A stretch of 64,000 bases of DNA from a phage. Positions within the stretch are counted from its first letter, which is position 1. The number at the start of each line of letters is the position of its first letter. The position numbers and the translations under genes are program-made. This document shows positions 1-64,000 of this stretch, piece after piece. The DNA is taken from sequence record NC_103192.1; one strand, given 5' to 3'. The notes below the pieces were generated by a model that saw only the letters and a list, made by a program, of their open reading frames with translations, did no database searches and was not told the origin of the DNA.

Positions 1-951
1 TATTTAAAAGTTTTGATGGACGAGATTTTTGGTCGTGCAAATCAGTTAAATACCATATCGATGACCACAAATTCCCCTTCGGGATTTAAGGCAACAGGAG
101 CCACAGTTTTCTCCACAGCAAACTTTTTGCTAGTATATGCAAAAGATCGCACCCAGAAACCGCTTAACAAAATCTATATACCTAAAGGGTATGATACAGG
201 ATATAACAAATACCTATTAAACCCGGATGACCATTATAAAAATTGGACGTGGTGCGGTATTGCCGATGCGTTTGCAAAGGCCAATGGCTATAAAGATGCA
301 AAAGAAGCCAAGAAAAAACTGCCTGATACATTCGATGATGAATTAGCACAATTCGCAATTGATAATGCAGAACGTGTATTTCAATCTGTTGCAATTGGCG
401 GTGGTGCTAAAATAAAGAGAAAAGAAACTATCGAGAAGTCAAAGAAAGACAGGGATAAGGTTTATGTACATCCAAATGAAGATGTTGAAGGATTTTATAT
501 CGCAAATGGTAGGCAAATGGTCTTTTACTCCAACAGGCTTTTGGAAATTGACGGTGAGATGCAACCTGCGGAACTAATAACTGATGTTTGGACAGACATT
601 AGTTGGAATGGGATAGCAAATGAAGGTGGCGTTAGTTTCAAAAATGGGAAAAAACCAGAAGCGCTTTTGAAGCGAATTTTCGAAATGTGTACGCGAGAAG
701 GTGATTTGGTATTGGATTCATTCGGTGGTTCGGGAACTACTGCTGCTGTAGCTCACAAGATGAAAAGACGTTGGATCTCAATCGAGCTAGGTGATCATTG
801 TCATACCCATATTATTCCGCGCTTGGAAAAAGTGATCGATGGTGAAGATCAAGGTGGTATTTCTAAGTCTGTAAACTGGCAAGGTGGTGGTGGCTTCCGT
901 TATTACAAACTTGCCCCGACCTTAATTGCGAAAGATAAGTCTGACCAATAA
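1..951 (+). CDS. DNA methyltransferase (N6-adenine/N4-cytosine, beta-class-like), C-terminal part; 5' end probably outside window
   Basis: Reading frame open to window edge; SAM-binding motif I-like DSFGGSGTT near C-terminus; no DPPY-type motif IV inside window, so catalytic N-terminal part presumably upstream. Confidence 0.6.
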   Translation, partial: YLKVLMDEIFGRANQLNTISMTTNSPSGFKATGATVFSTANFLLVYAKDRTQKPLNKIYIPKGYDTGYNKYLLNPDDHYKNWTWCGIADAFAKANGYKDAKEAKKKLPDTFDDELAQFAIDNAERVFQSVAIGGGAKIKRKETIEKSKKDRDKVYVHPNEDVEGFYIANGRQMVFYSNRLLEIDGEMQPAELITDVWTDISWNGIANEGGVSFKNGKKPEALLKRIFEMCTREGDLVLDSFGGSGTTAAVAHKMKRRWISIELGDHCHTHIIPRLEKVIDGEDQGGISKSVNWQGGGGFRYYKLAPTLIAKDKSDQ

Positions 952-964
952 AGAGTACAATCAA

Positions 965-1270
965 ATGATGAAACGTTATAAACCATACACTTTTGAAATC
1001 GATTTCGAACTTGACGATATGTTCACTGTGGAAGCTCAGGCAGTTGTCCAGTTGCCAGACCCAGAGTGCCGTGATTCTGATGTTGACTATTACGGATTTA
1101 GACAAATTACCGATGTGCATGTTTACCACAACGGTGAAGAGGTTGACTTTCACCAACTGCCAAACGATATGCGCCACTCAATTTACAAACGTGCAGCCCG
1201 TGAACTAGAGTCCTATCTGGATGCAGCGACGACAGCAGCTGCATTTGCTGAAGAAGTGGGAGGTTTCTGA
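965..1270 (+). CDS. hypothetical protein
   Basis: ORF in track (926..1270); start moved to first ATG past upstream gene stop. Confidence 0.45.
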   Translation: MMKRYKPYTFEIDFELDDMFTVEAQAVVQLPDPECRDSDVDYYGFRQITDVHVYHNGEEVDFHQLPNDMRHSIYKRAARELESYLDAATTAAAFAEEVGGF

Positions 1271-1668
1271 TGATTACAGGTGTGAAGATTATCCAATACC
1301 ACTTAACCAAATTGGAAGATGCTGAAAAAGAGCTTGCAGAAGTTCTGAATAGTGGATATACTTTACTATCATGCGCCTGCTCAGACACCTACGTTGTGTG
1401 GACACTTATCCGGAAGGAAGAGCCTGCAGGGATCTTGGTGCCAAACCCTAAGATTATTAGTGAGGTGGATGACTATTCCCAGGACGGCCTGCCAGAAGGC
1501 TGGGAAGTATGGGAAGGTGGTGAAAACCCTGCACCAGGTAAGTGGGTAAAATATAAACTACGTAGTGGTGCACAGTACGCTGACTACTCTGATGACCTAG
1601 ACTGGAGTCATTCTTCACCAGGATCGTCTGCAAGTTCATATGATATCGTTGCTTTTCAGGAAGAATAA
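1270..1668 (+). CDS. hypothetical protein
   Basis: 132-aa ORF, ATG overlaps upstream stop (coupled). Confidence 0.5.
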   Translation: MITGVKIIQYHLTKLEDAEKELAEVLNSGYTLLSCACSDTYVVWTLIRKEEPAGILVPNPKIISEVDDYSQDGLPEGWEVWEGGENPAPGKWVKYKLRSGAQYADYSDDLDWSHSSPGSSASSYDIVAFQEE

Positions 1669-1680
1669 GGAGATAGTGTT

Positions 1681-2163
1681 ATGTCAGATTTTATGTGGAA
1701 AGTAGGTTACGCAGCTCCTGAAATGTGTGAGGCTTGCTTTGTGAAAATAGGCCGCGAGGATATCGACAAAGTGATCCTTAAGTTTCGTGATGTGGCTGTG
1801 ATCGGCAACCGAGTGCTTAAGCACTTAAAGAATCTGAAGCTCACCAAAAAGAAGTTCTTCGGACTTTTCGAAGAGAAAGTCGATGCTTGGACCCATTGCA
1901 TTCAGGAAGCTAAATCTCACTACAGTGCTATCGTTACCCCAGAACGGGTAGCCAAGATGGAAGGATTTATCAACAGCACAGAGTTTGAGTGCTTAAAGGC
2001 GGCTCTTGATAGTTATCCAAAGTGCCTCAAACACCTTGACAAGTATGTGGAAAAGGATGGGGAAATGTATCTCACCCTGGACGCATACTATGAGATGCAA
2101 GAAATTTTAAATTTAGATTTGACATTGGTATCCACCGAGTATACAATAGGTATCCGGGTTTAA
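1681..2163 (+). CDS. hypothetical protein
   Basis: 160-aa ORF preceded by AAGGAGA RBS. Confidence 0.6.
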   Translation: MSDFMWKVGYAAPEMCEACFVKIGREDIDKVILKFRDVAVIGNRVLKHLKNLKLTKKKFFGLFEEKVDAWTHCIQEAKSHYSAIVTPERVAKMEGFINSTEFECLKAALDSYPKCLKHLDKYVEKDGEMYLTLDAYYEMQEILNLDLTLVSTEYTIGIRV

Positions 2164-2171
2164 CACTAGGC

Positions 2172-2196
2172 CCTGCCCGAAAGGGTGGGGCTTTTT
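2172..2196 (+). terminator. rho-independent terminator (GNRA-loop hairpin ccctgccc-gaaa-gggtgggg + T-run)
   Basis: 8-bp stem with GAAA tetraloop followed by CTTTTT; identical copy at 14251. Confidence 0.6.
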
Positions 2197-2214
2197 GCAT
2201 TAGGAGACAGCAAA

Positions 2215-2979
2215 TTGAAATTTATCTACAAAGAACACCACCACAAAGGTGTTGTGTGGAGTCTATTTGACGGGTCTGGTGGTGCAGTCATTGACTGGGC
2301 TAAAGCTGGGTATCTGTGCCTGTGCTTTAACGCAGAAGGTGCTGACCATGGTAGTTATGCAGAGGTGATAACCGATCATCCTAACATTCACTACGTTGAT
2401 TATTGGATTGACCCGTGGTTCCCTCAAGAAACTTTTTGCATGTACCCAGCTCCAGACTTTATTCTTGCATTTCCTCCGTGCACGCATTTAGCAGTATCAG
2501 GTGCTGCACATTTTAAGAAAAAGCTGGCTAAGGACCCTCTGATTCAAATTAATGCTGTAAAAGATGCTCGGGTTGCAGAAGAGTTGGGAGAGATTTACGA
2601 TTGCCCGTGGCATGTAGAGAACCCTGTAGGGGTTATGTCCACACTGTGGCGAAAACCTGATTACCGTTTTCATCCTTCTGATTATGGCGGGTATTTACCA
2701 GAAGATGATGTAAACCCGTGGTTTCCTGAATTTATAGCTCCACGTGATGCCTACCCAAAAATAACTTGCGGTTGGATAGGCAATGGATTTATAATCCCAG
2801 CCACAAAACCTGTCCCGCAAATAGTGGATGCGGTTAGTGGTTATTCTATGCAACACGCTAAGCTAGGTGGAAAGAGTGCAAGGACGAAGATGATTCGAAG
2901 CCTTACACCACGTGGCTGGGCAAGAGCTGTATTCTTAGCAAACGAGACTGTAGTAAGGAGCAGAATTAATGGGCAGTAA
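2215..2979 (+). CDS. putative DNA (cytosine-5)-methyltransferase-like protein
   Basis: Motif I-like LFDGSGG, motif IV-like FPPCT (Pro-Cys), motif VI-like HVENP; TTG start 7 nt after TAGGAGA RBS; short for a canonical C5-MTase. Confidence 0.5.
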   Translation: MKFIYKEHHHKGVVWSLFDGSGGAVIDWAKAGYLCLCFNAEGADHGSYAEVITDHPNIHYVDYWIDPWFPQETFCMYPAPDFILAFPPCTHLAVSGAAHFKKKLAKDPLIQINAVKDARVAEELGEIYDCPWHVENPVGVMSTLWRKPDYRFHPSDYGGYLPEDDVNPWFPEFIAPRDAYPKITCGWIGNGFIIPATKPVPQIVDAVSGYSMQHAKLGGKSARTKMIRSLTPRGWARAVFLANETVVRSRINGQ

Positions 2980-5047
2980 ATTCATGGCATCTGCATATAA
3001 CCGCTATGGAGAGCCTAACCCAGTTGCAACAAGATACAAAAGCGGAGGCAGTATGAAACGAGACTATCGTGATGAAAAAGAGGTCGAAACTGTAGAAGCT
3101 GTTTTAGAAAATACTAAAATTGTCCCTGTTCCACAACAAAATATCGGACTGATGGCTGCACAATATTTTGGGGTGCGATCAGCATTGTCTCAAGAAGACG
3201 GGGTAACGGTCACTGCAACATATTTCCCATATTACGACCGCTACGGTAATCTATCCGGTTTCAAAAAGCGCGATTGGTCTAAGCCGAAAGAGCAGAAAGG
3301 GCACTGGTCTGTAGTAGGGATCGTGAAGGCCAGCTCCCAGATGTTCGGTCAAAAGCTGTGTGCATCCTCCAACAACCGTAAACAGATTAACGTTTGCGAG
3401 GGGGAGGGTGATGTTATTGCAGCATGGCAGGCTGCATATCAGATACAAGTAAAAGGGATTCTCACCAATGCTAAAGCCCCAGCGAAGGTGAAGCAGTGGG
3501 CTAAAGAAGTCCAGGATGGGATCGATGCAGTTATCAACGGCGGCGATCTGGCAGGAAAACCCTGCCTGCCTTTTGTTGGAATTAACTGCGGGTGTGCAAA
3601 CGCCGTAGACACTTTTGCGAACAATGAGAAATTTATCCGTAGCTACGGAACAGTGGTCCTTGCAATGGACAACGATGCAGCTAACGAGGTAGAGAAGCAA
3701 AAACACGTTATCAAAGGTGTTGAAGCCACACATAATATCGCAGCATTTTTGATGGCTGATAACGTTTACCACGTGGAATACCCAGGTGAGGTAAACGACC
3801 CTGATGGTGTAAAAGATATCCGTGACATGCTGAAGGCTAAAAAGCTGGAAGATATTGTCAACATGTTCCGTCACCCAGTCAAATATGTGCCTGATGCTGT
3901 ATCTGATTTAGAAGACTTCTCCATTGAATCTCTTCGTAAGAAGACTTCTAATGGCGTAGATATCAGTGCGGAGTTCCCTAAATTGCAGAAGATGCTGAAA
4001 GGACTCCACAAAGGCACCTTGATGATGCTGACAGGACCATCTGGTGGCGGTAAAACAACTGTAGCCAAGAAGCTGGAACACTGTATTGCAAGATACTTGA
4101 TGGATCCAACATGCCCTAAAGCTGATGATTATGAAGAGGATGATCGCCTGTGCCTGATTCACCTTGAAGAGGATCCAGAGGAAGCAATCAACTCTCTATA
4201 TGCTAACCAGTTAGGGTTTGATGTTAAAGAGTTTGTTGAAGACCCCAGTCAGTTCCTGACCGATCAGGAGCATGCTGAGATTCATCAATCTTGGGCCAAG
4301 GCCGGAAAAATCAAAGTGTTCAAACATTTCGGTTCTATCCCTGTAGATGAACTGATTACCAAGCTTAAACAAATGGTATGTCTGTATCATTGCCGTTACA
4401 TTGTGCTGGATCACCTGTCCATGGTGATTTCAGGGCTTAATGTTAAGGATGAGCGCAAAGAACTTGACATGGCTATGACTCAACTAGCCGCGTTCTGTAA
4501 GCAGTTTAATGTGTTTATCCTGGTGATTGCTCACCTGAAGCGCACAGAGATTGTACCTCCGAAGGATAAGGATGGAAATCCGTTACCTTTCTGGTACCCT
4601 GTACGAAAAGAGAACCTTCGCGGTAGTGCCGGATTGGAGCAACTTAGCTGGGTGGTTGTCGGGGTAGAGGCAGAGGAGATGGTGGATCGTTCCCGTGGAC
4701 GTGTCCGACTGGTAGGTCTTAAAAACCGCCCAGCAAAAACCTTAGGTATTGCAGACACTCTAGTTATGGATCCCCACACAGGCAAGTTCCATGATGCCAG
4801 CAACTGGTACTGGGACAAAGAAATGCAGATGTTTACAGACGGGGAAGGTGGGGAGGTTGTTTGGAGACCTCAGGCTATGTTTGAGGATCAGGAGCATGCA
4901 GTTGTAGAAACACCTGTGGGCAAGGTTGTGGCTGATAAGGTTATAACTCCTGCTGTTAACCCTGTTGACACACAGGAAGATCTTCAGTACGATGATCCAT
5001 CCTCTGACCCGGTCCCTGGTTTTGAGGATGATGAAACGCCTTTTTAA
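2969..5047 (+). CDS. DNA primase-helicase (T7 gp4-like: TOPRIM primase + DnaB-family helicase)
   Basis: TOPRIM motifs VCEGEGD and VLAMDNDAANE; Walker A GPSGGGKTT; Walker B-like IVLDHL; 692 aa. Confidence 0.85.
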   Translation: MGSKFMASAYNRYGEPNPVATRYKSGGSMKRDYRDEKEVETVEAVLENTKIVPVPQQNIGLMAAQYFGVRSALSQEDGVTVTATYFPYYDRYGNLSGFKKRDWSKPKEQKGHWSVVGIVKASSQMFGQKLCASSNNRKQINVCEGEGDVIAAWQAAYQIQVKGILTNAKAPAKVKQWAKEVQDGIDAVINGGDLAGKPCLPFVGINCGCANAVDTFANNEKFIRSYGTVVLAMDNDAANEVEKQKHVIKGVEATHNIAAFLMADNVYHVEYPGEVNDPDGVKDIRDMLKAKKLEDIVNMFRHPVKYVPDAVSDLEDFSIESLRKKTSNGVDISAEFPKLQKMLKGLHKGTLMMLTGPSGGGKTTVAKKLEHCIARYLMDPTCPKADDYEEDDRLCLIHLEEDPEEAINSLYANQLGFDVKEFVEDPSQFLTDQEHAEIHQSWAKAGKIKVFKHFGSIPVDELITKLKQMVCLYHCRYIVLDHLSMVISGLNVKDERKELDMAMTQLAAFCKQFNVFILVIAHLKRTEIVPPKDKDGNPLPFWYPVRKENLRGSAGLEQLSWVVVGVEAEEMVDRSRGRVRLVGLKNRPAKTLGIADTLVMDPHTGKFHDASNWYWDKEMQMFTDGEGGEVVWRPQAMFEDQEHAVVETPVGKVVADKVITPAVNPVDTQEDLQYDDPSSDPVPGFEDDETPF

Positions 5048-5061
5048 TGTTTAACAAAGAG

Positions 5062-5090
5062 TGGGAGGGGTAGTACAACCGCCTCCCCTT
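5062..5090 (+). terminator. possible weak terminator/hairpin (gggagg...cctccc)
   Basis: 6-bp GC stem, short T-run; overlaps RBS of polymerase gene. Confidence 0.3.
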
Positions 5091-5105
5091 TAAGGAGAAC
5101 TGTAT

Positions 5106-8100
5106 ATGAGCATGTATAGCTTCGATTTTGAGGCCTCCGGGCTTTTGGAAGATCCAGATCTTTATTATCACTGCGGCCTGTTTAAAGAGCTGAATAAGAA
5201 CCGTTTTATGCTGTTCCTCCCTCTAAATGACCGCACACACTACTCCGAGGAGGATATAGAGAAGGCTAAGAACTTTATTCTGGCAAAGAAAACTCTTTAT
5301 AAAGATTTTGAAGTTCGCATAGCAGATTTTTCAGAGTTGGAAGGTTGGCTTACAGGCAATTCTGACTGGTCACCAACAGCTTTGAACTGCCATAACTGCT
5401 ACAGTTATGACTTTATGCTGATGGAGAGATTATCCGGTATTCATTTTGATATGTTCCGTGATCCTAAATGCATGGGTACTATCAACGATCACCAGGTTAA
5501 CCTGTTTGATACGTTGGCGATGAGCCGAATCTTGTGGCCTGATCGCCCTTTACCAAAAGGTTGCCCGGACGCTGTATTCAACCCGGTTACTAAGAAAATG
5601 CAGCCTGTTGGTCCTCACGGCCTTATGGCATGGGGCTACGCTCTTGGTAACCAGAAAGTTCAAATTGATGACTGGCGCGATCTTCCGCTGTGGAAGTATG
5701 TGGATCGTGTATTTGAGGACGTTATCATCCAGGAGCTGCTCTGGAAAGAGCTAGTAGCGGAATCAAAAGGTGTATTCTACGGCAAATCTGACATGCAGAA
5801 CTTCATGTATGACCCTGCCAAAGAGAAGCCTAAAGGATTCAAGAAGATTACCTGGAAGAATGCATTACGCCGAGGCATGCTGCAGCACTTCCTGATGGAG
5901 CTGCAGGCCCGTCAGGGTGTGTATTTCGACATAGATGGGGCTATTGCTTTACGTGACCGTTGCGATGCGTGGATGAAAGAGATCGCTGATCGTGTTGAAC
6001 CTCAACTCCCTTTAAAAGAGTTGTCAATATCTCAGCGGCCCAAGTTCCCTGAAAAGCCGTTTAACCAAGATGGGACAATCTCCAATAATGGTTGGAAATG
6101 GTTAAAAGATAAGCTTGGCTACCCTGTGGACATGAGCGCTTTAGATTTCAAAGCCCCACCTAAGCGAGCATTTACCTCCACAGGAGATGTCAGTAAGATG
6201 GGGATAAAATGGTGTGAAGAGATGGGCTGCAAAGACCCCGATAAGATGGCTGCTTTCTTGAGAGGCTATATTAAGGGCACTTCCACACCACAACCTTTAC
6301 CTAAAGAGCTGATGGATCAGGCAATAAGTGATCTACAGCAGAAGCGAATGCCTGACTGCAAGATACCTATGAAAATCAGCAATCAGGACGACATTAAGCG
6401 ATACCTGATCAGTGCTGGTTGGCTTCCGACAATGTGGAGAACTAAGGATGTAACTAAAGACAGCAAGAAGAAAGCTCTACCTGATGCAGATGTTGATGCA
6501 CGAGTATATGCATATATGGACGAGCTTTTAGAGTCAGAGTATTGTGACCTAATTATCAACTTCTGGAACAAAACTGATGCTAAGTTTCAGACAACAGTGC
6601 ACAAGTTCCGAAGCTTTCCTAACTCCGAAAGGATTAAAAAGGAAGTATTCGGGAAAATACGCAGAAAAGCTAGGGCACTTATTACTTCCCCGCAACTGAA
6701 AGATACGTTTGGACACCTATGCCCGAATCTTGAAAGATTGAACGGAGAGATGGCTAAAGATATCGTCTTGTGGTTATCATTGCGAAACCGCAGATCGGTA
6801 CTTGATCCAATCAAGGAGGATAAGGTTGATACTGGTCTTCTTAATCACCCACGTTTGAAGATTGACCATAAGCTTCCTGCTAAAAGCTCTGGATTAACAA
6901 ACACTTCCCGACAGAAACACAGTATTTGTGCAAACATGCCTAAACCATCTCCTAAAGTGGTTATGGGTAAAGAGATGCGTAGTCTGTGGGGTGTTCCTCC
7001 AGGATACTTTGAGATCGGTATTGACGGGTCTAACTTGGAGCAGCTTATCGGGGCTTGGGGTGCCTTTGAGTTCGACAACGGCCTGTATTACGATGTTGTA
7101 AGTAACGGCGATGCACACTGTTATTCAGGAGATACACAAATTCTCACGGAGAAAGGGTGGGTGAGGTTTGAAGATCTTGATCCGGGAACACAAGTGTTCC
7201 AGTACGATCACAACACCTCGTCGATGAACCTTGTTACTCCATTAAATTACGTTAAGCGTAGTTATTGTGGGGATATGTATCATTTCCACAACAGCGGTGT
7301 GGATTTTATGGTTACAGATCAACACAGGATGCTGACCGTGGATCACAGAAGCAATAAATTGTTTGAAGATTTGGCAAAAGACCTGAAAGCAGGTAAAGGG
7401 TCTAATTCAGGAAGAAGGTTTATCCATGCGGCAGAGTTTTATGGGAATACAACCTTATCTCCTGCCCAGGTTAATTTGCTTATTGCTATTCACGATGATG
7501 GGCACTTGCATACAAATAAGGACGGCAGCATCGTGTGCAGGATTCAGGTCGGGAAGGGCAGAAAAGTTGCAACGCTTTTAGATACTTTTTCTGCTCTAAG
7601 CCTTAGTTATGTAGAGCAGAGCGGGAAAACCACAAAAGGGGGCTTACTGGCGAGAAGGTTCCAATTCCACGTTCCGTCCTGGGTATTTGAGTTTTTGGAC
7701 AGCAATAAGGATTTCACCTACAACCTGATGGACCTTGATAAAGAATCTAAAAACCTGTTTATAGCTTCTTTATCTAACTGGGACGGGTGGGTATCTTCCG
7801 AAGGTGGAAAAGTTGCCTACTACTCTCAGGCCGAGTGCAGGAAGAAATCTGTAGAGGTTGTGTCTGCGCTGGCTACTCAGTGTGGTTTACGGAATAATAC
7901 GGTAGCGATTCACAAAAAAGGTCGTTCCGTACAGCACAGAATCACGATTGGTAGCAAACAGAGAGCAGGGTTGCTGACACTATCTAAAGAGTCTGTCGAG
8001 GTGAGCGGTTCTTTGGTTTATTGCGTTACCGTCCCTTCTGGAGCAATCATTGTGAGAAGGAATGGTAAAGTGGCAGTGTGCGGTAACTGTAATAACGCCA

Positions 8101-8498
8101 AAGCTTACTCTTCTGTAGCAGGCAAGGAGATTTCCCGTAACGATGGTAAGCCTGTCACGTACGGTGTTATGTACGGGGCACAAAAAGATAAAGTTGCAGA
8201 TATGCTGGACATCTCTCCAGAGTTGGGACAAAGGGTAATCGATGCGCTTTGGGATGCCAACCCCGGTCTTAAGGGGCGTAAAGAGGATCTGGAGAAATTC
8301 TGGGAAGCAACTGGTAAGAAGTTTATCTACTCTTTTGATGGTCATGCCATCTGGACCCGATCTAAACACTCTTTACTTAATGCATACCAACAAAATGGTG
8401 GTGCATCGTTGTGTGACTTAGTTGGGATACTCATGCACCACCAAATGGTGAAGCGTGGGTGGTACGATGAAGGTGTTCGCCGTATTATCTATTACCAT
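5106..8498 (+). CDS. family A DNA polymerase, exon 1 (contains intein 7119..8087)
   Basis: 3'-5' exo motif FDFEASGL; Pol A motif A IGIDGSNLEQ and motif B RNDGKPVTYGVMYGAQ flanking intein; ORF stop 8502..8504 lies in intron. Confidence 0.85.
7119..8087 (+). mobile_element. intein (about 323 aa) with LAGLIDADG-type homing endonuclease-like insert, in DNA polymerase between motifs A and B
   Basis: N-terminal block CYSGDTQILTEKGW, C-terminal ...VYCVTVP...VCGN followed by +1 Cys; internal LLIAIHDDGH and LFIASLSNWDGW dodecapeptide-like motifs; exteins rejoin to ...SNGDAH|CNNAKAY... matching T7-like spacing. Confidence 0.75.
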
Positions 8499-8826
8499 AA
8501 ATAACATTGTGGCTTCGTGCAGTGATGCACGTCGAAAACCTCTTTAATTGACGGGAAGGCTAAGTTGACTTTTACACCTAAACATGGTAAAAGCTCGATA
8601 TGCTAATCCGCAGCGAAGCATCCGAGAGGATGAACGTTCAGAGACTATCGAAAGCATAGCTCCAGCATAGTTTGGTGTGAAGAAGCGAGTAGAGTAGGCC
8701 AGCAAGTGCGGTCGAAATGAGAGGTGCCTTGGTAACAAGGCAGTGAGATAGTCCGATCCATACGGGAAACTGTATGGCTATGCACGTAATGGTGCGGGGT
8801 AGCTTAACGACCTACCTGAACTATTG
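8499..8826 (+). ncRNA. group I self-splicing intron (no ORF) in DNA polymerase motif C
   Basis: Exon ends on U (..YYH, cat) with IGS-like GUGG at intron nt 10-13; core elements P-like ttgacgggaagg, Q-like aatccgcagcg, R gttcagagactatcgaaagc, S gagatagtcc; terminal G at 8826; splicing restores YYHDEYQLQV (Pol A motif C HDE). Confidence 0.75.
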
Positions 8827-9180
8827 GATGAGTACCAACTTCAAGTACCTGACACACCGAAGTATAAGACTGTGTACACCTTCGACACAATCGAAGAACT
8901 GGAAGCATTTAAGGCAGAGCAGGAGGCCAAACTTCATGTGTTCGACGGTCATAAGTACAAAAAGGCACGCAAGGATGAGGACGGAAACGAAGTGGTTGAC
9001 AGAGACGGAAACACGGTGTACGATCCTATCCTGAACGATGACGGAAAGCTTGAACTTATCTGGAGCCCTGTGGGTGAAATGGTGGTGCATTGCTTCTGGC
9101 AAGCTTCTAAAATGATGGGCGTCCCATTCCAGATCACAGGTGAATACTTGTGTGGGGCTAATTGGGGTAGTTGTCACTAA
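8827..9180 (+). CDS. family A DNA polymerase, exon 2 (C-terminal 117 aa)
   Basis: Begins DEYQLQV completing motif C; ends ...GANWGSCH, which I recall as resembling the T7 DNA polymerase C-terminus. Confidence 0.8.
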   Translation, partial: DEYQLQVPDTPKYKTVYTFDTIEELEAFKAEQEAKLHVFDGHKYKKARKDEDGNEVVDRDGNTVYDPILNDDGKLELIWSPVGEMVVHCFWQASKMMGVPFQITGEYLCGANWGSCH

Positions 9181-9229
9181 TGTAAACTATCAACACATGG
9201 AAGTGTTGTTGAGCAAAGAGGAGACTTTT

Positions 9230-9514
9230 ATGGTAGTAGAACCAACAAAAACATTTACATCCATGACTATCCCTGTTATTATGCAGGTGGAGTGTGTTCA
9301 GGTATCTCAAGTGTGGCCTGGCACTAAAATCCCAACAGGGCCTGATTTCTTTCAGGTTGGGAAAGTGTATAATGTCTGGAAGGCACCAGATTGTTACCCT
9401 TTCATTAAAGATGACCGTGGGATGCTGTGGTATCTTGGAAATGATTTGACACTGCACCTTGGGAATGCTATTATTGCAGTATTCAGACTTAACAAGAAGG
9501 AGACCGATCAATGA
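9230..9514 (+). CDS. hypothetical protein (paralog family KDdxGxxWfl)
   Basis: ATG after AAAGAGGAG RBS; shares IKDDRGMLWYLG motif with next two genes. Confidence 0.55.
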   Translation: MVVEPTKTFTSMTIPVIMQVECVQVSQVWPGTKIPTGPDFFQVGKVYNVWKAPDCYPFIKDDRGMLWYLGNDLTLHLGNAIIAVFRLNKKETDQ

Positions 9515-9738
9515 CAACTTTGGTTAAAGCTACTTTTGTAGAAGAAAAGATGACAGACCTGTCCTTCTTTAAAGAAGGAAAGACCTACGAGGTTTATTAC
9601 GATAAAAATCGTGCAAACAAGATGATTAAAGACGAGGAAGGGATTGCCTGGTTTATCTCCCATCTGGCAAACGGTGAGTATCATATCTACGGAACCACCC
9701 TGCTTGCCAAGTTTGTAGCTGTTGAAGAGGATCTATGA
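9511..9738 (+). CDS. hypothetical protein (paralog family KDdxGxxWfl)
   Basis: 75-aa ORF, RBS AAGAAGGAG; IKDEEGIAWFIS motif. Confidence 0.55.
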   Translation: MTTLVKATFVEEKMTDLSFFKEGKTYEVYYDKNRANKMIKDEEGIAWFISHLANGEYHIYGTTLLAKFVAVEEDL

Positions 9739-9929
9739 AAGTAAAGTATCTGGCTGAAGGTATGAGTAGGTATTTTACCCTCGGAGAGGAGTATTGGCCC
9801 TTTACGGAAAATGGAGATGTATACGTGAAGGATGACCAAGGTGTGCCGTGGTTTCTGCACCATAATGGGTTGGGGTATTCCATCTACTGTGGTGCAGTGA
9901 ACAATACAACCCTTGCAGAGTTTGTCTAG
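9735..9929 (+). CDS. hypothetical protein (paralog family KDdxGxxWfl)
   Basis: 64-aa ORF, coupled start; VKDDQGVPWFLH motif. Confidence 0.55.
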   Translation: MKVKYLAEGMSRYFTLGEEYWPFTENGDVYVKDDQGVPWFLHHNGLGYSIYCGAVNNTTLAEFV

Positions 9930-9939
9930 AGGAGGCAGA

Positions 9940-10311
9940 ATGTTAGTAAAAGGTACCCACACAGTCAAGCAACGTATTGAAGTTGAGATCGATGATTGTG
10001 AGCTGAAGCATATTTTGCGGTCATGCTCCAACGTTTTGCTCCTTAGTGTTCTCCAGGAGCGAGCGGAGAACGAGTTCTTAAATGCACTGGCAGGCCGTCC
10101 TGGTGACTTCTGTGTACGTAAACGTGGAAATAACAAACCGTGGCTATGGGAAATCGATGCCAGCTGGGATTACCACAAAAATGAGGGTATAGATGAGCCT
10201 ATTCGCGAACTGACTGAAAACGAAGTTCAGATGTACGAAGATGTTTGCCAGTGGGCAAAAAGTCAACAAACCTACCTTGATCCTTGGTGGATGATTGAAA
10301 ATAGTCGTTGA
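9940..10311 (+). CDS. hypothetical protein
   Basis: ATG after GAGGAGG RBS. Confidence 0.55.
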   Translation: MLVKGTHTVKQRIEVEIDDCELKHILRSCSNVLLLSVLQERAENEFLNALAGRPGDFCVRKRGNNKPWLWEIDASWDYHKNEGIDEPIRELTENEVQMYEDVCQWAKSQQTYLDPWWMIENSR

Positions 10312-10336
10312 CAACAGGTCGGGGTAGATGTAAGAT
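10308..10336 (+). promoter_or_regulatory. sigma70-like promoter (TTGACA-17-TAAGAT)
   Basis: Consensus -35 and 17-bp spacer; 26-bp upstream context nearly identical to promoter at 18908. Confidence 0.5.
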
Positions 10337-10387
10337 ACCCCACACAAACAGAGCGTTGATTTTTAAATAACTAAGGAGACTGCCAAG

Positions 10388-10642
10388 ATGAAAATTACTT
10401 TGAAGCCAGAATGCGTTGCAAATGACCTAGCTTTTAAGGATTGCACAGTCGGTGCAATTTATGAAGCAGAGTTTTGTGAGAACCCTCTGGTAAAAGCCCT
10501 TCTGGAAGAAGGGGCCCCTTTATCACAAGAAGAGATTGATGAGCTGGAAAACTCAGCCCAGTGCCTTACCTTTAAAGATGATGAAGGAGACTCTGTCTGG
10601 TGCACTGTTAATGAAGTAGTTTTTGTAAAACCTGAGCATTAA
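10388..10642 (+). CDS. hypothetical protein (tandem paralog pair, AFxDCT...GDxVxCT)
   Basis: RBS AAGGAGA; paralogous to 10706..10966. Confidence 0.6.
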   Translation: MKITLKPECVANDLAFKDCTVGAIYEAEFCENPLVKALLEEGAPLSQEEIDELENSAQCLTFKDDEGDSVWCTVNEVVFVKPEH

Positions 10643-10645
10643 TAC

Positions 10646-10674
10646 TTGACAACATCGATAGGGCCTAATACAAT
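10646..10674 (+). promoter_or_regulatory. sigma70-like promoter (TTGACA-17-TACAAT)
   Basis: Consensus hexamers, 17-bp spacer. Confidence 0.5.
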
Positions 10675-10705
10675 GGCTCTATCAAAACGGAAGGGGACCA
10701 CAGCA

Positions 10706-10966
10706 ATGACCAAACAATATCAACGAATTAAAGCCAAGGTTAAGCCAGACTACTTGGAGAAGGACTCTGCTTTTCGGGACTGCACCGCAGACAAAGTTTA
10801 CACAGGTGCTGTTCTGTTAAACGATGAATTTGAAGTGGATGTTCTTGGCAAAGAGGCCGTTATCGAAGATGACAACGGGGACTGTGTTTTCTGCACCACC
10901 CGTGAGCTGGAAGTCTTAGAATACTTCGGTGAAATCTTCAACTCATTAGATGACGAGGAAGTGTGA
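10706..10966 (+). CDS. hypothetical protein (tandem paralog pair)
   Basis: Start at internal ATG with GGAAGGGG RBS (track ORF begins 10646 inside promoter). Confidence 0.55.
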   Translation: MTKQYQRIKAKVKPDYLEKDSAFRDCTADKVYTGAVLLNDEFEVDVLGKEAVIEDDNGDCVFCTTRELEVLEYFGEIFNSLDDEEV

Positions 10967-11367
10967 TGAAAAACATTTGGGATATTAGTATCTTTGAAGC
11001 CTCTGAGCTTGACGGTGCCGATGGGGTTATTATAGTTTCTGATGGAAAGGCAACATTGACCTCTGGACTGACCTATGAGGACACTACCTACGCATTGGGC
11101 GATCTTGCCTTGTTGAAATCAACAGGTGACTCTCTGGAAGAACGTCTGCAAGGATTTGCCTTTAAAGAAGGCACAAGCACCACACTGATGTGCACTACAC
11201 GCACTGTTCAGTTGGGCAACGGGGTCTATATGGTCATTGCTGTGTGCCCCAAATTCAGCAACATTAATAAAGATGATGCTGACGCTGTCAACGACGTGGT
11301 TGTCCTCTTCGTTGGTGACGCTATGGCAGATCTGATGAATGCAGGAGAAGCAGCAAATGAAGACTGA
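10963..11367 (+). CDS. hypothetical protein
   Basis: 134-aa ORF, coupled start. Confidence 0.5.
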   Translation: MMKNIWDISIFEASELDGADGVIIVSDGKATLTSGLTYEDTTYALGDLALLKSTGDSLEERLQGFAFKEGTSTTLMCTTRTVQLGNGVYMVIAVCPKFSNINKDDADAVNDVVVLFVGDAMADLMNAGEAANED

Positions 11368-11659
11368 AAACATCAACCCAACAGGATTCTTGAAAGTATA
11401 CCGTGAACTGCTATATACTACAGAGGACAGTGTTCTAGAGTACCCAGAATACCTTTTGCTGTATAAGTATCTACAGGAAGCTGGTGAAAATCTACCAGTT
11501 AGTGCAGAAGGCGGTCCAAACTGGGTCTACAGCGCATGGAGAAAGGTTGACATTCTCCCAGATCCAGGAAAAGATATGGTAGTTTGGCAGCTTATCAACA
11601 ACATCGGGATTCCAATCTTCGACGAAGCTGTTAAAATCTATTTTGAACTTGACGATTAA
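11357..11659 (+). CDS. hypothetical protein
   Basis: ATG after AGGAGA RBS. Confidence 0.5.
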   Translation: MKTENINPTGFLKVYRELLYTTEDSVLEYPEYLLLYKYLQEAGENLPVSAEGGPNWVYSAWRKVDILPDPGKDMVVWQLINNIGIPIFDEAVKIYFELDD

Positions 11660-11676
11660 TATCAGGAGACCTTAAG

Positions 11677-11922
11677 ATGACTGAAGTAGTTGCTCGCGCA
11701 GGACAGAAAGTACGTTGTGTTGAAGTGGGTTTTGGTGGCAAAGGGTGTCAAAACTTGACTCAAGGTAAGGAATACACTGTTGTTTCTGGCGGTGGTGACA
11801 AAAGTATTGTGTTCGATGACCATATTCTGGATGTTGAAAACTTTGAAATAATTGATGATGATGGTGATCCGATCACCTGCCTGCTGGACGGGAATTGGGG
11901 AACTTTTGAAGTGATTGGCTAA
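11677..11922 (+). CDS. hypothetical protein
   Basis: RBS CAGGAGA. Confidence 0.55.
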   Translation: MTEVVARAGQKVRCVEVGFGGKGCQNLTQGKEYTVVSGGGDKSIVFDDHILDVENFEIIDDDGDPITCLLDGNWGTFEVIG

Positions 11923-12005
11923 CAAATACCTATTGTAATTTGCAGAAGGGGATGCTAAAATAGTGTCTCCTTCTATGTTGTTCAAATAAAATCGGAGATT
12001 CCATA

Positions 12006-12371
12006 ATGGAACAAATGAACGATCAAACGTCGGTTGCGATGAACGAGCAAGAACAACCTCAAGAATTTTTCTTAGGGTTAAGTAAAGATCAAGTGTCTCT
12101 TCTGCTAGTGCTTTCTTCTTTCATGGGAAGACTTCAGGAGCTTACACAACAGCCAGAGGCTGAACAATTATTCCAGGCGCTGCGTGAAGAAGAAAAATAT
12201 CGTCGTTTGGACTATGCCTTAGGTTGGGTAGCTCAACAACGAGATATGCTGATGGCCCTCTCTGGGACCACAAGTTTTGCAATGGGCCTGTTGGCTCAAG
12301 TTCAGGACAAATTAATTCAAGCAGGGTTTGCACACACAGCAAACACCAACGAAGAACAAGGAGACAAATAA
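12006..12371 (+). CDS. hypothetical protein
   Basis: RBS GGAGA. Confidence 0.55.
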   Translation: MEQMNDQTSVAMNEQEQPQEFFLGLSKDQVSLLLVLSSFMGRLQELTQQPEAEQLFQALREEEKYRRLDYALGWVAQQRDMLMALSGTTSFAMGLLAQVQDKLIQAGFAHTANTNEEQGDK

Positions 12372-13639
12372 TGAGTGTTATTCAACAATTTGCCAACCCG
12401 ATGAATCCGCGTGAGACTGTTTTACTGGCTCACGGCATGATTAAACGTGTTAGCATCAAGCCTATCAAAGGTGCTGATCCTACAACAGGTATTAAAACCA
12501 CTGTGTGGCAAGGTAAGAAAATTGAATCCAGCCACACCATTTCTTTACTGATTTCTGAACTGGATTCCTCTGATAACCTGCTTCAAGGTGGTGAAGAAGT
12601 CTGGATCAGCATGGGTGATAAGCTGCTTAAGCCTGGTCATCAAGACTCCGTCTCTGTTAAAATTGATGACAAGTGGGAAACAGTAACGCCAGGATGGATC
12701 GTAAATATCCCTTTAAAGGCAAATGAGCATAACGGTAAGACCTACTACAAAGGCTCACTGGCTAAAATGGTTAAGTTGGGGGCAGGAGAGGCTCCAGCAG
12801 CGACTCAGCAGCAAAAACAGCAACAAGGTGCACAATCACAAGGTCAGAAGCAGAAACCTCAGCAGAATGCCAATCAGGACGTTTTACGCATCTATGGCGA
12901 TGTGACTCAGATTGTTGGCAACGTGGTTACTGTTAATGACCACAAGATTGGCGAAGGTGCCATGGTTGTCACTGATGAGCAGCTTAAAGATCTGGTGGTA
13001 GGTGGTCGTGTTGCAGCCATTGTTGACAAAGACACCGGAAACATTATCAGTGGTTTCAAAGCCTATCCACCTAAGGCAGAGAACGGCACTCAAGGCTCTG
13101 GTGGCAAGCGTAAATCCTCTTACGACCCTATTGGTGTAGAGACGGGGCACAGCATTAATGCGTTGCAGATCATCTTGGATCGCGGGTTTAAGGTAGACAA
13201 TCCTTTAGACGTAGCTAAAACACTACACGTGGTCACCATTGAGCTTAAGAAAGAGTACGCTCAAGCCACCAACCGAACCGAAGATGAAGTGGGTGCCAGT
13301 GTCGGTAATGCGGTGTTGAACGCTTGTCGCCGTATTGACAAGAAAACGAAAGTTGATGATTTTGCAGCGGCAATTACTGCAGAAGCAAAAGATGTCTTGA
13401 CTAATCTGGCTGAGCCGTTGTACGATTGGATCAAGAACGGTGCTGGAGCCACTGACCATCAAGAGCCTCAAGCTGCCAAACAGGAAGCCACCCCACAGCA
13501 AAACACTGTAGACGCTCCTCCTGTAGATGATGCGGAAGACGACCCGATGGATCAGAATCCGGCACAGTATGAGTTCGATGACATACCTTTCGCTCCGGTG
13601 GGTTTGCAATATGGCAAAAGTAGAATCCACGCATTGTAA
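12371..13639 (+). CDS. single-stranded DNA-binding protein-like (Gln-rich linker and acidic DDIPF tip)
   Basis: Q-rich low-complexity linker followed by acidic tail ...[22 protein letters not shown] resembling bacterial SSB C-terminus; ORF continues 15 codons past IPF. Confidence 0.6.
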
Positions 13640-14234
13640 GAGGTGCATCAAGTGTGGAGAGGTGAAAAACCTCTCCGAGTTCTACAAACATCCAAAGATG
13701 TCTGACGGTCATCTTAATAAGTGCAAAGAGTGTTGCAAGAAGGCCAGCAGGGAGGCTGACCAATTTTCCCACGACTCTTCAGAAAAAGGTGTGATCCGCG
13801 TGTTGTACAAGACTCAAAAGTGCAACAGTAAGAAGAGAGGTCACCCACCTCCGACTTACACCAAAAAAGAGTTTAAGGAGTGGCTATACCTAAACGGTTA
13901 CAAAGAGTTGTATGACCAATGGGTAGCCAGCGGATACGACAAAAGGAAAAAGCCTTCTTGTGACAGGATAGATGATTTCAAAGGGTACTCTTTTGATAAT
14001 ATCCGTTTAACGACTTGGGGAGAAAATAAAGACAAGCAGACAGAGGATATTCTGTTACATAGAAGCACCAGCGGTAGACGGTGTAAAAATGTAAGGAGGC
14101 TGGACATGAATGGCAACGTTCTTAAAGAATGGGTATCCCACAATTCTTGTAGAAGAGAAACCGGAATATGTGTTGATTACTACATTCATGAAAAAATTCC
14201 AGCCCCAGATGGATACCTCTACGAATACTTTTAG
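13611..14234 (+). CDS. putative HNH homing endonuclease with N-terminal zinc finger
   Basis: [18 protein letters not shown]...CKECCK N-terminal Cys cluster; [25 protein letters not shown] resembles HNH IDRID..GY..N motif. Confidence 0.55.
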
Positions 14235-14250
14235 CACCTAACTAACATAG

Positions 14251-14278
14251 CCCTGCCCGAAAGGGTGGGGCATTTTTG
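14251..14278 (+). terminator. rho-independent terminator (identical hairpin to 2172)
   Basis: ccctgcccgaaagggtgggg + CATTTTTG. Confidence 0.6.
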
Positions 14279-14296
14279 TATAAGGAGATCTGAAAA

Positions 14297-14713
14297 ATGA
14301 CATTAGAAGATATCATTGTTAAACCTGAGAACTATGACCAATACAACCTGTCAACTCAATCTGTAGACCTCGGATGCGCCACAGTCAGTGCATGGCTGGT
14401 TAACGGAAAAGAGCTTGACGAGTGCCTGGAAGCTCACATGTCTATTAACAAGTTTCTGGATGAAAATACTCACTGGCTTGAGGGTGCAGGAGTATATGCT
14501 TCATGGTTGGAAAGTATGGGATTCGACTACCAATCTGAAGAAGGGTGGTGGAGCTATTTAGCTATCTGCCCAGAGACGCTGCAATGCTTCATGAAATATT
14601 CTGAAGATTTGGAGTACCGGGCGGTGGTTGATAGTGCTATTGCCCGTTATAGCCGTAAACCTTTTTCCCACGACATTAAAACTGTGGAAGAATTTGTTGA
14701 AGTTTTCTGTTGA
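14297..14713 (+). CDS. hypothetical protein
   Basis: RBS AAGGAGA. Confidence 0.6.
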   Translation: MTLEDIIVKPENYDQYNLSTQSVDLGCATVSAWLVNGKELDECLEAHMSINKFLDENTHWLEGAGVYASWLESMGFDYQSEEGWWSYLAICPETLQCFMKYSEDLEYRAVVDSAIARYSRKPFSHDIKTVEEFVEVFC

Positions 14714-14809
14714 CACAGGTTGGAAGGTGTGTAATTATAACCTTGTAGAGCTGGAGGACGTGATGAACGAAGAAAACTGGGATGTATAACTAACAGGAGG
14801 CCACTGCCC

Positions 14810-15007
14810 ATGATTTATCGAATCCGTGTAAGAGAAGATGCACCAGGCTGTTACTTTGACTGGCGTGGGTGGTGGTTTCTCCACCCAATGGATGGACTCA
14901 CAGATAGAATGCTAGATGCTGCCCTTTACACAGATACTGACATAGAGTATAATCTTTACTTGAAGGATGGTATCGATAACGGCCTGTTTGAAGCAATTCC
15001 TGCGTAA
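14810..15007 (+). CDS. hypothetical protein
   Basis: RBS CAGGAGG. Confidence 0.5.
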   Translation: MIYRIRVREDAPGCYFDWRGWWFLHPMDGLTDRMLDAALYTDTDIEYNLYLKDGIDNGLFEAIPA

Positions 15008-15075
15008 GAGAATGTGATCGCCATGTTTTATGATCTCCCTGTAGCACCACCACCTGTTGAACCTGGAGAACCAAG

Positions 15076-15501
15076 ATGATTTATGAAATGCCAAAACTGA
15101 TTCGTGACGATGCACGAAACGCCCACACCTTTATTATGGGCAAGCGCATGGATATTATTTGCCACAAAGATTTCTGGGAAGGGAGCTACTTCACAGAATA
15201 TTTTGGAAAAATGGATGATGGCCTACTGATCCAGTTCTACACCGATGCGGAAAACAACATTAATTGGGAGTTCGAGACCGAAGATATCCATAAACTTTTC
15301 ACCTTCCTCAATATTAAGGTTAAGGCCAAGTTTGAAGAGGGTGAGTGCGACGATTGTGGATTTTATGAGGTAACAGATTTCTATCTTCCTAGTGGTAAAA
15401 ACCTTTACTATGAAAGCCACTTCGGTAACTCCAATATGCCACAGTGCTGGACTGAGTTTTTTGAAGTTGTGGAAGAGGAGCTGGAATATCGTGATTATTG
15501 A
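15076..15501 (+). CDS. hypothetical protein
   Basis: 141-aa ORF. Confidence 0.55.
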   Translation: MIYEMPKLIRDDARNAHTFIMGKRMDIICHKDFWEGSYFTEYFGKMDDGLLIQFYTDAENNINWEFETEDIHKLFTFLNIKVKAKFEEGECDDCGFYEVTDFYLPSGKNLYYESHFGNSNMPQCWTEFFEVVEEELEYRDY

Positions 15502-15949
15502 TACTGTAGAGGGAGATTTAATCTCCCTTTTTAAGAGCGGTGCTGGTCACCTGATCCACGGTTGTAACTGCTTCCACACAATGGGTAAGGGGATAGCAAA
15601 ACAGATTGCCCGTGAGTTCCCTCAAGCATTGGCAGCTGACAAAGAGACCAGATATGGTTGCCTAAGTAAACTGGGTGCGTTCTCCCGCTGGGAGCACTTA
15701 TCTCCGAGAGGTATTGTCTACGGAATCAATCTGTATACTCAGTTCTACCCAGGACCTAATGCTGAATATTTCTCAATCCTGAAAGGCTTTGAGCTAGTCA
15801 ATAAGGTATTCAGTGGATCGACTTTACCATTCTACATCCCTAAGATCGGGTGCGGCATAGGCGGTTTGAAGTGGGAGCACGTAGAGGACGTTATTAACCT
15901 TGCCACTTTTGATATAGATATTATCGTGGTGGAGTACAAAGAGTGTTGA
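15491..15949 (+). CDS. macro-domain protein (ADP-ribose binding/processing-like)
   Basis: Pattern IIDTVEGDL...AGHLIHGCNCFHTMGKGIAKQIAREFP resembles the macro-domain N-terminal core (V.GDI...AIVNAAN...GGGV); GTG start overlapping upstream stop after GAGGAG. Confidence 0.6.
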   Translation: MIIDTVEGDLISLFKSGAGHLIHGCNCFHTMGKGIAKQIAREFPQALAADKETRYGCLSKLGAFSRWEHLSPRGIVYGINLYTQFYPGPNAEYFSILKGFELVNKVFSGSTLPFYIPKIGCGIGGLKWEHVEDVINLATFDIDIIVVEYKEC

Positions 15950-15974
15950 CAGATATATTTTAAGGTGGTATAGT
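15946..15974 (+). promoter_or_regulatory. sigma70-like promoter (TTGACA-17-TATAGT)
   Basis: Consensus -35, 17-bp spacer. Confidence 0.5.
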
Positions 15975-16003
15975 CACCACAACGATTAAGACAGAGGAGC
16001 ACT

Positions 16004-16198
16004 ATGGAGACTAAAATCTTAATTCTAGCTGTGATAGATACAACAGAAGGAGCCATGTTTGAATCTGCAGGAGGGTATTTCTACCTGCCCTACGGAAAAA
16101 GAACTTCCGAGCCGAGTAAAGATTCAATCCTCAAAGTGTTCCCGTGTGCTTTCTGGCTGGAGATTCTGGTAGAAGATTGCAGAGGACTAGGGAGATAA
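16004..16198 (+). CDS. hypothetical protein
   Basis: RBS AGAGGAG. Confidence 0.5.
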   Translation: METKILILAVIDTTEGAMFESAGGYFYLPYGKRTSEPSKDSILKVFPCAFWLEILVEDCRGLGR

Positions 16199-16200
16199 TT

Positions 16201-16395
16201 ATGAGAAACAAGAAAGAGCTTTACTCTGGTGAGTGGATAAACGATCAACAGGTAGGAGAGGTAACCTGCTTCCGGTGCTTTACTCGGTACAATCTTAAAA
16301 CTGCACCAAAAAGTGTTCCAAAGACTGATGGTTATTACATAAAAGAACCTCATTGCCCAAAATGTAAATGCCGATTGTACTGGAGCAATCTGTAA
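16201..16395 (+). CDS. hypothetical zinc-ribbon protein
   Basis: CFRC...CPKCKC Cys pairs; RBS GGGAGA. Confidence 0.5.
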   Translation: MRNKKELYSGEWINDQQVGEVTCFRCFTRYNLKTAPKSVPKTDGYYIKEPHCPKCKCRLYWSNL

Positions 16396-16399
16396 GAGG

Positions 16400-16427
16400 T
16401 TGACATCTGAAAACTGTAGTGTATAAT
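16400..16427 (+). promoter_or_regulatory. sigma70-like promoter (TTGACA-16-TATAAT)
   Basis: Perfect hexamers. Confidence 0.55.
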
Positions 16428-16458
16428 ATACGCATAAACTAACAGAGAGTGATGTATT

Positions 16459-16650
16459 ATGGTAATTTTTAACCGAGATGGTATCATAGTTAGACAGCAC
16501 CCGTTCCTTGAATACTATCAAATTGAGCAATGGTGTTATGGTGATTGCAGCCATTCTTATGGGCAAAGTTGGGGATATCGTACAGTTTTTGAATCAACAG
16601 ACATTGATAAGGTAAGACAGAAAGTTTTAGAACTTATTAACAACAAGTGA
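16459..16650 (+). CDS. hypothetical protein
   Basis: 63-aa ORF. Confidence 0.5.
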   Translation: MVIFNRDGIIVRQHPFLEYYQIEQWCYGDCSHSYGQSWGYRTVFESTDIDKVRQKVLELINNK

Positions 16651-16657
16651 GTATGAT

Positions 16658-16990
16658 ATGGTAACATTAGAAAGACGTAAAGCTATCGCCGCCACACTGG
16701 CAGACATCTTTTGGGATTGCAACTTAAAAGATACCCGAAATTGTGGCGCATCTGTAGATGTATTATTCCCACGGCCCACCATTGTTGCAATGGGAAACCT
16801 GTTAAACGTGGTGTACGGAGCATGGGACAAAGAAGGTGGATTCTATATCTGGCAACCTGACTACGGGGCCTGGAAAGAGGTAAGGGGTGCGGATGACTTT
16901 GGGCCTACAGTTGCTAAGATGGATGGCTGGGAAATTTATGTTGGAAATGACATGAAGCTGAAAGGCGAGATTGTTTACTGGCTACCTTAA
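16658..16990 (+). CDS. hypothetical protein
   Basis: 110-aa ORF. Confidence 0.55.
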   Translation: MVTLERRKAIAATLADIFWDCNLKDTRNCGASVDVLFPRPTIVAMGNLLNVVYGAWDKEGGFYIWQPDYGAWKEVRGADDFGPTVAKMDGWEIYVGNDMKLKGEIVYWLP

Positions 16991-16999
16991 GGGTAAAGT

Positions 17000-17245
17000 A
17001 TGAACACAGAGTGGACATTTGTAGACGGCGTTAAAAACATGCCTCTTGGAAAGTATATCGTAGCCATGGCTGATAAGGATGGCAATGTGGATTTCGGAGC
17101 TTGCGAGGTTGTTCTTGCAGGATCTGGTAACTATGTGGACAAAACCGGGATAATTAACGGTCAGTTCTACTTTGATCACAACCCTGTTGTAGCGTATATG
17201 GCTATGCCAGAGTTTAAGTTCCCAAAGGAGGGTGCTGATGTTTAA
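17000..17245 (+). CDS. hypothetical protein
   Basis: 81-aa ORF. Confidence 0.55.
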   Translation: MNTEWTFVDGVKNMPLGKYIVAMADKDGNVDFGACEVVLAGSGNYVDKTGIINGQFYFDHNPVVAYMAMPEFKFPKEGADV

Positions 17246-17435
17246 GCTTAAATCCGCATGGAACATTGCTGTGGGTGATGAGATCCGTATCCCAGGGGGA
17301 AAGACCATTATGAAGATATCTCGTATCGAGTACGAAGGTGATCGTGTATTTCATATCTTTGCAGAAGATGGTCGAGAAATTTATATACAGGCAGGCTCTC
17401 ACATCTATATTCGTAAGAAAGGGGACGACAAATGA
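17238..17435 (+). CDS. hypothetical protein
   Basis: ATG after AAGGAGG RBS. Confidence 0.5.
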   Translation: MFKLKSAWNIAVGDEIRIPGGKTIMKISRIEYEGDRVFHIFAEDGREIYIQAGSHIYIRKKGDDK

Positions 17436-17761
17436 CAGAGATCATCGTTTCAACTGCAGGGTATGTATTCCTGACAATCATTGCACTGACTATTTTGGTG
17501 ACAGTGTATGGGTTTGTTATCCTTCCTATCCTTGAGACATTTAGTTTGTGTCGGTGTTGGAGAAAAGCTTACGGTCCACAACCATGGAAGGACTGGCCCC
17601 ACCTGGTGCGCTTAGCGTTCTCTTATGCTTACGATCACTCCAGCAGTGCATGCATAACCGGATACCACGCCCACAACTGGAGCTGGGAAGGGTTGAGGAA
17701 ATGGAATGTTACAAAGACCATACCTCTGCGCATGTACAAACCTAAAAACAAAGACAGCTGA
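17432..17761 (+). CDS. hypothetical membrane protein
   Basis: Hydrophobic N-terminal segment VFLTIIALTILVTVYGFVILPIL. Confidence 0.55.
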   Translation: MTEIIVSTAGYVFLTIIALTILVTVYGFVILPILETFSLCRCWRKAYGPQPWKDWPHLVRLAFSYAYDHSSSACITGYHAHNWSWEGLRKWNVTKTIPLRMYKPKNKDS

Positions 17762-18061
17762 TACTTGAAAATTCCTGGCATATCAAGTATAAGGGGGATT
17801 TCTAAAATGGATTTCCTCCTTTTGATATTTCACCAGGCTGGATATTTTAAAATCCTTAGAAAATCAGAAAATGGATCGAAAACTAAAATGGATTTTTTCA
17901 AGACAGGCACGATAAGCTGCGCTGCTCATTCTATCATTCGCACCGTACTTCAAATCACAGTTCCAGATTTTCCACACACACTCTCGCCCATCTAACAGGA
18001 CTTTCCCAACTTACCTTCGACCTTTTATGACAATAAGTTAATTATTATCAGTAAGTTTTGA

Positions 18062-18250
18062 TACATCTCTCTCAGTACTCGATCTGTTTTTCATTTCAAA
18101 GATTGGATTTTCTGAAAATTTTTCTCGATAAATTTCTCAGTACTCGATCTGTTTTTCGTTTTCTGAATTGGATTTTCTGGAAATCGTTCCAGCTCTCGAC
18201 CTGAAATTTTTGGGGACGAAATCGATTTTTCGTTTTCAGAAATGGATTTT
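18062..18250. repeat. tandem iteron-like repeats (about 65-bp unit with TTGGATTTTCTG and CTCAGTACTCGATCTGTTTTTC cores)
   Basis: tctcagtactcgatctgtttttc at 18070 and 18137; (a)ttggattttctg(a/g)aaa at 18101 and 18167; further aaatggatt copies at 17806-17890 and 18241. Confidence 0.5.
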
Positions 18251-18363
18251 TAAAATTTCTATATGGGAATATTTTAGTGGATACTATTTTATAGGAAATT
18301 GTTACGGAGGGTAATTAGCATGCTAACTAAATTTATTAAATGCGAAAAGTTCTCATTTAGAAT

Positions 18364-18557
18364 TTTGAATGATAATCATTCTCGTTTGCAGAATAACGGG
18401 CACCCCCGGTGATTGTCTCCCGGCCCCTGTTGCCCCGGCTTGTTATTATAGTATCACACAGGACAAAGAAAGCAAAGACTTTTTGCATAAATTTTTAAAT
18501 GATAATGATAACCGTTCTCATTTTATGCAGCGCCCATCCCCGGTGGTTGTCTCCCCC
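18364..18557. repeat. two direct copies of about 62-bp element ending CCCCGGTG(A/G)TTGTCTCCC
   Basis: 18364..18425 and 18494..18557 align (tt.aatgataat.at...ctc.tt..gcag...cccc.ccggtg.ttgtctccc); inverted third copy at 27746. Confidence 0.5.
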
Positions 18558-18907
18558 GTCACCGGTGCCTGCCGTCCTTTCGATAGGTATATTGTGCCAC
18601 CTGGCGGGGCCGCTGTCAACACTTTTCAAAAAAAAAAAATTCTAACCTGATGCGCTAACCGTTGCAACCTGGCGGGGCCAGCCTGGCAGGTCCGCGCTAT
18701 AAAGTAAGCAGCTACAGAAGAGGTACAAAAATGAAAAGTAATATAATCCCCTGGAAAATGTAGCGATCAATGCCGCTGAAGTTATCGCCCTGGTTGAAAA
18801 GGCTATGGCGGGAGCGTTGGAACATAAAGAAGAGTACGAAAAAATGGTGGTTAACCTGGCGGGGGGCGGCAGGTGGATTCTATCATAAAAATAATTTAAA
18901 ATAGTCG

Positions 18908-18935
18908 TTGACAACAAGGTTAATCATGGTATTAT
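18908..18935 (+). promoter_or_regulatory. sigma70-like promoter (TTGACA-16-TATTAT)
   Basis: atagtcgttgacaaca context identical to 10301..10316. Confidence 0.55.
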
Positions 18936-18986
18936 TACCCTACAAGGTGAACAACACCACACTAATTAACAGAGAGGATAAAAATC

Positions 18987-19184
18987 ATGAACGCCTACGG
19001 AATTAAAGTACGTCGCAACACTCGCCAGGTGGTCACCGATCAAATGGTTTGCCGGGTGGATGTAACCATCAACAACGGGCAAGGCCTTTATAAATTCTGT
19101 CGCGGTCAGAGCTATACCCTGCAACAGCTTAATCGTTGCGCCCTGACAAAAGGTCAGATCAACCACTGGTTTAATAAAAAATAA
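18987..19184 (+). CDS. hypothetical protein
   Basis: RBS AGAGAGGA. Confidence 0.55.
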   Translation: MNAYGIKVRRNTRQVVTDQMVCRVDVTINNGQGLYKFCRGQSYTLQQLNRCALTKGQINHWFNKK

Positions 19185-19187
19185 ATA

Positions 19188-19216
19188 TTGACATGTAGTC
19201 TGAAACAAAACATACT
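19188..19216 (+). promoter_or_regulatory. sigma70-like promoter (TTGACA-17-CATACT)
   Basis: A-rich upstream tract. Confidence 0.5.
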
Positions 19217-19248
19217 GAAAGCACAAAAGGCACTAAGAGGATAAAATC

Positions 19249-19647
19249 ATGAAAACCACAACCTTTAATTTTGACAATGCTGACTTCTCTTTTTCTGATG
19301 TTAAAAGCTGCCGCCGTGATCGCGGATTCTACAAGGCCTATAATCTGGTTGGCCTGGACGATGATAATAATTTGCACGAAGTAGCGGAGATCCGGTACTA
19401 TGCCGCCGCCAGCGGTAACACTCACTACTGCGTTTTTTGGATACACGACAACAAGAACAATAAGTACGGTTATACTGGCGGCAAGGCGAGCGGTCACGGT
19501 TATGATAAAGCTAACGCAGCACTTGAGAGCGCATTAAATGCTATGGGGATCACTGCCGACGGCTGGATCTACGAAGAAGGGTTTTTGTCGGCACTTGCTG
19601 ACCACCTAGGCTATAAAAAGCACATTGTAACATGTGCCCACGAATAA
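19249..19647 (+). CDS. hypothetical protein
   Basis: RBS AAGAGGA. Confidence 0.6.
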   Translation: MKTTTFNFDNADFSFSDVKSCRRDRGFYKAYNLVGLDDDNNLHEVAEIRYYAAASGNTHYCVFWIHDNKNNKYGYTGGKASGHGYDKANAALESALNAMGITADGWIYEEGFLSALADHLGYKKHIVTCAHE

Positions 19648-19659
19648 AAAAAAAAATTA

Positions 19660-19687
19660 TTGACACGCTGCAAAATTCAAGTAAACT
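19660..19687 (+). promoter_or_regulatory. sigma70-like promoter (TTGACA-16-TAAACT)
   Basis: Preceded by A11 tract. Confidence 0.45.
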
Positions 19688-19735
19688 ATGCACAAAAGGC
19701 GGGAATGTTTCCCGCCAACACAAAGGAAAAAGATC

Positions 19736-20131
19736 ATGAATAAGAACGTACGCCGCATCATGAACGAACTGGCAAACGATGAAAAAATTATTGACATGCA
19801 TTTAGTCAACATTTGCCGCCGTTGTGTAACATATAACAACCGCGCCGCAAAAGCGCGTGAGATGAACGCAAAAGGCACCTTAAAGCCCTTTCAGGTGGTT
19901 GTAAAATCTATAACTAATGCAGCAGGCCAGGCGCATGACCACAACAACGAGAGCGCTAATATTGATCCGTCTTACGTAATGAAACGGATCCGGACTTGCA
20001 AGAATAAAGAGCAGGTGTATAACGTCATAGATTGGCTGGACTCCCTGGGCGATGTGGTTTACAATAGGTTTTCTGCAGCTATCGAGATCCAGCTTGACAG
20101 ATTGGACGGGAAAGTACTAAAAACTTATTGA
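19736..20131 (+). CDS. hypothetical protein
   Basis: Internal ATG with AAGGAAAAAGA RBS. Confidence 0.55.
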   Translation: MNKNVRRIMNELANDEKIIDMHLVNICRRCVTYNNRAAKAREMNAKGTLKPFQVVVKSITNAAGQAHDHNNESANIDPSYVMKRIRTCKNKEQVYNVIDWLDSLGDVVYNRFSAAIEIQLDRLDGKVLKTY

Positions 20132-20132
20132 G

Positions 20133-20178
20133 TTTATTTTTAGATGGCCTTGACACCAGGGCCATCAATAAAGTAAAC
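20133..20178. repeat. conserved 45-bp intergenic module, copy 1 (T-tract + palindrome GATGGCC-N10-GGCCATC enclosing TTGACA)
   Basis: tttatttttagatggccttgacaccagggccatcaataaagtaaac; near-identical at 20763 and 24499. Confidence 0.6.
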
Positions 20179-20210
20179 TAATCTCAGTTAGGCTAAAAGG
20201 AGGCTTGAAG

Positions 20211-20330
20211 ATGAGCACTACACGCCAGCACACAAAGGTAACCATCATCGTTTGCATCATTGGTTACATCCTGGCGCAAATGTTGATGGGTAGCGCCAAT
20301 GATTTCGCAAAATTTTTCTTAAACTTCTAA
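20211..20330 (+). CDS. small hydrophobic peptide (39 aa), not in ORF track
   Basis: AAAGGAGG 7 nt upstream of ATG; MSTTRQHTKVTIIVCIIGYILAQMLMGSANDFAKFFLNF. Confidence 0.45.
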   Translation: MSTTRQHTKVTIIVCIIGYILAQMLMGSANDFAKFFLNF

Positions 20331-20358
20331 TTGACAAGCTAACTTAAATCAGTATAAT
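20331..20358 (+). promoter_or_regulatory. sigma70-like promoter (TTGACA-16-TATAAT)
   Basis: Perfect hexamers. Confidence 0.6.
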
Positions 20359-20410
20359 ACTAAGCACATAAACGGGAAAACTTCCCAGAACACCAAAAGG
20401 AGAAAACATT

Positions 20411-20761
20411 ATGAATACTTCCATCACTATGACCGCCGAAGAAAAAGCCCTGCAGATCGCCGCTCTGAAAAAACAGATTGCAGAACTTGAAGACAAGATC
20501 GACAATTTTGAAATCGACGAAGACAAACACGACGATAAATATGATGAATGGTTAGACGAGATCTACGGCGAAATCATGATCGGAAACATTTCTTTTCTTC
20601 CGTCGCGTATCCTCAAGGAGCTAGATCCTATCGCTTACCGCTGCGGATTTAGCGACTACATCGACAGCCTAGATATTGAGGACGATGAAGAATACCAGGA
20701 ATTGCAGACAGAGCTCGAAGAAGTGAAAGAGGAGCTTTCAGAGCTGGAAGAAAACGAGTAA
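20411..20761 (+). CDS. hypothetical acidic coiled-coil protein
   Basis: RBS AAAGGAGA. Confidence 0.6.
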   Translation: MNTSITMTAEEKALQIAALKKQIAELEDKIDNFEIDEDKHDDKYDEWLDEIYGEIMIGNISFLPSRILKELDPIAYRCGFSDYIDSLDIEDDEEYQELQTELEEVKEELSELEENE

Positions 20762-20762
20762 A

Positions 20763-20808
20763 TTTATTTTTAGATGGCCTTGACACCAGGGCCATCAATA
20801 AAGTAAAC
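20763..20808. repeat. conserved 45-bp intergenic module, copy 2
   Basis: Identical core to 20133. Confidence 0.6.
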
Positions 20809-20850
20809 TTTATACTGTTAACACTTAACCAATACAGAGGAGTTAAAACC

Positions 20851-21096
20851 ATGGCCGCACTAATTACCAAATATTATGCCCCTACCAACACCAAAAGCGC
20901 CCGTATCATGGTAAAAGGCTTCGGACGTAAAAAGGTGTACACCTGGGATTATTCCCTAGACATGGAAGACAACTACACCAACGCGATGACAGATTTTATT
21001 AATGAGCTGAACACGCGGATCTTGACAAATTATAAAATTACCGATATTGCCTATGTAGGGGAAGGCGGGATCTGTTTTGTCGGTATCGTCAAATAA
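20851..21096 (+). CDS. hypothetical protein
   Basis: RBS CAGAGGAG. Confidence 0.6.
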   Translation: MAALITKYYAPTNTKSARIMVKGFGRKKVYTWDYSLDMEDNYTNAMTDFINELNTRILTNYKITDIAYVGEGGICFVGIVK

Positions 21097-21099
21097 ACT

Positions 21100-21145
21100 G
21101 TTTTTTCGGTGGTCCTGGTAGCAGGGCCATCTATAAAGATAGTTT
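21100..21145. repeat. degenerate variant of 45-bp module (hairpin retained, no TTGACA)
   Basis: ttttttcggtggtcctggtagcagggccatctataaag. Confidence 0.35.
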
Positions 21146-21172
21146 ATCAACACAATGAAAGGAGAAAGTAAC

Positions 21173-21520
21173 ATGATCAGCGGGGCAAGTTTTATTATTG
21201 GCGCTATTGCTACGGCTTTAATTGTAAACAAGATCCAGGATAAAAAGGAAAGTACCGCCCTTGCAGAATATCCATTTTGGACATTCAACGATAATGAAGA
21301 TTATATTGTAAAGTATAAAAATAAAGAAGGTGACCAAGTAACACCGCGACCGATCCCGGCTTACAAAATGCAGGAAACACTGTACCGCCTGGAAGCGGGG
21401 GGCGCAAAAATTGTAGACTTTTGGGGATACGATCACACAGATCAGGAAGTTATAAAGCGCCGTATCCGGGCTATTCAGGCCAATATCGAAGTTAGTAAGG
21501 GGGGAATATATGAAGATTAA
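21173..21520 (+). CDS. hypothetical protein with N-terminal hydrophobic segment
   Basis: RBS GAAAGGAGA. Confidence 0.55.
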   Translation: MISGASFIIGAIATALIVNKIQDKKESTALAEYPFWTFNDNEDYIVKYKNKEGDQVTPRPIPAYKMQETLYRLEAGGAKIVDFWGYDHTDQEVIKRRIRAIQANIEVSKGGIYED

Positions 21521-21707
21521 TTTTGAAAAGATTGTAAAGCGATCTCATGATTCCGAAGAGCTGCCGGAACGCCGCCAGCGTAACAATAAACTGAATAAGC
21601 CAAAAAGATTTGGGAAGATCTGGCGGAATCATTATGATCGCAAATTACCGGGCCTGCTTTTGGAACGTGAACGACAGGCGGAACGATACCGCCACAAAGG
21701 CAAATAA
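21510..21707 (+). CDS. hypothetical basic protein
   Basis: 65-aa ORF. Confidence 0.45.
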   Translation: MKINFEKIVKRSHDSEELPERRQRNNKLNKPKRFGKIWRNHYDRKLPGLLLERERQAERYRHKGK

Positions 21708-21715
21708 CAACCAAC

Positions 21716-21741
21716 GCCCCGCCATTGTGCGGGGCTTTTTA
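21716..21741 (+). terminator. rho-independent terminator
   Basis: gccccgc-cattgt-gcggggc + TTTTTATTT. Confidence 0.6.
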
Positions 21742-21888
21742 TTTCTATCCTACGAATAGCGCCCCTGGTTGGCCCCACAAACGCCACAAAAGCCCCTACC
21801 TATGCAATCCCCTTTCTTAATCTGAAAACATCACCCAGGGCCGTTTTATGGCGTTAAAAATATTATTGACAGTTATTTTATTTAAAGC

Positions 21889-21917
21889 TTGACACCTTGG
21901 AATAGTCCGGATATACT
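21889..21917 (+). promoter_or_regulatory. sigma70-like promoter (TTGACA-17-TATACT)
   Basis: AT-rich UP-like region with second TTGACA 23 bp upstream. Confidence 0.6.
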
Positions 21918-21952
21918 AGCCACATCAAAGCAAGAAGGAAGGAGTAAACGCC

Positions 21953-22213
21953 ATGCGTAAATTGAAAAATTTTGATAAGGTCGATGCAGTACTAAATAAT
22001 TTTTACTACTGCAATAATAAAGCCGTTTGGTGGCGTGATAGTTCCACCGATAAAGTTAAAGCGCGCTTTCTCCAGGGGCACTGGCAAGGCCGCCCAGTGA
22101 TTAAAATCTTGGGGCAATTGGTAGCGTTTAAAAATTGCCGCCGTGTTGATGACGTTGAAGAGATTTTAAACATTTTGCGCCACAATAATTTAAAAAATAG
22201 TGTTGACAAGTAA
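21953..22213 (+). CDS. hypothetical protein
   Basis: RBS AAGGAAGGAG. Confidence 0.6.
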   Translation: MRKLKNFDKVDAVLNNFYYCNNKAVWWRDSSTDKVKARFLQGHWQGRPVIKILGQLVAFKNCRRVDDVEEILNILRHNNLKNSVDK

Positions 22214-22230
22214 GTATCAATAAGTATACT
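22203..22230 (+). promoter_or_regulatory. sigma70-like promoter (TTGACA-16-TATACT)
   Basis: Overlaps 3' end of upstream gene. Confidence 0.55.
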
Positions 22231-22285
22231 TAAACACAGGCGGGAAAACTTCCCGCCACTAACAAAGAAAATAGGAGAAAATATC

Positions 22286-22909
22286 ATGACCACCGTTAAC
22301 ATTACCACAGGTTACAATTTAGCTTTCGACGTGCTGACCGACGAACAAAAAGAAAAAGCCGTTGAAATGGTCCGAGAAAGAGAAGAACACAGCGGGGATA
22401 ACTTTTTTGCAGAAAGTGTAATTGAAGACTATAAAGAATATGTCTTTCCAGAGTATGGCCTTGAAGATACCAAGGTACATTGGTCCGGCTTTTGGTGTCA
22501 GGGTGACGGCGCGTCAATCAGTGCGGAAAACGTGGATTTAGAAAAATTCTTGCGTAAAGTCAAGTCTCTGACTAAATTTCGCTCAATTCGTCACTTGTTC
22601 GGCACAATGCACGATGGCGAACTATCCGCAAGTGTTGAGCGTGATCCATATAGCCGCTATAGCCACGAAAACACTGTAAACGGGTACATCGATACTACAT
22701 GGCTAGACCTGACCGCCAAACAAGAAGATAAAGTGGAAGATTTGGAAGAACTGATCACCGAGACGGTACGGGAGCTATCCCGCAAGGTTTACGTAGACTT
22801 GGAAGCGGCCTATTTGGAGCAATTCACATCTGAAAACCTGATCAACCTTATTAAGGACAATGATTGGCGGTTTGATGTAGATGAACATGGCGAGATGACT
22901 TTTTCATAA
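22286..22909 (+). CDS. hypothetical acidic protein (207 aa)
   Basis: RBS ATAGGAGA. Confidence 0.65.
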   Translation: MTTVNITTGYNLAFDVLTDEQKEKAVEMVREREEHSGDNFFAESVIEDYKEYVFPEYGLEDTKVHWSGFWCQGDGASISAENVDLEKFLRKVKSLTKFRSIRHLFGTMHDGELSASVERDPYSRYSHENTVNGYIDTTWLDLTAKQEDKVEDLEELITETVRELSRKVYVDLEAAYLEQFTSENLINLIKDNDWRFDVDEHGEMTFS

Positions 22910-22917
22910 ATAAAGTG

Positions 22918-22946
22918 TTGCAATAACCTAAAAACCTGCTATATTA
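22918..22946 (+). promoter_or_regulatory. sigma70-like promoter (TTGCAA-16/17-TATATT)
   Basis: Near-consensus hexamers. Confidence 0.45.
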
Positions 22947-22998
22947 AAACTCAAGGGGGCAAGACGTTTGCCCCACACAAAACAAAGAGGAAAACATT

Positions 22999-23379
22999 AT
23001 GAAAAACACTACTAAAGCTATTGACACCGTTATGTTTAACCTGGTTACCTTTCGCGAGGATATGAAAGATCTTCCACGTGAAACAGTGTGCGATCACATT
23101 GAAAACTATCGCAAACTAATCAAAGAGTTGCCTTTAAAACGTGACCAGTATGCGGCTAACGCTATGCTCAACGCCATGATCAAAAAGATGATTCAGTGTG
23201 ATTTAACCCTGGCCTATGATTATGCAGGTGGTCGTTTTGCAGTATATAATCAGCCCGTGCCTGGTATGGGCACCACCGAAGAATTGCACGCGCTCAATCT
23301 AAAACAAGACGTGTGGGATAGTATGCCTCGCGTGGTGGTGTGGGCAGAAAGCGGAAAGATTTACGGCGATAATTTTTAA
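22999..23379 (+). CDS. hypothetical protein
   Basis: RBS AAAGAGGAA. Confidence 0.6.
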   Translation: MKNTTKAIDTVMFNLVTFREDMKDLPRETVCDHIENYRKLIKELPLKRDQYAANAMLNAMIKKMIQCDLTLAYDYAGGRFAVYNQPVPGMGTTEELHALNLKQDVWDSMPRVVVWAESGKIYGDNF

Positions 23380-23391
23380 TCAAGAACAGAC

Positions 23392-23417
23392 GGCGGCATA
23401 TTTGCCGCCTTATTGTT
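23392..23417 (+). terminator. possible terminator (ggcggc-atattt-gccgcc + T-rich)
   Basis: 6-bp GC stem. Confidence 0.4.
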
Positions 23418-23445
23418 AAACAGAACTGCAAAAGAGGTACATAGA

Positions 23446-23817
23446 ATGGAATTTATTATTTTGGCTGTATTAGTTGCCTTGTTTAACGCCTGGATCGCTG
23501 GCAAGATGGGTAGATCCGCCTTTTTATGGTTTATTATATCTATTTTCCTGGGGGTGGTTGCAACTATTGTATTAGTTATCCTTGCAATTGTTGACAAGGG
23601 CGATAATAGAAAGGGTAAAGTATTTTCAGACCTGTACGACGCTCAAACGTTTGTCAACGCATATTATAGTGATCTTCCAGTCTCCCTACGCTGCAGCCTG
23701 GCACAACAAGTTTTCGATGAGGCTAAAACCAGAGATCAAGCCCATGAGATATGTTTAACTGAGGCGGATCGCCTATTTGAGAGGAATAGAAAATATGTGG
23801 GCCAACCGTTTAAATAA
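23446..23817 (+). CDS. hypothetical membrane protein
   Basis: Two hydrophobic helices; RBS AAAGAGG. Confidence 0.55.
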   Translation: MEFIILAVLVALFNAWIAGKMGRSAFLWFIISIFLGVVATIVLVILAIVDKGDNRKGKVFSDLYDAQTFVNAYYSDLPVSLRCSLAQQVFDEAKTRDQAHEICLTEADRLFERNRKYVGQPFK

Positions 23818-24040
23818 TGCCACGTTAATTAATCCCTTTAGTGAAGATTTGAAGCCAGCCGCCTGGCGTGATGGATTCAATACCGAACGCTTTATTTTCA
23901 GGCCTGATCTTGAGGAATTTTATAACAATGGATCGAACAACGACAGAGATAATTTTTCTTGTGATGTGCGTAGTGATGGTACTCCTGGGGGCCATTGTAA
24001 ACCACGTCACTACTACCAGGAGGAAAGGGGGAGACGATGA
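23795..24040 (+). CDS. hypothetical protein
   Basis: ORF with GAGGAA RBS, overlaps upstream gene. Confidence 0.35.
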   Translation: MWANRLNNATLINPFSEDLKPAAWRDGFNTERFIFRPDLEEFYNNGSNNDRDNFSCDVRSDGTPGGHCKPRHYYQEERGRR

Positions 24041-24161
24041 CACCCAAGGATAAGCCACGCACCGATAAGGCGCGCCGTGTTATGGTGTGGCTGGAGATCA
24101 TCGCCCTTGAAATATTGTTAGGCGTAGGGATGTACTTTATCGCTATAAGTAACTAAGAACG

Positions 24162-24187
24162 GCCCCCGATCATGGGGCTTATCTTTT
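24162..24187 (+). terminator. possible terminator (gcccc-cgatcat-ggggc + TTATCTTTTT)
   Basis: Short GC stem with T-rich tail. Confidence 0.45.
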
Positions 24188-24295
24188 TAAAAAATTTTTC
24201 TTCTAGGGTGTTGCAATCCGGTCCGAGATGTGGATAATGACAATCAACGGGGAGCCAATCCCCACCAACACAAAAAACCAGAAAGGAGAAACAAA

Positions 24296-24496
24296 ATGAG
24301 CAACAATATCCGCGTTATTAACTTCAAAAAAGAAGAAAAAATTGCCGTGCTGATTGACGGTCAAGAAATCTTCAAGGGCGATTATGAAGATCATCAAACG
24401 GCGATTAGTATCACTCGCGTGATCGGTTACCATAATTTCTACCCCCAAGGCGCTGAGGCAGCAGTTAAACGAATCAAAGAGATTGTAGGCCTGTAA
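24296..24496 (+). CDS. hypothetical protein
   Basis: RBS AAAGGAGA. Confidence 0.55.
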   Translation: MSNNIRVINFKKEEKIAVLIDGQEIFKGDYEDHQTAISITRVIGYHNFYPQGAEAAVKRIKEIVGL

Positions 24497-24498
24497 AA

Positions 24499-24544
24499 TT
24501 TATTTTTAGATGGCCTTGACATCAGGGCCATCAATAAAGTAAAT
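24499..24544. repeat. conserved 45-bp intergenic module, copy 3
   Basis: tttatttttagatggccttgacatcagggccatcaataaagtaaat. Confidence 0.6.
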
Positions 24545-24587
24545 TTAAACCCTGTTAAAATAATCAGTGCAAAAAGGAGTAATGATC

Positions 24588-24887
24588 ATGTTTATACCCG
24601 CCAATAATCTTTATTTCTTTGATGGTCAGATCGTAGACGGTGTGGAAGTCGAGATCACTGGATGTCAAGGCGGTCAGGCAATGATCTTTCGCAATAGTGC
24701 CTTTAACGATCAATTCATTACAATGACCATGGAAGTTAAAAAGCTGGACGATAAGAAAACGCTCATTGACTATTCCGTGAAAGATCATCCAGACTACCAC
24801 ATGATCTATGGTGATTTGTGCATTGTTGACCGTGACAAGGTGGGCGGCATTGTGATCGCTATTGTGAACGATGTTTTCTCAAACTAA
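24588..24887 (+). CDS. hypothetical protein
   Basis: RBS AAAAGGAG. Confidence 0.6.
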   Translation: MFIPANNLYFFDGQIVDGVEVEITGCQGGQAMIFRNSAFNDQFITMTMEVKKLDDKKTLIDYSVKDHPDYHMIYGDLCIVDRDKVGGIVIAIVNDVFSN

Positions 24888-24904
24888 TTTCAGCAGGTGA
24901 TTTT

Positions 24905-25255
24905 ATGAAAGTAAAACTATATTACCTTAATGAGCTTAACCCCCTTGCCCAGGTCCGCGCCCTGGCTAATACCTTGATTTGTGAGAAATCTGCATATTGT
25001 GTTGAGCTTAACGCCATGCGTGAACGTCTTAAAGGGGGTTACTTTGACATCCATGCTGCAATCAACGGCCTGAATATGGGATTTATACGCTTACGTAACA
25101 GCCGCCGGAATCTGGCAAGAATGGAACAAGATCCGGCCCACCTTCGTAAGCTGGTTATTGAAAACCATCTGATGTTTAATGCCGAGGGTGATTATTACCA
25201 TTTTCACCGCAAACGCTGGTACCGTGGCGGCAATACAGGCAAGAGTGCAAAATAA
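24905..25255 (+). CDS. hypothetical protein
   Basis: 116-aa ORF. Confidence 0.55.
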   Translation: MKVKLYYLNELNPLAQVRALANTLICEKSAYCVELNAMRERLKGGYFDIHAAINGLNMGFIRLRNSRRNLARMEQDPAHLRKLVIENHLMFNAEGDYYHFHRKRWYRGGNTGKSAK

Positions 25256-25292
25256 GGCCCCAGGCAGGGCCTGCAGCGATATAATCACATAA

Positions 25293-25325
25293 AGGCTATG
25301 CGGTTGCATGGCCTTTATTATTTTA
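25293..25325 (+). terminator. rho-independent terminator
   Basis: 9-bp stem aggctatgc/gcatggcct, loop GGTT, then TTATTATTTT. Confidence 0.55.
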
Positions 25326-25456
25326 GCGTTACAGCGGCCTCCAAGGCGCTTAAAAATTTTTAAAGAAGTACTTGCATCAAGCCCTACAATATGGATAATA
25401 GGACGTGTCAGGGGGGCGGCCCCCAATCATTAACCAGATAGATAGGAGTTAAAACC

Positions 25457-25741
25457 ATGGCTATTGTTACCGCTGGCGATGTAGTAGAAATGGAAGCAAA
25501 ATACTTAAAAGCTGGTATGCATATCATCCGCAATGATCTTGATCTGGTCCTCACTATGGTTGATTATAACCCTGGTCAAGATTATCCAAGCGTTGACTAC
25601 TTTTTCCAGTATGTTGATGAAGAATTAAAAGAGGATGAGGCTTATCGGGGTGAATTTTGTAATTTCTTTTGCCCTGATGAGGTTGTAAAAGTTATTTATC
25701 AACCTGGCGTACCTTTCCCGTTGCACGCTATCAATAAATAA
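25457..25741 (+). CDS. hypothetical protein
   Basis: RBS GATAGGAG. Confidence 0.6.
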   Translation: MAIVTAGDVVEMEAKYLKAGMHIIRNDLDLVLTMVDYNPGQDYPSVDYFFQYVDEELKEDEAYRGEFCNFFCPDEVVKVIYQPGVPFPLHAINK

Positions 25742-25807
25742 ACCTGGAGGGGCCGATAAGGCCCCCACCCAACCTGAGATTATGAAAATAAAGAGAGACA
25801 AATCATC

Positions 25808-26041
25808 ATGATGGAACAAATTAAACGCGCTGAGGCTATTAATGGCAATGTGATCTATTTTGTCAGCAAAAACGAAAAAGGCGTACCATATGCGGCGGTA
25901 ATAGTACAGCCTGACGGCAATTATTGGTTTACTGTATACGGATCTTATTCTTTCGGGCGTCCGGTGCATGATAGAATTTTGAAAGTAGCGAACCCCACCG
26001 GGAAGAATATCACGGCAGAAAAATTTTTTGAAAATAATTGA
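25808..26041 (+). CDS. hypothetical protein
   Basis: 77-aa ORF. Confidence 0.55.
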   Translation: MMEQIKRAEAINGNVIYFVSKNEKGVPYAAVIVQPDGNYWFTVYGSYSFGRPVHDRILKVANPTGKNITAEKFFENN

Positions 26042-26066
26042 CAACGTTTTAAATTAGTTTAAGATG
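26039..26066 (+). promoter_or_regulatory. sigma70-like promoter (TTGACA-16-TAAGAT)
   Basis: Shares taagatgtatcacgtagggc downstream context with promoter at 27394. Confidence 0.5.
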
Positions 26067-26119
26067 TATCACGTAGGGGCAAGCGCCCTATTAAACGCAA
26101 CAAGAAGAGGATAAACACC

Positions 26120-26359
26120 ATGAAAAGCAGTAAAGGTTATAACGGTTGGAAAAACTTTAATCAGTGGAACGTTGTTCTGTGGATCAATAATGACGAAAGT
26201 ATGTACTTTTTCGCCCTGGGCCTGATTAATGAGTGTGGTAATAAAGGTGCGGCGGCTGATTTGATGTGCTACCGTTTGAAACAGGAAGGGATCACCCATA
26301 CCCCTGACGGTGTGCCTTATACTAAAACCAATATCCGCGCCGCTATGGTTGGAATGTGA
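26120..26359 (+). CDS. hypothetical protein
   Basis: RBS AAGAGGA. Confidence 0.6.
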   Translation: MKSSKGYNGWKNFNQWNVVLWINNDESMYFFALGLINECGNKGAAADLMCYRLKQEGITHTPDGVPYTKTNIRAAMVGM

Positions 26360-26368
26360 TAAAATAGC

Positions 26369-26396
26369 TTGACACTGTTTTTTATTCTGGTATAGT
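26369..26396 (+). promoter_or_regulatory. sigma70-like promoter (TTGACA-16-TATAGT)
   Basis: Consensus -35. Confidence 0.55.
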
Positions 26397-26448
26397 TTAT
26401 CACATAGGGCGGCAATAGTGCCGCTCACAACTAAAAAGGGAAATCATC

Positions 26449-26643
26449 ATGGCGCTTAAAAAACTAACAAGCAATACTCGTTGGGATGAAATCGACGGGG
26501 AAGTTTACATTTTTGCCCGTAAACCAGGGGATCAAAAATGGTCAAAGGCTTTTACTTGCCACCCTGCAACAATAGATCTAATAAAAAGTAAAGGTTTACG
26601 TGAAGCAGTAGCGAGAAGTTTACTGATCCCTTATAAAAAATAG
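26449..26643 (+). CDS. hypothetical protein
   Basis: RBS AAAAGGGAAA. Confidence 0.55.
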   Translation: MALKKLTSNTRWDEIDGEVYIFARKPGDQKWSKAFTCHPATIDLIKSKGLREAVARSLLIPYKK

Positions 26644-26644
26644 T

Positions 26645-26672
26645 TTGACAATATCGCACTAACCTTTAAAAT
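26645..26672 (+). promoter_or_regulatory. sigma70-like promoter (TTGACA-16-TAAAAT)
   Basis: Consensus -35. Confidence 0.45.
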
Positions 26673-26703
26673 GTTCTCTGTTACGTATCTTTAAAGGTGT
26701 AAC

Positions 26704-26883
26704 ATGTTCCAATCAATCATTGATGTTCTATCAGTCGCTAACAACGTGATGAACGTCATTACAATGATTAAACTTGTTGCGTGGTTTGTTTCTGGGGATT
26801 ATCGCTATACTAAGTGGCGCAAGCCAACCATAAAAGACGTAGCAAAGATCTTGTTTGAAGCAATGACAGAATATTATCTATAA
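26704..26883 (+). CDS. small hypothetical protein (59 aa), not in ORF track
   Basis: ATG after AAAGGTG; occupies otherwise empty gap between two promoters. Confidence 0.4.
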   Translation: MFQSIIDVLSVANNVMNVITMIKLVAWFVSGDYRYTKWRKPTIKDVAKILFEAMTEYYL

Positions 26884-26896
26884 CGATTATTTTTTG

Positions 26897-26925
26897 TTGA
26901 CATCTTGGGATTGCTCTTTTACTAT
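26897..26925 (+). promoter_or_regulatory. sigma70-like promoter (TTGACA-17-TACTAT)
   Basis: Consensus -35. Confidence 0.5.
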
Positions 26926-26979
26926 TAACGTGACTCGAAGGCCGTAACTGGTACGGCCTGATTCGAAAGGTGAATTAAT

Positions 26980-27180
26980 ATGAAACGTTTTACTTATGGC
27001 GTTGTTGGTGGGTATGTATCTAACCGTTTTTACAATACCGAGCGTGGTGCTAAAAATGCCGCTACCCGTGAACATGGCAATAGTGTGAATTTACAAATTG
27101 GTTATATTAGCAACATTAGTGGTATGTTTATTCCGGTTGCTCAACGCGGCATGTATTGCATAAACTGGATGCCAATGTAA
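26980..27180 (+). CDS. hypothetical protein
   Basis: RBS GAAAGGTG. Confidence 0.55.
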   Translation: MKRFTYGVVGGYVSNRFYNTERGAKNAATREHGNSVNLQIGYISNISGMFIPVAQRGMYCINWMPM

Positions 27181-27195
27181 AAAGGAGTAATAAAA

Positions 27196-27387
27196 ATGAA
27201 TGCCGAACAAGTTAGAAAGGTATTGGCGGTACTGCGTTATCATAATCATAGAAAGGTCATAGACGATCCTGATTATGTTGATTCAAGCCTGGAAGAAGGC
27301 ACATTGCAAGCTATAAGCCATATGCAAGAATTGCTTAAGCGTATGACAGAGAAAAACAGATCTGATTATATAGGTGACGAGATCTAA
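27196..27387 (+). CDS. hypothetical protein
   Basis: RBS AAAAGGAG. Confidence 0.55.
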   Translation: MNAEQVRKVLAVLRYHNHRKVIDDPDYVDSSLEEGTLQAISHMQELLKRMTEKNRSDYIGDEI

Positions 27388-27393
27388 AATAGC

Positions 27394-27421
27394 TTGCACA
27401 ATGTATCTGATAGTGTAAGAT
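27394..27421 (+). promoter_or_regulatory. sigma70-like promoter (TTGCAC-16-TAAGAT)
   Basis: Downstream context gtatcacgtagggcggcaatggtgccgctcacaact repeated at 26396. Confidence 0.45.
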
Positions 27422-27471
27422 GTATCACGTAGGGCGGCAATGGTGCCGCTCACAACTGGAAGGAAAACACC

Positions 27472-27675
27472 ATGACTACAGCTAACCGCCTGATCGCCGT
27501 CCTGAACAAAGCAAAGGCTAACCGCCTGGATGTTCAAATCAAAGATCAAGCAAATGGCGAGATCCTTGCTACGGTGTCCGATGGCGGTTATGTATCGGAA
27601 TCATTTTTATCAGGGAGCTTAGATCATCTTGTTTGGAAATTAGAAATTATCGTGGAGGATATGCAGATCATCTAA
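27472..27675 (+). CDS. hypothetical protein
   Basis: RBS GGAAGGAAA. Confidence 0.55.
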   Translation: MTTANRLIAVLNKAKANRLDVQIKDQANGEILATVSDGGYVSESFLSGSLDHLVWKLEIIVEDMQII

Positions 27676-27682
27676 TCTTTAC

Positions 27683-27713
27683 AAAACAGGGCTTGCAATG
27701 GTCCTGTTTTTTG
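27683..27713 (+). terminator. rho-independent terminator
   Basis: aaaacagg-gcttgcaatggt-cctgtttt + TTTG. Confidence 0.55.
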
Positions 27714-27745
27714 TTATACTTATTCTACGGCAGGCACCTGGCGAC

Positions 27746-27765
27746 GGGGGGAGACAATCACCGGG
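27746..27765. repeat. inverted copy of CCCGGTGATTGTCTCCC element
   Basis: gggggagacaatcaccggg is reverse complement of motif at 18404 and 18538. Confidence 0.4.
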
Positions 27766-27796
27766 CCTGCCTGTCATATAAGAACTATAAAAACCG

Positions 27797-27825
27797 TTGA
27801 CATCTGCCATGGGGTGGGGTAACAT
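27797..27825 (+). promoter_or_regulatory. sigma70-like promoter (TTGACA-17-TAACAT)
   Basis: Consensus -35. Confidence 0.45.
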
Positions 27826-27879
27826 TTATCTTGAAGGGGCAAAAGTGCCCACACAACAACCAGGAGAGAGGAAAACATT

Positions 27880-28152
27880 ATGTCAAGCTGGATTAATCAA
27901 GAAGTCGAATCACGTTTTAACGCTATTTGGGATCTCATCGAAAAAGAAGACGGAACATCAAGCCCCTACCTCAACAATTTGGAATTCCATTTTGTGGAAG
28001 CGATGAACGCAGAACATGATCACGAAGGTGGTGCGGATGAGTTCGCTAAAGGTTATGGCTTCAACAGCGCCAACGAAATGATCGAGGCGGTTGTACTCCA
28101 GGCTGAGGAAGATTATCAATTAAAAACGCTTGAATTTTGCCGCCGTAAGTAA
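27880..28152 (+). CDS. hypothetical protein
   Basis: RBS GGAGAGAGGAAAA. Confidence 0.6.
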   Translation: MSSWINQEVESRFNAIWDLIEKEDGTSSPYLNNLEFHFVEAMNAEHDHEGGADEFAKGYGFNSANEMIEAVVLQAEEDYQLKTLEFCRRK

Positions 28153-28211
28153 TAAGATAATGACACGGGCCAAAAGGCCCACCAAACCAGAACCGCATAG
28201 AGGTAAACATC

Positions 28212-28475
28212 ATGAAACGTCTTGACCAGCTCAAACTAGTTCAATATATGGCTTATCGTGTTCTTGAAGTACAGAAAGGTAGCAAAAAAGAGGTTTGCGA
28301 AAAAGCGTACAAGATCTTTACTCGTAAAAAAGATGATTGGATGTTACGCCAGACCAAAAAAGCCGATATCCTGGGGTACCTGGAAGAAGAGATCCGACTT
28401 GAAGAGCAAGAAGAGATCCGCCGTAGTGAGGCAGATTATCAGGCAGCTTGGGAAAACTGGATGAGCAACAAATAA
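28212..28475 (+). CDS. hypothetical protein
   Basis: RBS AGAGGTAA. Confidence 0.6.
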   Translation: MKRLDQLKLVQYMAYRVLEVQKGSKKEVCEKAYKIFTRKKDDWMLRQTKKADILGYLEEEIRLEEQEEIRRSEADYQAAWENWMSNK

Positions 28476-28540
28476 TACAACAAGTTACGGTCAGGGGGTA
28501 ATAAAGCCCCTTGATCACATAAAAATTATGCTATCCCTGG

Positions 28541-28569
28541 TTGACAGGGATCGGCAGTTTTGCTATATT
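28541..28569 (+). promoter_or_regulatory. sigma70-like promoter (TTGACA-17-TATATT)
   Basis: Consensus hexamers. Confidence 0.55.
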
Positions 28570-28618
28570 CTTTTTTGAAGGGAAGTTGTAAGAAAATTAA
28601 CTAAGAGGTAAAAACACC

Positions 28619-29038
28619 ATGAACATTAAATCTAATAATCCGGCATATAGCTTTGATAACGCTTTTTGTCACGGTCCGGCGGCGAAAGGATTCGAAATCG
28701 ATGGTAAACTAATTATTGTCAATGTTGACGGGGAAGAGGTTGCAGTATATCCGGTGGCAGACGTTAAAAGCCGTTTGCAATGCCGCATGGATGTTACCGC
28801 CTACCAGCTTGATCCGGTCCGCATAGTTGCCCTGGTCCTGGAGGAAGAGATCAAAGCAATGCACCACAGCAACAAGTTTATTGGTGACGCTCAAGATAAT
28901 ATGAAGGTGTGCCGCCATAAAGTTAATGAAGTGCTTAAAGAATATGGCTTTAAAGATCTGATGATCAAACGTGAGGAAAAATTCCGCTACCGTAACGACC
29001 TGGCAAATCGGATTTTTGAAATATACGAATCATTATAA
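28619..29038 (+). CDS. hypothetical protein
   Basis: RBS TAAGAGGTAAAAA. Confidence 0.6.
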   Translation: MNIKSNNPAYSFDNAFCHGPAAKGFEIDGKLIIVNVDGEEVAVYPVADVKSRLQCRMDVTAYQLDPVRIVALVLEEEIKAMHHSNKFIGDAQDNMKVCRHKVNEVLKEYGFKDLMIKREEKFRYRNDLANRIFEIYESL

Positions 29039-29057
29039 TTTCTTAACTGAATTATCA

Positions 29058-29086
29058 AGGGGCTTAAAGGCCCCTTTCTTTTTGTC
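29058..29086 (+). terminator. rho-independent terminator closing plus-strand block
   Basis: aggggc-ttaaag-gcccct + TTCTTTTTG. Confidence 0.65.
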
Positions 29087-29639
29087 TGCTCTTCTCCTAC
29101 CATAAACGGCCCCACCCGGCAAGTGGAATAATTGACTAGCCAGCAATTGCCTGCACTGTACAAACATACAGGTAAAATAGTTATTGCATAACCTTTCATT
29201 GTGTGGTAGCAGTGCCATTTTTACACGTTTTTCCTTCCAAAATTGCACGTAATGCCGCTATTGCATAAATTTTAACCTGATGCATATCTTCAATATCTTG
29301 TCAACAACTAAAAATCTTTATAAGTCATACACTTACACCACCACAAAAGCGTGTTCTACGTGAAAAATCGGGTGTAACTATAGCCGCCAGATCTCAGAAT
29401 TTACGTACGCTCACCAGTCTATAGCCTGCTAAGTATTTATTCCAACCATAGAATAACGGAATAGTCAATACCTGCATAAAATAATTATTCGTGTAAACTG
29501 CATAACATAAATCAGCCAGGGTGTCAACATTTTTCGTAAACATCTCGAAATTATCACGATGAGTTATCATAAACAGAGAAATCTTTAGTCGTCTAATGTT
29601 TACTGTACATTACTATACTGGCTGGAATCATTAGATGAC

Positions 29640-30140
29640 TAAGAGAAAGATAAGAAATAGTTAACAATGTAATTGTTTTACCTGTAACAATAAGGCAACT
29701 ATGCAAACGAATGGCATGGCGCGACGGAGTCGCGACATAATATAAAAGCAGTAACCATCACCCCCGTGATAGTTTGTCTGCAAACTATTAATCAGATCAT
29801 AGTTGCCTTGTAGTTAGTTAATCATGACACAATAAGCAAGGCAACTATAGATCTGCTAATAGTTGCCCTGCTTTTATATTATGTCATAGAAACACCCGAA
29901 GGGGTGACCGAAGGTCACCTGGCCTAGCCAGTGAAAGATTATTAACTTGTTAATTGTTAACTTGCTAATTGTTTTCATGCAAACGAATGTCATGGCTTAT
30001 CATATCTGCGTGAACAGTGAAACATGGAAATGATAAATATGTGAACAGTTATCCATGTAAACTATTAGACATGCAAACAATCAGGTGTGCAAAAGTGACA
30101 TAGTATGTCACCAGTATGTCATAGTATGTCAGACAAGTTT
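29640..30140. repeat. repeat-dense non-coding region (alternating GGCAACTAT/ATAGTTGCC sites, palindromes, short direct repeats)
   Basis: GGCAACTAT at 29695 and 29840, inverted at 29792 and 29862; palindrome GGTGACCgaaGGTCACC about 29905; gcaaacgaatg(g/t)catggc x2; ttaacttg(t/c)taattgtt x2; agtatgtca x3. Confidence 0.5.
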
Positions 30141-31616
30141 TTCTCCTCTTTGTCAAGTGCTGCATGGAAAATTTACAAACTGGTATGGTAGCATTTTTGC
30201 GGCCCTGTTTACATTCAGGAGTGTATGTATAATCCTTGTTGTGTGGGCGTTTAGACGTCTGGACGGTCAGAAGTCCGCAGGTTAATATCTAATCTATTGG
30301 TTGCTAACTATATCCCACACAAATAGTAAGAAATATAATTGTTATATGCGTAAACAGTAACTCATGTTATCAATCCATGTATGGATCGCCAGTGGTGCGC
30401 ATAATGGGTATTATGTTAAATTGCCCGTAATGATAACCATTCCCACAATGATAGGTATTCTCATTCACCCCCACAAGATAGGTTGCAAATGTTGTGCCAC
30501 TGTGTGAACGGCCTCACCTATTAATTTGCCCCACTGCCTCGATATTTGAGAATTGTTATAAGAATGAGAAGTATTCCCATTCCGTCCGCCTGGCAGCACT
30601 CCAGTCGCTAACGCTCTCGGGCTGAGAGCTATGCTCGATGCTACCGGCTCCTGACAGGGAGGCACTCCTGTAGGACAGGTCAAAATCGGGGCATAACTGG
30701 ACCCCCCTTCAGATATTTCTGGCTGACTCTTCAGGTCTGTGTGGGAAAAGCCAACCTCTCCGGCAGAGGGGAGGGGGTCAATTAAAAAATTTACGTGGTG
30801 TATGAAGCGCTCTTCAGGCAAGGTGTGTATTATGGGAGGAATCACTCTTCAGGTGATGATATTTGTGGGTGTGATATTTGCTGGAAAGCCAGATATGACG
30901 GGACTCCCGGCGGGGCAGGGGTAGTACAGACAGGGAAAATGTGGAGAATGTGGTGGGTAAATTGATCAGGCAGGTAGAGTATGAAATATGTTACAGGTAT
31001 GTTAAATATGGAGGGTGAATATCTGTAAGATTTGTGTGTAAAATCAAAGACTTAAGTGGTGTTGTGGTATTTTCTATAAATAATTCAAGTTTAATAGGTA
31101 ATATTTGTCTCTATCCACTTTGTGTGGTAACCAGATTCAGATGAAATTGGTTTACAAGTGTATACATAATATACAAATTAAAGATACAAGAAACCCCCCT
31201 CCCCCTTCGGCTACCATTCACCTTTTCCTCTGACTGGTACTTAAACACTTATTCAGACTCTTCAGGTTATCACCCATATATCATATGGCAGTGACTGGTG
31301 TCCTCCGGCCCCTCTTTCGTCACCCGTCCGCTTCGCCATGCTAATGCCATAGCCAAAGGTTCGGTTGTTCACCCTGTTCACTCAGGTGTATCTCCATACC
31401 CCTTCAAACCGAAGAGAACAGAAAACCCGAATTACTCGGTAAAAGAAAAGAGAAGAACTTAATTTTATCAGGATAGGCAAGAATGTCAAGGCATGACTGC
31501 TCACTAAACAAGCAAACAGTCATGTGTGGGAGGTAAGTGATTGTGGTGGTAGGAAATTTAGTTGAAAGATGTGTTATAGGTGCTTCCAGCACTTTAGCCG
31601 GGCAGCTAATTGTGTG

Positions 31617-31832
31617 TCAGTCCAGCGGTTCATCTACTACTTCACTGAAATCAATGTTCAGAGTCTCTTCCCAACCATCGATCTCAGCACAAGAGTGGAG
31701 TTCTTTAGGGTTTACTCCCAAAGCCTCAGCAACAGAGTCTATATTTAACACCTCTGGCAGGTATGATTCATCGAATTCAAGGTAAATCAGGCCACGAGTG
31801 TTGTCAGCTCCACCAAATATTTCTATCTTCAT
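31617..31832 (-). CDS. hypothetical small acidic protein (EIVEE-tail paralog family)
   Basis: RBS AGGAG; MKIEIFGG start and acidic C-terminus like array members. Confidence 0.55.
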   Translation of the reverse strand: MKIEIFGGADNTRGLIYLEFDESYLPEVLNIDSVAEALGVNPKELHSCAEIDGWEETLNIDFSEVVDEPLD

Positions 31833-31952
31833 AAAATCTCCTCTGGAAATGAGAGTGTGAACAGGGTTATACGTTCCAATGCACTGGAATTTATATACGT
31901 TTGCCTCTTCAGGCCATGCTTTAGCATGATAAACTTGTGTGGGCTCGGTACT

Positions 31953-32366
31953 TCATAGTCTGCCACCTCTGAACTCTTCGTTCTCAGGCATGATAGAGAA
32001 CCAGATGGCTATGATGTCCTCCCACGTCAGGTCATCAGCCTCAGGATCTACCTGGAGCGAAGATGGAGAATCTTCAGAATTGAAGTTTTTCTCTTTCACT
32101 GTCTCAGCCAAGGGACATATAGTCACTCCTTTGGATGCCTCTTCAGATGCATGTGTGTTTATCATGTTCCACCCGTGAGTATTCCGGCAACAACTGCTAT
32201 GGACGTAATGATCATCAGGATCACCACCAAAACCTCTGACAATGTTTTCATTGTGCGCTCCATATTCTCCAAATGATGTGTGGATACTATCACAGGAGCG
32301 GTAATGTGTCAACAGAAACGCCGCGAGGGTTTGGTTAAAATCCGAGCGTATGGTGATTTGGGTCAA
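31953..32366 (-). CDS. hypothetical His/Cys-rich protein (start uncertain)
   Basis: ORF from track; no convincing RBS. Confidence 0.3.
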   Translation of the reverse strand: MTQITIRSDFNQTLAAFLLTHYRSCDSIHTSFGEYGAHNENIVRGFGGDPDDHYVHSSCCRNTHGWNMINTHASEEASKGVTICPLAETVKEKNFNSEDSPSSLQVDPEADDLTWEDIIAIWFSIMPENEEFRGGRL

Positions 32367-32471
32367 AACGGACGTGCGTTCTCGCTACGCTCGAAAGAGA
32401 GATTTGTTCGTAGGAAGCTCTTAAACGCTCTGTAATGAGATTAACTGCCCAAGGTATGCAATCGTGCACCA

Positions 32472-32500
32472 GATAAAGAAAAGGACGCCACAGAGCGTCC
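32472..32500 (-). terminator. rho-independent terminator (minus strand)
   Basis: ggacgc-tctgt-ggcgtcc followed by TTTTCTTTAT on minus strand. Confidence 0.5.
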
Positions 32501-32525
32501 TAGGTGTCTTAAATTTGATATTTTG

Positions 32526-32825
32526 CTATACCCATGAGGGCTTATCAAGGTTGGAGTAGCTGAAAGGTGTCAAAAGGTGACTGTCAAAATCCCTCAAACT
32601 ATCCAAATCTTTTTCCTCGTCCTGACACCATCTGTGCCTACATTTATTGTTGTAGTGCATGGAATGCATAGCGTTCTGCAACTTAACAGGCACAAGTGAT
32701 TCAGGAGTAGATAGTATTGTAGGGTATGCCAGAACCACCTCAAACAGTGGAAATACATCGAAACTAAAGTCTACCTCTGCAGAGGTTGATGGCATATAGG
32801 AGTATTTAGCCGCCTTTGTAGACAT
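32526..32825 (-). CDS. hypothetical protein
   Basis: ATG with AGGTGG 4 nt upstream. Confidence 0.5.
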   Translation of the reverse strand: MSTKAAKYSYMPSTSAEVDFSFDVFPLFEVVLAYPTILSTPESLVPVKLQNAMHSMHYNNKCRHRWCQDEEKDLDSLRDFDSHLLTPFSYSNLDKPSWV

Positions 32826-32833
32826 AATCCACC

Positions 32834-33160
32834 TCACACAGGTTTGATAATACCTTCACCGAATAACTCTTCATATTTAATCTTATCAGGATCCCACTCC
32901 TGGATAATTTCGAAGACAATGTCCAGCCCAGGAATAATCACTTCTCCAGTATCCAGTCTGGCAAGAACAAAACCGGAAGGTTGAATGGTTTCCCAGTTGC
33001 GACGATTAGAATAGAGAACTTCGAAAATATCACCAACCGCAATCTGTTGATCAAGGTGCTCAAGATTCTCTTTCATATAAACGCAGCGTATTTTCCGTGC
33101 AGGCCACAGGCCCCCTGCATCACGTTCATTTAGCTCTTTTACAGTAATCGGCATTAGCAT
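32834..33160 (-). CDS. hypothetical protein
   Basis: ATG after GGAGGAG RBS. Confidence 0.5.
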   Translation of the reverse strand: MLMPITVKELNERDAGGLWPARKIRCVYMKENLEHLDQQIAVGDIFEVLYSNRRNWETIQPSGFVLARLDTGEVIIPGLDIVFEIIQEWDPDKIKYEELFGEGIIKPV

Positions 33161-33182
33161 TTCTGATCTCCTCCATAGATAG

Positions 33183-33209
33183 TAAAAAAGAGGGGCCAAG
33201 ACCCCTCTT
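33183..33209 (-). terminator. rho-independent terminator (minus strand)
   Basis: agagggg-tcttggc-ccctct + TTTTTTAC on minus strand. Confidence 0.55.
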
Positions 33210-33214
33210 CGTTG

Positions 33215-33520
33215 TTATTCTGCAGAGCGTTTGAACAGAATGTCTGCTTCAGACATGTGCTCAACCTCTTCTTCGATTTTAGCTCGACGTTTTTCAGCTT
33301 CGTAGCGGATATCGAATTCAGTAGCCACCAATGACTTGATAAACTTAGGAGAATACAGGTGATCCTGTTTCTCGACAATAATAATATCCTTGATAGCGTC
33401 TTTCAGATCTTTAATCTGAAGCTGAAGTTCCACCAGCTCTTCAATTGTTTTACGGAGGCGATCACGCTCTGCAGTGTCAGAAGGAAGAGAGGTGAACAGT
33501 TCAACTTTAGATTTAGCCAT
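33215..33520 (-). CDS. hypothetical coiled-coil protein
   Basis: RBS AAGGAGA. Confidence 0.6.
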   Translation of the reverse strand: MAKSKVELFTSLPSDTAERDRLRKTIEELVELQLQIKDLKDAIKDIIIVEKQDHLYSPKFIKSLVATEFDIRYEAEKRRAKIEEEVEHMSEADILFKRSAE

Positions 33521-33548
33521 AGTAAGAGTCTCCTTATGTTGTTTTAAA

Positions 33549-33800
33549 TTAACGTTCTACAAAAATACCGTTCAGTTCAATAACCAGGAATTTCTGGTCT
33601 TCACTATCGTCACGTGCCAGCACCTCACAGACGTAACGGTCATCTCCGTCATCATCACAGTCAAATACAAGGCTGAGGACTTTATCATGATAAACCTTCG
33701 CCACCACTGCCTCGTAAGTATTGCCGATTGTGAATCCAAGATAATCCCCGATGCATTTGACAACAACATGGTCGCCAGCATTTAAGTCAATCTTCGTCAT
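33549..33800 (-). CDS. hypothetical protein
   Basis: Internal ATG with AAGGGG RBS. Confidence 0.5.
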   Translation of the reverse strand: MTKIDLNAGDHVVVKCIGDYLGFTIGNTYEAVVAKVYHDKVLSLVFDCDDDGDDRYVCEVLARDDSEDQKFLVIELNGIFVER

Positions 33801-33955
33801 TACTGTGCCCCTTGGGTGAGAATATGGTATGTAAAACTTTAACCAGAGATGTGAATAACGCCCCAAAACACACCGATAGCGCTAAAACGGATAAGGCCAT
33901 CATTAAAGCTTCAGTAAAATCAGTCATTCCTCACCTCTTGTTAGTCACTATACTA

Positions 33956-34219
33956 TCATTTATCCTTGTCGTCAAGAACTTTTTTAAATCTTTCAGGGAT
34001 ATCTCCCGTTCTTAGATAGTTCATGACCTCGCAAGGTTCCCACTTGAATTTCTTACAGAGCAGGGCGGCTGAGATTGTTTCATTGCGAAAAGAAAGGATA
34101 TTAATATCCCACTCTGAGAACCCCAACTTCCGAAGGGTAGCTACAGAAATCCTCACCGCAACCCAGCAGCAAAAACATGCAACAAACGCCACTGCTATAA
34201 CCCACATCAGGATGTTCAT
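33956..34219 (-). CDS. hypothetical membrane protein
   Basis: N-terminal hydrophobic helix; RBS GAGGTG. Confidence 0.55.
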   Translation of the reverse strand: MNILMWVIAVAFVACFCCWVAVRISVATLRKLGFSEWDINILSFRNETISAALLCKKFKWEPCEVMNYLRTGDIPERFKKVLDDKDK

Positions 34220-34308
34220 ACAAGCACCTCACTGAAATACAAGGCATAGTGTCAAGGTTACTGACCAGCAAATAATTAACAGTGCCGTTGCAACCTTGGC
34301 AAGATTTA

Positions 34309-34596
34309 TCATAGTGCCTCTAAGATTTCATATCCTTCGGGTCGGAATACAAGCCACTCTGTGGCTCCGTTTGGTCGATACGCTTTATACAGAACAACCT
34401 GGTCTCGGCACATGCACATGGCTACATAGTTTTCATCCACACCTGCAGCCTGCATTGCATCTTCTTCTCCGGCAACTGCTTTGCTTACAACTTCCTTGGT
34501 AGGCAGGTGTGCGATCAGCTCGTCACCATCATTAATTCCAAAATGGCTGAGTTCGCCGTTGGTATCTTTAATCTTAATCTTAACCAAATCTTTCAT
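34309..34596 (-). CDS. small acidic protein (EIVEE-tail paralog family)
   Basis: C-terminus PEGYEILEAL; coupled to upstream gene (ATGA overlap). Confidence 0.55.
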   Translation of the reverse strand: MKDLVKIKIKDTNGELSHFGINDGDELIAHLPTKEVVSKAVAGEEDAMQAAGVDENYVAMCMCRDQVVLYKAYRPNGATEWLVFRPEGYEILEAL

Positions 34597-34925
34597 TAGT
34601 CTTCCCCCAGGTTCAAAGGTCCTAAGATTTCATATGCCAGATTAGAAGTTACAAGAGGGTCTTCTGCGTCTTTAGTATTATACCACCCGTGAATAACCAG
34701 AGTCCCACTTTGTTTCATGTCCAACTGGAACTCTTCTGCCGTTTCCTCATCCAGCTCCAAGATTTCCATAAGGTATTTGATGTTAGGGAGGTATGCAGCT
34801 GTTACAGTCCCCTCTACCAGACCTTCAGGCCAACCTACATCCGGATGACAAGTAGGAACCAAGTTGGTCAACTTAATGGTGTACGCTTTTTCTGCACGAG
34901 CCTTCAGTAACGGGTCAATCTTCAT
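34596..34925 (-). CDS. small acidic protein (paralog family)
   Basis: 109 aa; coupled starts. Confidence 0.55.
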   Translation of the reverse strand: MKIDPLLKARAEKAYTIKLTNLVPTCHPDVGWPEGLVEGTVTAAYLPNIKYLMEILELDEETAEEFQLDMKQSGTLVIHGWYNTKDAEDPLVTSNLAYEILGPLNLGED

Positions 34926-35275
34926 TATTCGTCCTCCTCTTCGGTGCCTGCTTCCAGTAATAAGTTAAGAATATCTTCTGCACAAGGCTCATAGAACTCT
35001 TGGCCTTCATTATCGATGATTTTGTAGTCATCTCCACGAATAATCAGGGGATCACTCTCAAAATTATCGAGACCTTTAACAACGACAACACGATCGATTG
35101 CCATCATTGTAAGAACTTTATCGACATCTTCCTCTGCTACACCATACTGCAGCAGAATGTCTTTGGTAGGAGGAACAGCATCCACCACAACGCCGTTACC
35201 AAAACCTTCTGGAAGTTTAGCTAAAATATCTTCCGGAACCACATTCACATCAAAACCGGTAATTTCTACTTTCAT
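34925..35275 (-). CDS. small acidic protein (paralog family)
   Basis: MKVEITGF start, acidic C-terminus EEEDE. Confidence 0.55.
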   Translation of the reverse strand: MKVEITGFDVNVVPEDILAKLPEGFGNGVVVDAVPPTKDILLQYGVAEEDVDKVLTMMAIDRVVVVKGLDNFESDPLIIRGDDYKIIDNEGQEFYEPCAEDILNLLLEAGTEEEDE

Positions 35276-35536
35276 TTACAGCACCTCTTCGTCAACTACT
35301 TCATAAAAATGGCCTGGGATTGCAATAGCGTTCTCACCTTCACCTACAAACACAGTTCCGTCAAGAATCAACATCATAAGAATTTCTGTAATATCCTCTT
35401 CCGGAACGTTGCCAAAACCTTTAATCAACTTATAGGTCGGGATATCCGCCTCTAGGATGTCTCCATCTTTAGAACGGAAATCAACACCTTCCTGAATCTC
35501 TGCCGTTTCAAGGTTTTTCAATTTAATCTTCATCAA
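35276..35536 (-). CDS. small acidic protein (paralog family)
   Basis: MKIKLKNL start; C-terminus FYEVVDEEVL; RBS TAGGAGA. Confidence 0.55.
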   Translation of the reverse strand: MMKIKLKNLETAEIQEGVDFRSKDGDILEADIPTYKLIKGFGNVPEEDITEILMMLILDGTVFVGEGENAIAIPGHFYEVVDEEVL

Positions 35537-35563
35537 TCGGTCTCCTATCTTGTTAAGATGAAG

Positions 35564-35592
35564 GTATTATTGCACACAGGGTTGGTGTTGTC
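35564..35592 (-). promoter_or_regulatory. sigma70-like promoter on minus strand (TTGACA-17-AATAAT) within near-palindrome GGTGTTGTCAACACC
   Basis: Read on minus strand: gttgacaacaccaaccctgtgtgcaataat. Confidence 0.5.
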
Positions 35593-35612
35593 AACACCTG
35601 TGTGGCATAAAA

Positions 35613-36008
35613 TTACTGAAACAGTGCAGATAAATTACCTTCTGGTGGAAACTTATCTGCCAAGAACGGAGTCAGAACAGTGGCCTTCTGGAGATCTGGA
35701 GTCCACTCGTTGTTCAGAACATCCCAGTAGTACGCAATGTTACTGTGTGGGTGCCGCATTACGAACTTTTTCCCTTCGTAGTCATCTGAAACCTCTACAG
35801 AAGAAATAACAACAGAATCTTCAAGGGTTTCTTCATAGAAAGATCCGCCTTCAAATTTCCAACGAGATGCAAGAGCCCCTGCCTTGAACGCTGCAGATAA
35901 CGGACTGTCGGCAAGAACATACATTTCTTGCATTCTGTCGCTGCGATCTTTGCTTCTTACGTTGTATACAGTATCTGAGCTATACTCAACACGGTATAGG
36001 CTTACCAT
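35613..36008 (-). CDS. hypothetical protein (paralog of 37815..38213)
   Basis: Shared ...HP.S...YYW......WTP... signature. Confidence 0.55.
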   Translation of the reverse strand: MVSLYRVEYSSDTVYNVRSKDRSDRMQEMYVLADSPLSAAFKAGALASRWKFEGGSFYEETLEDSVVISSVEVSDDYEGKKFVMRHPHSNIAYYWDVLNNEWTPDLQKATVLTPFLADKFPPEGNLSALFQ

Positions 36009-36340
36009 TACCGCACCTCCTCAATAACTTCCACATCTGAACCCACCACAAATGCAAAAGGACAGGTTTCATGAAAGACATCCGGATCTCCACCAAGCTT
36101 GCTAACTATCTCTCCACCACTGATAAACACAAGCTCACCAATATTCATCAGATTGCTAAAATAGTAGCCATAATGATTGAAGAATGCAGCTGGGTCAGGT
36201 AGACTGGTGGCCTCAAGCTCTACATTGCTTGAGATCACTTTCTTATCATACCCTCTCGCCTTTTGAGATGCAAGATCTGCAGAATCCTCAGGCGACCGAA
36301 GATGCACAGGAATTGTTTCACCAATAAAGCGTACTTTCAT
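36008..36340 (-). CDS. small acidic protein (paralog family)
   Basis: Start at MKVRFIGE ATG after GGTGA; C-terminus VGSDVEVIEEVR. Confidence 0.55.
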   Translation of the reverse strand: MKVRFIGETIPVHLRSPEDSADLASQKARGYDKKVISSNVELEATSLPDPAAFFNHYGYYFSNLMNIGELVFISGGEIVSKLGGDPDVFHETCPFAFVVGSDVEVIEEVR

Positions 36341-36344
36341 ATTA

Positions 36345-36608
36345 TCACCCAACAACCATAGCTTCAAAAGGAGTCATAAACGAATAAACAGCATCATCAT
36401 CTGCTTCAGGAAATGCCCCCAAAGCCTTCATGTCTGAGCCTTTAACAAATACAAGGTTTTGATCAAAAGCTTCTTGTGGATCAATCCGGTACATATTTCG
36501 TAGGGTATCACTTACCTCATCATCGAGAGGCGAGTATGCTGTGCACGTTTTTCCAATCAAGCTTTGAGAATCAGGGTATCCACCTGAAGTTTTAAAATAA
36601 ACAATCAT
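36345..36608 (-). CDS. small acidic protein (paralog family)
   Basis: LVFVKGSDMKALGA resembles VVLVKGKDLLAAGA of paralogs; RBS AAAGGTGAG. Confidence 0.55.
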   Translation of the reverse strand: MIVYFKTSGGYPDSQSLIGKTCTAYSPLDDEVSDTLRNMYRIDPQEAFDQNLVFVKGSDMKALGAFPEADDDAVYSFMTPFEAMVVG

Positions 36609-36700
36609 ATAGTCTCACCTTTGGTAAGAGATGGGGATTCCTTTCCCACAAATAATTACAAACCTTTCTTGTAGAGGAAAGTATGCTAACCCAAGCAGGA

Positions 36701-36970
36701 TTACTCTTCTACAATCTCATACACATCCGGAGTTACAATCAACTCTTCCCCGTTACCTGGTGCAACAAACACTACCAAACCTTCAGGTGTGTGCTTTTTA
36801 GCCATCTCGATGACATCTTCTCGCAGAGCTGGCTCCATCAGATCAAAACCTTCACCCAGGGCATCACGAACCACCTTCATGTAGTCAACTGGTTGTGCTT
36901 CAACGATCATGCCTTCAACCAGTCCACAGTTTTTGTCTGCCAGTTCAGTTTGGAATAATTTAATTTTCAT
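36701..36970 (-). CDS. small acidic protein (paralog family)
   Basis: MKIKLFQT start, C-terminus VYEIVEE; RBS GAGGAG. Confidence 0.6.
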   Translation of the reverse strand: MKIKLFQTELADKNCGLVEGMIVEAQPVDYMKVVRDALGEGFDLMEPALREDVIEMAKKHTPEGLVVFVAPGNGEELIVTPDVYEIVEE

Positions 36971-37002
36971 TTAGAGGTCTCCTCAATTATTTGATATTAA
37001 TA

Positions 37003-37104
37003 GCCGTAACCTAACACATTAACTACAACTGCGATTGCAAACATAATTCCAAAGCATGCAATCTCTACATTTGGGATTAATTTCTTAATCGTGCCCATTG
37101 TAGC
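37003..37104 (-). CDS. possible small membrane peptide (33 aa), not in ORF track
   Basis: GAGGTG upstream of ATG; hydrophobic MGTIKKLIPNVEIACFGIMFAIAVVVNVLGYGY. Confidence 0.3.
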
Positions 37105-37113
37105 ACCTCAATC

Positions 37114-37425
37114 TCAAAAGTCAATCTTTACTTTACCTTTTCCCTTACCTTTCTTTCCACCGCATTTAGCCAACTGGCGTGCTGCAACATCCACCATACG
37201 GTCAGTTGCCTCGTAAGCATCACTACCTTTAGCTTTGGCGATAACTTCTTTTCCAGAAGTGTCAAAAATGAAAGCCATAACTTCCTGGTGATCATTTTCA
37301 ACTTTTACACTCACACGTGCATAGTTGGCAGAGGGGTGCAAACGCTCCAGCTTGGACATTTTGTTGGAAATGAAAGACACCATACCTTCAGTGATCTCTA
37401 CGTTGCCAGTGATTTCAATTTGCAT
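37114..37425 (-). CDS. hpf: ribosome hibernation promoting factor / RaiA (YfiA) family homolog
   Basis: MQIEITGNVEIT...KLERLH...V.V..E......A.I...G.EVIAKAKGSDAYEATDRMVDVAARQLAK + Lys/Gly tail: spacing and residues match HPF/RaiA pattern as I recall it. Confidence 0.7.
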   Translation of the reverse strand: MQIEITGNVEITEGMVSFISNKMSKLERLHPSANYARVSVKVENDHQEVMAFIFDTSGKEVIAKAKGSDAYEATDRMVDVAARQLAKCGGKKGKGKGKVKIDF

Positions 37426-37444
37426 AATGTGTTCCTTTTAAAGA

Positions 37445-37462
37445 AGAGGGACCAACCCCTCT
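37445..37462 (-). promoter_or_regulatory. stem-loop in hpf 5' leader (agagggg-ttggt-ccctct), possible attenuator or upstream-gene terminator
   Basis: Lies between predicted promoter -10 (37472) and hpf RBS; only short U-run follows. Confidence 0.4.
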
Positions 37463-37471
37463 TTGAAAACA

Positions 37472-37500
37472 ATGATACTAAATCTGAAGCGTTGTGTCAA
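37472..37500 (-). promoter_or_regulatory. sigma70-like promoter on minus strand (TTGACA-17-TATCAT) upstream of hpf
   Basis: Read on minus strand: ttgacacaacgcttcagatttagtatcat; second TTGACA 23 bp upstream. Confidence 0.45.
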
Positions 37501-37506
37501 CAGTTT

Positions 37507-37797
37507 TTACAGCTTGTTGTCAATAGTATCTAAAATATCTACAGCAAGATCTGCCATTTTTCGAACATACTCTGCAAACTCAACAGGATCCTTGATCAAA
37601 GAATTCACAGGGTCGTACCCTAGAGCGTTCAAAATGGCTGCAGCATCTACAACCTTCTCATCATTTGCGAAGATCTCTCCGTCAAACTTGTAGGTCCATT
37701 TTGAGTCAACCTTAGCAGAGCAGGGTTTGTCCATGCTTGTTACACCATCATCTTTAAACTCTCTTGAGTTATCAGTATCCAAAACTAAATCCATCAT
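37507..37797 (-). CDS. hypothetical protein
   Basis: 96-aa ORF. Confidence 0.5.
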   Translation of the reverse strand: MMDLVLDTDNSREFKDDGVTSMDKPCSAKVDSKWTYKFDGEIFANDEKVVDAAAILNALGYDPVNSLIKDPVEFAEYVRKMADLAVDILDTIDNKL

Positions 37798-37814
37798 GTA
37801 AGTACCCCACTATT

Positions 37815-38213
37815 TCAGCTTATCTTTTCTTCAACAACCCCATAGCTTGGGGCAGAGTCAAGAGCTTTCTGGTTCAAAAGTGGTGTAGCAGAATCTGCAA
37901 ACGGTGTCCAGGTTTTTGTTCTGGCATTCCAGTAATGCTTCACTCTGGAATCAGGATGCACTATAACAAAAACTTTTTCACTTGTCAACACATTAATTTC
38001 TTCCACACCCTTACTGACAATTTCTCCGTCATAGCCCCCAGTCTGGTATCCTTCGTACCAGGTTCTTGCATAGGCATAGCCAGCCTGCCAGCATGCAGCC
38101 TCCTCCGAGGTGGAGACTACGTAGAAGTCTTTCTCAAATTCTGGGATACGCCCTTGCTTTACGCTCCAAGCTCCGCGAATTTTCATTGTAACTTTGAACA
38201 GTTTATTTTTCAC
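37815..38213 (-). CDS. hypothetical protein (paralog of 35613..36008)
   Basis: Shared VHPDSRVKHYWNARTKTWTP signature. Confidence 0.5.
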   Translation of the reverse strand: MKNKLFKVTMKIRGAWSVKQGRIPEFEKDFYVVSTSEEAACWQAGYAYARTWYEGYQTGGYDGEIVSKGVEEINVLTSEKVFVIVHPDSRVKHYWNARTKTWTPFADSATPLLNQKALDSAPSYGVVEEKIS

Positions 38214-38225
38214 AACGGTTACCCA

Positions 38226-38480
38226 TCACAGCTCTACAATATCTGCATCTGACCCTACCCCAAAGGCATAATAGGACTCTTCCCCGAAATAATATTCAGG
38301 TGCACCAGCGGTGATCAGGTCTGATCCTAAAATAAACACCACGTTGTGGCCTACATAACTGTGATGTTGCCGCACAGGATCATCCCACGGCAACCCTTCA
38401 AAGTATACCGCAGGGACGACCTTTCCTTTCAGGAAGGATTGCCCCAAGTAGACGTTAGAATCAAGAATTTTAACCTTCAT
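38226..38480 (-). CDS. small acidic protein (MKVK...DL.AAGA paralog family)
   Basis: MKVKILDSN...DLITAGA...SDADIVEL; RBS GGAGGA. Confidence 0.55.
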   Translation of the reverse strand: MKVKILDSNVYLGQSFLKGKVVPAVYFEGLPWDDPVRQHHSYVGHNVVFILGSDLITAGAPEYYFGEESYYAFGVGSDADIVEL

Positions 38481-38694
38481 GATCGTCCTCCACTATCTCT
38501 ACATCCTCACCTAGGGCAAAGTTGTAGTCCCACTGGCTGTCAAAGCAGTCCTGAGATGCACCAGCGGCAATAAGATCTGCCCCTTTTATTTTTAAAAGGT
38601 CAGGGTAATCTTCGTTAGGGACAGCAGTAAACACTTTTCCTACTAAAGGCTCCTGACCAATATAGAAGCTTGAATCTAAAACTTTAACTTTCAT
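38470..38694 (-). CDS. small acidic protein (MKVK...DL.AAGA paralog family)
   Basis: MKVKVLDSS...DLIAAGA...EDVEIVEDD; RBS GGAGA. Confidence 0.55.
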   Translation of the reverse strand: MKVKVLDSSFYIGQEPLVGKVFTAVPNEDYPDLLKIKGADLIAAGASQDCFDSQWDYNFALGEDVEIVEDDHEG

Positions 38695-38975
38695 CAACGG
38701 TCTCCATCAGGTGGTTGTGGGACGTAAACACTGTTACGAATATCGTCAGCAGTGTAGTAATAAGTGGTTCCAACCCTGTCTCGGGCTGCAATGTACTCTG
38801 CTATACCAATAAGTGCCATTGATTTGGTGGCATATCTTCCCAACTCGTTAGCTCCCCAGTAGAATTTAGACCAATATGGGATAAGTCCAAACAAATATAC
38901 CTTTTGTCTCACTTCCCAATAGGTCTCCTTACTACACACCTTGAACTCCACATCTGTATCGCAAATCTTTTTCAT
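38694..38975 (-). CDS. hypothetical protein
   Basis: Internal ATG after GAAGAGGA. Confidence 0.45.
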   Translation of the reverse strand: MKKICDTDVEFKVCSKETYWEVRQKVYLFGLIPYWSKFYWGANELGRYATKSMALIGIAEYIAARDRVGTTYYYTADDIRNSVYVPQPPDGDR

Positions 38976-38977
38976 TA

Positions 38978-39271
38978 CTAGTCCTCTTCTGTGGTTGGAT
39001 TGGTAGTAAGATATTGTGCATTGGCCGGAGGTACACCAGACATCTTCCACACAATCATACATTTATACCCAGGAATTCTCCTAAAAGATGCTCCTGAGGT
39101 ATCCGTGCAGGAATATTTCCGTTTACCGAACCCGTTCTCAAGCATGATCCAGTATCCCGTGTCTTTATCACCTGGAATTGGTGATCCATCATCGTCCACC
39201 CACTGAATGGACCACGGCACGATGGCTACAGCTTTATATTTAAACTTTTTAAACCACTCAAAAAGTTTCAT
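38978..39271 (-). CDS. hypothetical protein
   Basis: 97-aa ORF. Confidence 0.5.
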   Translation of the reverse strand: MKLFEWFKKFKYKAVAIVPWSIQWVDDDGSPIPGDKDTGYWIMLENGFGKRKYSCTDTSGASFRRIPGYKCMIVWKMSGVPPANAQYLTTNPTTEED

Positions 39272-39456
39272 AATTCAGCCTCGCTTGGCAACTCTTCTAC
39301 CTTAACATGCCGAAAAGTGTTACCGTAATGGTTGATCCATGACATCAGCTCGCTTTCTTGCTCTTCCTCTGGGATGAACTCTCGAATGCTGACAAGTTTT
39401 AAGAAAACCCAATCACAATCTGCACCCATTCTACCAGACAGACAATAGTGCTTCAT
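39268..39456 (-). CDS. hypothetical protein
   Basis: RBS GGGAGGG. Confidence 0.45.
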   Translation of the reverse strand: MKHYCLSGRMGADCDWVFLKLVSIREFIPEEEQESELMSWINHYGNTFRHVKVEELPSEAEL

Positions 39457-39474
39457 AAAACCCTCCCGCCTGGT

Positions 39475-39669
39475 TTAGAATATTGCTTCTTCCATTGCAC
39501 CTGAGAGCAACAAAGAGGTAATCTGGCTAACATTCATCTCAGACTCCACTTCCTCTCCTTTGAAAGGTTCGCGGCAGAATAGGACTGTTTCAGGACTTTT
39601 ACTTCGAACAATATAATACAAATCATTCAATGTGTTGTAGTAATAAGTGTTAAAACGTAAGTTTTTCAT
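39475..39669 (-). CDS. hypothetical protein
   Basis: RBS GAAGAGGA. Confidence 0.5.
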   Translation of the reverse strand: MKNLRFNTYYYNTLNDLYYIVRSKSPETVLFCREPFKGEEVESEMNVSQITSLLLSGAMEEAIF

Positions 39670-39953
39670 TTTCTAGTCCTCTTCTTAGATTTTTGGGGAG
39701 AAACGCTTTCTGCAATACGAGACAGACGTTCTTCTGAAGCCTTACCTACTCCAGGTTTTTTGAGTGGATTATCTTTATGACCACAATCCAACTGGATATT
39801 GGATACCTCTCCAACTTTGTAAGTCAATTCTAGCAAAAGGTTGTCGTCCTTGTCAAATGTTTTTACGATAAATTTTTTATCGTTCTCCTGAACTTCATAT
39901 CTGGTACCTGCAGTATACAGCATGGTGCCATCAGCATAGGATATCCAGATCAT
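39666..39953 (-). CDS. hypothetical protein
   Basis: RBS AAAGGAGG. Confidence 0.55.
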   Translation of the reverse strand: MIWISYADGTMLYTAGTRYEVQENDKKFIVKTFDKDDNLLLELTYKVGEVSNIQLDCGHKDNPLKKPGVGKASEERLSRIAESVSPQKSKKRTRK

Positions 39954-40297
39954 TGAGCCTCCTTTTGCTGCAACAGCATTAACTCTTTGTTAGAGATCTT
40001 TACTGCTGTTTTTATTGTTCCATCTTCACGAAACCACGACCAGAACTCTACAGTGTCACCACTATCAAGTAAAGCATGCCCATGGTAAAAATCTTTGTCC
40101 TTAGACAGTTTCTCATCTATATCTGCATCAACACATTCGTGATCCATAGCATTTTGCCTGAACGCATCGGTTATGCCAATGCACGCCTTGCTCTCAAGAC
40201 TGGTATATCCGATATCTTTTAATTCAGTTTCCCAAGTCCAGTACCCTATAAAAGCTAAAACAGCTACCCACAGTAATAACGTTTTAATCTTTGGCAT
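39950..40297 (-). CDS. hypothetical exported protein (signal-peptide-like N-terminus)
   Basis: MPKIKTLLLWVAVLAFIGYW hydrophobic leader; RBS AAGAGGTA. Confidence 0.55.
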   Translation of the reverse strand: MPKIKTLLLWVAVLAFIGYWTWETELKDIGYTSLESKACIGITDAFRQNAMDHECVDADIDEKLSKDKDFYHGHALLDSGDTVEFWSWFREDGTIKTAVKISNKELMLLQQKEAQ

Positions 40298-40359
40298 TCT
40301 CTCTACCTCTTTCTTAGTTTATTTCACTATGGCACATCCTTTGTGCCATATCTCAACTA

Positions 40360-40830
40360 CTACTTAAATAGTAGTTCAAAATAGTGCAAAATTAACAGAA
40401 GTTGAACTACACCTAGTGCAACGGCGAGTATGTTAATCTTAGAATCGAAAAACTTCTTAACTTTTACTCTAAAAGGTTCCTTAATGTCCTTTACGATCCT
40501 ATCTATAGATGACCTCATATCTCTGATTACCATCCTGAACATTAAAGACGGATGCTCCCCCATCTCTGTAACGGAATCGAAAACATACTCTCTTCGGTCA
40601 TAAGGGCCGCCAGCTCTGCGTATTAACCTCTCCACAGAGACCTCGAACGTCACACCTGTAACGTAATCATCTATAACAAGTCGTGACGGGTCTTTACCTT
40701 TACTATCAAGAGGTATCAAAGTTATCTTTCCAGATTTTGTTAAAATTTCCCCTTTTTCAAGCAAGGTGTACCAATGCTCTCTGCCAAGACTGTTGAGGCA
40801 CGTTTTTACATATTTAACAAACATCGTCAC
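40360..40830 (-). CDS. hypothetical protein with C-terminal hydrophobic segment
   Basis: RBS GAGGGG. Confidence 0.55.
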   Translation of the reverse strand: MTMFVKYVKTCLNSLGREHWYTLLEKGEILTKSGKITLIPLDSKGKDPSRLVIDDYVTGVTFEVSVERLIRRAGGPYDRREYVFDSVTEMGEHPSLMFRMVIRDMRSSIDRIVKDIKEPFRVKVKKFFDSKINILAVALGVVQLLLILHYFELLFK

Positions 40831-41012
40831 CCCTCATCGCACGTCTGATATAACCACTCTATAAAATCTTGATACCATTCGCCCTCTGAGCGCTCCGTAG
40901 GCCAATAATCTTCACCCTCTCGTGCATTAAAATCTGAGTATTCAACTTTCCACTCCTTTACCAGCTCGTGGAGAAGGTTTTCAGCCTGCTCTAAAGATTT
41001 ATTTTTTACCAT
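40827..41012 (-). CDS. hypothetical protein
   Basis: ATG after AAAAAGGAGA. Confidence 0.5.
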   Translation of the reverse strand: MVKNKSLEQAENLLHELVKEWKVEYSDFNAREGEDYWPTERSEGEWYQDFIEWLYQTCDEG

Positions 41013-41095
41013 TGCTGTCTCCTTTTTCAAGATAGTTATACATCAGAACTGCACCACCTAAGATGGCTACCAGTAACAATATCCCAGATAGCATC

Positions 41096-41248
41096 TCAAT
41101 AAACATGGCTTGAAACACTGGAAGGTCTCCCTAAATTAACGCACCATTTTAAATACATGCTCTTTTCCCATAAAGGTGCCTGGCTAAGATCTGCGTAGAA
41201 CGCAATCTCTTTAAGAACAGTATAGATAGTTTTAGGTGCGGTCTCCAT
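41096..41248 (-). CDS. hypothetical small protein
   Basis: Internal ATG after GGAAGGAGAG. Confidence 0.4.
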   Translation of the reverse strand: METAPKTIYTVLKEIAFYADLSQAPLWEKSMYLKWCVNLGRPSSVSSHVY

Positions 41249-41459
41249 CCCTACTCTCCTTCCTGATATTCTTGTAGTAATCAACTAGGCACATTATTAC
41301 GATGAAGATAACAACAGGCCAAAAAGGTGCAGCAGTGATGATGGTGATAAAATCATCAAACTTCACCCTTCGTCTGGACACGATGCATACACCTGTCAAG
41401 AATACCGCTGTTATAACGGACATTACCAGGTAACCTATTAGCACAACATTTATACTCAT
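41232..41459 (-). CDS. hypothetical membrane protein
   Basis: Two hydrophobic segments; RBS AGGGAGGA. Confidence 0.55.
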   Translation of the reverse strand: MSINVVLIGYLVMSVITAVFLTGVCIVSRRRVKFDDFITIITAAPFWPVVIFIVIMCLVDYYKNIRKESRDGDRT

Positions 41460-41489
41460 TGGTCCTCCCTTTGTAGGTTAAATTGTATA

Positions 41490-42023
41490 CTACAAATGGT
41501 CGCTGAGGGTGTCAAGAAAATTATCCCGTTCTTTCTCAGAGTTTTCATGTGTGTAGCTGAAAAACATATCGAGAATAACCTTATTGATATATTCCAGCTC
41601 CTCTGTGTTCAGATGCTTAGCAGGATCTACAATGACATCCCAAATATCATACAGACCACACTCATGATACCCATAACGCCACTCAATTGTCAAGCTGAGC
41701 GGCAAATCTTTACCTTCACAAACAACCTTCCATCTACATATGTTGGTATCTGGTCGTACCTGTGCACGGTACACCTGCACAAAATCCAATTTGAATTTGA
41801 GGTACTCGTCATACAATTTAAGCACAAAGCTCTCGATTTGTGGAGACACTTTTGCAGCAAACTGTGCGTATTTGTACTTGCACTGGATGATCTTTCTGCG
41901 TTTTGCAGTTAAATTTTTTGCCGCCAGTTGTTCTTCAGTGTATCTCCACCTACGATCAACAAACGCAACAGGGTCTTTGTCCCCATAGAGGTCTTCCCAG
42001 TTAATCAGAAGCATACCTGTCAC
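41490..42023 (-). CDS. hypothetical protein
   Basis: RBS GGAGGAG. Confidence 0.6.
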   Translation of the reverse strand: MTGMLLINWEDLYGDKDPVAFVDRRWRYTEEQLAAKNLTAKRRKIIQCKYKYAQFAAKVSPQIESFVLKLYDEYLKFKLDFVQVYRAQVRPDTNICRWKVVCEGKDLPLSLTIEWRYGYHECGLYDIWDVIVDPAKHLNTEELEYINKVILDMFFSYTHENSEKERDNFLDTLSDHL

Positions 42024-42253
42024 TCCTCCACAACTTCAAGGCCTTTACCGCCTCGCTCTGGCAGATTACTTAAAGATAGGTAATACATATAATCAGGAGA
42101 GATCCTGCCAGACTCTGCACCTGCAGCTAGTAAATCCTTCCCTTTAACCAGGACAACATTCTCGTTTGCAGATAGCCGTTTTGCTTCCACAATTTTACCA
42201 ACACAGTCAACCAAGGAAGGGTACCCTAAATCTGTAAGAAATTTAACTTTCAT
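42020..42253 (-). CDS. small acidic protein (MKVK...DL.AAGA paralog family)
   Basis: MKVKFLTDL...DLLAAGA...GLEVVEE; RBS AGGAGG. Confidence 0.55.
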   Translation of the reverse strand: MKVKFLTDLGYPSLVDCVGKIVEAKRLSANENVVLVKGKDLLAAGAESGRISPDYMYYLSLSNLPERGGKGLEVVEE

Positions 42254-42290
42254 GCTACCTCCTACCTACCGTCCCTGGTAAGATAAATTA

Positions 42291-42689
42291 TTACTGAACA
42301 GAGCGCGGTGCTGGGAAGGATAACTCTTCTAAAGAGAAGATTTCATTTCCTACCACCCAAGTTGCTGGGTCATCTGGATCAACAGGTTGGACAATCATTA
42401 CCTCATCCGCCTCGCACACACGTTTCCCACCCATAGTAGCGTCAGCCACTAACATACGCGGCTCTTCAGAAATGCACAGGTAGCCACCTCGGCCCACTGT
42501 TCCTTCCACGGGATCCTGCCCTTTGACCACAATGAATACCTTCTCTCCTGTGGAGATATTACTTTTCACACTAACAGTTTGACCAACTTTAGATGTACCG
42601 ATCTTGGTGGCTTCAAACATTAAATCCCGAATTACTGTTGCATAGTTGCCGGACACTTTCTTACCTTCTTTAGTAATCTCAATCTTCAT
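42291..42689 (-). CDS. hypothetical protein
   Basis: RBS AAGGAG. Confidence 0.6.
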   Translation of the reverse strand: MKIEITKEGKKVSGNYATVIRDLMFEATKIGTSKVGQTVSVKSNISTGEKVFIVVKGQDPVEGTVGRGGYLCISEEPRMLVADATMGGKRVCEADEVMIVQPVDPDDPATWVVGNEIFSLEELSFPAPRSVQ

Positions 42690-42925
42690 AATCTAGGCTC
42701 CTTAAATGAATCTATGTAATCAATTAAATCCCAAGCATCGCGATGGGCTGTCAGAGGGTATACTTCTCCGAGAGGGATCATAGCAATAAGTCTATCAAAA
42801 ACCCAGTCTGGACGCAACATTTTATGGTGATATTCCCACTCACCTTCTACAGATTTTTTCTGAGTGATCAGGATCTCTGTGTAGTGTTTCGCCTGTCTTG
42901 AGTAGATTGAAAATGACTTGTACAT
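42686..42925 (-). CDS. hypothetical protein
   Basis: ATG after AGAGGGGG. Confidence 0.5.
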   Translation of the reverse strand: MYKSFSIYSRQAKHYTEILITQKKSVEGEWEYHHKMLRPDWVFDRLIAMIPLGEVYPLTAHRDAWDLIDYIDSFKEPRL

Positions 42926-42961
42926 AAATGACCCCCTCTTGTTGAAAACAACAATACACAA

Positions 42962-43246
42962 CTACCAGGTTACTGTCAAGTAGGCAACCGTATTATTTTT
43001 CTCTGGGGAGATGCCAACAACATCTACCTGCAGACCTCCTGCCCTTAAATCTCCAACAATGTGCGGGAAGTAATCTGAGAAATGCGAGGGTAGATTTATC
43101 GAAAATCCGCACCCCAGAAAGCCTGCTAACGCTTTATTTTGTATCTCCCCTACAATCGCATCATAAATGGAGTTAAGCTCGTCAGGGAGCGTTACAGGGC
43201 GTTTTAGCGCCAGCTGGTGTAATTTGTCCTTAGCACTCATTTTCAT
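42962..43246 (-). CDS. hypothetical protein
   Basis: Start adjusted to ATG past upstream stop. Confidence 0.5.
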   Translation of the reverse strand: MKMSAKDKLHQLALKRPVTLPDELNSIYDAIVGEIQNKALAGFLGCGFSINLPSHFSDYFPHIVGDLRAGGLQVDVVGISPEKNNTVAYLTVTW

Positions 43247-43776
43247 TTCAGGTCTACCTCTGGGGGTGCCAACCACATAAACGGCGGCAAGTCTAAACGG
43301 TTTTTCTTATCCCACACAAAATATGCATATGCTTGCCCGTCAGTTCTGCCGTTTGATTGAAATGATGGACGCTTAGATATTGTGATCACAGTAGTAGGTG
43401 CATTATCAAGCCACCATTCAAATCTGGCTTTGCTTTCCAGAAAATTAAGACGTAAAAGCATAATAACTACGTCAGCATCTTTCAACGCCTTGTCTACAAA
43501 CTCACGAGCCAGGCTGTATGGTGGGTTGGTGATAATACAGTCAACATGGTTGTATTCTGTATTCAGATAGTCAACACCTTCTTGTATTTCTCCCCATGCA
43601 GATCCTAACGGCATACGGGAGTAGAACACACCTGAGGCACTATTCCTGCAAGGCTCTAAGTAGGTCCAGTCTTCTGGGAACGGAATAAGGTCATACAGCC
43701 CTTCTGCACACCACTCCGGTGTCACATACTCATCGTAGGCGTTACGTTGTTCATCAGGTTTTCTAGCACAAGTCAT
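43243..43776 (-). CDS. small DNA N6-adenine methyltransferase (phage Dam-like)
   Basis: Motif IV IITNPPY; about 177 aa, as in short phage Dam-type MTases. Confidence 0.7.
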   Translation of the reverse strand: MTCARKPDEQRNAYDEYVTPEWCAEGLYDLIPFPEDWTYLEPCRNSASGVFYSRMPLGSAWGEIQEGVDYLNTEYNHVDCIITNPPYSLAREFVDKALKDADVVIMLLRLNFLESKARFEWWLDNAPTTVITISKRPSFQSNGRTDGQAYAYFVWDKKNRLDLPPFMWLAPPEVDLK

Positions 43777-43788
43777 GCAAATCTCCAG

Positions 43789-43816
43789 ATCGTAAAAGCC
43801 CTCCGAAGAGGGCTTT
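43789..43816 (-). terminator. terminator-like hairpin (agccctc-ttcg-gagggct)
   Basis: 7-bp stem, U4 tail on minus strand; downstream of ClpP-like gene. Confidence 0.5.
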
Positions 43817-43827
43817 AGAATTAATGT

Positions 43828-44877
43828 TTAAGCTTCTTCGACAATTCCTGCACCCAGGATTTTTTCATTGAGCTCTTTTGCTGTTTTAATAATATTGTCC
43901 ACCAGACGCTTGCGCGTCTTATCTTTCACCTTAACCTCTTCACCGCCGTTCAGAGTAGTCTTCAATTGAGACAGAATATCCTGAAGTTCAACGACAGAGA
44001 ATCTCTGCAGATCTTCTGAAGTAATCTCACCCAGGGCAATTCTGACGGTCTCGCCACTCTCCATCTGCAGATTCAGGAACACAGTGTGAACATCACCTTT
44101 CGAACCACCCGCTTTTGCAGATTCAACAGCATGAACTAACTCATCTAAAGATGTGCACTGGTGAATCTCCGGAAGACCTGCTTCACCTAACACGCCTTCT
44201 TCATCACCTTTTGCCAGAAGCTTTTTCGGTTTTTGTCCGTTCTGGATGCGTTGTATGTTGCCTTCATCCAGAATAATAGCTCCAGTGCGTGCTGCCAGCT
44301 CTTCTCCGTCCAACCACACTTCGCCACCAGCTGTGATGGATGCGATCTCATCTTCTGTTAGCACCCCACCGTAGTATTTTTCGATCAGGCGTTCAAAACG
44401 TTTTTTCCAGTAGCTGACCTGAGTATTCATGTTCACACCGTTACCATAAGTGCCACCTTGATAGTAGTGGAACATAAACTCTGTGTCCGGAGCCACAGTA
44501 CGTTCTTTACAACCAAGCCATAAGATTGTTCCAGCAGAGCAGCACATCCCTTCAGCATGTGCAACAACGCTTGCCTGAGACTCGCGGAATGCCTGCAGAT
44601 AGGCCATTGCAATGTGCACGCAACCCCCAGGGCTATTGATGATCACCCGAATGCTTTCTTCCGGCTGAGCCATACGGATCGTCTGCAGACGAGACATATG
44701 ATCTTGTAAGTCTTCCAAATCGTCGATATAAAGAACGTGGTCAACAACAGGTGTTGGGTAGCTGTATGTTTCCATAATACCACCCGGCATACCAAACATT
44801 TTATTACTCATAGGTTCGAAACCGTTCTGTTTTTCTTTCATGCCGTGTACCATGGTGCTGCGAGGTGTTAAATTCAT
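43828..44877 (-). CDS. ClpP-like serine protease (peptidase S14 family)
   Basis: INSPGG motif, Ser-containing GMCCSAG, His in FMFHYYQGG; C-terminal extension. Confidence 0.65.
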   Translation of the reverse strand: MNLTPRSTMVHGMKEKQNGFEPMSNKMFGMPGGIMETYSYPTPVVDHVLYIDDLEDLQDHMSRLQTIRMAQPEESIRVIINSPGGCVHIAMAYLQAFRESQASVVAHAEGMCCSAGTILWLGCKERTVAPDTEFMFHYYQGGTYGNGVNMNTQVSYWKKRFERLIEKYYGGVLTEDEIASITAGGEVWLDGEELAARTGAIILDEGNIQRIQNGQKPKKLLAKGDEEGVLGEAGLPEIHQCTSLDELVHAVESAKAGGSKGDVHTVFLNLQMESGETVRIALGEITSEDLQRFSVVELQDILSQLKTTLNGGEEVKVKDKTRKRLVDNIIKTAKELNEKILGAGIVEEA

Positions 44878-44937
44878 GAGAAATCCTTAATATTGGAAGT
44901 TGAAAGCTATTTATTTAAACCTGATTCACATTTACCT

Positions 44938-45249
44938 TTATTTAGCAATCACTAGGGAGTACTTACGATTGTCAGAAGCATCACAGCTCAATGATTGCCA
45001 GTCTACCACATACCAAGTATCATTGTCAACAATTACTTTATCGCCTGTTCTGTAGCAGGTGCTGCTTTCAATAATCCGAGACTCGATAAAGAATCTGTGT
45101 CGGCGCTCACGTAGCAACGCTAAGTTGATTATATTACCACCACTGTCCTTGATCCACACATTCTTGGATCCTTTATTTGCCAAAATTGTCTCGCCGTTAT
45201 AGACAAACAGGCAGTATATTTTATTCAGTCTCTCTTGTATTGTAGCCAT
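44938..45249 (-). CDS. hypothetical protein
   Basis: RBS AGGAGAAGGAG. Confidence 0.55.
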   Translation of the reverse strand: MATIQERLNKIYCLFVYNGETILANKGSKNVWIKDSGGNIINLALLRERRHRFFIESRIIESSTCYRTGDKVIVDNDTWYVVDWQSLSCDASDNRKYSLVIAK

Positions 45250-45279
45250 ACTATCTCCTTCTCCTTGTCTTGTCCGGTA

Positions 45280-45308
45280 ATAATATCTAAATCTTACCTG
45301 TTTGTCAA
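45280..45308 (-). promoter_or_regulatory. sigma70-like promoter on minus strand (TTGACA-17-TATTAT)
   Basis: Read on minus strand: ttgacaaacaggtaagatttagatattat. Confidence 0.5.
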
Positions 45309-45352
45309 CAACTGTTTTAGATATCTAAGGGTGGAATAACCACCCTTCTGTA

Positions 45353-46141
45353 TTACTCGGAAACAGGGGTCCAAATATGATTTGCACGATCCTCAATAAG
45401 ATTGAGTGCAATCTGACGACCCAACCCGGAACGAACAACATCGTCTGGACTATCAAAGCTGATCATTCCAACCTCAGGATCTGGATGACGAGTAAAGAAA
45501 TCCGTCACCCATGCAAGGCCAGATTTACCAGGGATGTCACGTTGGCTATTATCGCCCATAATTACAAGGGTGGCCTGATCAGAGATCCTTGTGATAATTG
45601 ACAACATTTCTTCAGGGTTAGTTTGCTGTGCCTCGTCAATCAGGACAAAGCATCGCTCATCGAAACTACGACCACGAATGCTTTCAACCTCACAAATCTC
45701 GATACGGCTGTTCTGACCGTCTCCCAGCATTGCGGCAAAAGCACCTTTGCCAACACGACGACAAATCGTGTCCATCATGCTTCGAAGATAGGGCCACAGT
45801 TTCTGCATTGCATTTCCAGGTTTAAATCCTGAAGTCTTTCCTGTCTGAACGTAAGGACGTGCAACAATGATCTTATCAATCTCGTTCTTACGCAGAAGAT
45901 CACCTGCATATGCAGATGCCATAAACGTCTTACCGGATCCAAACACACCGTTTACAATAATAATCTTACGTGACCCTAGATAATCAAGATACTTTTGCTG
46001 CTTTTTATTCATTGGTCGGAGAGCTGGAGCGGTGTGCTCTCGTTCGTCAGCAAATTTCTCAGCAGCCTTACGCAGGCGATCAGATTTGCGAGCCTCTCTA
46101 GCTTCATCCCGCATGCGTTTTGTTTCTTTAGCTCGACCCAT
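45353..46141 (-). CDS. phoH: PhoH-like ATPase
   Basis: Walker A GVFGSGKT; IMGDNSQ (PhoH-type ILTGDPTQ-like); LIDEAQ Walker B. Confidence 0.8.
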   Translation of the reverse strand: MGRAKETKRMRDEAREARKSDRLRKAAEKFADEREHTAPALRPMNKKQQKYLDYLGSRKIIIVNGVFGSGKTFMASAYAGDLLRKNEIDKIIVARPYVQTGKTSGFKPGNAMQKLWPYLRSMMDTICRRVGKGAFAAMLGDGQNSRIEICEVESIRGRSFDERCFVLIDEAQQTNPEEMLSIITRISDQATLVIMGDNSQRDIPGKSGLAWVTDFFTRHPDPEVGMISFDSPDDVVRSGLGRQIALNLIEDRANHIWTPVSE

Positions 46142-46179
46142 GTTGGGACTCCTTTCAGATTGAGATGTGCCAAGTACTT

Positions 46180-46530
46180 TTACTGCAACAGTTTTTCAAT
46201 AGCCGCTTCCATGCTGCTTGCAACAGCCTGAACTCGGATATTCATCTCTTCTTGGTGGATCAGCTCCTTAAGCTCTTTAATGGTAAATTCTTTAGAGAAA
46301 CCCTCCACCATAATCTTGTGCAAGGCTTCTTGCGTGTCTACTTGCAAGAACTTTTCCAGTTTGTTGGCAGAGGCTTCTAAATCAGCCCGAATACGAGGGT
46401 CATCTGTGCGATTAAGCATTAGGCGTAAGCCATCAAGATTAGTAGAAATAGCGTCTGCATGTTGAGTAACTAACCGTGGCAAAATGAGATCTACAAACTT
46501 ATTAGCTAAATCGATACGTTCTTGTGTCAC
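46180..46530 (-). CDS. hypothetical protein
   Basis: GTG start overlapping upstream stop, GAGGGGG upstream. Confidence 0.5.
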   Translation of the reverse strand: MTQERIDLANKFVDLILPRLVTQHADAISTNLDGLRLMLNRTDDPRIRADLEASANKLEKFLQVDTQEALHKIMVEGFSKEFTIKELKELIHQEEMNIRVQAVASSMEAAIEKLLQ

Positions 46531-46640
46531 TGTTGCACCCCCTCTTCATCCTCATGATGTTTCTTTTCACGCTTGTGTTTTTTCTTAAGCTCAAGCGCAA
46601 TCTCTTTTTTGTACGCCTTCTTCAAGGCCTTTTTAGCCAT
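46527..46640 (-). CDS. small basic protein (37 aa), not in ORF track
   Basis: AGGAGG 7 nt upstream of ATG; MAKKALKKAYKKEIALELKKKHKREKKHHEDEEGVQQ. Confidence 0.35.
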   Translation of the reverse strand: MAKKALKKAYKKEIALELKKKHKREKKHHEDEEGVQQ

Positions 46641-46669
46641 TTGGCACCTCCTCTGCTTTCATTACGCTA

Positions 46670-46699
46670 ATTATAACCAACTTAACAAGACTTTGTCAA
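46670..46699 (-). promoter_or_regulatory. sigma70-like promoter on minus strand (TTGACA-18-TATAAT)
   Basis: Read on minus strand: ttgacaaagtcttgttaagttggttataat. Confidence 0.45.
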
Positions 46700-46702
46700 C
46701 AA

Positions 46703-47194
46703 TTAGTCAACCTGAACCCAACCGCCTGCTACCTTTTTAAACATTCTTTGGTTATCACTGCCTCGGAATGGTTTCTTGGTTGGTAAATCTTTTACATACT
46801 TTCCATCAATGACGATATCAGCCAGTTTAAGAACATCACTAGAGATATGCTCAAATGTGAACCCAGTATACACAAGAATAGTTTTCTTGTCACCAAACTT
46901 TTCCTTAATTCTCCTCATAAGGTTGATAATATCTGGCTCATTATAAGTAGCCAAAGGCTCTCCACCAAGTAAAGAAATACCGCATACAGATTCATTGTCT
47001 AAATCCAACAAAATTTTCTGCAAATCTTCTTCGGTGAACTCTCTTCCTTTATCTTTTGACCAAAATGCTTGATTAAAGCAACCAGGACAAGCGTGTGGGC
47101 ACCCAGATACCCACAAAGCTGTCCTAATACCTGGCCCCTCGGTGTAAGATATCTCTGTATACCCGACAATATTCATACATACTCCGCATCGCAT
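46703..47194 (-). CDS. nrdG: anaerobic ribonucleotide reductase activating protein (radical SAM)
   Basis: Cys cluster CPHACPGC near N-terminus; 163 aa. Confidence 0.8.
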   Translation of the reverse strand: MRCGVCMNIVGYTEISYTEGPGIRTALWVSGCPHACPGCFNQAFWSKDKGREFTEEDLQKILLDLDNESVCGISLLGGEPLATYNEPDIINLMRRIKEKFGDKKTILVYTGFTFEHISSDVLKLADIVIDGKYVKDLPTKKPFRGSDNQRMFKKVAGGWVQVD

Positions 47195-47289
47195 TTAGGA
47201 CAATGCCAAATAAAATCGTCCAGTGCCTTACACCAACGAAGATTGCAATGACAACCACACTTGCAGATTTTATAGATACCCGATGACAT
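47174..47289 (-). CDS. possible small Cys-rich zinc-ribbon peptide (38 aa), not in ORF track
   Basis: AAGGAGG upstream of ATG; CKCGCHC...HCPKC; overlaps nrdG start. Confidence 0.3.
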
Positions 47290-47341
47290 ACTGCACCTCC
47301 TTAGTTAATAGCATATTTAAAATATGCATATCTTTCTACGA

Positions 47342-48277
47342 TCATTTACCGCAGATCTCTTTATACGCTGCTTCCACTATGCTGAACACCTCAGGCCTGT
47401 AGTAGAAGAATTCGGTGCTACCATTAAATTTTACAGGAAAGTTTATTTTACACTTGTTGAAAATCTCGTGCACAGATTTTTCTACACTTAGCATGTTTTT
47501 AGTCGATCCGCTCCATGTTTTCAATATATGTAAATCATGTAGACCCGCGCCAGATGTATGTGCGCTTTTTAATATCTCATCCTTTCTATTATCAACACGG
47601 ACGCTCACACCTATCTTCATGAGTGTAGGCAATTCTAGATCATCAACCATGATGTAAAGTTTACCACAATCGTGGGATAAAAATCCACTTTTGGTGCATT
47701 TAGGACATCCTCTCCCTCCTAAATGCTTGGTAGGGGATTGACAGAAATCTCCATGGTCTGTGCAAACAATTGTAACCTTGATGTGTGAATTCACATACCT
47801 AACTTTAGAGTAATCATACTTGTTCCCGTGGACAGCCACAGCGTCCTGGATAAACTCTTCAGTGGTCTTTTTCATAGATCCGCCACATCCTGGACAGCCG
47901 TGACCACGCTTAAGGCTACCAGGAGTAGCTGACCATTCGTGGTTGCAAACTTTGCAACGACATAATACTTTATTACACCCTGTAGTGATCTCTTCTAATA
48001 TTTCAATATAAGTATTTTTCTTCCCTATGTCCTCAACCCACTTTTCATGAGGTTTGGTTTTACTTTGTGCTATTTTTAGCTTCCTGCATTCAGGACACCC
48101 GCATTTTTGATTTAGATGTATATCAGGTGTTTGGGCAAAGTGGGTGCCGCAGTGCTTACATATTATCTCCACTTTATCTTTACAGGTTTTATAGTCCACA
48201 AGAGAGTAGTCGTATTTATCACCATGTTTCTCTCTAGCCCTCCCTATAAATTCCTCCGTTGTCAGTCGTCTGGTCAC
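47342..48277 (-). CDS. putative free-standing homing endonuclease (repeated Zn-finger modules + GIY-YIG/T5orf172-like C-terminal domain)
   Basis: Two copies of module TEEFI..A...HG.KYDYS.V.Y...C..HG.F...P..HL.G.GCP.C; located between nrdG and nrdD; GTG start with AAGAGGA RBS. Confidence 0.5.
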   Translation of the reverse strand: MTRRLTTEEFIGRAREKHGDKYDYSLVDYKTCKDKVEIICKHCGTHFAQTPDIHLNQKCGCPECRKLKIAQSKTKPHEKWVEDIGKKNTYIEILEEITTGCNKVLCRCKVCNHEWSATPGSLKRGHGCPGCGGSMKKTTEEFIQDAVAVHGNKYDYSKVRYVNSHIKVTIVCTDHGDFCQSPTKHLGGRGCPKCTKSGFLSHDCGKLYIMVDDLELPTLMKIGVSVRVDNRKDEILKSAHTSGAGLHDLHILKTWSGSTKNMLSVEKSVHEIFNKCKINFPVKFNGSTEFFYYRPEVFSIVEAAYKEICGK

Positions 48278-48344
48278 CGCTAAATCCTCTTGGTTGCTAA
48301 TCTATGTACTAAGTGTGCCACATCCTTGTGGCTTTTGTCAAGTA

Positions 48345-49307
48345 TCAGCAACTACAACTTCCATAGTGCTTCACTCGCTCGATAACTTCCGCTTGCTTAC
48401 CTGTGTTATACGGCCTACTGTTCGGGCTGGAGAGATAGCCAGACACTCTTCGGATCACTGAGATATATTGTTCATCGTGGCATCCGCACGCAGGGCAGCA
48501 GAACCCTTTAGCTGTTGCACTGAACTCACCAGAGAAACCACACTTGAGACATTTATCCACAGGTTGGTTAATACCAAAATACATAATATGTTTATACCCG
48601 AAGTCAACAAGAGCCTCTAAAGCATCTAAGTTGTTTTTCAGATTTGGTGTCTCTATGTACCCAATGTTGCCACCAGAGGAGATCATAGCAAAACCTTCCT
48701 CATACTTCCACTTATCAAAAGGTGAGCTATTGATCCATACTGGCTGGTGGAAACTGTTGGTGAGGTATTCATGCTCGTGCTTCAACACTTCAGGATATTC
48801 ACGATCCAGGCAGGTTGCAGCCTTATAGCATAAACTCTCAGAAGGGGTGCCGTACAAGCTAAATGCTAGTCCACTTTCCTTCTTATATCGCTCACAAGCA
48901 TCCTTCATGTGCTGAAGGATTCCAAGAGCTAAAGCCTTGTCACCCTCTCTGCCCAAAATCTGACAGGTTTCATACACACCAATATACCCAATACTGATGG
49001 AAGCGTACCCGTCATAGAAGAGTTTATCGATACTCTCTTCAGGATCCAGGCGAGCAAGAGCTCCTTCACACCACATGATAGGATTCTGCCCGGCCTTGGT
49101 GCCTTTCAGACGGTTAACCCTTACAAGGTGAGATTCATATGCCAAATCCAGATACTCGTCAAGAACGGCAAAGAAATCAACACCTTCCGTCTTAGCTTTT
49201 GCCGCAATCATTGGTAGGTTAAGGCTAACAACACCCAAGTTGAATCTGCCAAGGTATTTCTCCTCGCCTGTTACAGGGTCGCTATATTTCGATAAGAAAC
49301 TTCTACA
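48345..49307 (-). CDS. nrdD: anaerobic ribonucleoside-triphosphate reductase, exon 3
   Basis: Glycyl-radical motif RRVSGYL and C-terminal Zn ribbon CLKCG...CPACG; junction inferred ...SMG|CRSF..., intron ends on G at 49308. Confidence 0.75.
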   Translation of the reverse strand, partial: CRSFLSKYSDPVTGEEKYLGRFNLGVVSLNLPMIAAKAKTEGVDFFAVLDEYLDLAYESHLVRVNRLKGTKAGQNPIMWCEGALARLDPEESIDKLFYDGYASISIGYIGVYETCQILGREGDKALALGILQHMKDACERYKKESGLAFSLYGTPSESLCYKAATCLDREYPEVLKHEHEYLTNSFHQPVWINSSPFDKWKYEEGFAMISSGGNIGYIETPNLKNNLDALEALVDFGYKHIMYFGINQPVDKCLKCGFSGEFSATAKGFCCPACGCHDEQYISVIRRVSGYLSSPNSRPYNTGKQAEVIERVKHYGSCSC

Positions 49308-50069
49308 CATTATGTTCAAGGTGGTTCGCAAGGCCACCCCCGCACCTTTACGTGCTGCTGCATGTCCCCATGCAGATCAGACTATATCTTCACACTTAGT
49401 GTGTCTACCATTTCGAGTGTCATCAGCTTACACCCTACACCGCTACATTCATCACGGTTAGTCGTTAGGCATTTCGTAACAGAACTCGTAATCATAGTTA
49501 TTAGGTGCACCACGTTTCAGGATAGCAGATATTCTTTTTCTATCTATTCCTAAAACATCAGCACAACATCTCAGACTCTTAAAGTGAATAACCACACCAG
49601 TTAATTTGTGGGTGGCTTTCACCCCGTGACATCTTGTGTAAAAAGCATAACAGTTGTTGTCGTATCCTTCTTGAGTATTGTCTGGGCAAGCTCCCCACTC
49701 AAGGTTGTATACGCTGTTATCTTTCCTGTTGTCACCTTTGTGCTTAACATATGGTAAATTGTCTGGATTTGGTAAAAACGCTTCAGCAACAAGTCTGTGA
49801 ACCCTTAGGCAAACAGTCTTTTTGTTCTTGCGTATCCTGACAAGACGGTAACCTGTGTTTATCTCTTCCCACGAATGAATAATTCTTTCATTTTCGTATC
49901 GGGTGCAATAAACATTGCCCATCTCGTCAATTTCATAACCTTCAAAATCACGAATTTGTTTTCTCATTTCAGGACTCCTCTTAGTCAGGAGTTCTGTTAC
50001 GTTTAGCACGGGATTGTCCGTTCTGGAGTTTCCCCGTTTAGATAGATTTTACATGAGCAGTTATAGTTT
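49308..50069 (-). ncRNA. group I intron 2 of nrdD, with HNH ORF between Q-like and R-like elements
   Basis: Exon 2 ends on U (..atg ggt); P-like aaacggggaaac and Q-like caatcccgtgc in 5' part; R-like aacgactaacc and S gaagatatagtc in 3' part; last nt G. Confidence 0.6.
49458..49967 (-). CDS. intron-encoded HNH homing endonuclease
   Basis: VHRLVAEAFLPNP...VKHKGDNRKDNSVYNLEW HNH motif; ATG after AAGAGGAG. Confidence 0.75.
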   Translation of the reverse strand: MRKQIRDFEGYEIDEMGNVYCTRYENERIIHSWEEINTGYRLVRIRKNKKTVCLRVHRLVAEAFLPNPDNLPYVKHKGDNRKDNSVYNLEWGACPDNTQEGYDNNCYAFYTRCHGVKATHKLTGVVIHFKSLRCCADVLGIDRKRISAILKRGAPNNYDYEFCYEMPND

Positions 50070-50378
50070 ACCCATGCTTGTTACTTTGCCGTCTGTTGAA
50101 CCTGTCACTTTTCTATTTAGCGGTACAGATACGAAGTCGGGATAAATCCGCTCTGCAGAGCATTCCAGAGCCAACCGTTTCAAATCATAGTTAGGATCCC
50201 CAGGATTCATGTTGACACCCTCTTCTAGGAAGAACAGCACTTTAGGGAACACAGGTGTGATACGTTCTTCACCAAGACCCATTTTGTGGACTTTCAAGTA
50301 ATTTTTGGTAATCATTCTACCAAAGACCGAGGTATCCAGTCCTAAACTTAATGTGATGAATGGAGTCTGCTGTCTCCT
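50070..50378 (-). CDS. nrdD: anaerobic ribonucleoside-triphosphate reductase, exon 2 (5' boundary approximate)
   Basis: In-frame region with no start codon; ...SLGLDTSVFGRMITKNYL..GLGEERITPVFP...EEGVNMNPGDPNYDL matches what I recall of NrdD internal conserved region. Confidence 0.55.
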
Positions 50379-51175
50379 CCCTGTGTTTCCACAGGGCCAG
50401 ACTATCTCTTACTCTACTTCAATAAGATAATAACCCTTTATTGTGAGATGCTTACCTTCGGCATTTCCTTCGATAGCCCTATGAACGTTACCTACGTTCA
50501 AATTTAAGGCTTTTGCACAGGCATAGAGTGAAGGATATTCACCAACCAAGGTTTTCCCTTTGTATGCCTGCACTTTCCTATAGCACTTACCTGGACAAAG
50601 TCCTGTTCGGAAAGCATGTCTCTTATTATCTTCCGGCAAAACCCACTCTAGGTTAGACGGATGATCATTCAATGTATTGCCATCTTTATGATTCACTTCC
50701 CAGTTTTCAGGGTCTTCTGGGACATCTGGCAAACAATACAAGGCAACAACCCTTGAGGTTTGGATTCGAATCTTTTTACCTTTGTGGTTGAAAGAGTACA
50801 TATAACGGCGTTTAACATGCTTGTTACCTTTTCCATAACCTCCCCACAATATTGGGTGTAGCATTCCACGTTTTCCGTATACGTTTCCAACCTCATCAAT
50901 CACATAGTTTGACTCTTCACCATTAAGAATGATCTTTTTCATAGAGCCTCTCCATTTCGAAGTTAGTATTTCAACTAACCCCTACACTACTTGGTTCAGA
51001 AATGTTTGTCAAGCATCTCTGCCTTTCGTTAGTCGTTACAACCGTTCCAACTCCTGTAAGAACTAGTCACGGGATTGGCGTAGCTTTCGCCTTAGCGTTC
51101 CCCGTTAGCCGGATTTACCGACCCCTCTTATGAGGTTAGGAGAGTTTTACAACGGCCAGTTTGTTAACCGTTGAC
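50379..51175 (-). ncRNA. group I intron 1 of nrdD (core in 5' 220 nt, HNH ORF in 3' extension); boundaries +/- about 15 nt
   Basis: P-like ggctaacggggaacgc, Q-like caatcccgtgac, R-like gtaacgactaacgaaagg, S-like ggttagttg upstream of ORF; architecture as I recall for T4 nrdD (sunY) intron. Confidence 0.55.
50409..50942 (-). CDS. intron-encoded HNH homing endonuclease
   Basis: VNHKDGNTLNDHPSNLEWV HNH motif; RBS GGAGAGG. Confidence 0.75.
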   Translation of the reverse strand: MKKIILNGEESNYVIDEVGNVYGKRGMLHPILWGGYGKGNKHVKRRYMYSFNHKGKKIRIQTSRVVALYCLPDVPEDPENWEVNHKDGNTLNDHPSNLEWVLPEDNKRHAFRTGLCPGKCYRKVQAYKGKTLVGEYPSLYACAKALNLNVGNVHRAIEGNAEGKHLTIKGYYLIEVE

Positions 51176-52027
51176 AGAAGTTAACGTATTGATTTGATAG
51201 AGCAAAGTCTGCATGCTGTCAAATACGTCTTTATCTGTCATTTGCATTGCAACAGTCTCAGCATCTGGCAACCAATGTTCCTGGCAAAATTTAAGGTTCT
51301 TCTCATAGGTCGCTTCAGCATACTGTGCCAGATAATGATCAATATGACTCATGGTCTGACCGCCATATTGAGCACTAGCTACTGCACTAGAGATTTGGCT
51401 AAGGATTGTTGTTGCAACCCCTATTGACTTCGGCTTACTGACATGGGCGTTACCAATGTTGAATCCGTTTTCCAACATATCTGGATAATTTACCAAACAA
51501 CAGTTTGTTAACGGACTGATCAAATAGTCAAGATCATGCACATGGATGAAGCCTTTGTTGTGCTCTTCGGAGACACGGTCTGGCAGGATCTGTGTTGATG
51601 CAAGGTGTTTGCTAAGGATGCCTGCAAGCAGGTCACGATGAGTATGCACATGATTAGTAGGCTTATTTGCGTTTTCTTTTGTAAATTCATCACAAGTACG
51701 ATCCAAGAAGCCACTAATATCGGCAAGCAGTTTTCCACCTGCCTCTCTGTTATTATCTCTTGTCTGTCTATACTGGATGTATTCTCTGGCTGCACATTTT
51801 AAACCCATATCCATAAGAGCATCTTCAACAAGGATATGGATATTTTTTACAGAGATCGTGCACTGGTCAGTTGGCAGATTGTTGGCAACAACTTCATTAA
51901 CCGCACAGGCAATCCGGTAAGCTTCTTCTTCAGTATGTCCAGACTCAAGTAAGGCGGACTCTGCCGCCTTGATCACCTTAATTCCGTTATAGACCTCTTC
52001 TCTACCGTCCCGTTTTACAACTTTCAC
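51176..52027 (-). CDS. nrdD: anaerobic ribonucleoside-triphosphate reductase, exon 1 (3' boundary approximate)
   Basis: ATP-cone VVKRDGREE and IHVHDLD region; ORF stop at 51164 lies in intron; GTG start after GGAGAG. Confidence 0.75.
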
Positions 52028-52302
52028 TTTTTCTCTCCAAAACCATTCTTAACAAAAGAGATGAAATCATCGGCACCGCCTATATGGGCACTTTCAAGAT
52101 TACTTTCTAAGAAGATCTGCGGCAACGTTCTGGGTACGATTGGACTGCACTTCTCAATAAGCTCTTCTTTTGTGTAACCCTCGCCAAGTGTCTTATATAC
52201 AAAAGGCAGACCTTTACTGACTGCAAATTCTTTTGCTCTTACACAATGTGGGCAGTTATCTTTACCGTAAATAATAAAGAAAAAAGATTTTTCACAACTC
52301 AT
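52024..52302 (-). CDS. glutaredoxin-like protein
   Basis: CPHC active-site motif near N-terminus, 92 aa; adjacent to RNR genes. Confidence 0.7.
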   Translation of the reverse strand: MSCEKSFFFIIYGKDNCPHCVRAKEFAVSKGLPFVYKTLGEGYTKEELIEKCSPIVPRTLPQIFLESNLESAHIGGADDFISFVKNGFGEKK

Positions 52303-52305
52303 GTA

Positions 52306-53394
52306 TTAAAACTCCCAAATTTCTTCTTCAGCGTCGTTAACAGTTGTGTTGACTCGGTAGTCAGTGTTCGACATTTCTTGGTTCGCCGTCTGTTGCAATG
52401 AAGGTTTCATCCACACCTGCATAAACGGTAGCGGGTCCTTTGTTGGCGGCACAAAGTCTTTGTCGATGTTGTAGTAATCATAAATCGGTGAGCAGTTATA
52501 ATCAACCCATTCTTTAAGTAATGGTGAGTTAAGACCTATAATTGCTCTTCCTTCGCTGAAAATATAGTCACTCCAACCGTACTCCTTGGTCCGCACTTCA
52601 TCAAGAATTTCTTTTAACTCACTTTTAATCTCAAGAAAGCTTTGCTCCCATGCAGGATCATCAAGCAGGATATCGATGATAGCAAAATCACCTTTCGAAT
52701 GCAGCATTTCATCAAGCATAATTTTTTGAACAAGTTGTGCCACTTGAACAAAAATACCTTGCTCAGCTACTGCAAACGTACATGCAAAACTTGCAATAAA
52801 CTCAATGCTTTCTAGAGCTAAAAGTGCAAAAAGTGCTCTAAGGATACATTTCCGTACAACATCTTCTTCAACACTGGAAGGATCCAGTCGGTATTTTGCA
52901 CCAATAACCTCAAGCTCTTGCATATATTTGACAATAACTCCAGACCTGCTCAGCACGTTCTGGTTTTCCTGAATCTCTTCTATAATCTCACGAGCATTAG
53001 GAAGGCATTGTCTAACAATCTCTGAGTAAGTTAGTGCATGAAGAACCTCAATCTCAGACTGCTTCATCAACAAGGTGAAAAGCTCACTATTGGTGATAAA
53101 TGGTGAAAACAGACAAATGATAGATCTTGCTGCAACACTGTCTGCCTCCCATTGCCACATCAGTGTCTGCACCATTACATCGTAAGTTGACTTTGAGCAT
53201 GTTACGAAATCCGAAATAGACTGTGACAAATCTACTTCGTCCTCTGCCCAATCTTGTTCTTTTTGTTTTTTGTATAGTTCAAACAGCTGTGGGTACTTTT
53301 TGTTAATAGAGTCGTACATCCCCATCTGCTGTCCTAAAAACAGCGGATAATCACCAGTTTTATGAGCAGTGTTCTCAGTATTAAATACAGCCAT
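52306..53394 (-). CDS. nrdB: ribonucleoside-diphosphate reductase beta subunit (class Ia)
   Basis: 362 aa with di-iron ligand-like E/H spacing (EIEVLHALTYSE, ESIEFIASF); adjacent to nrdA. Confidence 0.85.
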   Translation of the reverse strand: MAVFNTENTAHKTGDYPLFLGQQMGMYDSINKKYPQLFELYKKQKEQDWAEDEVDLSQSISDFVTCSKSTYDVMVQTLMWQWEADSVAARSIICLFSPFITNSELFTLLMKQSEIEVLHALTYSEIVRQCLPNAREIIEEIQENQNVLSRSGVIVKYMQELEVIGAKYRLDPSSVEEDVVRKCILRALFALLALESIEFIASFACTFAVAEQGIFVQVAQLVQKIMLDEMLHSKGDFAIIDILLDDPAWEQSFLEIKSELKEILDEVRTKEYGWSDYIFSEGRAIIGLNSPLLKEWVDYNCSPIYDYYNIDKDFVPPTKDPLPFMQVWMKPSLQQTANQEMSNTDYRVNTTVNDAEEEIWEF

Positions 53395-53402
53395 TATTCT
53401 AC

Positions 53403-53425
53403 CTCTAAAATGGGGCCGAAGCCCC
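53403..53425 (-). terminator. hairpin between nrdA and nrdB (ggggc-ttcg-gcccc + AUUUUA)
   Basis: GC stem with UUCG loop on minus strand; may be partial terminator or processing site. Confidence 0.45.
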
Positions 53426-53433
53426 TTTTTAAA

Positions 53434-55749
53434 TTACAGTGCACAACTTTCGCAATATGGATCTTCAACTGAACTATCTGCAATCAAAGGATAGTTCTTT
53501 CTGGTTTCATCTTCAGCCTGTTTCTTCGCGTGAAGCTCCTCTGTCAAAGAGTCACCAGCACCAACCCGAGAGTTTAAGTAATACCATGTCTTCATCCCGA
53601 ATTTAGTAGCACGGATAAGATACCCAAGCTGCTCCTTCATTGAAATTTTACCATCTTTCAACTTGGTGTAATCAATATATAGGTCAGCACTGATTGCCTG
53701 TCCTGTGAATTTTTGAATCACAGCATACATATCAATCATGTCGTTAGTATCAACGTCCCAAGCCGAGGTATAATACTCTTTCAGTTCATCATATTCAGGA
53801 ACGATAAACAGCACCTGCCCTTGTGGTGACTTTTTAAAGATAATGTGTTCACGGACAGGATAAACCCCGTTAGTGGTGTTTGTTGCCAACGAAGAGCTTT
53901 CATTAGGCATGTATGCTTCAAGAACGCTATTACGTAGTCCACCGTTTTCAATAATTTCTTTACGTAACCCTTCCCAATCCTGCTTAAGAGAAGGATCTTT
54001 CACCACACTATCGACCTCTTTGTTATAAGTGTCGATTGGTAACCAACCATCTGGGTATTTTGTTTTATGCATCCACTCGCAGACACCACGCTCTTTTGCC
54101 AATCGTAAACTTGCCTTATGCAAGCTGTAGCTGTGGAGCTCTGCAAGATCGTGAACAAGCTGTTTACTTTCAGGAGATCCGTAAGCAACCTTGTGGCTGG
54201 CAATAAAATGTGCAACATTGGTAAGGCCAACCCCGATGGATCTGCGTTTTTTAACAGTGCTCTCCATATTTTCATACGGATATGTCATGATTTCCATAAC
54301 ATTGTCAATCATAAGCACAGTGTAGTATGCAACATCCTCATACTCCTCTGGGGTAACCCTTCCCGCTACAAGAGATGACAGGAAGCACAATGCAACTTCG
54401 CCATCATCAACATCGTACTTGAAGATATTACGCATATCTGAATAGCCTTTTGTCGGGAGGGCTATTTCTGCACACAGGTTACTTGAATAGATTACATCTT
54501 TAAAAGGTGTATGTCTATTCATCTCATCTGTCCAGTACACATACAGTCTGCCTACCTCGGTACGCTGCGTGATCAGTTCAACAGCAAGGTCTCTAGCACG
54601 GATCCATGTTTTAGGAATGCTGTCATCTTTAGCGATACGATCAACCTCTGCATCAAACTCCTCCATAGACATGGTGAAGATACCCTCGTGCAGTTGAGGT
54701 GCGTGCTTATAAGAAACAAGCATCCAATCTAAATTCTTAGCCACACGGTTGATAAATGATCTATTAATACCTATAGAGTAGTCCATGGTGTTGATTCTTT
54801 TTGAAGCAACAGTCATAGGGTTTCTCAAACGGATTAGCTCATCAATCTGCGGGTCTAGTGCAAGGAATGATACCGTTGCCGAACCTCCGCGTGATTGTTG
54901 TCTATTCTCCTTAACCCCGGCATCAATGCCTCGATAATATGGAATCTTACCCATGTGTTTAATAGTGTTACCACGAACACCATCGCCTGCAGATCTTGAG
55001 GATAAGTAGTAGCCGATACCTGCCTGGTTAACCGTCATTGTGTACGCAACTTCACGTGCCACACCAATGGATTTTGCTGTATCGTCAGCTTTTATTACAC
55101 AACAAGATGCATACCCTGTCTTACCTGTGCGCAGCCCGTTTAAGTACGGTGTCGGGGCATTGATCTTTAAGTCGGACAGATAAGTGTATAATTTTACAAC
55201 ATCGTTGATACGACGTTCTTTCGGCATATTCTTCATGACAGCCATTGCTATCCCCATAAACATCATCTGGGGAGATTCAAACAAGGTGTCTTTAAGAGTA
55301 TCCTTGATCCCGTATTTGTCGCGAAACTGTTTAAGGACTGCATAGCCATAACCGAGATCTTTACTGTGGTCAATAACAGCGTCTAAAGTGTTTAGCTCGG
55401 TAAAGCTATAACCCATATCCTCCCAATAACCTTTCTCAACCATGTCATTGTAAAATGATGGTAAGGAAGGGATCTTTGTAAACCCTCCAAAAGCCTCTTT
55501 ATAGATCTGACCAATAAGAACACGACCAGCCATACGGGAATGTGCTTCGTCTTTACGGCTAACACAAGAGTCTATAATAGCTTGGTTAACTTCTTTGGTT
55601 GTACATCCATCATACAACCGCTTGTAGGCATCCAGTGCAATATGTGACCAATTGCCGTTACCATCGTCACCGAAAATAGCTGCCTTATTTAAACGTTCTG
55701 GATCGAATGCCACTTCACATCCGTTGCTTTTAATTACCTTGGTGATCAA
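53434..55749 (-). CDS. nrdA: ribonucleoside-diphosphate reductase alpha subunit (class Ia)
   Basis: 771 aa; N-terminal ATP-cone; active-site region NLCAEIALPT. Confidence 0.9.
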   Translation of the reverse strand: MITKVIKSNGCEVAFDPERLNKAAIFGDDGNGNWSHIALDAYKRLYDGCTTKEVNQAIIDSCVSRKDEAHSRMAGRVLIGQIYKEAFGGFTKIPSLPSFYNDMVEKGYWEDMGYSFTELNTLDAVIDHSKDLGYGYAVLKQFRDKYGIKDTLKDTLFESPQMMFMGIAMAVMKNMPKERRINDVVKLYTYLSDLKINAPTPYLNGLRTGKTGYASCCVIKADDTAKSIGVAREVAYTMTVNQAGIGYYLSSRSAGDGVRGNTIKHMGKIPYYRGIDAGVKENRQQSRGGSATVSFLALDPQIDELIRLRNPMTVASKRINTMDYSIGINRSFINRVAKNLDWMLVSYKHAPQLHEGIFTMSMEEFDAEVDRIAKDDSIPKTWIRARDLAVELITQRTEVGRLYVYWTDEMNRHTPFKDVIYSSNLCAEIALPTKGYSDMRNIFKYDVDDGEVALCFLSSLVAGRVTPEEYEDVAYYTVLMIDNVMEIMTYPYENMESTVKKRRSIGVGLTNVAHFIASHKVAYGSPESKQLVHDLAELHSYSLHKASLRLAKERGVCEWMHKTKYPDGWLPIDTYNKEVDSVVKDPSLKQDWEGLRKEIIENGGLRNSVLEAYMPNESSSLATNTTNGVYPVREHIIFKKSPQGQVLFIVPEYDELKEYYTSAWDVDTNDMIDMYAVIQKFTGQAISADLYIDYTKLKDGKISMKEQLGYLIRATKFGMKTWYYLNSRVGAGDSLTEELHAKKQAEDETRKNYPLIADSSVEDPYCESCAL

Positions 55750-55997
55750 TTTGCTTCCTCCACTTCACTAACGTATTTATCAAGGCAGGTATCAGTATCT
55801 TGCTGGATAAAAGTATCCTCTTCTACAGAGATATTTATAATTTTACCTGTATACTCGTCATAATAAACATCATCATACATTTTAATATCGTTTGTCAGGC
55901 CGTTGAACCAAAGCCAACCAACATATTCTGCCCGACTTGCAAAACCAAGATCCTTCCACTTGGAGTTATGGCTCATCTTCACCACCTTAGCTTTCAA
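55746..55997 (-). CDS. hypothetical protein
   Basis: 83-aa ORF coupled to nrdA. Confidence 0.5.
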   Translation of the reverse strand: MKAKVVKMSHNSKWKDLGFASRAEYVGWLWFNGLTNDIKMYDDVYYDEYTGKIINISVEEDTFIQQDTDTCLDKYVSEVEEAN

Positions 55998-56487
55998 TAC
56001 CGAATAATTTTTCTAGGCGATGCAGATCTTCAAAATTGAAAGGTTCATCAACAATATGAATATCTTCAGCCTTTTCAGATTGTTTTGTATACTTTCTTAC
56101 ATTAACACGATCTTCTACTGGGATATCATACGGAAGATCTTGCACAAGCATTGCCTCACCAGGTGCTTTATCTACATCTAAAATATCTACACCGTTATAC
56201 ATTTGTGGGTATCTAAAGTCTGCACGCATGACACCAGCAAATACATCTGCCTTTCGATAATGGGTTGGCTTATTTTTGCATCGAACGTTTTTTCCACGGA
56301 GAACATCAATATTTTTTAAATCAAACCCTACGGCAAAGAGTGCAGCTCGGAGACCGTTTCGTGTGCGAACGTTAAACCCAGGGACGGTAGCTAGGAAATC
56401 TAAAGTAACTGAAATAAATGTCTTTTTAGGAATCATAACATTACTCATATCTGTCTCCATTTCTGGCTCACCAACAAAGTGAGCCAT
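55987..56487 (-). CDS. hypothetical protein
   Basis: 166-aa ORF. Confidence 0.5.
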   Translation of the reverse strand: MAHFVGEPEMETDMSNVMIPKKTFISVTLDFLATVPGFNVRTRNGLRAALFAVGFDLKNIDVLRGKNVRCKNKPTHYRKADVFAGVMRADFRYPQMYNGVDILDVDKAPGEAMLVQDLPYDIPVEDRVNVRKYTKQSEKAEDIHIVDEPFNFEDLHRLEKLFGIES

Positions 56488-56546
56488 TATTATAGATTAT
56501 CTGATACTATTAGTCAACACAAAAGTTACCTATCGCTGTGATAGGA

Positions 56547-57530
56547 TTAACCTTTCACGAAGTGGTTATTAAGCAGTTGTCTGTGCTGAACCCACCCACA
56601 AAAGTTGGCAGACCAGAATTTACCATCACGGTCTTGATGGGTTACACCTTCCTGCCAAACACAGCTGTCTTGTGTGATTTCACATGAAGACAGGTAGTAG
56701 TTTAAACGTTCCATTGCGTTATCGTGATCCATAGGTGTTGCCTGGTGCTCGTAAGGGCTTGCATGGATACGATCCCCACCAATCAATTTTTTAGCCACAC
56801 TGTCTGCCTTTTCAAACGTGCTGTCAATATTTCGATAAGATACTTGTGCACAGCAACTAGCACTGATAGACAGAGCTTCTTTAGTATCGAGAATGCAGAG
56901 CTTTCCTTCTGTGTCACGTACAGCGTAGTTAAACTCTCCGTCCAAATAAACGTGCTCTACATATGGAGTGTGCCATTGCCCTGGTTTAAGGATTTCAGGA
57001 GTGCTATTCACAAGAGCTTCCCACATACAATTAGCCAACATCTGAATCGTAGGATCCGCATCGTGCCAGCAACGGAGATGGAAAAAATTATTCCACTCTG
57101 TGCTTGTTACAACTGTTTTCATGCGCTGAAACGGCTCCACTAAGCGGTTACATACTTGTTTATGGTAACCAGCAAGGGCGAACTTCTCTGCATGCCAAGC
57201 GGCGTTTTTTGCAGCTTCTTTCCAAAACTCTTCAGGGGTTAGCTCCATGTCAGTGTACTCTACACGGATCTTTTGATCGTGTTCTCCACCATCTTCCATA
57301 CCTCGCTTATTTACACCGAAGCGAACTGGCATTGCCGGATTCTCCACAATCTGCTGCAGCATCTTGCCGACAGGAACTGCACGGGAAGACATGGCGTTTC
57401 GGCTGAACACTCGGTGCGTCATAAGCTCTGAGTGAATAATTCGAGGATACTCTAGCTCAAAAGTGGTGATACGCTTACCTTTCTCGGAAATGCTGTCAGC
57501 AATGATCTTTGCAGTGCACAGTTTTAGCAT
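56547..57530 (-). CDS. thyX: flavin-dependent thymidylate synthase (ThyX family)
   Basis: ThyX signature-like THRVFSRNAMSSR (RHR..S....S.R pattern). Confidence 0.7.
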   Translation of the reverse strand: MLKLCTAKIIADSISEKGKRITTFELEYPRIIHSELMTHRVFSRNAMSSRAVPVGKMLQQIVENPAMPVRFGVNKRGMEDGGEHDQKIRVEYTDMELTPEEFWKEAAKNAAWHAEKFALAGYHKQVCNRLVEPFQRMKTVVTSTEWNNFFHLRCWHDADPTIQMLANCMWEALVNSTPEILKPGQWHTPYVEHVYLDGEFNYAVRDTEGKLCILDTKEALSISASCCAQVSYRNIDSTFEKADSVAKKLIGGDRIHASPYEHQATPMDHDNAMERLNYYLSSCEITQDSCVWQEGVTHQDRDGKFWSANFCGWVQHRQLLNNHFVKG

Positions 57531-57730
57531 TATTTAGCTCTCCTTGTTTTAATTTTGGAAATTTCGTCTGGGTTTATGTTGGCCTTAAATGCAAGGTATC
57601 TGTTAAACATATCAGAGCACATGTCTTGGGTGATCCTGGAGGCATACACCAGCTTACCGCCCAGATCATACACCTCTATCCAGTCACCGTATCTGACTAC
57701 AGGATCGCCACCTTTAGAACATCTGCCCAT
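57530..57730 (-). CDS. hypothetical protein
   Basis: 66-aa ORF. Confidence 0.45.
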   Translation of the reverse strand: MGRCSKGGDPVVRYGDWIEVYDLGGKLVYASRITQDMCSDMFNRYLAFKANINPDEISKIKTRRAK

Positions 57731-57731
57731 T

Positions 57732-58325
57732 TCAAATACCTTCTAAAAACTTCCCTATTTTGTACCAGCTGTTAGCGGTATAGTCAACACTAACCTTCAA
57801 CTCCTCGAATTGCTCGTAAGGAGTGTCTTTTAAGATTTTAATAACTTCAGGACGTGAAGCGAATTGATTCAGGTATTCATGCCTGTCGTCAATTATAACA
57901 TCTACAGCCACATTACCTTTGAAATGTGTGGCGTAGAAGCCGTGACCCTGGGTGTGATCGTCCAGATCCATAAAATCGCTGGTCCAACGCTTTAAGAACC
58001 TTGATTTAGATGCAAGGTGACCTTTCTTACATACAGAGATAAATGCAAGCTTGTGACCACGAGCCACCAAATCTTTCATAACCTCAATAGCCCCCTCTTC
58101 AGGCTTAAGAAAGTCGTAGAGGAACGGGTCACTCCAGAAATCAAAAGGCCCTATGATGTTTTCTTTGGGGCGATCAGGCCAATACTTTGACAGATCGTAA
58201 TACATCAGTCCGTTAGAAGGTTTAGCGACTGTCTTGCTGGCTGGACCATACAAACGCTCTAGCCATTCCCACCATGCTGTTCCTGAGTCTACCAGTGTTA
58301 AATCTACATCAATTCCGATCAGCAT
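57732..58325 (-). CDS. HAD-family 5'-deoxyribonucleotidase-like phosphatase
   Basis: DxDxT motif IGIDVDLTLVD; later VIIDDR. Confidence 0.65.
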   Translation of the reverse strand: MLIGIDVDLTLVDSGTAWWEWLERLYGPASKTVAKPSNGLMYYDLSKYWPDRPKENIIGPFDFWSDPFLYDFLKPEEGAIEVMKDLVARGHKLAFISVCKKGHLASKSRFLKRWTSDFMDLDDHTQGHGFYATHFKGNVAVDVIIDDRHEYLNQFASRPEVIKILKDTPYEQFEELKVSVDYTANSWYKIGKFLEGI

Positions 58326-58330
58326 TGTTC

Positions 58331-59890
58331 TCAGCCCTCTTTAGCATCAATATACTTGCACACAATCTCAGATGCGCACTCCCAAGGAGCTCCCTCGGGG
58401 TTAACAACATCAAACTCGATACCTTTTATCCCGTTCTTCTCTAAGCTAAGGTAAGTTCTGGAATCATTTCCCCAATCATATCCTGCACGGTGGATACGGA
58501 ACAGTAGAAGATCGCCACCTGTGCTGTATGCGTACTCGCCAAGGCATGCCAGCTCCTCTTTGAAGCCACCGTCGGAGTAAACAACAACCCCTTTACCTTC
58601 AGGGAAATCTTTCTTCAAGGATGCGACTGCGGCCTTACCGAAAGCATCTTCACCAAAGATAGGTTTAATCAGATTTTCACTACAATGGATCATCCATTCT
58701 CGCGGAGAAACATGCTTGCCGTCTATCATTAAGAACGGGCACGGTTCTTCTTTGTAGCGGCGATCATAAAGTGCATTCCACAACTGTGGTGAAATACCCG
58801 CTGCCTTAATTGCCACACTGAATAGCATTTCCTTTACCTCGCGGTGATGCGAGTTTGGAATGGCTTCCAACAAAAGATCTGCGATATGGTCTTTTCCACT
58901 GTTACCTGTTAAAAACACCATACCGTTTTGTCTTGCCACCCAAAATCCGGTTGTTGTGGTAAAGCAGTAACACTTACCCCCAGGTAACTCCTCTTTGTAA
59001 GGTTGAAAAGCTTTATCTGGATTATCATATCCGCCACTTTTACGCATCGAATAAGAGTCTGACTTTAGAATTTTTACCGCATAGCAAACGCTACGAGTTC
59101 TGCTCTCTTTATCACACTCCCTTTTGTAGTTATCTATTTCAATTTTGGCCTTTCTTCCACATTTTGCTGCTAAAAGCTGAAACAGATCTGCCTCCTCTTT
59201 AGAAGTGGTTGAGAAAGATTTGTATTTCTCGCACCCATCCCATTTCAGCATCTCGTTTAGTAGTTTTTCACTAGCATTAGAAGAGAGATTCCACCAATGG
59301 CTAGGTATACCATCTTTCTTCATGAAAGGGCTGTTGTAAATGAAAAAACGGGTGTAGCCAGGCATACTATCAAACTCTTTTTCGGAAAAGGTTACTCCAG
59401 TTCTTTTAAATAAGTATCGTAGCCTCTCCTTTTTACGGTCCTTTTTAATATTAAACATCAAAACACCCTCCCGATTTTTAACCTCAGAGGAGTCTGCTAA
59501 GATTGCAACTCTAAGCAGGTCAAAATCGTCAACATCCTCTCCAGATTCTTGATGGAAGGTGGCAGGTATATATCCATCGTAGCCAGTTTTGGATTCCAAA
59601 GTTATCTCTGACCACTCTCTAGCAATTCTTGATCCTCTTCTGTTTTCATACAGAACTTTGTGGTTAGGTGTTAAAACCATGGACCATGTGGCAAAAACGC
59701 CCTTTTCAAAAACTGGAGTATTGCCTTCAATAAATTCAGGTATCTCCCAATGCATTGCCCCAAATTTATCGCACACTGCCACGAAATCATTATCAAAATC
59801 TTCTATACTTTTCCACCCAGATTTGGTGAGGAACTCTGTACCACTCGGGACGCAGCACGGTGGAGCGTTAAGAACAATAATATCCATCAA
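58331..59890 (-). CDS. deoxynucleoside monophosphate kinase precursor (contains intein 58901..59854)
   Basis: Exteins MMDIIVLNAPPC + SGKDHIADLL... give P-loop LNAPPCSGKD, resembling T4-type dNMP kinase N-terminus (LSGVKRSGKD). Confidence 0.7.
   Translation of the reverse strand: MMDIIVLNAPPCCVPSGTEFLTKSGWKSIEDFDNDFVAVCDKFGAMHWEIPEFIEGNTPVFEKGVFATWSMVLTPNHKVLYENRRGSRIAREWSEITLESKTGYDGYIPATFHQESGEDVDDFDLLRVAILADSSEVKNREGVLMFNIKKDRKKERLRYLFKRTGVTFSEKEFDSMPGYTRFFIYNSPFMKKDGIPSHWWNLSSNASEKLLNEMLKWDGCEKYKSFSTTSKEEADLFQLLAAKCGRKAKIEIDNYKRECDKESRTRSVCYAVKILKSDSYSMRKSGGYDNPDKAFQPYKEELPGGKCYCFTTTTGFWVARQNGMVFLTGNSGKDHIADLLLEAIPNSHHREVKEMLFSVAIKAAGISPQLWNALYDRRYKEEPCPFLMIDGKHVSPREWMIHCSENLIKPIFGEDAFGKAAVASLKKDFPEGKGVVVYSDGGFKEELACLGEYAYSTGGDLLLFRIHRAGYDWGNDSRTYLSLEKNGIKGIEFDVVNPEGAPWECASEIVCKYIDAKEG
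58901..59854 (-). mobile_element. intein (about 318 aa) inserted in P-loop of dNMP kinase
   Basis: N-block CVPSGTEFLTKSGW (compare polymerase intein CYSGDTQILTEKGW); C-terminus ...GFWVARQNGMVFLTGN followed by +1 Ser; internal LLRVAILADSS LAGLIDADG-like motif. Confidence 0.7.
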
Positions 59891-60090
59891 AAACCTCCGT
59901 GGTATTCTTCAACTGCATCAATAATACTTTTACACTTATCTACCAGCTCGTTAGCCACTACAGCATCGTCTTCCCAAACAGCCTCCTCAATCTGATCAAG
60001 CAGTGATCGCATCTTACCCATCATTTCTGGGATAAAGTCTTCTGAAAAGCTGTCTGGAATTGTTAACTTTAGTGTCATTGTGGCCTCCAA
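59887..60090 (-). CDS. hypothetical acidic protein
   Basis: 67-aa ORF. Confidence 0.45.
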   Translation of the reverse strand: MEATMTLKLTIPDSFSEDFIPEMMGKMRSLLDQIEEAVWEDDAVVANELVDKCKSIIDAVEEYHGGF

Positions 60091-60105
60091 TCATACTATG
60101 CGTTA

Positions 60106-60564
60106 TTAGAAGTTTGTTTTTACACGTCCCTTTTCATCAACCTCGTTGTTAGCTAAAAGCGTTACAAAGTCTGTGAAACGGACATGAAGAACTTTTTTCT
60201 TATCAAGGTATCCTAAAGCCACCCCTGAGAAATTTAGCATCAAAGGGGCTAAAGAAGCTCTGGCACTGAAATGCCGTTGTTCTACCCTTCCAACACCCTT
60301 AGTGTAGGATGGGTTAAGATTGTAAGTTCTGAATCCTAGTTTTGTTGGAGCTTTAGAATTAAAAACAACTTTATAGCGTTTCTTACTCAACTTATGCTCC
60401 AGGATAAGCATTCCCTTATCACCTTTGATAAGTTGAAAATCTGTAAAGTGCTCTTTTAAGACGAAAGGTAGTGCCAGTCCCATCGCCTGTCCTCTTTGTA
60501 CCGCTGTCTCACCAAAAGCTTTTGCATCAGTAAGTTCTTTGGTCAAGTCTATGCTTTTGATCAT
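60106..60564 (-). CDS. hypothetical protein
   Basis: 152-aa ORF immediately downstream of MTase, overlapping its 3' end. Confidence 0.5.
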   Translation of the reverse strand: MIKSIDLTKELTDAKAFGETAVQRGQAMGLALPFVLKEHFTDFQLIKGDKGMLILEHKLSKKRYKVVFNSKAPTKLGFRTYNLNPSYTKGVGRVEQRHFSARASLAPLMLNFSGVALGYLDKKKVLHVRFTDFVTLLANNEVDEKGRVKTNF

Positions 60565-61375
60565 ACCTGGTCTCCAAAATGTATTGTAGTTCTTTCTTAC
60601 CTATACTCTTCATTCCAGCAGTCTTACCTGCTTCTTCTTGAAAAGAAGAATAGCATTCAGCAAACACTCTGTCAACACCGTCAACTAAAGATTTTATGAA
60701 ATATGTTGATTCTTCAGATTTTGGGTCATCATCCCCCAATACTTTTCCAGCATTATACCCAACACGTCTTACACAGAAGTCGTAGTCATCTGGTGTGCTA
60801 AAAGAAAATAACTTATTCTCTCCAATCTCTACAGGATCCCTATTGCACGCCTTTTTCTCCCAAATTTGGAAAACACATGGCACGTCATAAGGTTTACCAT
60901 TAAGTAAAAACGAGTTCTTAGGGCACCTTTCGCTGTAGACAAGGTGCATAGACATGTCCAGTTTGTTTGCAAAAAATATTTTTTCAAATGTCCGTGGCAA
61001 GATGAAGGCTATAGCCCCGCCAAGCTCTAGCAATGATGCACAATGGTTAAAGAATTTGCAAGCTAAAGATGAATTCTTGCCAAATGGTGGGTTACCTATG
61101 AAGACATCTGCCTTGGGATGCACCTCCAAGAAGTTTGCCTGAATGCACTGTGTTGGTCCTTCAAATTCAGGATCTGGTACTAGATCGTACGACAGTATCT
61201 TTGAAAATAGTTTTGAAAAAGAACCCCTTCCAGCAGAAGGCTCAACGTATGCACAATTCCCATACTTGTCTTTTACTTTACCAACAAGATATTCTGCATA
61301 CTCAGGGTTTGTGTAATATTTGTCGTTGGACTCTTTCTTGCTCAAAGTGCCTCCAAAAGGAAAAGGGAGGCGCAA
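60527..61375 (-). CDS. DNA N6-adenine methyltransferase
   Basis: Motif I-like VEPSAGRGSF and motif IV IGNPPF. Confidence 0.7.
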   Translation of the reverse strand: MRLPFPFGGTLSKKESNDKYYTNPEYAEYLVGKVKDKYGNCAYVEPSAGRGSFSKLFSKILSYDLVPDPEFEGPTQCIQANFLEVHPKADVFIGNPPFGKNSSLACKFFNHCASLLELGGAIAFILPRTFEKIFFANKLDMSMHLVYSERCPKNSFLLNGKPYDVPCVFQIWEKKACNRDPVEIGENKLFSFSTPDDYDFCVRRVGYNAGKVLGDDDPKSEESTYFIKSLVDGVDRVFAECYSSFQEEAGKTAGMKSIGKKELQYILETRYDQKHRLDQRTY

Positions 61376-61390
61376 GCCTCCCTATAATTG

Positions 61391-62374
61391 TTAGATTATC
61401 TGAATCAGGGTGTTTTTCATTTCTTCTCTGGTGCGGATGTTGTTACGGTCACGAACAACAGATCCACAACCTTCGCAGCGGTATGTTTTAAATGCACTCA
61501 GTTGAGTATACGCCAAAGCTTCTTCCTCGTGAAGGTGTTCTCCACCACAGCGTGGGCAACGAACTTTTGGCTCCTCGTCTTGATAGTACAATGACATGTT
61601 TGGGTGCTGCTTAGCAAACGGGCGAGCCAGCAAATACAGGCCTTCCAGAGACAAGATATCACCAACATTGTACTCCCGCATCTGTTTAAACGCCTCAAGG
61701 TCACCGTGAACACACTTGATCCACATTTCAAATGTGTGGTCAATCAGTTTCTGTCTGGCAAGTTGGAAGTATTTGCATGCATACTCCAAAGTGTTTGCAT
61801 TCAAACGGAATGCCTTCTTGATCATTTTAAGGGTGTCAACCTCTTTGTAGGGGCTTGTTGGAGGCAACCCGTGAAATGCAAATCGTTGGTTGGCCCACCC
61901 GCAGTCAAAACCTGAATTGTGGGCTACTGCTACATCGCATTTATCCAGATAATACCACAAATCCTGAATCAATTCGAGATCATTGTGAATATCCTCATCC
62001 CACATTTTGTAATCTGGAAGAGCGCAGTCAACCACACTAGGGTTGTCTAACCACTTACCTGCGAAAGTTAGCATATAGGGCATAACTTCAATACCACAGG
62101 TTTGAATGTTGGTCTTATAGTGCCCAAAGAACCAGCCGTTTGTTGGGGATGTCTCTGTATCATACACCCAAACTTTAGCACCTTTGTGCTCTTCAAGGAA
62201 GCGCTCCGTTGCTTCTCCTACAATCTCTGACATATTCTCTTGTGCACGTTTAAGCTGTAGTCGGATCCAGCTCTCGCGTGACTCACGGCCTAAAAATTCA
62301 CGAGCAATTTGTCTATTAGTGTATCCCTGTTGCTTTAGTGTTAAAATTTGCTCAAGAGTTAACTTTGTCATCAT
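61391..62374 (-). CDS. putative DnaQ-like (DEDD) 3'-5' exonuclease with C-terminal zinc ribbon
   Basis: Exo I-like VWVYDTETSP, Exo II-like AHNSGFD; CPRCGG...CEGCG. Confidence 0.55.
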   Translation of the reverse strand: MMTKLTLEQILTLKQQGYTNRQIAREFLGRESRESWIRLQLKRAQENMSEIVGEATERFLEEHKGAKVWVYDTETSPTNGWFFGHYKTNIQTCGIEVMPYMLTFAGKWLDNPSVVDCALPDYKMWDEDIHNDLELIQDLWYYLDKCDVAVAHNSGFDCGWANQRFAFHGLPPTSPYKEVDTLKMIKKAFRLNANTLEYACKYFQLARQKLIDHTFEMWIKCVHGDLEAFKQMREYNVGDILSLEGLYLLARPFAKQHPNMSLYYQDEEPKVRCPRCGGEHLHEEEALAYTQLSAFKTYRCEGCGSVVRDRNNIRTREEMKNTLIQII

Positions 62375-62386
62375 CGTTAAGATTCC

Positions 62387-62608
62387 TTAGTAAAACTGAA
62401 GAATGTCTTTTAAAGCGAAGTCACGATATTCGCCCTTGTCTACATCGAAGGCACGCATCAACCACTGCTCTTCTTTATGATACTCTGTAGAGCCAAACCA
62501 TAAATTAGGCTCAGTAACGCAGCGATCTGCAACAACACCTTTCCAGTTACGGTATTTCATCCTGATCAGGACTGAGTCGCAAGGATTGAATACCTTTTTC
62601 ATCCCCAT
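62387..62608 (-). CDS. hypothetical protein
   Basis: 73-aa ORF. Confidence 0.4.
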   Translation of the reverse strand: MGMKKVFNPCDSVLIRMKYRNWKGVVADRCVTEPNLWFGSTEYHKEEQWLMRAFDVDKGEYRDFALKDILQFY

Positions 62609-63152
62609 AGAAATCTCTCTCCTCAGTTTTCTTTATAAACTCCTGCATGTAGAACTCAATAGCCTCATGCTTGGTGCACTCCGGATTAATGACAAGATTG
62701 AGATCTGATTCTGCTCGTGCAATAATCGTAGCTTTAGAGCATCTCCTCAAGAACTTTGTCATATCATCTCTGTAGTTTTTGTGGAGCGGGAAGTCGCTGT
62801 AGTCTTTCTCCAAATAGTCAGCCATCCGGCGCAACGCCTCTGATAAACTGCAATCTGTATACTCGTTACAGTATTTCATCCAGTATTTAAGCACATACCC
62901 CTCAAAGGTATTAGTGCATTGAGACAAAACACCCCTGCAGCGACCAGTCAGATGATCATGATCTAAACAAGGCTTACGAAGTGGTTCACACAAGATCGGA
63001 TCAAGACCATCCTGCTCTTCTGACAATTCTTTCCGAAAGTTGGCTATGTCCTTAGAATCTTTTAGCCACCCGCTATGAACGGGGGCTTTGACAGCTTTCT
63101 TTCTTATTTTACGCTTTGCGATAATCCCTCCAGATGCGCCCTGCCTATCCAA
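62547..63152 (-). CDS. endonuclease VII-like Holliday junction resolvase
   Basis: CLDHDHLTGRCRGVLSQCTN matches Endo VII LDHDH...G..RG.LC..CN signature. Confidence 0.65.
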   Translation of the reverse strand: MDRQGASGGIIAKRKIRKKAVKAPVHSGWLKDSKDIANFRKELSEEQDGLDPILCEPLRKPCLDHDHLTGRCRGVLSQCTNTFEGYVLKYWMKYCNEYTDCSLSEALRRMADYLEKDYSDFPLHKNYRDDMTKFLRRCSKATIIARAESDLNLVINPECTKHEAIEFYMQEFIKKTEERDFYGDEKGIQSLRLSPDQDEIP

Positions 63153-63733
63153 TAAGCATCTGCAAGATCGGCCTTACCTTGTGCCAAATTGATCCCATCC
63201 AGGAACCCAGGTTCAGATACTTCGCAGGCCTTAACCATCAACTTTTTATCCATTGTAACAGGTTTCTTCACAGTATGCTCTTTACCTGTCTTTTTGTCAA
63301 GCTTTTTCTTCTCCTCAAAAGCAAGTTCTTCAGGAAGATGACTACGAGCAAACTTTTTGGCAGTTGTTGGTGTCACTGTGTGGACCTTAAACAGGCCGTC
63401 ATTTTCACAATCAGCTAAGGCATCCCAAAGCATAATTTCAAGACCGTAAAACAACCCAGCCAGTTCACGTGTGGCATCCCCGCGTGATCCAAAGGAAAGC
63501 CCTTCCATAACCACGGTGTCAACGTGATGCGTGTGGATATAATATCTGACCTGTTTGCAGATCCAGTCAATACGCTCAGCAGCTGTTGCAAAAGAAACCG
63601 TCCCTGGTTTCTTCTCTTTTGCAGATGAGCTTTGAGTTCGTAACACAACCTTATGAACAGGCTTTCCATCGTCCCATACAACGCAGGCTGTGTGGGTAAG
63701 AGACTGATCTATAGACAGCAGTCTTTCTCTCAT
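63104..63733 (-). CDS. RuvC-like resolvase/nuclease
   Basis: N-terminal LSIDQSLTHTACVVWDDG resembles RuvC/YqgF first catalytic Asp region. Confidence 0.55.
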   Translation of the reverse strand: MRERLLSIDQSLTHTACVVWDDGKPVHKVVLRTQSSSAKEKKPGTVSFATAAERIDWICKQVRYYIHTHHVDTVVMEGLSFGSRGDATRELAGLFYGLEIMLWDALADCENDGLFKVHTVTPTTAKKFARSHLPEELAFEEKKKLDKKTGKEHTVKKPVTMDKKLMVKACEVSEPGFLDGINLAQGKADLADAYWIGRAHLEGLSQSVK

Positions 63734-63948
63734 ACTGTTTCCTCTTCATGTGGGGAATAAGCTTTGTCTTTGAACAGCACAAGAGAGCAAAGCTTAACGT
63801 CTGTTTCCACGCTGGTAAACATGCATAGCCGCTCGCCCTCAATCAGCTCACAATCCTCTTTTAAAACAGCAGACCATACACGATCATCTGCGTAATCATC
63901 AGTATACAAGATGTATGCAATAGTGTCATCTTCATACAACCGCCACAT
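63730..63948 (-). CDS. hypothetical protein
   Basis: 72-aa ORF. Confidence 0.4.
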   Translation of the reverse strand: MWRLYEDDTIAYILYTDDYADDRVWSAVLKEDCELIEGERLCMFTSVETDVKLCSLVLFKDKAYSPHEEETV

Positions 63949-64000
63949 ACCTGTGGCAACAATAAATGTATTTTTTGTTTTAATGGTCCCTGTTGTATGA

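Follow-up and report, generated by a model that had tools for sequence, protein, structure and literature searches.

The C-terminal tip of E. coli SSB (SSB-Ct, DDDIPF) is said to occupy pockets in ExoI, RecO, chi, PriA and other partners. A related arrangement is reported for phage T7 by the Richardson laboratory, where gp2.5 and gp4 are both said to have acidic C-terminal tails ending in Phe, with the terminal position of this Phe being essential. Free-standing (intron-less) homing endonucleases are known in phages from the T4 seg and mob genes and from HNH enzymes of the I-HmuI type. In RecO, Arg132 anchors the carboxyl end of SSB-Ct (PMC3152348). Finally, Bas52_0087 of phage RudolfGeigy has been described as an SSB-like protein that triggers the DRT10/UG17 reverse-transcriptase defence; the same preprint ties the Bas52_0087 tip to ExoI/SbcB, and locates its escape mutations where an oligomer interface is predicted (bioRxiv 10.64898/2026.04.29.721553).

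We analyzed a 64,000-nt stretch of DNA of an rV5-like phage from record NC_103192.1 (the window), which carries an orthologue of Bas52_0087. The two proteins are 98% identical over 408 aa, syntenic (with the same neighbouring genes as in rV5 and Bas52), and share the OB domains, the helical bundle and the acidic tail. Unlike the window protein, Bas52_0087 ends in FDDDIPF-COOH with no endonuclease gene after it; extended alleles go unmentioned in the DRT10 preprint (bioRxiv 10.64898/2026.04.29.721553). Similarly to E. coli SSB, the window protein has an acidic disordered tail with D-D-I-P-F placed after an OB-fold and a disordered linker; however, its Phe is internal, whereas the terminal carboxylate of SSB-Ct is held by an arginine in partner complexes. 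As in T7, both the SSB-type protein and the primase-helicase (...EDDETPF in the window) have an acidic tail with Phe; unlike in T7, a natural and common allele buries the Phe.

The likenesses to free-standing homing genes are the presence/absence polymorphism with sharp junctions in near-identical, otherwise collinear genomes, the intergenic insertion, the conserved coding target, and the modular DNA-binding domains of the endonuclease (zinc ribbon, NUMOD-like tail). In contrast with them, the cassette in the window gives the upstream protein a rewritten C-terminus in the form of a conserved peptide, whose codons also contain the endonuclease start.

The SSB-like gene, its internal tip and the overlapping putative endonuclease gene

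The features of the locus are collected in Table 1. The SSB-like protein is made of an OB-type beta domain, a Q-rich linker, a second beta domain, a four-helix bundle and a disordered acidic tail, the OB fold being of SSB type; from this fold, ssDNA binding and oligomerisation are predicted. PHROG 4477 matches its residues 1-407 (E 2e-170). No match was found in the Pfam search (SSB PF00436 included), NCBIfam gave nothing usable for this protein or for the endonuclease, and the sole match of the whole-protein profile among PDB sequences was the E. coli SSB tail, not significant at E 0.27-0.63. By sequence, the window protein is SSB-like and lies outside the bacterial-type SSB sequence family. 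Residues D252 and Y351, the sites of the Bas52_0087 escape mutations, are kept.

The first-pass annotation had placed DDIPF inside the protein, 15 codons before the stop, with the reading frame running over the ATG of the endonuclease gene; both observations were confirmed. DDIPF is the exact protein end in 44 of the 63 full-length homologues. The free-carboxylate IPF end is present in HNH-free orthologues and absent from the window protein, where 15 residues follow.

Table 1. Features of the tip, extension and endonuclease locus, and of the primase-helicase gene, in window coordinates
Feature	Position	Strand	Basis or remark
Primase-helicase gene of the window phage (DnaB_C domain)	2969..5047	+	Terminal tip ...FEDDETPF-stop; Seunavirus KE23 orthologue has extension + HNH cassette
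SSB-like protein gene, 422 aa	12371..13639	+	Orthologue of rV5 gp209 and Bas52_0087
SSB-type tip codons DDIPF, internal, not C-terminal	13577..13591	+	PHROG 4477 profile stops here
15-codon 'post-tip' extension + TAA stop	13592..13639	+	Motif carried by 19 of the 63 homologues, at 31-98% identity, and shared with other protein families
640-nt insertion (extension + endonuclease gene) relative to HNH-free Vequintavirus	13592..14231	+	Junction alignments
GGTGGG, Shine-Dalgarno-like site of the endonuclease gene, inside extension codons	13597..13602	+	Read from sequence, 8 nt upstream of ATG 13611
Putative endonuclease gene, 207 aa, +1 frame	13611..14234	+	N-terminal Cys4 zinc ribbon, HNH-like core, C-terminal NUMOD-like segment (...GYLYEYF)
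Zinc-ribbon segment, endonuclease residues 9-41	13635..13733	+	Translations and PHROG matches
TTT TAG, closing the endonuclease gene (final codon + stop)	14229..14234	+	Position and flank homologous to TTT TAA (tip Phe + stop) of HNH-free alleles
Intrinsic terminator	14250..14271	+	Same hairpin directly 3' of the SSB-like gene in HNH-free relatives

In the family alignment of the endonuclease an invariant D118-R119 ('DR') occupies the place where HNH_3-type enzymes have D-H; thus, unlike in HNH homing enzymes, Arg stands at the expected His and the canonical catalytic His is missing. The HNH models of Pfam and NCBIfam found no match in the protein. Tyrosines Y25, Y66 and Y126 are invariant as well. 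Among structures PacI matches best; it belongs to the HNH enzymes but has Tyr in place of the HNH His. We describe the protein as a putative homing-type endonuclease. Its zinc ribbon recurs in otherwise different HNH enzymes of PHROG 2340, which are located after the same extension in other genomes and carry AHHDDY...HH..WH; the ribbon is common to these two nuclease families, and the host stop TAA is always found just upstream of the first Cys codons. No promoter or terminator was found between the SSB-like gene and the endonuclease gene. The terminator of the SSB-like gene lies beyond the cassette, which directly follows the tip; the endonuclease is thus co-transcribed with the SSB-like gene.

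Among 115 closely related Vequintavirus genomes classified by coverage, ∼65 are free of the endonuclease gene, ∼30 have the extension together with the endonuclease, and ∼20 are HeinrichReichert-like (records matching at the 93% coverage of HeinrichReichert). The junction sequence was read in seven Vequintavirus records: five free ones, rV5 and HeinrichReichert. In the free records (FFH2, JLBYU08, ECP2303, FV3 and Bas52/RudolfGeigy) the SSB-like protein ends ...DDDIPF-TAA, with the same terminator following; in HeinrichReichert the gene ends DDSIPF-stop, and an endonuclease with a different N-terminus comes next. No extension-only class was seen among the Vequintavirus matches listed; within the genus the extension is found only alongside the endonuclease variant of the window.

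As the HNH-free Vequintavirus alleles that were read stop exactly at DDDIPF, the extension and the endonuclease gene form one 640-nt indel (record spans at the locus are 2001 nt with the cassette versus 1364 nt without it). The placement of its boundary is ambiguous by TTT microhomology; its length, 1 mod 3, fits the +1 frame of the endonuclease. Fixed differences between extended and free alleles are confined to 25 nt around the left junction, and variants of the left flank can occur apart from the cassette: one locus (L021) has the rV5-type 'DFCDDIPF' without it. At the right junction TTT TAG CAC CTA ACT AAC of cassette-bearing alleles is aligned with TTT TAA CAT CTA GTT AAC of HNH-free ones. 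Judging from this alignment, the Phe codon and the stop of the recipient appear to survive, shifted by 640 nt, as the end of the endonuclease ORF. The first-pass annotation had offered, as one reading, insertion of an HNH gene that removed the stop and thereby extended the SSB. Within the genus, where the HNH-free alleles read end at the tip, an extending insertion is supported; the supposed removal of the stop is not, and the event is not a plain stop loss into arbitrary sequence.

The post-tip peptide and its distribution

We defined the post-tip motif as a C-terminal stretch of 14-16 residues that immediately follows D-[DE]-x-P-F; it opens with the consensus [AS]P[IVM][GT]L[QPM][YF] and continues for ∼7 residues to a hydrophobic last residue. 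Its common form, directly after the tip, is [AS]P[IV]GLQY....h.h. The window peptide fits this definition, with the consensus supported by the alignment and the tail lists. In a set of 13 loci, the entropy at the three codon positions was 0.39/0.22/1.36 in the extension and 0.16/0.12/1.44 in the tip, while synonymous to nonsynonymous differing codon pairs were counted as 282:95 in the SSB frame and as 32:304 and 12:314 out of frame (in the HNH-free subset, 54:31 in the SSB frame). These codon comparisons show that purifying selection acts on the peptide as read in the SSB frame; this holds for the HNH+ and the HNH-free subsets alike. Tip residues are equally conserved when they are internal.

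The extension motif was found in 238 phage records and 107 plasmid records, and its strict GLQY pattern in 38 IMG/VR contigs and eight species genomes. Besides SSB-like proteins, its carriers include primase-helicases as well as canonical SSBs, the latter from phages, prophages and IncN plasmids. Of 5,426 complete E. coli genomes, at least 306 (at least 5.6%) contain the HK75 variant, on lambdoid prophage SSBs. A search of the tail profile against a set of 5.8 billion proteins returned mostly short SSB fragments, which show breadth and are unfit for counts. Overall, alleles with the extension only are far more common than those with both extension and endonuclease; they include PVP-SE1 gp39, Justusliebigvirus alia gp036, the P8734 helicase, the SSBs of HK75 and mEp013, the IncN ssb, and three further loci (L007, L008 and L014). 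The first-pass annotation had taken the same extension in HNH-free relatives as an outcome that would refute its reading. Such relatives exist at greater distance: the Vequintavirus alleles without the endonuclease that were read end in DDDIPF-stop, but the more distant orthologues PVP-SE1 gp39, alia gp036 and those at L007, L008 and L014 are extended with no endonuclease downstream.

Presence/absence pairs parallel to the Vequintavirus one were seen at two other gene ends. In T1-like phages (Drexlerviridae) the SSB ends ...EEDIPF-stop in Rogue1 and C119, and ...DDIPFAPIGLQYGMSNIYVL with an overlapping HNH gene in phiEB49 and SCS31. In Seunavirus the primase-helicase ends ...DTPF-stop in KE22 and PVP-SE1, and ...DTPFAPIGLQYANHAIYVL followed by an HNH gene in KE23 (99% identical); in this genus both the SSB-like gene and the primase-helicase gene can bear the extension. 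A recent endonuclease jump between contexts was not seen: endonuclease genes from different contexts have only 45-67% DNA identity.

AF2 models of the tail have low confidence and predict disorder; an 'auto-inhibitory cap' is unsupported, as no intramolecular docking of the extension appears in them. Clamp-binding (QLxLF), PIP-box and BRC-type FxxA motifs showed no fit by eye. The basic-then-hydrophobic C-terminus of the extension may resemble C-terminal recognition signals for ClpX (MuA RRKKAI type). In the search of the tail profile against PDB the extension was absent from every solved chain, and searches with motif strings in open-access full text, as well as keyword literature searches, found it nowhere described; the post-tip peptide is, apparently, an undescribed and widespread tail variant of phage and plasmid SSBs. 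The Sak4/HK620 SSB paper deals with another tip, NDYPPF.

Origin of the cassette

We consider it probable that the end of the SSB-like gene has received a homing-type cassette of ∼640 nt, which carries a selected post-tip peptide along with the endonuclease gene. Its first part is the 15 codons fused in frame right after the Phe codon of the tip; its second part is the free-standing putative endonuclease gene in the overlapping +1 frame, with the ribosome site, the start and the first nine codons inside those 15 codons. Recombination or gene conversion, with an already-extended allele as the donor, probably brought the cassette into an allele that stopped at the tip, the left crossover falling in tip-coding bases and the right one at TTTTA just 5' of the old stop. 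The distribution of alleles suggests insertion rather than precise loss. Because the same polymorphism recurs in three unrelated gene/phage contexts that share only the tip codons, endonucleases with the common zinc ribbon may target the DNA encoding tip/extension ends of replication genes.

The strongest competitor, which we judge unlikely though deserving attention, makes the extension an ancient, independent variant of the SSB tail and the endonuclease an unrelated passenger that homes just 3' of the extension stop; the Vequintavirus extension would then have come by co-conversion only, with the tip serving as the nearest shared homology, and the cassette would be no adaptive carrier. This fits the dominance of extension-only alleles (lambdoid prophage SSBs, IncN plasmids, marine phage SSBs), the coexistence of extended alleles with and without the endonuclease in the PVP-SE1 and phi92-like groups, and the start of the endonuclease ORF proper right at the host stop codon. 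On the other hand, the Vequintavirus SSB-like gene, the Drexlerviridae SSB and the Seunavirus primase-helicase all show tip-only against extension + endonuclease with no extension-only intermediate found, which fits joint movement. The two explanations differ mainly in the 'ownership' of the peptide, and the data do not separate them cleanly; as extension-only alleles are more common, the peptide may be an old feature of host genes that the endonuclease merely adjoins.

The remaining explanations are far less probable. The first-pass annotation had the stop removed by the insertion; in the plain read-through form of this idea, the SSB-like ORF runs on through cassette sequence to a chance stop, and the added residues would mean nothing and would probably damage tip function. 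In the Vequintavirus matches listed the extension does always come with the endonuclease, HNH-free alleles that were read end at the tip, and the extension overlaps the ribosome site and start of the endonuclease; nevertheless, a peptide of equal length is kept in host proteins of 31-98% identity and in unrelated proteins, it occurs with no endonuclease downstream, its variation at third codon positions with residues conserved indicates selection on the peptide, and synonymous divergence disfavours recent endonuclease deletions in HNH-free carriers. Accidental read-through is thus ruled against, and we regard it as very improbable. Slightly harder still to accept is that the conservation reflects nucleotide constraint from the overlapping endonuclease (ribosome site, ATG and N-terminal codons) with no role for the peptide: although the ATG falls in the QY[GA] codons and at every HNH+ locus the extension shares its last 4-10 codons with the endonuclease N-terminus, L008 has TAC GGT at the ATG position and hence no ATG, in many carriers the next feature is a terminator or an unrelated gene, and the in-frame excess of synonymous changes given above persists in the HNH-free subset. 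Least credible of all is an artefact (a sequencing indel near 13590-13600) or a programmed +1 frameshift producing an SSB-endonuclease fusion. The +1 frame is indeed open from 13527; however, ∼30 independent genome records, rV5 among them, show the exact arrangement, and sequencing error was rejected on this ground. The junction has no slippery motif, its RNA fold is no better than that of shuffled sequences (z = -0.2), and the endonuclease gene comes with an SD-like site and an ATG of its own and is separately annotated.

Implications for SSB tails

The SSB tip is the classic case of a motif that works only at the extreme C-terminus, and here a common natural allele buries it with tip conservation unchanged. 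By making the Phe internal, the extension would take away the free carboxylate and supply a new hydrophobic C-terminus. Since the tip is equally conserved when internal, the composite motif DDIPF-AP[IV]GLQY...h most likely re-tunes the choice of the bound partner rather than merely inactivating the tip. The peptide spans phage SSBs, SSBs of E. coli prophages, IncN resistance plasmids and phage helicases. Both the partner of the composite motif and its possible spread by a homing endonuclease are directly testable. In the BASEL collection all three natural tail types are at hand: tip-only (Bas52/RudolfGeigy, AlexBoehm, CarlMeissner, JohannBauhin and MaxTheCat), tip + variant endonuclease (HeinrichReichert and WalterGehring) and tip + extension + endonuclease (MaxBurger, EmilHeitz and DrSchubert). 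The window protein is an orthologue of the reported DRT10 trigger, for which a mechanism through the tip and ExoI has been proposed.

One could speculate further, though we find this bolder scenario rather doubtful, that a lineage of zinc-ribbon homing endonucleases lands on the SSB tip codons, which rank with the best-conserved short stretches of coding DNA in replication genes, and brings an evolved 15-residue patch of its own; the many extension-only SSBs (prophage, IncN) would then be footprints of past invasions, retained for the function of the patch, and the patch would alter recognition by tip-dependent host factors and defences (ExoI/SbcB, DRT10). If this were true, each invasion would give its target, be it an SSB, an SSB-like protein or a primase-helicase, a rewritten partner-binding tail, and a selfish cassette would double as a switch in the phage-host conflict.

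The SSB-like protein and its internal tip

The region is 94–96% identical to ∼115 rV5-like Vequintavirus genomes; the counterparts of the SSB-like ORF and of the ORF downstream are rV5 gp209 (annotated 'hypothetical protein') and rV5 gp208 (annotated 'endonuclease'). The first-pass annotation had described the DDIPF tip as internal, 15 codons ahead of the stop, in a frame overlapping the ATG of the endonuclease gene, and the coordinates agree exactly. A GGTGGG site lies within the extension codons, 8 nt 5′ of that ATG.

Features of the SSB-like and endonuclease genes and of their surroundings in the window
Feature	Position	Strand	Remark
121-aa gene	12006-12371		PHROG 7310, function unknown
Primase-helicase	2969-5047		DnaB_C domain
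Primase-helicase tip codons	5027-5044
SSB-like ORF	12371-13639	+	422 aa
Tip DDIPF codons	13577-13591	+	read from window sequence
15 extra codons (extension)	13592-13636	+	in SSB frame, after tip
SSB-like ORF stop TAA	13637-13639	+
Endonuclease ORF	ATG 13611, end 14234	+	+1 frame; 29-nt overlap with SSB-like ORF
Insert relative to free genomes	13592-14231		640 nt
Beta domain	residues 1-140		AlphaFold2 model
Disordered Q-rich linker between beta domains	residues about 141-169; 12795-12880		AlphaFold2 model
Second small beta domain	residues 170-236		AlphaFold2 model
Four-helix bundle	residues 250-358		AlphaFold2 model
Disordered tail	residues 359-422		AlphaFold2 model

A Pfam search of the SSB-like protein gave no match; the protein is a member of PHROG 4477 (family function unknown), whose profile stops at residue 407, the tip. 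Its domains were delineated in an AlphaFold2 model with 43 homologues as input. The Q-rich linker differs in length among near-identical phages (e.g. four residues shorter in homologue P0002). The 121-aa gene abutting the SSB-like start codon is also named putative SSB in one GenBank record (JLBYU08).

The syntenic orthologue in phage RudolfGeigy (Bas52), 98% identical to the window protein, is Bas52_0087, identified in a 2026 preprint as the phage factor required to trigger the DRT10 reverse-transcriptase defence; its FDDDIPF tip was noted there and linked to ExoI/SbcB (bioRxiv 10.64898/2026.04.29.721553). The escape positions D252 and Y351 of Bas52_0087 are conserved in the window protein, a member of this Bas52_0087/PHROG 4477 family. 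It resembles a bacterial SSB in fold and tail but does not have the defining feature, a terminal tip. The primase-helicase ends in ...FEDDETPF-stop, an SSB-type tip, so the helicase and the SSB-like protein have one kind of tail; the same holds for T7 gp4 and gp2.5.

Allelic states in Vequintavirus

The endonuclease gene is absent from ∼65 of 115 Vequintavirus records. In FFH2, JLBYU08, ECP2303, FV3 and Bas52, genomes of this kind, the protein is 408 aa long, its end being ...DDDIPF-TAA; the terminator hairpin 3′ of this free allele is the one found 3′ of the endonuclease gene in the window. At the right junction the endonuclease end, TTT TAG CAC CTA ACT AAC ATAGCC, aligns with the free-allele TTT TAA CAT CTA GTT AAC ATAGCC, i.e. 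the last codon, stop and flank of the endonuclease gene are partnered by the tip Phe codon, stop and flank. With a length of 1 mod 3, the insert agrees with the +1 frame of the endonuclease. Given this alignment and this length, the old stop appears to have been moved rather than lost. Of the proposal that an endonuclease insertion removed the stop and lengthened the protein by accident, the link of extension to endonuclease holds in Vequintavirus; the lost stop and the accidental lengthening do not. Nor is a sequencing error or indel the origin, since ∼30 independent records have the same arrangement.

All fixed differences between extended and free alleles are situated ≤25 nt from the left junction; the rV5-type left flank 'DFCDDIPF' is present in a free allele too. 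A third class, to which ∼20 records were assigned by common 93% coverage, was read in HeinrichReichert: DDSIPF-TGA, with an endonuclease 8 nt further on. This enzyme (comparison locus L009, 1798-2385, versus window 13592-13740) has no extension and a different, shorter N-terminus, the zinc ribbon MKCKRCGEDKEASDFYTSNKSTCKECC...; near-identity to the window enzyme starts at CKECCKK, which indicates that the 5′ module (extension and ribbon) was swapped by recombination. No extension-only class was seen among the Vequintavirus records listed. Sixteen 'Campylobacter phage' records (MG0656xx series) are 94–96% identical to E. coli rV5-like phages in the region; their C. jejuni host labels look doubtful.

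The extension as a conserved peptide

An extension follows the tip in 19 of 63 full-length homologues (31–98% identity), with one motif throughout (e.g. APIGLQYGRNFLHCF); in the remaining 44 the protein stops at the tip itself. Against an accidental lengthening by endonuclease insertion, and as the first-pass annotation had named for its refutation, the same extension occurs in relatives without the endonuclease: at loci L007 and L008 (terminator, then convergent tail genes), at L014 and in phage alia gp036 (next gene a methyltransferase in both), and in PVP-SE1 gp39, the annotated rV5 gp209 orthologue (bidirectional terminator next).

Other proteins, too, carry the motif after the tip: it is present in canonical OB-fold SSBs of HK75 (APVTLPFPRHAIHAI), mEp013 and many Vibrio and marine phages, in prophage SSBs of Proteus, Providencia and Salmonella, in SSBs of IncN plasmids and a phage-plasmid-like element, and at primase-helicase C-termini of Klebsiella phage P8734 and Salmonella phage KE23. 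The HK75-type gene 3′ end is present in at least 306 of 5,426 complete E. coli genomes. The ssb tail of IncN plasmid pYNKP001-NDM (L019, 739-1272) is extended; of the 107 plasmid records that match, 76 are conjugative, conjugative resistance plasmids among them, and plasmid SSBs are reported to pass through type IV secretion systems. SSBs with extensions of other sequence, e.g. DDDIPF-LGHGYGVCRKAIYAIS and -APFGHSVSRHALYALS, were also observed (among the tails of P0120, P0124, P0131, P0133 and P0107); tip extension may thus be broader than the GLQY motif.

Codons were compared at 13 loci, 6 of them without endonuclease. Entropies at codon positions 1/2/3 were 0.39/0.22/1.36 for the seven extension codons APxGLQY and 0.16/0.12/1.44 for the tip. 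Synonymous versus nonsynonymous differing codon pairs numbered 282:95 in the SSB frame, 32:304 in the +1 frame and 12:314 in the +2 frame; the SSB-frame ratio in the endonuclease-free subset was 54:31. L008 has no ATG at the QY[GA] position. Judged from these sequence comparisons, the peptide is under purifying selection irrespective of the endonuclease gene. As a selected tail module the extension is widespread and apparently undescribed: the open-access literature, searched by motif string and by keyword, gave no account of it, which holds for the corpus covered and does not prove it unknown.

Extension and endonuclease as a proposed mobile unit

Loci with an endonuclease gene after the extension are those of the window, rV5, L006, L015, L016, L017, KE23, phiEB49/SCS31 and L067. 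At all of them this gene is in the +1 frame and starts inside the extension codons, at a [YH][AG] codon pair, and the first Cys codons of a zinc ribbon come just after the host TAA. The common ribbon, CxKCGxxKxLxxFYKHxxMxDGHxNKCKxC, is joined to two unlike nuclease bodies: PHROG 1035 type (200 aa, the window enzyme) and PHROG 2340 type (140–150 aa, with the canonical AHHDDY...HHxQWH motif).

The window enzyme had no match in Pfam or NCBIfam; its nearest solved fold is PacI, which has Tyr in place of the HNH His. Invariant in its family (alignment A9) are Y25, Y66 and Y126 and also an Asp-Arg in the place of the Asp-His of HNH_3-type enzymes. In the siphophages of L013 (1544-1837, mEp013_26), L052 and L056, an Abc2-like (anti-RecBCD-type) gene in the +1 frame is annotated from the same ATG within the extension codons. 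Its N-terminus, MAKAGSTRY..., is similar to the endonuclease MAKVESTHC..., which suggests that the 5′ remnant of an endonuclease gene was joined to a different gene, or that the start site is portable.

The two states, free and extended with endonuclease, recur at other genes ending in the tip. In Drexlerviridae (T1-like) the canonical SSBs of Rogue1 and C119 end in ...EEDIPF-stop, then a terminator, those of phiEB49 and SCS31 in ...DDIPFAPIGLQYGMSNIYVL, with an overlapping HNH gene; nucleotide homology of these alleles ends at the tip. In Seunavirus the primase-helicases of KE22 and PVP-SE1 end in ...DMD[NE]DTPF-stop, that of KE23 in ...DMDDDTPFAPIGLQYANHAIYVL, then HNH; KE23 and KE22 are 99% identical over the matched region. 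The tip codons are the sole sequence in common among the three contexts, Vequintavirus included, and this recurrence is our main ground for proposing that extension plus endonuclease form a mobile unit with tip-coding gene ends as its target. Between contexts the endonuclease DNA differs by 33–55%, which indicates that the association is old.

The cassette would have entered by gene conversion, the left crossover lying within the tip codons, with target recognition by the zinc ribbon. One terminator serves both genes, with no terminator or promoter-like break between them, which indicates that they are co-transcribed; endonuclease translation may be coupled to that of the well-expressed gene upstream. 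In its behaviour the cassette resembles a free-standing homing endonuclease gene, but it rewrites the C-terminus of the upstream protein with a conserved peptide. The tip's terminal carboxylate anchors in partner pockets, e.g. at RecO Arg132 (PMC3152348), so an internal tip should bind partners differently. Conservation of the tip is undiminished when it is internal, which argues for a composite motif of tip and extension recognized as a whole by some partner, not merely switched off. Self-docking of the extension was not seen in the AlphaFold2 model, and no solved structure has tip plus extension motif. Besides its link to a recurrent mobile endonuclease, the extension belongs to a protein now implicated as the trigger of an anti-phage defence.

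Follow-up and report, generated by a model that had tools for sequence, protein, structure and literature searches.

Phage macrodomain proteins that counteract the toxin-antitoxin defence DarTG2 have been described recently. When a T4 transposon library was screened on DarTG2 cells with HIDEN-SEQ, only tk.4 emerged as a significant hit, as described in a preprint of November 2025 (10.1101/2025.11.20.689424). A clean tk.4 knockout rendered T4 sensitive to DarTG2; the gene received the name adfM, for anti-DarT factor Macrodomain, and the evidence on T4 Tk.4 is genetic only (10.1101/2025.11.20.689424). The name AdfM was independently given to PhiKZ gp104, which strips the ADP-ribose attached by DarT2 off DNA (Cell Rep 2026, PMC13309987). 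Among cellular macrodomains, SCO6735 does not possess the Lys/Asp of TARG1 and DarG, but still cleaves off the ADP-ribose that DarT links to thymidine in DNA, and it confers protection against DarT (PMC9411070). Its Gln85Ala variant is dead and a water-mediated mechanism has been proposed, with the Gln positioning the distal ribose (PMC9411070). In NARP1-AP, the phage macrodomain protein Adpp removes the phosphate from aRES-made ADPR-1''-phosphate so that NARP1 rebuilds NAD+ (Osterman et al., 10.64898/2026.01.28.702374). Thus, the broad family to which Tk.4 and Adpp belong has two experimentally supported roles, namely, DarTG2 escape and the Adpp reaction. ICP1 AdfB is a DarT-binding antitoxin mimic, and its paper draws no link to macrodomains. 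Within the Vequintavirinae, Bas60-62 carry a NADAR anti-DarT1 factor (PMC11825919).

The gene studied here lies in a stretch of phage DNA of 64,000 nucleotides (NC_103192.1), the whole of which is referred to as the window. The source is an rV5-like Vequintavirus, a phage of E. coli. The 4 kb around the gene share 92-95% identity with about 115 rV5-like Escherichia phages (Vequintavirus), including ECML-10, JES2013, rV5_ev168 and BASEL phages. The gene product is referred to as the window protein.

Gene structure, selection and expression

Helicase/primase and DNA polymerase genes lie upstream of the macrodomain gene, which is part of a long series of small function-unknown genes, all on the same strand. 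The gene and its upstream elements are as follows.

14925-14953, + strand: candidate sigma-70-like promoter, TTTACA-17-TATAAT, 11/12 consensus match, just upstream of the two-gene unit
15076-15501, + strand: upstream ORF of 141 amino acids from the ORF list, phrog_8157 (PHROG E 2.9e-79), function unknown
15475-15480, + strand: Shine-Dalgarno-like GAGGAG, 10 nt 5' of the GTG, read directly from the sequence
15491-15949, + strand: macrodomain CDS of the Tk.4/AdfM family, 152 codons plus stop, GTG start and TGA stop

The peptide …DTVEGDL…AGHLIHGCNCFHTMGKGIAKQIA… is an exact match to the translation of 15491-15949 on the + strand. Translation starts at the GTG at 15491 and not at position 15392, where the mechanically longest ORF over the gene begins: the upstream ORF ends in a stop codon that overlaps this GTG (GTGATTATTGA), GAGGAG is found 10 nt upstream of the GTG and the starts and alignments of homologues agree. 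Vequintavirus orthologues have the same GTGATTATTGAT start, and RB49 Tk.4 begins at the same residues as the window protein (ATGATTATTGAT, MIIDTV). For T4 Tk.4 (MIVKYI) and other homologues, the alignment begins at residue 1 of the window protein.

This is a genuine, conserved gene: about 116 Vequintavirus records keep it with at least 80% amino-acid identity. Compared with diverged orthologues, synonymous changes far outnumber non-synonymous ones, and dN/dS was 0.09 against the orthologue of rV5_ev168 and 0.115 against that of bov10K2. The gene is under purifying selection, and given a dN/dS of approx. 0.1 it can be considered as expressed and selected.

The phrog_8157 ORF and the macrodomain gene recur as a pair in Vequintavirus relatives and are probably co-transcribed and translationally coupled, since the stop of the former overlaps the start of the latter. 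The upstream ORF gave zero matches to Pfam or PADLOC. Outside Vequintavirus, phrog_8157 homologues occur in RB49-like phages. The 2.5 kb around RB49 tk.4 have no such homologue annotated, so that RB49 gives no independent co-occurrence in favour of a functional link between the two genes, and this line of argument was dropped.

The candidate promoter could drive the two-gene unit via the host RNA polymerase, which would mean early expression. A second 11/12 sigma-70-like match, which shares positions with the stop of the macrodomain gene, lies at 15946-15974 and would serve the next gene. Between 13.5 and 17.5 kb, the consensus scan gave 17 sigma-70-like matches compared to 8.8 ± 2.8 expected. 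These are consensus matches only and fit early transcription by the host RNA polymerase; a host-promoter-rich early region is consistent with an anti-defence role. The ten ORFs flanking the gene carry no ART, DarT or NAD-salvage signature in Pfam and PHROGs and match only function-unknown PHROGs, endonuclease VII and a small zinc-binding protein. This left no toxin or ART partner among the flanking ORFs, and the idea of one was rejected.

Fold and family

The window protein is a stand-alone macrodomain of the ALC1/TARG1-like class rather than a MacroD, PARG or macroH2A protein, as the results from Pfam, PHROG 335, AlphaFold2 and the PDB converge. The Pfam Macro profile (PF01661) was matched with 28 bits (E 2.3e-6), above its gathering cut-off of 22. 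PHROG 335, which is labelled 'phosphatase' of the A1pp/Poa1p type, was matched over the full length (E 2.5e-59). The AlphaFold2 model, computed from a 55-sequence alignment, reached a pLDDT of 96.7 and a pTM of 0.91, and the model and its PDB matches display the three-layer alpha/beta/alpha macro fold. In the Foldseek search against the PDB, 166 matches were obtained at E ≤ 0.001. The best 50 of these 166 were mostly macrodomains, plus designed hydrolases on such a scaffold. TARG1 was the best match (E 4e-10, TM 0.78-0.85), followed by Poa1p, DarG (Taq, Mtb), BT1257 and SCO6735. The PDB sequence profile search gave Mtb DarG as the nearest entry (7.9e-18) and also found BT1257, SCO6735, TARG1, Taq DarG and Poa1p. 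The top 25 Foldseek matches and all 16 profile matches belong to the ALC1/TARG1-like class, plus designed proteins on that scaffold. The macro-domain protein originally predicted at 15491-15949 is hence borne out by Pfam Macro, PHROG 335, AlphaFold2 and Foldseek: the profile search returned a match above its cut-off and the predicted structure has the macro fold.

The protein is not a DarG. It resembles the DarG2 macrodomain (Taq 5m31/5m3e, Mtb 5m3i) in its fold and presumably shares the substrate dT-ADP-ribose with it, but it has none of Lys80, the C-terminal DarT-binding domain and an adjoining darT. On the NCBIfam DarG model NF048014 it scored 45.8 bits against an equivalog cut-off of 250, covering only profile positions 3-143 of 338, and on the PADLOC DarG model it matched positions 4-141 of 329. 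With 48.5 bits for the window protein, 36 for T4 Tk.4 and 46 for the NARP1-linked protein of Bennett on the PADLOC model, the DarG HMM scores (NCBIfam, PADLOC) do not separate Tk.4-type from Adpp-type proteins and were rejected as a discriminator.

Active site

Three elements of the active site were located by conservation and alignment.

15557-15598, + strand: residues 23-36, HGCNCFHTMGKGIA, first ADP-ribose-binding loop (conservation and structure alignments)
15728-15742, + strand: residues 80-84, NLYTQ, catalytic-position motif (conservation and profile alignment with 5m3i, 5e3b, 2fg1 and 4j5r)
15839-15865, + strand: residues 117-125, PKIGCGIGG, second (diphosphate-binding) glycine-rich loop (conservation and alignments)

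In the conservation alignment of 55 homologues with 32-95% identity, G24, N26, G34, A36, N80, Q84, P117 and G120 were invariant, and H23, C27, M31, G32, Y82, T83, I119, G122 and G125 were conserved to at least 90%. The ADP-ribose-binding loops are intact: the patterns N-x(5)-G-x-G-[IV]-A and G-x-G-x-G-G are present and align with the loops of ADP-ribose-bound structures. PKIGCGIGG aligns with PRIGCGLAGG (SCO6735, BT1257) and PPLGVGNGG (DarG).

In the profile alignment, Q84 is placed on Lys80 of DarG (FPTK), Lys84 of TARG1 (ITK) and Gln85 of SCO6735 (NMIGQ; chain index 105 of 5e3b equals native residue 85). Because Q84 sits at the Lys position of DarG and TARG1, the family of the window protein is, judged by this alignment, 'glutamine-type'. 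H23 and T30 align with H23 and S30 of Poa1p, which would leave room for phosphatase chemistry, and G24 aligns with Val25 of SCO6735.

Comparison with related macrodomains

T4 Tk.4 aligned with the window protein over the full length with 38% identity in 153 aligned columns (E 3e-40, 120 bits). Both are stand-alone macrodomains of about 150 amino acids with Gln at the catalytic position, belong to the same PHROG and are encoded in an early or non-essential gene region. T4 belongs to the Straboviridae, whereas the window phage belongs to the Vequintavirinae, and the gene order vs-tk.4-tk.3 in T4 differs from that in the window, where phrog_8157 precedes the macrodomain gene. Identity was much higher to RB49 Tk.4 (68%), whose gene is arranged as vs-tk.4-tk, syntenic with T4; this value suggests an exchange between rV5-like and RB49-like phages. 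The motifs HGCNCFHTMG, NLYTQF, PGPN and IGxGIG are common to the window protein, RB49 Tk.4 and T4 Tk.4.

The family is widespread. It was found by tblastn in 2,793 of 50,697 phage records, i.e. about 5% of sequenced phage genomes, in T-even and other Straboviridae, Ackermannviridae, Felix O1-like, Pseudomonas and Vibrio phages. A metagenomic homologue with 45% identity overlaps a Thg1-like gene and adjoins Rnl2 and NADAR genes; other distant metagenomic homologues adjoin NUDIX, NAMPT and RtcB genes. Given these neighbours, the family as a whole sits in an NAD/ADP-ribose and RNA-repair neighbourhood.

In a neighbour-joining tree with 100 bootstraps, the window protein was placed beside RB49 and T4 Tk.4 and the NARP1-linked proteins stood apart, with bootstrap values of 56 or less. 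The sole solid grouping was the pair of DarG and the PhiKZ protein (bootstrap 95). PhiKZ gp104 resembles the window protein as an orphan phage macrodomain of the same fold class, and it counters DarTG2 in PhiKZ (PMC13309987). It differs in being Lys-type (FPTK) instead of Gln-type, with 24% identity to the window protein and 132.9 instead of 48.5 bits on the PADLOC DarG model, and it is imported into the phage nucleus, which rV5-like phages do not have. Given the Lys motif of the PhiKZ protein and its grouping with Mtb DarG, the two proteins named AdfM represent different branches, the Gln-type Tk.4 and the Lys-type PhiKZ gp104, with the window protein on the former.

SCO6735 (5e3b) and BT1257 (2fg1) share with the window protein the Gln in place of the catalytic Lys within an N-x-x-x-Q motif as well as the H-x-C-N and RIGCGLAGG-type loops. 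They differ in being cellular and basic (pI 8.9-9.7), with an identity of only about 22-23%. The mobile loop after the Gln is longer in these proteins, QHGMKTGSKGAP compared to QFYPGPN; the window loop is 5 residues shorter in the alignment, and the extended basic mobile loop is absent. The window protein is mildly acidic (pI 6.2, net charge -2) and does not have the electropositive surface of SCO6735 (pI 9.7, charge +6). DNA-acting SCO6735, DarG and TARG1 are basic, while T4 Tk.4 (pI 5.9) and PhiKZ AdfM (pI 5.05) are acidic. Charge was dropped as a proxy for DNA binding, as PhiKZ AdfM, for which action on DNA has been shown by experiment, is acidic, and so is T4 Tk.4. Human TARG1/OARD1 (4j5r), the best structural match and of the ALC1-like class, has a Lys84/Asp125 dyad (PMC9411070) in contrast to Gln84 and is 23-24% identical. 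Adpp from the NARP1-AP of Gary is a Gln-motif member of the phage macro family to which the window protein belongs, and the window protein keeps the His and Ser/Thr of Poa1p at the respective positions. The adpp gene is located between Adps and Namat, neither of which was found in the window or in rV5_ev168.

Proposed function and alternatives

The window protein is best explained as an orphan Tk.4/AdfM-type DNA ADP-ribosylglycohydrolase countering DarT2, to which we assign a probability of approx. 60%. This assignment is based on the homology to Tk.4 with its DarTG2 phenotype in T4 and on the invariant Gln, as in SCO6735, which cleaves dT-ADP-ribose. The protein would probably be made early from a host-type promoter. 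DarT2, the toxin of a DarTG2 host, would put ADP-ribose on thymidines in single-stranded phage DNA and the window protein would strip it off again, provided that it acts on the same substrate as its relatives. Gln84 may play the part proposed for Gln85 of SCO6735, holding the distal ribose in place for a water-mediated hydrolysis. Replication and packaging of the phage DNA could then proceed, and the protein would serve as a phage-borne stand-in for the DarG2 antitoxin. The analogy to DarG and DarT drawn in the original prediction gains support from the full-length homology to T4 Tk.4, which is required on DarTG2 hosts.

Against this assignment stand the identity to T4 Tk.4 of only 38%, the weak bootstrap values of the tree, the acidic pI and the RNA-repair or NAD-salvage surroundings of distant homologues, and PHROG 335 also holds Adpp-type ADPR-1''-phosphate phosphatases. 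A Poa1p-like enzyme of this type, the main rival reading, would convert ADPR-1''-phosphate to ADP-ribose, with the substrate coming from aRES (RES-domain NAD+ phosphorylase defence) or from pathways in which it is a by-product of RNA repair. Besides the 'phosphatase' label of PHROG 335, Poa1p is among the top structural matches, and H23 and T30 correspond to the Poa1p residues H23 and S30 that are mutated in PDB 6lfs and 6lft. Homologues with 34-36% identity are found within Prs-like/Nampt-like (NARP1) operons of Vibrio phage Bennett and Pseudomonas phage REC; in Bennett, the gene sits between the Prs-like and Nampt-like genes and the arrangement in REC is similar. The macro protein of Vibrio phage Gary dephosphorylates ADPR-1P and is needed to beat aRES (10.64898/2026.01.28.702374). 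However, this dephosphorylation is useful only if NARP1 (Adps plus Namat) then remakes NAD+. A tblastn search (E ≤ 1) with the Adps and Namat proteins of Bennett gave no match in the window, nor in the complete genome of the 92%-identical relative rV5_ev168, whose annotation lists neither. Without them, the phosphatase step cannot restore NAD+, and an Adpp/NARP1-AP setting was rejected for the phage studied here. The two NARP1-linked proteins (n=2) also have HQxNCFC and NxYGQY where those of the window, T4 and RB49 have HGCNCFH and NLYTQF, and the window protein scored 120 bits with T4 Tk.4 compared to 68 bits with the Bennett protein, which places it closer to the former. Taken as the function of the window protein, ADPR-1''-phosphate dephosphorylation is unlikely. 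For the same reason, the erasure of NAD-derived signals that had originally been suggested is unsupported: the documented small-molecule activity is that of Adpp in NARP1-carrying phages, and NARP1 was not found here.

It is quite improbable that the protein is a general regulator or eraser acting on another substrate instead of a DarT2-specific counter-defence, be it Glu/Asp-linked protein ADP-ribosylation, ADP-ribosylated RNA or O-acetyl-ADP-ribose from a phage SIR2-family enzyme. TARG1 is the best structural match, and TARG1 and SCO6735 work on protein as well as on DNA (PMC9411070). Genes for a SIR2-family protein and a polynucleotide kinase/phosphatase are present in rV5-like genomes, and the Thg1-like, Rnl2 and NADAR genes around the 45%-identical metagenomic homologue point in the same direction. 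The SIR2 gene, however, is about 50 kb away from the macrodomain gene and is absent in T4, no ADP-ribosyltransferase gene adjoins the macrodomain gene, and the sole known phenotype of a Tk.4-type protein is DarTG2-specific. The chances are very small for a non-catalytic protein that would bind and block DarT2 directly or would act as a sponge for ADP-ribose-derived immune signals (gcADPR, His-ADPR). Dead variants of SCO6735 (Q85A), DarG (K80A) and TARG1 (K84A) do inhibit DarT via interaction (PMC9411070), and the macrodomains of Thoeris ThsA bind His-ADPR. On the other hand, the invariance of the ligand-binding and catalytic-position residues in 55 divergent homologues is the pattern of an enzyme, the C-terminal DarT-binding domain of DarG is missing, and the literature searched contained no phage macrodomain that acts as a sponge. 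The anti-Thoeris genes of Migulavirinae proved irrelevant as a parallel, as the macrodomain there is that of the host ThsA.

The glutamine-type phage macro family (PHROG 335) might also be a single versatile eraser that acts both on dT-ADP-ribose on DNA and on ADPR-1''-phosphate, in rV5-like phages possibly aided by the coupled phrog_8157 protein. We regard this dual specificity as doubtful. If true, the phage would weaken two NAD+-based defences of unrelated mechanism with a single small early protein.

Significance

As a probable eraser of DarT2 modifications, the window protein adds to a recently described kind of enzyme; the kind itself is not new. Pathogenic E. coli and other pathogens carry DarTG systems, and rV5-like (Vequintavirinae) phages, with their broad host range, are candidates for use in phage therapy and biocontrol. 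A probable DarT2 eraser in these phages would aid the prediction of their host range, and it would account for one of the many unannotated early genes of rV5-like phages. With the Tk.4 branch and the Adpp phosphatases in one family, substrate specificity becomes a directly testable question.

Gene neighbourhood and possible exchange with RB49-like phages

The macro gene lies between two small genes, the second of which is followed by a predicted promoter.

Features adjoining the macro gene (window coordinates)
15076-15501, phrog_8157 protein, 141 aa, function unassigned, translationally coupled to the macro gene
16201-16395, small Phage_zn_bind_2 protein (PF23903, E 1.5e-22), directly downstream of the macro gene
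16400-16427, predicted sigma-70 promoter, TTGACA-16-TATAAT, 12/12 consensus match, after the Phage_zn_bind_2 gene

Outside Vequintavirus, homologues of the phrog_8157 protein were found only in RB49-like Krischvirus phages, with 36-38% identity. The same group has a Tk.4 protein that shares 68% identity with the macro protein of rV5-like phages. Since both the phrog_8157 homologues and this similar Tk.4 occur in Krischvirus, sequence comparison suggests that genes have been exchanged between rV5-like and RB49-like Krischvirus phages.

Window 14000-18000, an E. coli rV5-like region, shares about 94% identity with sixteen GenBank records titled ‘Campylobacter phage’ (MG0656xx, host C. jejuni). 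These records are unannotated, and their genomes are probably wrongly labelled or contaminants.

Macro homologues in other genomes

In Vibrio phage Bennett (L004 4132-7138) and Pseudomonas phage REC (L013 1-3971), macro homologues are enclosed by Prs-like/Nampt-like (NARP1) operons. This setting agrees with that of Adpp, the ADPR-1''-phosphate phosphatase of the recently described NARP1-AP (10.64898/2026.01.28.702374). The Bennett and REC proteins carry HQxNCFC and NxYGQY at positions where Tk.4-type proteins differ. A metagenomic contig (L014 3274-5737, homologue P0018) contains a macro gene with 45% identity that overlaps a Thg1-like gene upstream and is flanked by Rnl2 and NADAR genes, a neighbourhood resembling RNA repair. 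Macrodomain and NADAR, which are the two known anti-DarT eraser folds, are found within 1 kb there.

The top viral structure match of the macro-protein model in BFVD was A0A481YV05 from Marseillevirus, with 39% identity and a TM of 0.93. This 302-aa protein is annotated as ‘SNF2 subfamily protein’ and was matched in its macro part. For a giant eukaryotic virus, this is a surprisingly close match.

Further features of the window

The DNA polymerase gene (5106-9411) contains two inserts, neither of which is present in the relative rV5_ev168.

Inserts in the DNA polymerase gene (window coordinates)
about 7118-8115, insert 1, about 1 kb, in frame with the polymerase gene
8489-8776, insert 2, group I intron (Rfam RF00028, 73.7 bits)

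Insert 1 starts with a weak Hint_2 (intein splicing) match under the cut-off (E 8e-5). With these two inserts, the polymerase in the window appears to require protein splicing as well as RNA splicing.

Window 26043-27709, a variable cassette inside the early region, has no nucleotide match in rV5_ev168, which carries another segment of about 2 kb at that position. ORFs are sparse over about 2 kb at the switch in transcription direction (about 29600-31400), and this stretch matched no Rfam family. According to the HIDEN-SEQ preprint (10.1101/2025.11.20.689424), its intergenic counterpart in Bas54 does not tolerate transposon insertions.

NAD-related genes

In rV5-like genomes, a region beyond the window codes for a SIR2-family NAD-dependent enzyme (rV5_ev168 record 67742-68503; 17742-18503 in L010, a part of that record); these genomes also have polynucleotide kinase/phosphatase and phosphoesterase genes. 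The SIR2-family enzyme is a possible internal supplier of ADP-ribose derivatives to the macrodomain.

Follow-up and report, generated by a model that had tools for sequence, protein, structure and literature searches.

A conserved three-unit repeat array within a gene-free module of rV5-like phages and its possible role in an origin-like site

We analyzed a 64,000-nucleotide stretch of DNA (hereafter the window; record NC_103192.1) from a Vequintavirus (rV5/FV3-like) phage of E. coli. It contains a gene-free module of ~1.1 kb composed of GATATTT and AAATGGATTT repeats, a variable spacer, three tandem units, an AT-rich linker, Fur-box-type palindromes and GC-rich E1 elements, each of the latter preceded by an antisense sigma-70 promoter. 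The initial annotation had proposed that iteron-like repeats in this gap form a replication origin or a partition site, and all of the elements that it listed were found where it had placed them. The AT-rich flanks that it described were likewise evident, with a G+C content of 0.31-0.37 over 17750-18500 compared to ~0.43 in the flanks of the region. The components of the module, and the equivalent of an experimentally determined genome end, are as follows (window coordinates):

17820-17905, no strand: Block A, with two GATATTT copies (17824, 17841), the palindrome GGATATTTTAAAATCC (17840-17855) and short repeats AGAAAATC / AAATGGAT(C/T)
17906-18064, no strand: hypervariable C-rich spacer, identity 0.67, below that of flanking third codon positions (0.87)
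18065-18129, plus strand: unit U1, with box 1 CTCGATC, TTTTTC, box 2 ATTGGATTTTCT, then GAAAATTTTTC and TCGATAAATT; identity to relatives 0.88
18130-18203, plus strand: unit U2, the reference copy, identity 0.945; box 2 is ATCGGATTTT in most relatives
18204-18262, plus strand: unit U3, with a degenerate box 1 AAATCGAT, then TTTTTCGTTTTCAGAAATGGATTTTTAAAAT; 77% identical to U2 in register
18263-18338, no strand: AT-rich linker from the units to the palindromes, identity 0.92
18339-18386, no strand: two 19-bp palindromes of the Fur-box type at a spacing of 29 bp, AATGCGAAAAGTTCTCATT (18339) and AATGATAATCATTCTCGTT (18368)
18390-18440, no strand: GC-rich element E1a, containing CGGGCACCCCCGGTGATTGTCTCC
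18445-18475, minus strand: weak antisense promoter a, TTGCTT-19-TATAAT (read by eye), pointing leftward into E1a, the palindromes and the repeats
18498-18522, no strand: third Fur-box-type palindrome (site at 18504), GATAATGATAACCGTTCTC, part of a ~135-bp duplication of palindrome plus E1
18530-18590, no strand: second copy of the GC-rich element, E1b, with CCCCGGTGGTTGTCTCCC; identity 0.94-1.00
18591-18619, minus strand: antisense sigma-70-type promoter b, TTGACA-17-CACAAT with a TG, leftward, 10/12 matches
18628-18639, no strand: A12 run, a minus-strand T12 just upstream of the promoter b -35 box; 9 to 12 long among relatives
30132-30590, no strand: equivalent of the 459-bp terminal repeat (physical genome end) of phage Gotham, whose termini were mapped to the window by blastn

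The description of this gap as gene-free was borne out. Hypothetical ORFs annotated within it (rV5 ORF199-196) vary between records, and Block A overlaps the non-coding rV5 'ORF199' annotation. Among close relatives, indels break the frame of the ORF199 equivalent, its identity of 0.76/0.86/0.78 at codon positions 1/2/3 follows no codon-position pattern, and it matched no PHROG family. Furthermore, stop codons interrupt all six frames of the repeat array. Given the stops and the inconsistent annotations a coding reading is excluded, and the indels, the flat codon pattern and the missing PHROG match led to the same rejection. A tRNA search of the region gave no hits, Rfam families were matched neither in the window region nor at the corresponding loci of phages CR3 and KP13-16, and in the literature on rV5-like phages we found no account of this region. 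The flanking genes are swapped between genera while the module is retained; in PHROGs and Pfam scans of the window and five other phages, the functions of the flanking ORF products were all unassigned apart from a methyltransferase, a NADAR protein and an endonuclease.

The tandem unit of ~65 bp reported previously was confirmed and extended to a three-copy family with units of 65-74 bp. Three direct repeats lie at 18065-18111, 18130-18176 and 18204-18250 (identities 81%, 100% and 77%), at spacings of 65 and 74 nt. Two of the three units share the exact 23-mer TCTCAGTACTCGATCTGTTTTTC (18070 and 18135, a distance of 65 nt); allowing 3 mismatches or fewer, there were 2 matches compared to 0.00 expected from shuffles. 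Exact copies of TGGATTTTCTGRAAA are located at 18104 and 18169. The additional aaatggatt(t) copies correspond to AAATGGATTT, found exactly at 17805, 17886 and 18240 (3 matches vs 0.40 expected, a number reached by 0 shuffles), and to its variant AAATGGATC at 17869; the A12 run was confirmed as well, at 18628-18639. Tandem Repeats Finder missed the 65-nt repeat and reported a 12-nt micro-repeat alone, because three copies at 77-84% identity score below its threshold.

Within each unit, box 1 (CTCGATC) is accompanied by a T-tract (TTTTTC), by box 2 at a distance of some two helical turns, and by an A/T-tract junction. Box 2 reads ATYGGATTT in the window and ATCGTATTT in other genera; thus the motif stressed by the initial annotation, TGGATTTT, is present but is a genus-specific variant. 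U1 can be aligned to the units of other genera, and U3 is the best-conserved unit, with an identity of 0.988. Single-strand folding of the window units was no better than that of shuffles (z = +1.1, -0.6 and -0.3), and across phages z-scores ranged from -2 to +1 with one exception, a CR3 unit; a hairpin or cruciform per unit was therefore rejected. The units thus probably act as duplex DNA. These z-scores, the empty Rfam search and the fixed copy number likewise argue against a structured RNA or a type III antitoxin-like repeat. The pseudo-ToxI locus of phiTE, an RNA antitoxin mimic in a Certrevirus, does consist of tandem non-coding repeats in an rV5-like phage; however, it lies at 106.7 kb in phiTE whereas the module homologue lies at 39 kb, its 36-nt units expand in copy number under selection, and there is no sequence similarity between the two. 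It was rejected as a counterpart since the locus is a different one.

Several other properties of the units were considered and set aside. The two places per record seen in the search of Vequintavirus records do not represent a second genomic copy, as the tandem repeat matches itself off-register. The resemblance of GATCTGTTTTTC to oriC 13-mers was not above chance (55 matches vs 38.7 expected in the window). GATC (Dam) sites number 2 per unit in other genera, yet only 2 in the whole array of the window, and clustering was rejected. Searching IMG/VR with a pattern of 16 specified bases gave mostly single chance matches.

The array is 0.936 identical to 10 relatives. In the same relatives, third codon positions of the flanking genes have an identity of 0.866 and positions 1+2 one of 0.96, and that of the 160-bp spacer beside the array is 0.668. 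Thus, the array is under purifying selection, its identity exceeding that of both third positions and spacer. The spacer (17906-18064) occurs in three allele classes with indels of 1 nt and 2 nt and has a GC skew of -0.21 to -0.27. Block A is 0.90 identical to the 10 relatives and 1.00 over 17860-17900; two to four GATATTT copies with A-rich repeats of ~8-nt periodicity follow the upstream gene in CR3, phiTE, GAP31, KB57, TH18, KP13-16 and alia. The alignment of the 10 relatives contains no unit-scale indel, and in 115 of 116 Vequintavirus records the match extends over 80% or more of the 607-nt query. Judged from these sequences, unit copy number is fixed at three in Vequintavirus.

All five Vequintavirinae genera or lineages that we examined have a three-unit array of ~140 bp. 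CR3, phiTE, GAP31, KB57 and TH18 have three units each, with spacings of 74-78 plus 63-67 bp that sum to 140-143 bp, and the spacings in the window sum to 139 bp. Among phi92-like phages, the array of alia also has three units but is diverged, and KP13-16 has two promoter-like units. These data support the repeats being real, non-coding and selectively maintained, and we are confident that the array is a non-coding double-stranded-DNA element of three units over ~140 bp in all five Vequintavirinae lineages. Of the non-coding stretches close to the early genes, the module is one of the best conserved, and for phage engineering its region is unsuited as a neutral insertion site. This bears on practice, as rV5-like and phi92-like phages are among the commonest broad-host-range coliphage isolates and are therapy candidates.

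That the array is a plasmid-type partition site, as the initial annotation had offered as a second option, a set of neutral slippage repeats or a set of small ORFs is very improbable. For partition, the sole support comes from direct repeats in a gap: this is a virulent Vequintavirus, the scanned flanking ORFs on both sides matched no Rep/initiator or ParA/ParB family in PHROGs or Pfam, and the lone 'plasmid' match, which would have suggested homology to a plasmid origin, was a mis-filed Vequintavirus genome. Neutral repeats are excluded by the fixed copy number together with purifying selection, and small ORFs are contradicted by the six-frame stops and discordant annotations described above.

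We also analyzed the palindromes beside the array. Compared to the E. coli Fur consensus GATAATGATAATCATTATC, 15/19 positions match at 18365 and 16/19 at 18501, and over 16 nt, ATAATCATTCTCGTTT, the sequence is the same as in the Fur box of the K-12 fhuA promoter. By sequence, a likeness to Fur operators is thus apparent in the neighbouring palindromes and not in the tandem units. The 19-bp palindromes near arrays are spaced 29-38 bp apart and, like E. coli Fur operator arrays such as that of the fhuA promoter, occur in clusters of 2-6 sites. They differ from Fur operators in their consensus, AATGAGAATcATTCTCATT, with half-sites GAGAAT rather than GATAAT, in overlapping no obvious regulated promoter, and in that the same array recurs at the genome terminus. 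Elsewhere in the window, Fur-type palindromes occur only at 30426, 30447 and 30563, in the terminal-repeat zone, and in CR3 the two sites are laid out likewise, with 12-13 kb between them. The Fur-type word TGATAATCATTCTC is common to most of the phages compared (Vequintavirinae, Stephanstirmvirinae and Demerecviridae, one T5-like phage included), and such sharing across groups makes a host protein the simplest explanation.

The palindromes also connect the module to phage T5. The palindrome array of the phi92-like module is similar to that of many T5-like phages (blastn, E down to 5e-12), and the AAATGAGAATCATT-type palindromes that characterize T5 Repeat Region 3 (iss; AY587007 9194-10409) lie at 18339, 18368 and 18504 here and at 474-632 of the T5 locus. 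Like the module, Repeat Region 3 is a large untranslated region conserved above its neighbouring genes, and its 'direct repeat C' and palindromes E-I are AAATGAGAATCATT-type sequences. In T5, these repeats are located at the calculated first-step-transfer shear point, 9618 or 7.9% (Davison, bioRxiv 10.1101/866236). Both regions thus lie ~8% from a genome end: the termini of phage Gotham were determined experimentally (PMC7471380), and the module is 11.5-12.5 kb, or 8.4-9.0%, from the mapped terminus. The distance thus fits, but with a terminal repeat as short as 459 bp the module does not coincide with the edge of a repeat as it does in T5. The start of the ETEC-TG record inside the module was rejected as evidence of a terminus, since that record is circular and its start arbitrary. 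Starting near the genome end, both regions appear to share the order of palindromes followed by short repeats of the AAATCCGA type.

On this basis the module could be a boundary element, a nucleoprotein site equivalent to the T5 'injection stop signal' that would mark the inner limit of the ~12 kb nearest the genome end (~30 small early genes) and could govern the entry of the DNA, its anchoring or the early processing of the infecting genome. The restriction of Fur-type palindromes to the module and the terminal-repeat zone, and the similar layout in CR3, are in line with such a role, as are the blastn matches, the type of palindrome, the shared order and the distance from the terminus. We nevertheless consider it unlikely. 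To our knowledge, two-step injection is documented only in T5-like phages and has never been reported in rV5-like myoviruses. No genes of A1 or A2 size can be seen in the interval from the module to the end; the 19-29 kb segment has no large A1-like ORF, and its scanned ORFs are at most 207 aa, with PHROG matches all of unknown function. The genes of this interval are transcribed toward the end, apparently opposite to T5. T5 Repeat Region 3 borders on a terminal repeat of 10 kb and on a site-specific nick, whereas the terminal repeat here is 459 bp. T5 restriction insensitivity has been discussed together with first-step-transfer functions (Davison, bioRxiv 10.1101/866236) and has no counterpart in Vequintavirinae, which are unusually restriction-sensitive (PMC8594841). 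Homology of the tandem units to T5 comes down to one 8-mer: of the 15-bp T5 DRD, TGTGCAAATCCGACA, the core AAATCCGA alone is shared, only with U2 box 2 of most Vequintaviruses (CCAGAAAATCCGAT on the strand compared to T5; AAATCCAA in the window), and without statistical support. Moreover, the 15-bp T5 repeats form 9 irregularly spaced copies and not three ~70-bp units, and the T5 region is devoid of the GC-rich E1 elements and antisense promoters of the rV5-type module. Finally, the injection-stop role of the T5 repeats is unproven in T5 itself.

A broader possibility, which we regard as doubtful, is that the module is a single ancient cis-element of Vequintavirinae, Stephanstirmvirinae and T5-like Demerecviridae, characterized by Fur-type palindromes ~8-9% from a genome end. 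If so, rV5-like and phi92-like myoviruses might deliver or activate their genomes in stages as T5 does, with the module as stop or anchor; alternatively, the module, the T5 'iss' repeats included, might be a Fur-assisted replication or processing site, and the T5 iss problem, now 40 years old, would then be one question with that of the rV5 origin. We know of no defined replication origin or cis-acting control element in rV5-like or phi92-like phages, and the module provides a sequence-level link to the T5 injection-stop region, the mechanism of which has been debated since 1987.

The T5 region further contains paired DnaA boxes (inverted repeats IRD'/IRC') and a LexA-like palindrome, ACTGTATAAATATACAGTA, which reads as a LexA box; the window has neither. 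Perfect DnaA boxes adjoin the homologous palindrome array in T5-like phages, and in the homologous region they were found in T5 and bobsandoy and not in the module of the window. Sites for host proteins could serve as a decoy, titrating host DNA-binding proteins during genome amplification and thereby rewiring host regulation, with Fur as the target here, DnaA and the LexA-like box in T5, and the three units addressing a further host protein. The sharing of TGATAATCATTCTC among Vequintavirinae, Stephanstirmvirinae and Demerecviridae, the combination of Fur-type palindromes, DnaA boxes and ACTGTATAAATATACAGTA in T5, and TCGATAAATT at 18125, a perfect H-NS nucleation motif and the only occurrence in the window, are all consistent with titration. 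However, a sponge requires neither fixed order, copy number and spacing nor antisense promoters, and there are few sites per genome. For the tandem units no similar sequence was found in any E. coli genome, so no host site is mimicked there, and host mimicry by them was rejected. We therefore judge a decoy function to be quite improbable.

Next to the palindromes lie the E1 elements and their promoters, and palindrome and E1 are together duplicated as a unit of ~135 bp. E1a is near-identical in CR3 (locus ~580-605) and recognisable in phiTE, GAP31, KB57, KP13-16, alia and anhysbys. Single E1 sequences can form hairpins; RNAalifold on both strands found essentially no consistent consensus structure, and covarying stems spotted by hand (CCGG/CCGG, TCG/CGA, GCG/CGC) were rejected as it did not support them. 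A promoter scan identified positional equivalents of promoter a in CR3 (658->630, TTGCAA-17-TATATT) and KP13-16 (1450->1423, TTGATC-16-TATTAT), and of promoter b in CR3 (820->792), KP13-16 (1612->1584) and alia (3350->3322), with 10-11/12 matches. Thus, antisense promoters without a downstream ORF are kept in three other lineages. The A12/T12 tract may play an UP-element-like role at promoter b. On the plus strand, the scan for sigma-70 promoters called none over 17762-18900, units included, so promoters within the units of the window were rejected; a strong plus-strand promoter is located at 18908. In KP13-16, by contrast, both units read as plus-strand promoters close to consensus (TTGACA-17-CATAAT, 11/12; TGGACA-17-CATAAT, 10/12), and their spacer holds the palindrome GGATTTTAAAATCC, making unit promoters a lineage-specific trait.

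These features raise the possibility that the module is a transcription-control region of operators, promoters, terminators or insulators, possibly iron-responsive via Fur, that would part two early operons and yield non-coding transcripts. Fur boxes are classical operators, and the 16-nt fhuA match is exact; the KP13-16 units with GGATTTTAAAATCC, the conserved antisense promoters, a terminator-like plus-strand E2 element in other genera, and the 18908 promoter, which restarts the next operon, would all suit such a region, and the C-rich, G-poor spacer at 17906-18064 may resemble a Rho-utilisation site. However, the Vequintavirinae units, the most conserved part, carry no sigma-70-type promoter, Rfam gave no match and unit folding was not above shuffles, and a promoter or terminator needs no fixed three units over a constant ~140 bp. 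Transcription control is thus conceivable, though on the unlikely side.

Our best guess, to which we assign a probability of about 0.35, is that the module may be a replication-origin-like assembly site. The repeats, palindromes and antisense promoters together suggest an origin-like layout, and AT-rich DNA suited to unwinding (G+C 0.31) lies next to the units: of all 100-bp stretches in the 64-kb window the one beginning at 18241 is the least stable, and 18196-18395 ranks third among those of 200 bp. Also in favour are the non-chance, non-coding and selectively maintained units with their fixed number, the retention of the module where flanking genes change, and the perfect DnaA boxes beside the homologous palindromes of T5-like phages. 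We propose that host RNA polymerase would start at the antisense promoters (18619->18591 and ~18475->18445) and make a G-rich RNA across E1. The polymerase would then pass the palindrome array, bound by Fur or some phage protein, and reach the least stable DNA (18196-18395) and the three units, where proteins on both boxes of each unit, together with A/T-tract bends, might organise ~140 bp beside the opening. The resulting R-loop or open complex could load the phage helicase-primase, in a mode like that of the transcription-activated origins T4 oriF/oriG, T7 and ColE1-type. This path from transcription to opening is a model built by analogy with those origins. As in T4 oriF/oriG, the T7 primary origin and ColE1, promoters without an ORF are aimed at an AT-rich unwinding region, and the first ~50 nt of the transcript are G-rich with a C-rich template. 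In contrast to those origins, a palindrome array intervenes here between promoter and AT-rich DNA, and the G-runs are not kept between genera.

Of the iteron-origin claim in the initial annotation, the repeats, the melting DNA and the layout stand, whereas the unit size and the lack of an initiator gene, of convincing DnaA boxes and of a skew turn speak against it. Classical iterons are 17-22 bp long at a spacing of roughly two turns (~22 bp). The units here are 65-74 bp, ~70 bp apart (63-78 bp in other genera) and always three, with no Rep/O gene adjacent, and thus are not of the classical type; the only iteron-sized parts near the array are the 19-bp palindromes. In the module, no convincing DnaA box was found, one TTATCCACA-like site with one mismatch lying at 17968 in the variable spacer, and inspection by eye gave no IHF sites of note. 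GC skew does not turn at the module; its sign changes at ~32 kb, where gene orientation flips. In the rV5 genome paper, too, an origin was sought by skew analysis and only changes linked to transcription direction were found. Against an origin there are thus the lack of an initiator gene beside the module, of a skew turn and of iteron-sized units, and the palindromes appear to resemble sites for host Fur and not for a replication protein. E1 has no consensus structure. Moreover, T5 replication origins are placed near the centre of the DNA molecule, per Davison citing three earlier studies (bioRxiv 10.1101/866236), and not in the homologous T5 region. The origin-like reading nevertheless shares with the iteron origins (lambda ori, P1 oriR, F, pSC101, RK2 and R6K) direct repeats of constant number beside AT-rich melting DNA, and the phased array of 19-bp palindromes recalls the four 19-bp O-binding sites of lambda ori.

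On sequence similarity we assign the window to an rV5-like virulent E. coli myovirus, because the 121 phage records matching 17400-19300 (80-95% identity) are nearly all Vequintavirus (rV5, FV3, Gotham and BASEL isolates). In rV5 the equivalent of the repeat locus is the ORF200-ORF195 interval, within the long early transcription unit (PMC3606486). Sixteen records named 'Campylobacter phage', with Campylobacter jejuni as host (MG0656xx), share 85-88% identity with this E. coli Vequintavirus region; mislabelled hosts or contaminated preparations are the probable explanation. The E. coli 'plasmid' CP057073.1 in PLSDB (137,565 bp) is 96% identical to the repeat region over 98% of the query and evidently represents a misclassified Vequintavirus genome.

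We confirmed every element listed by the initial annotation. Exact copies of the 23-mer TCTCAGTACTCGATCTGTTTTTC lie at 18070 and 18135 (0 expected), of the second motif of the unit, TGGATTTTCTGRAAA, in two places, and of AAATGGATTT at 17805, 17886 and 18240 (0.40 expected); the A12 run occupies 18628-18639, and G+C drops as low as 0.31. A repeat search resolved the ~65-bp unit into three copies, at 18065, 18130 and 18204 (U1-U3, the array; spacings 65 and 74 nt; identities 81%, 100% and 77%), and Tandem Repeats Finder did not report the array. The gene-free module around it runs, from left to right, through left repeats, a variable spacer, U1-U3, an AT-rich linker, palindromes and GC-rich copies.

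Features of the module, with identity between the window and ten Vequintavirus relatives
17820-17905, left block: GATATTT twice, the palindrome GGATATTTTAAAATCC and AAATGGAT repeats; identity 0.90 (1.00 over 17860-17900)
17906-18064, spacer from left block to array; identity 0.668
18065-18129, U1; identity 0.878
18130-18203, U2; identity 0.945
18204-18262, U3; identity 0.988
18339, 18368 and 18504, Fur-box-type palindromes
E1a and E1b, two copies of the GC-rich element CGGTGrTTGTCTC
18619->18591, minus strand, stronger antisense promoter, TTGACA-17-CACAAT (promoter scan)
minus strand, weaker antisense promoter, TTGCTT-19-TATAAT (our own reading)

The gap is indeed gene-free, as had been claimed, with stops in 6/6 frames of the array. 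Ten annotated relatives carry differing 'hypothetical' ORFs (in strand and frame), or none, over 17762-19249, and no frame of the array is consistently open across seven lineages. The equivalent of ORF199 (17807-17995) has 1-nt and 2-nt indels between close relatives, no codon-position pattern (identity 0.76/0.86/0.78) and no PHROG match. Inconsistent annotation, indels and stops, together with the missing codon pattern and PHROG match, rule out a coding reading, to which we give almost no weight.

Identity over the whole array was 0.936, compared to 0.958 at codon positions 1+2 and 0.866 at position 3 of the flanking ORFs. The alignment with the ten relatives contains no unit-scale indel, and 115/116 records span 80% or more of the 607-nt query; thus the copy number of the units is fixed. 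Fixed copy number and an identity above that of third positions argue against a neutral slippage repeat, which is very improbable, and the array is a constrained non-coding element. The spacer falls below third codon positions and, between near-invariant DNA on either side, shows three allele classes among close relatives and a C-rich, G-poor plus strand. A recombination hot spot is one possible explanation, a tract resembling a Rho-utilisation site another, and the sequence may simply be unconstrained. TCGATAAATT, which occurs once in the window, at 18125-18134 between U1 and U2, exactly matches the published high-affinity H-NS nucleation motif.

The locus was recovered from other genera via an ORF195 protein anchor, followed by a DNA search from a phi92-like locus. 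CR3, phiTE, GAP31 (Seunavirus), KB57 (Mydovirus) and TH18 each have three units bearing CTCGATC (box 1), spaced 74-78 and 63-67 bp (sum 140-143 bp; 139 bp in the window), with the consensus gGGTTCTCGATCGnnTTTTCnnTTTCnArATCGTATTT ... AAAAAATTTTT. The window's TTGGATTTTCT aligns opposite ATCGTATTTTTTCT of these genera, so that TGGATTTT, the motif stressed by the initial annotation, is a genus-specific form of box 2, the second conserved word of the unit; in U2 of most Vequintaviruses box 2 reads ATCGGATTTT. Among phi92/phAPEC8-like phages, alia has three diverged AT-rich units of 63-70 bp; the two units of Klebsiella phage KP13-16 are plus-strand promoters close to consensus, their spacer holding GGATTTTAAAATCC. 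Flanking genes vary from genus to genus and their functions are uninformative. Beside the KP13-16 module a small minus-strand gene (L013, 1617-1826) encodes a 69-aa protein (…AARRAITGLIKKGFLV…) that by eye looks like a winged-helix DNA-binding domain and is a candidate repeat binder in that lineage; it has no PHROG or Pfam match and no counterpart in the window.

Folding of the units was no better than that of shuffles (window z = +1.1, -0.6, -0.3; 1/15 units tested significant); most likely it is as duplex DNA that they act. Of all 100-bp stretches in the 64-kb window, the one beginning at 18241 is the least stable, and among 200-bp stretches 18196-18395 ranks third in instability, behind two in the terminal non-coding zone. 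The GC-rich element E1 forms hairpins in individual sequences, with no consensus structure. An Rfam search of the window region and of the CR3 and KP13-16 loci gave no match. A minus-strand promoter precedes each copy, and antisense promoters were called at equivalent positions in CR3, KP13-16 and alia; no minus-strand ORF lies downstream of them in the window. The A12 run is a T-tract on the minus strand, immediately upstream of the stronger promoter's -35 hexamer. E1a and E1b arose, by the repeat search, from a ~135-bp duplication: 18340-18450 and 18476-18590 are tandem, Vequintavirus-specific copies of Fur-type palindrome, GC-rich element and antisense promoter. In place of the duplication, other genera have as their second GC-rich element a different one, E2 (AGCCCCGCCTTTTCGCCGTGGGGTGGCG), together with a small gene on the minus strand; the window has neither. 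Further right, (A/C)ACCTGGCGGGG occurs at 18598, 18666 and 18853, and in several relatives a ~48-bp insertion (GGACCTAACTGACCAGGTAGGAGAG...) separates copies, at the indel near 18690.

The 19-bp palindromes (consensus AATGAGAATcATTCTCATT) resemble Fur boxes, matching the established E. coli Fur consensus at 15/19 and 16/19 positions. A 16-nt run, ATAATCATTCTCGTTT, is common to them and the fhuA promoter of K-12, one copy matching the fhuA Fur box exactly over 16 nt. Within the window they occur only at 18339-18522 and 30426-30581 (shuffles average 0.6). The second site corresponds to the 459-bp terminal repeat of Gotham, which was defined by experiment (PMC7471380). Since Gotham position 1 maps to 30590, the module is 11.5-12.5 kb (8.4-9.0% of the genome) away from the physical end and borders a block of some 30 small genes with no function assigned. 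Cronobacter phage CR3 has the same two palindrome clusters, 12-13 kb apart. A transcription-control region, possibly Fur-responsive, is a possible if doubtful reading of the module; a decoy for host factors is improbable. The ~3-kb zone 29051-32192, nearly without genes, where plus- and minus-strand gene blocks converge, holds the terminal-repeat equivalent (30132-30590), two of the window's least stable stretches and the GC-skew sign change, and probably corresponds to the 'non-coding' box of the rV5 genome map.

That U1-U3 are a conserved DNA array of three units, protein-binding or architectural, within an ancient cis-acting module seems secure. The element belongs to known kinds of phage cis-element, as a variant not described before. 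We tentatively favour an origin-like, transcription-activated assembly site (probability about 0.35). The antisense promoters, lacking a downstream gene, would produce a G-rich transcript that crosses the palindromes and reaches the least stable DNA and then the units, where bound proteins and A/T-tract bends would organise ~140 bp for opening and helicase loading. T4 oriF/oriG, T7 and ColE1 offer analogues. Against an origin, the module has no initiator gene among the flanking ORFs scanned, no convincing DnaA boxes and no GC-skew signal, its likeness to oriC 13-mers is at chance level, and Davison (bioRxiv 10.1101/866236) places the T5 origins near the centre of the DNA molecule. Of the initial proposal of origin iterons, an origin-like and clearly functional architecture stands, and a classical iteron array does not, the units not being iteron-sized; the partition site proposed with it is not supported and is hardly credible.

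The main interest lies in the Fur-type sites and in a link across phage families to the injection-stop region of T5. By blastn, the palindrome array of the phi92-like module matches many T5-like phages (459 records in total, lowest E 5e-12). Their T5 counterparts are annotated as 'direct repeat C' and palindromes E-I, within Repeat Region 3, which is untranslated, contains the presumed injection stop signal and lies at 7.9% of the genome. Beside the palindromes are DnaA boxes and nine 15-bp DRD repeats (TGTGCAAATCCGACA), whose core AAATCCGA most Vequintaviruses also have in box 2 of U2, alike in orientation relative to the palindromes and to the near genome end. By sequence, there is good support for homology between the palindrome arrays, and homology of the tandem units to DRD is only suggestive. 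A T5-iss-like boundary or entry element is, by our estimate, unlikely. We found no publication on rV5-like phages noting the module or the T5 link, through which one small locus offers a test of both the rV5 origin and the T5 iss problem.

T5 'palindrome D' (ACTGTATAAATATACAGTA; 331-350 of L019, from T5 AY587007, and 420-440 of L018, from bobsandoy), which we take to be a near-consensus LexA (SOS) box, directly adjoins, in the injection-stop region, the DnaA boxes and the palindromes of Fur type. With this LexA-like reading, absent from Davison's analysis (bioRxiv 10.1101/866236), the T5 region therefore resembles a cluster of host transcription-factor sites.
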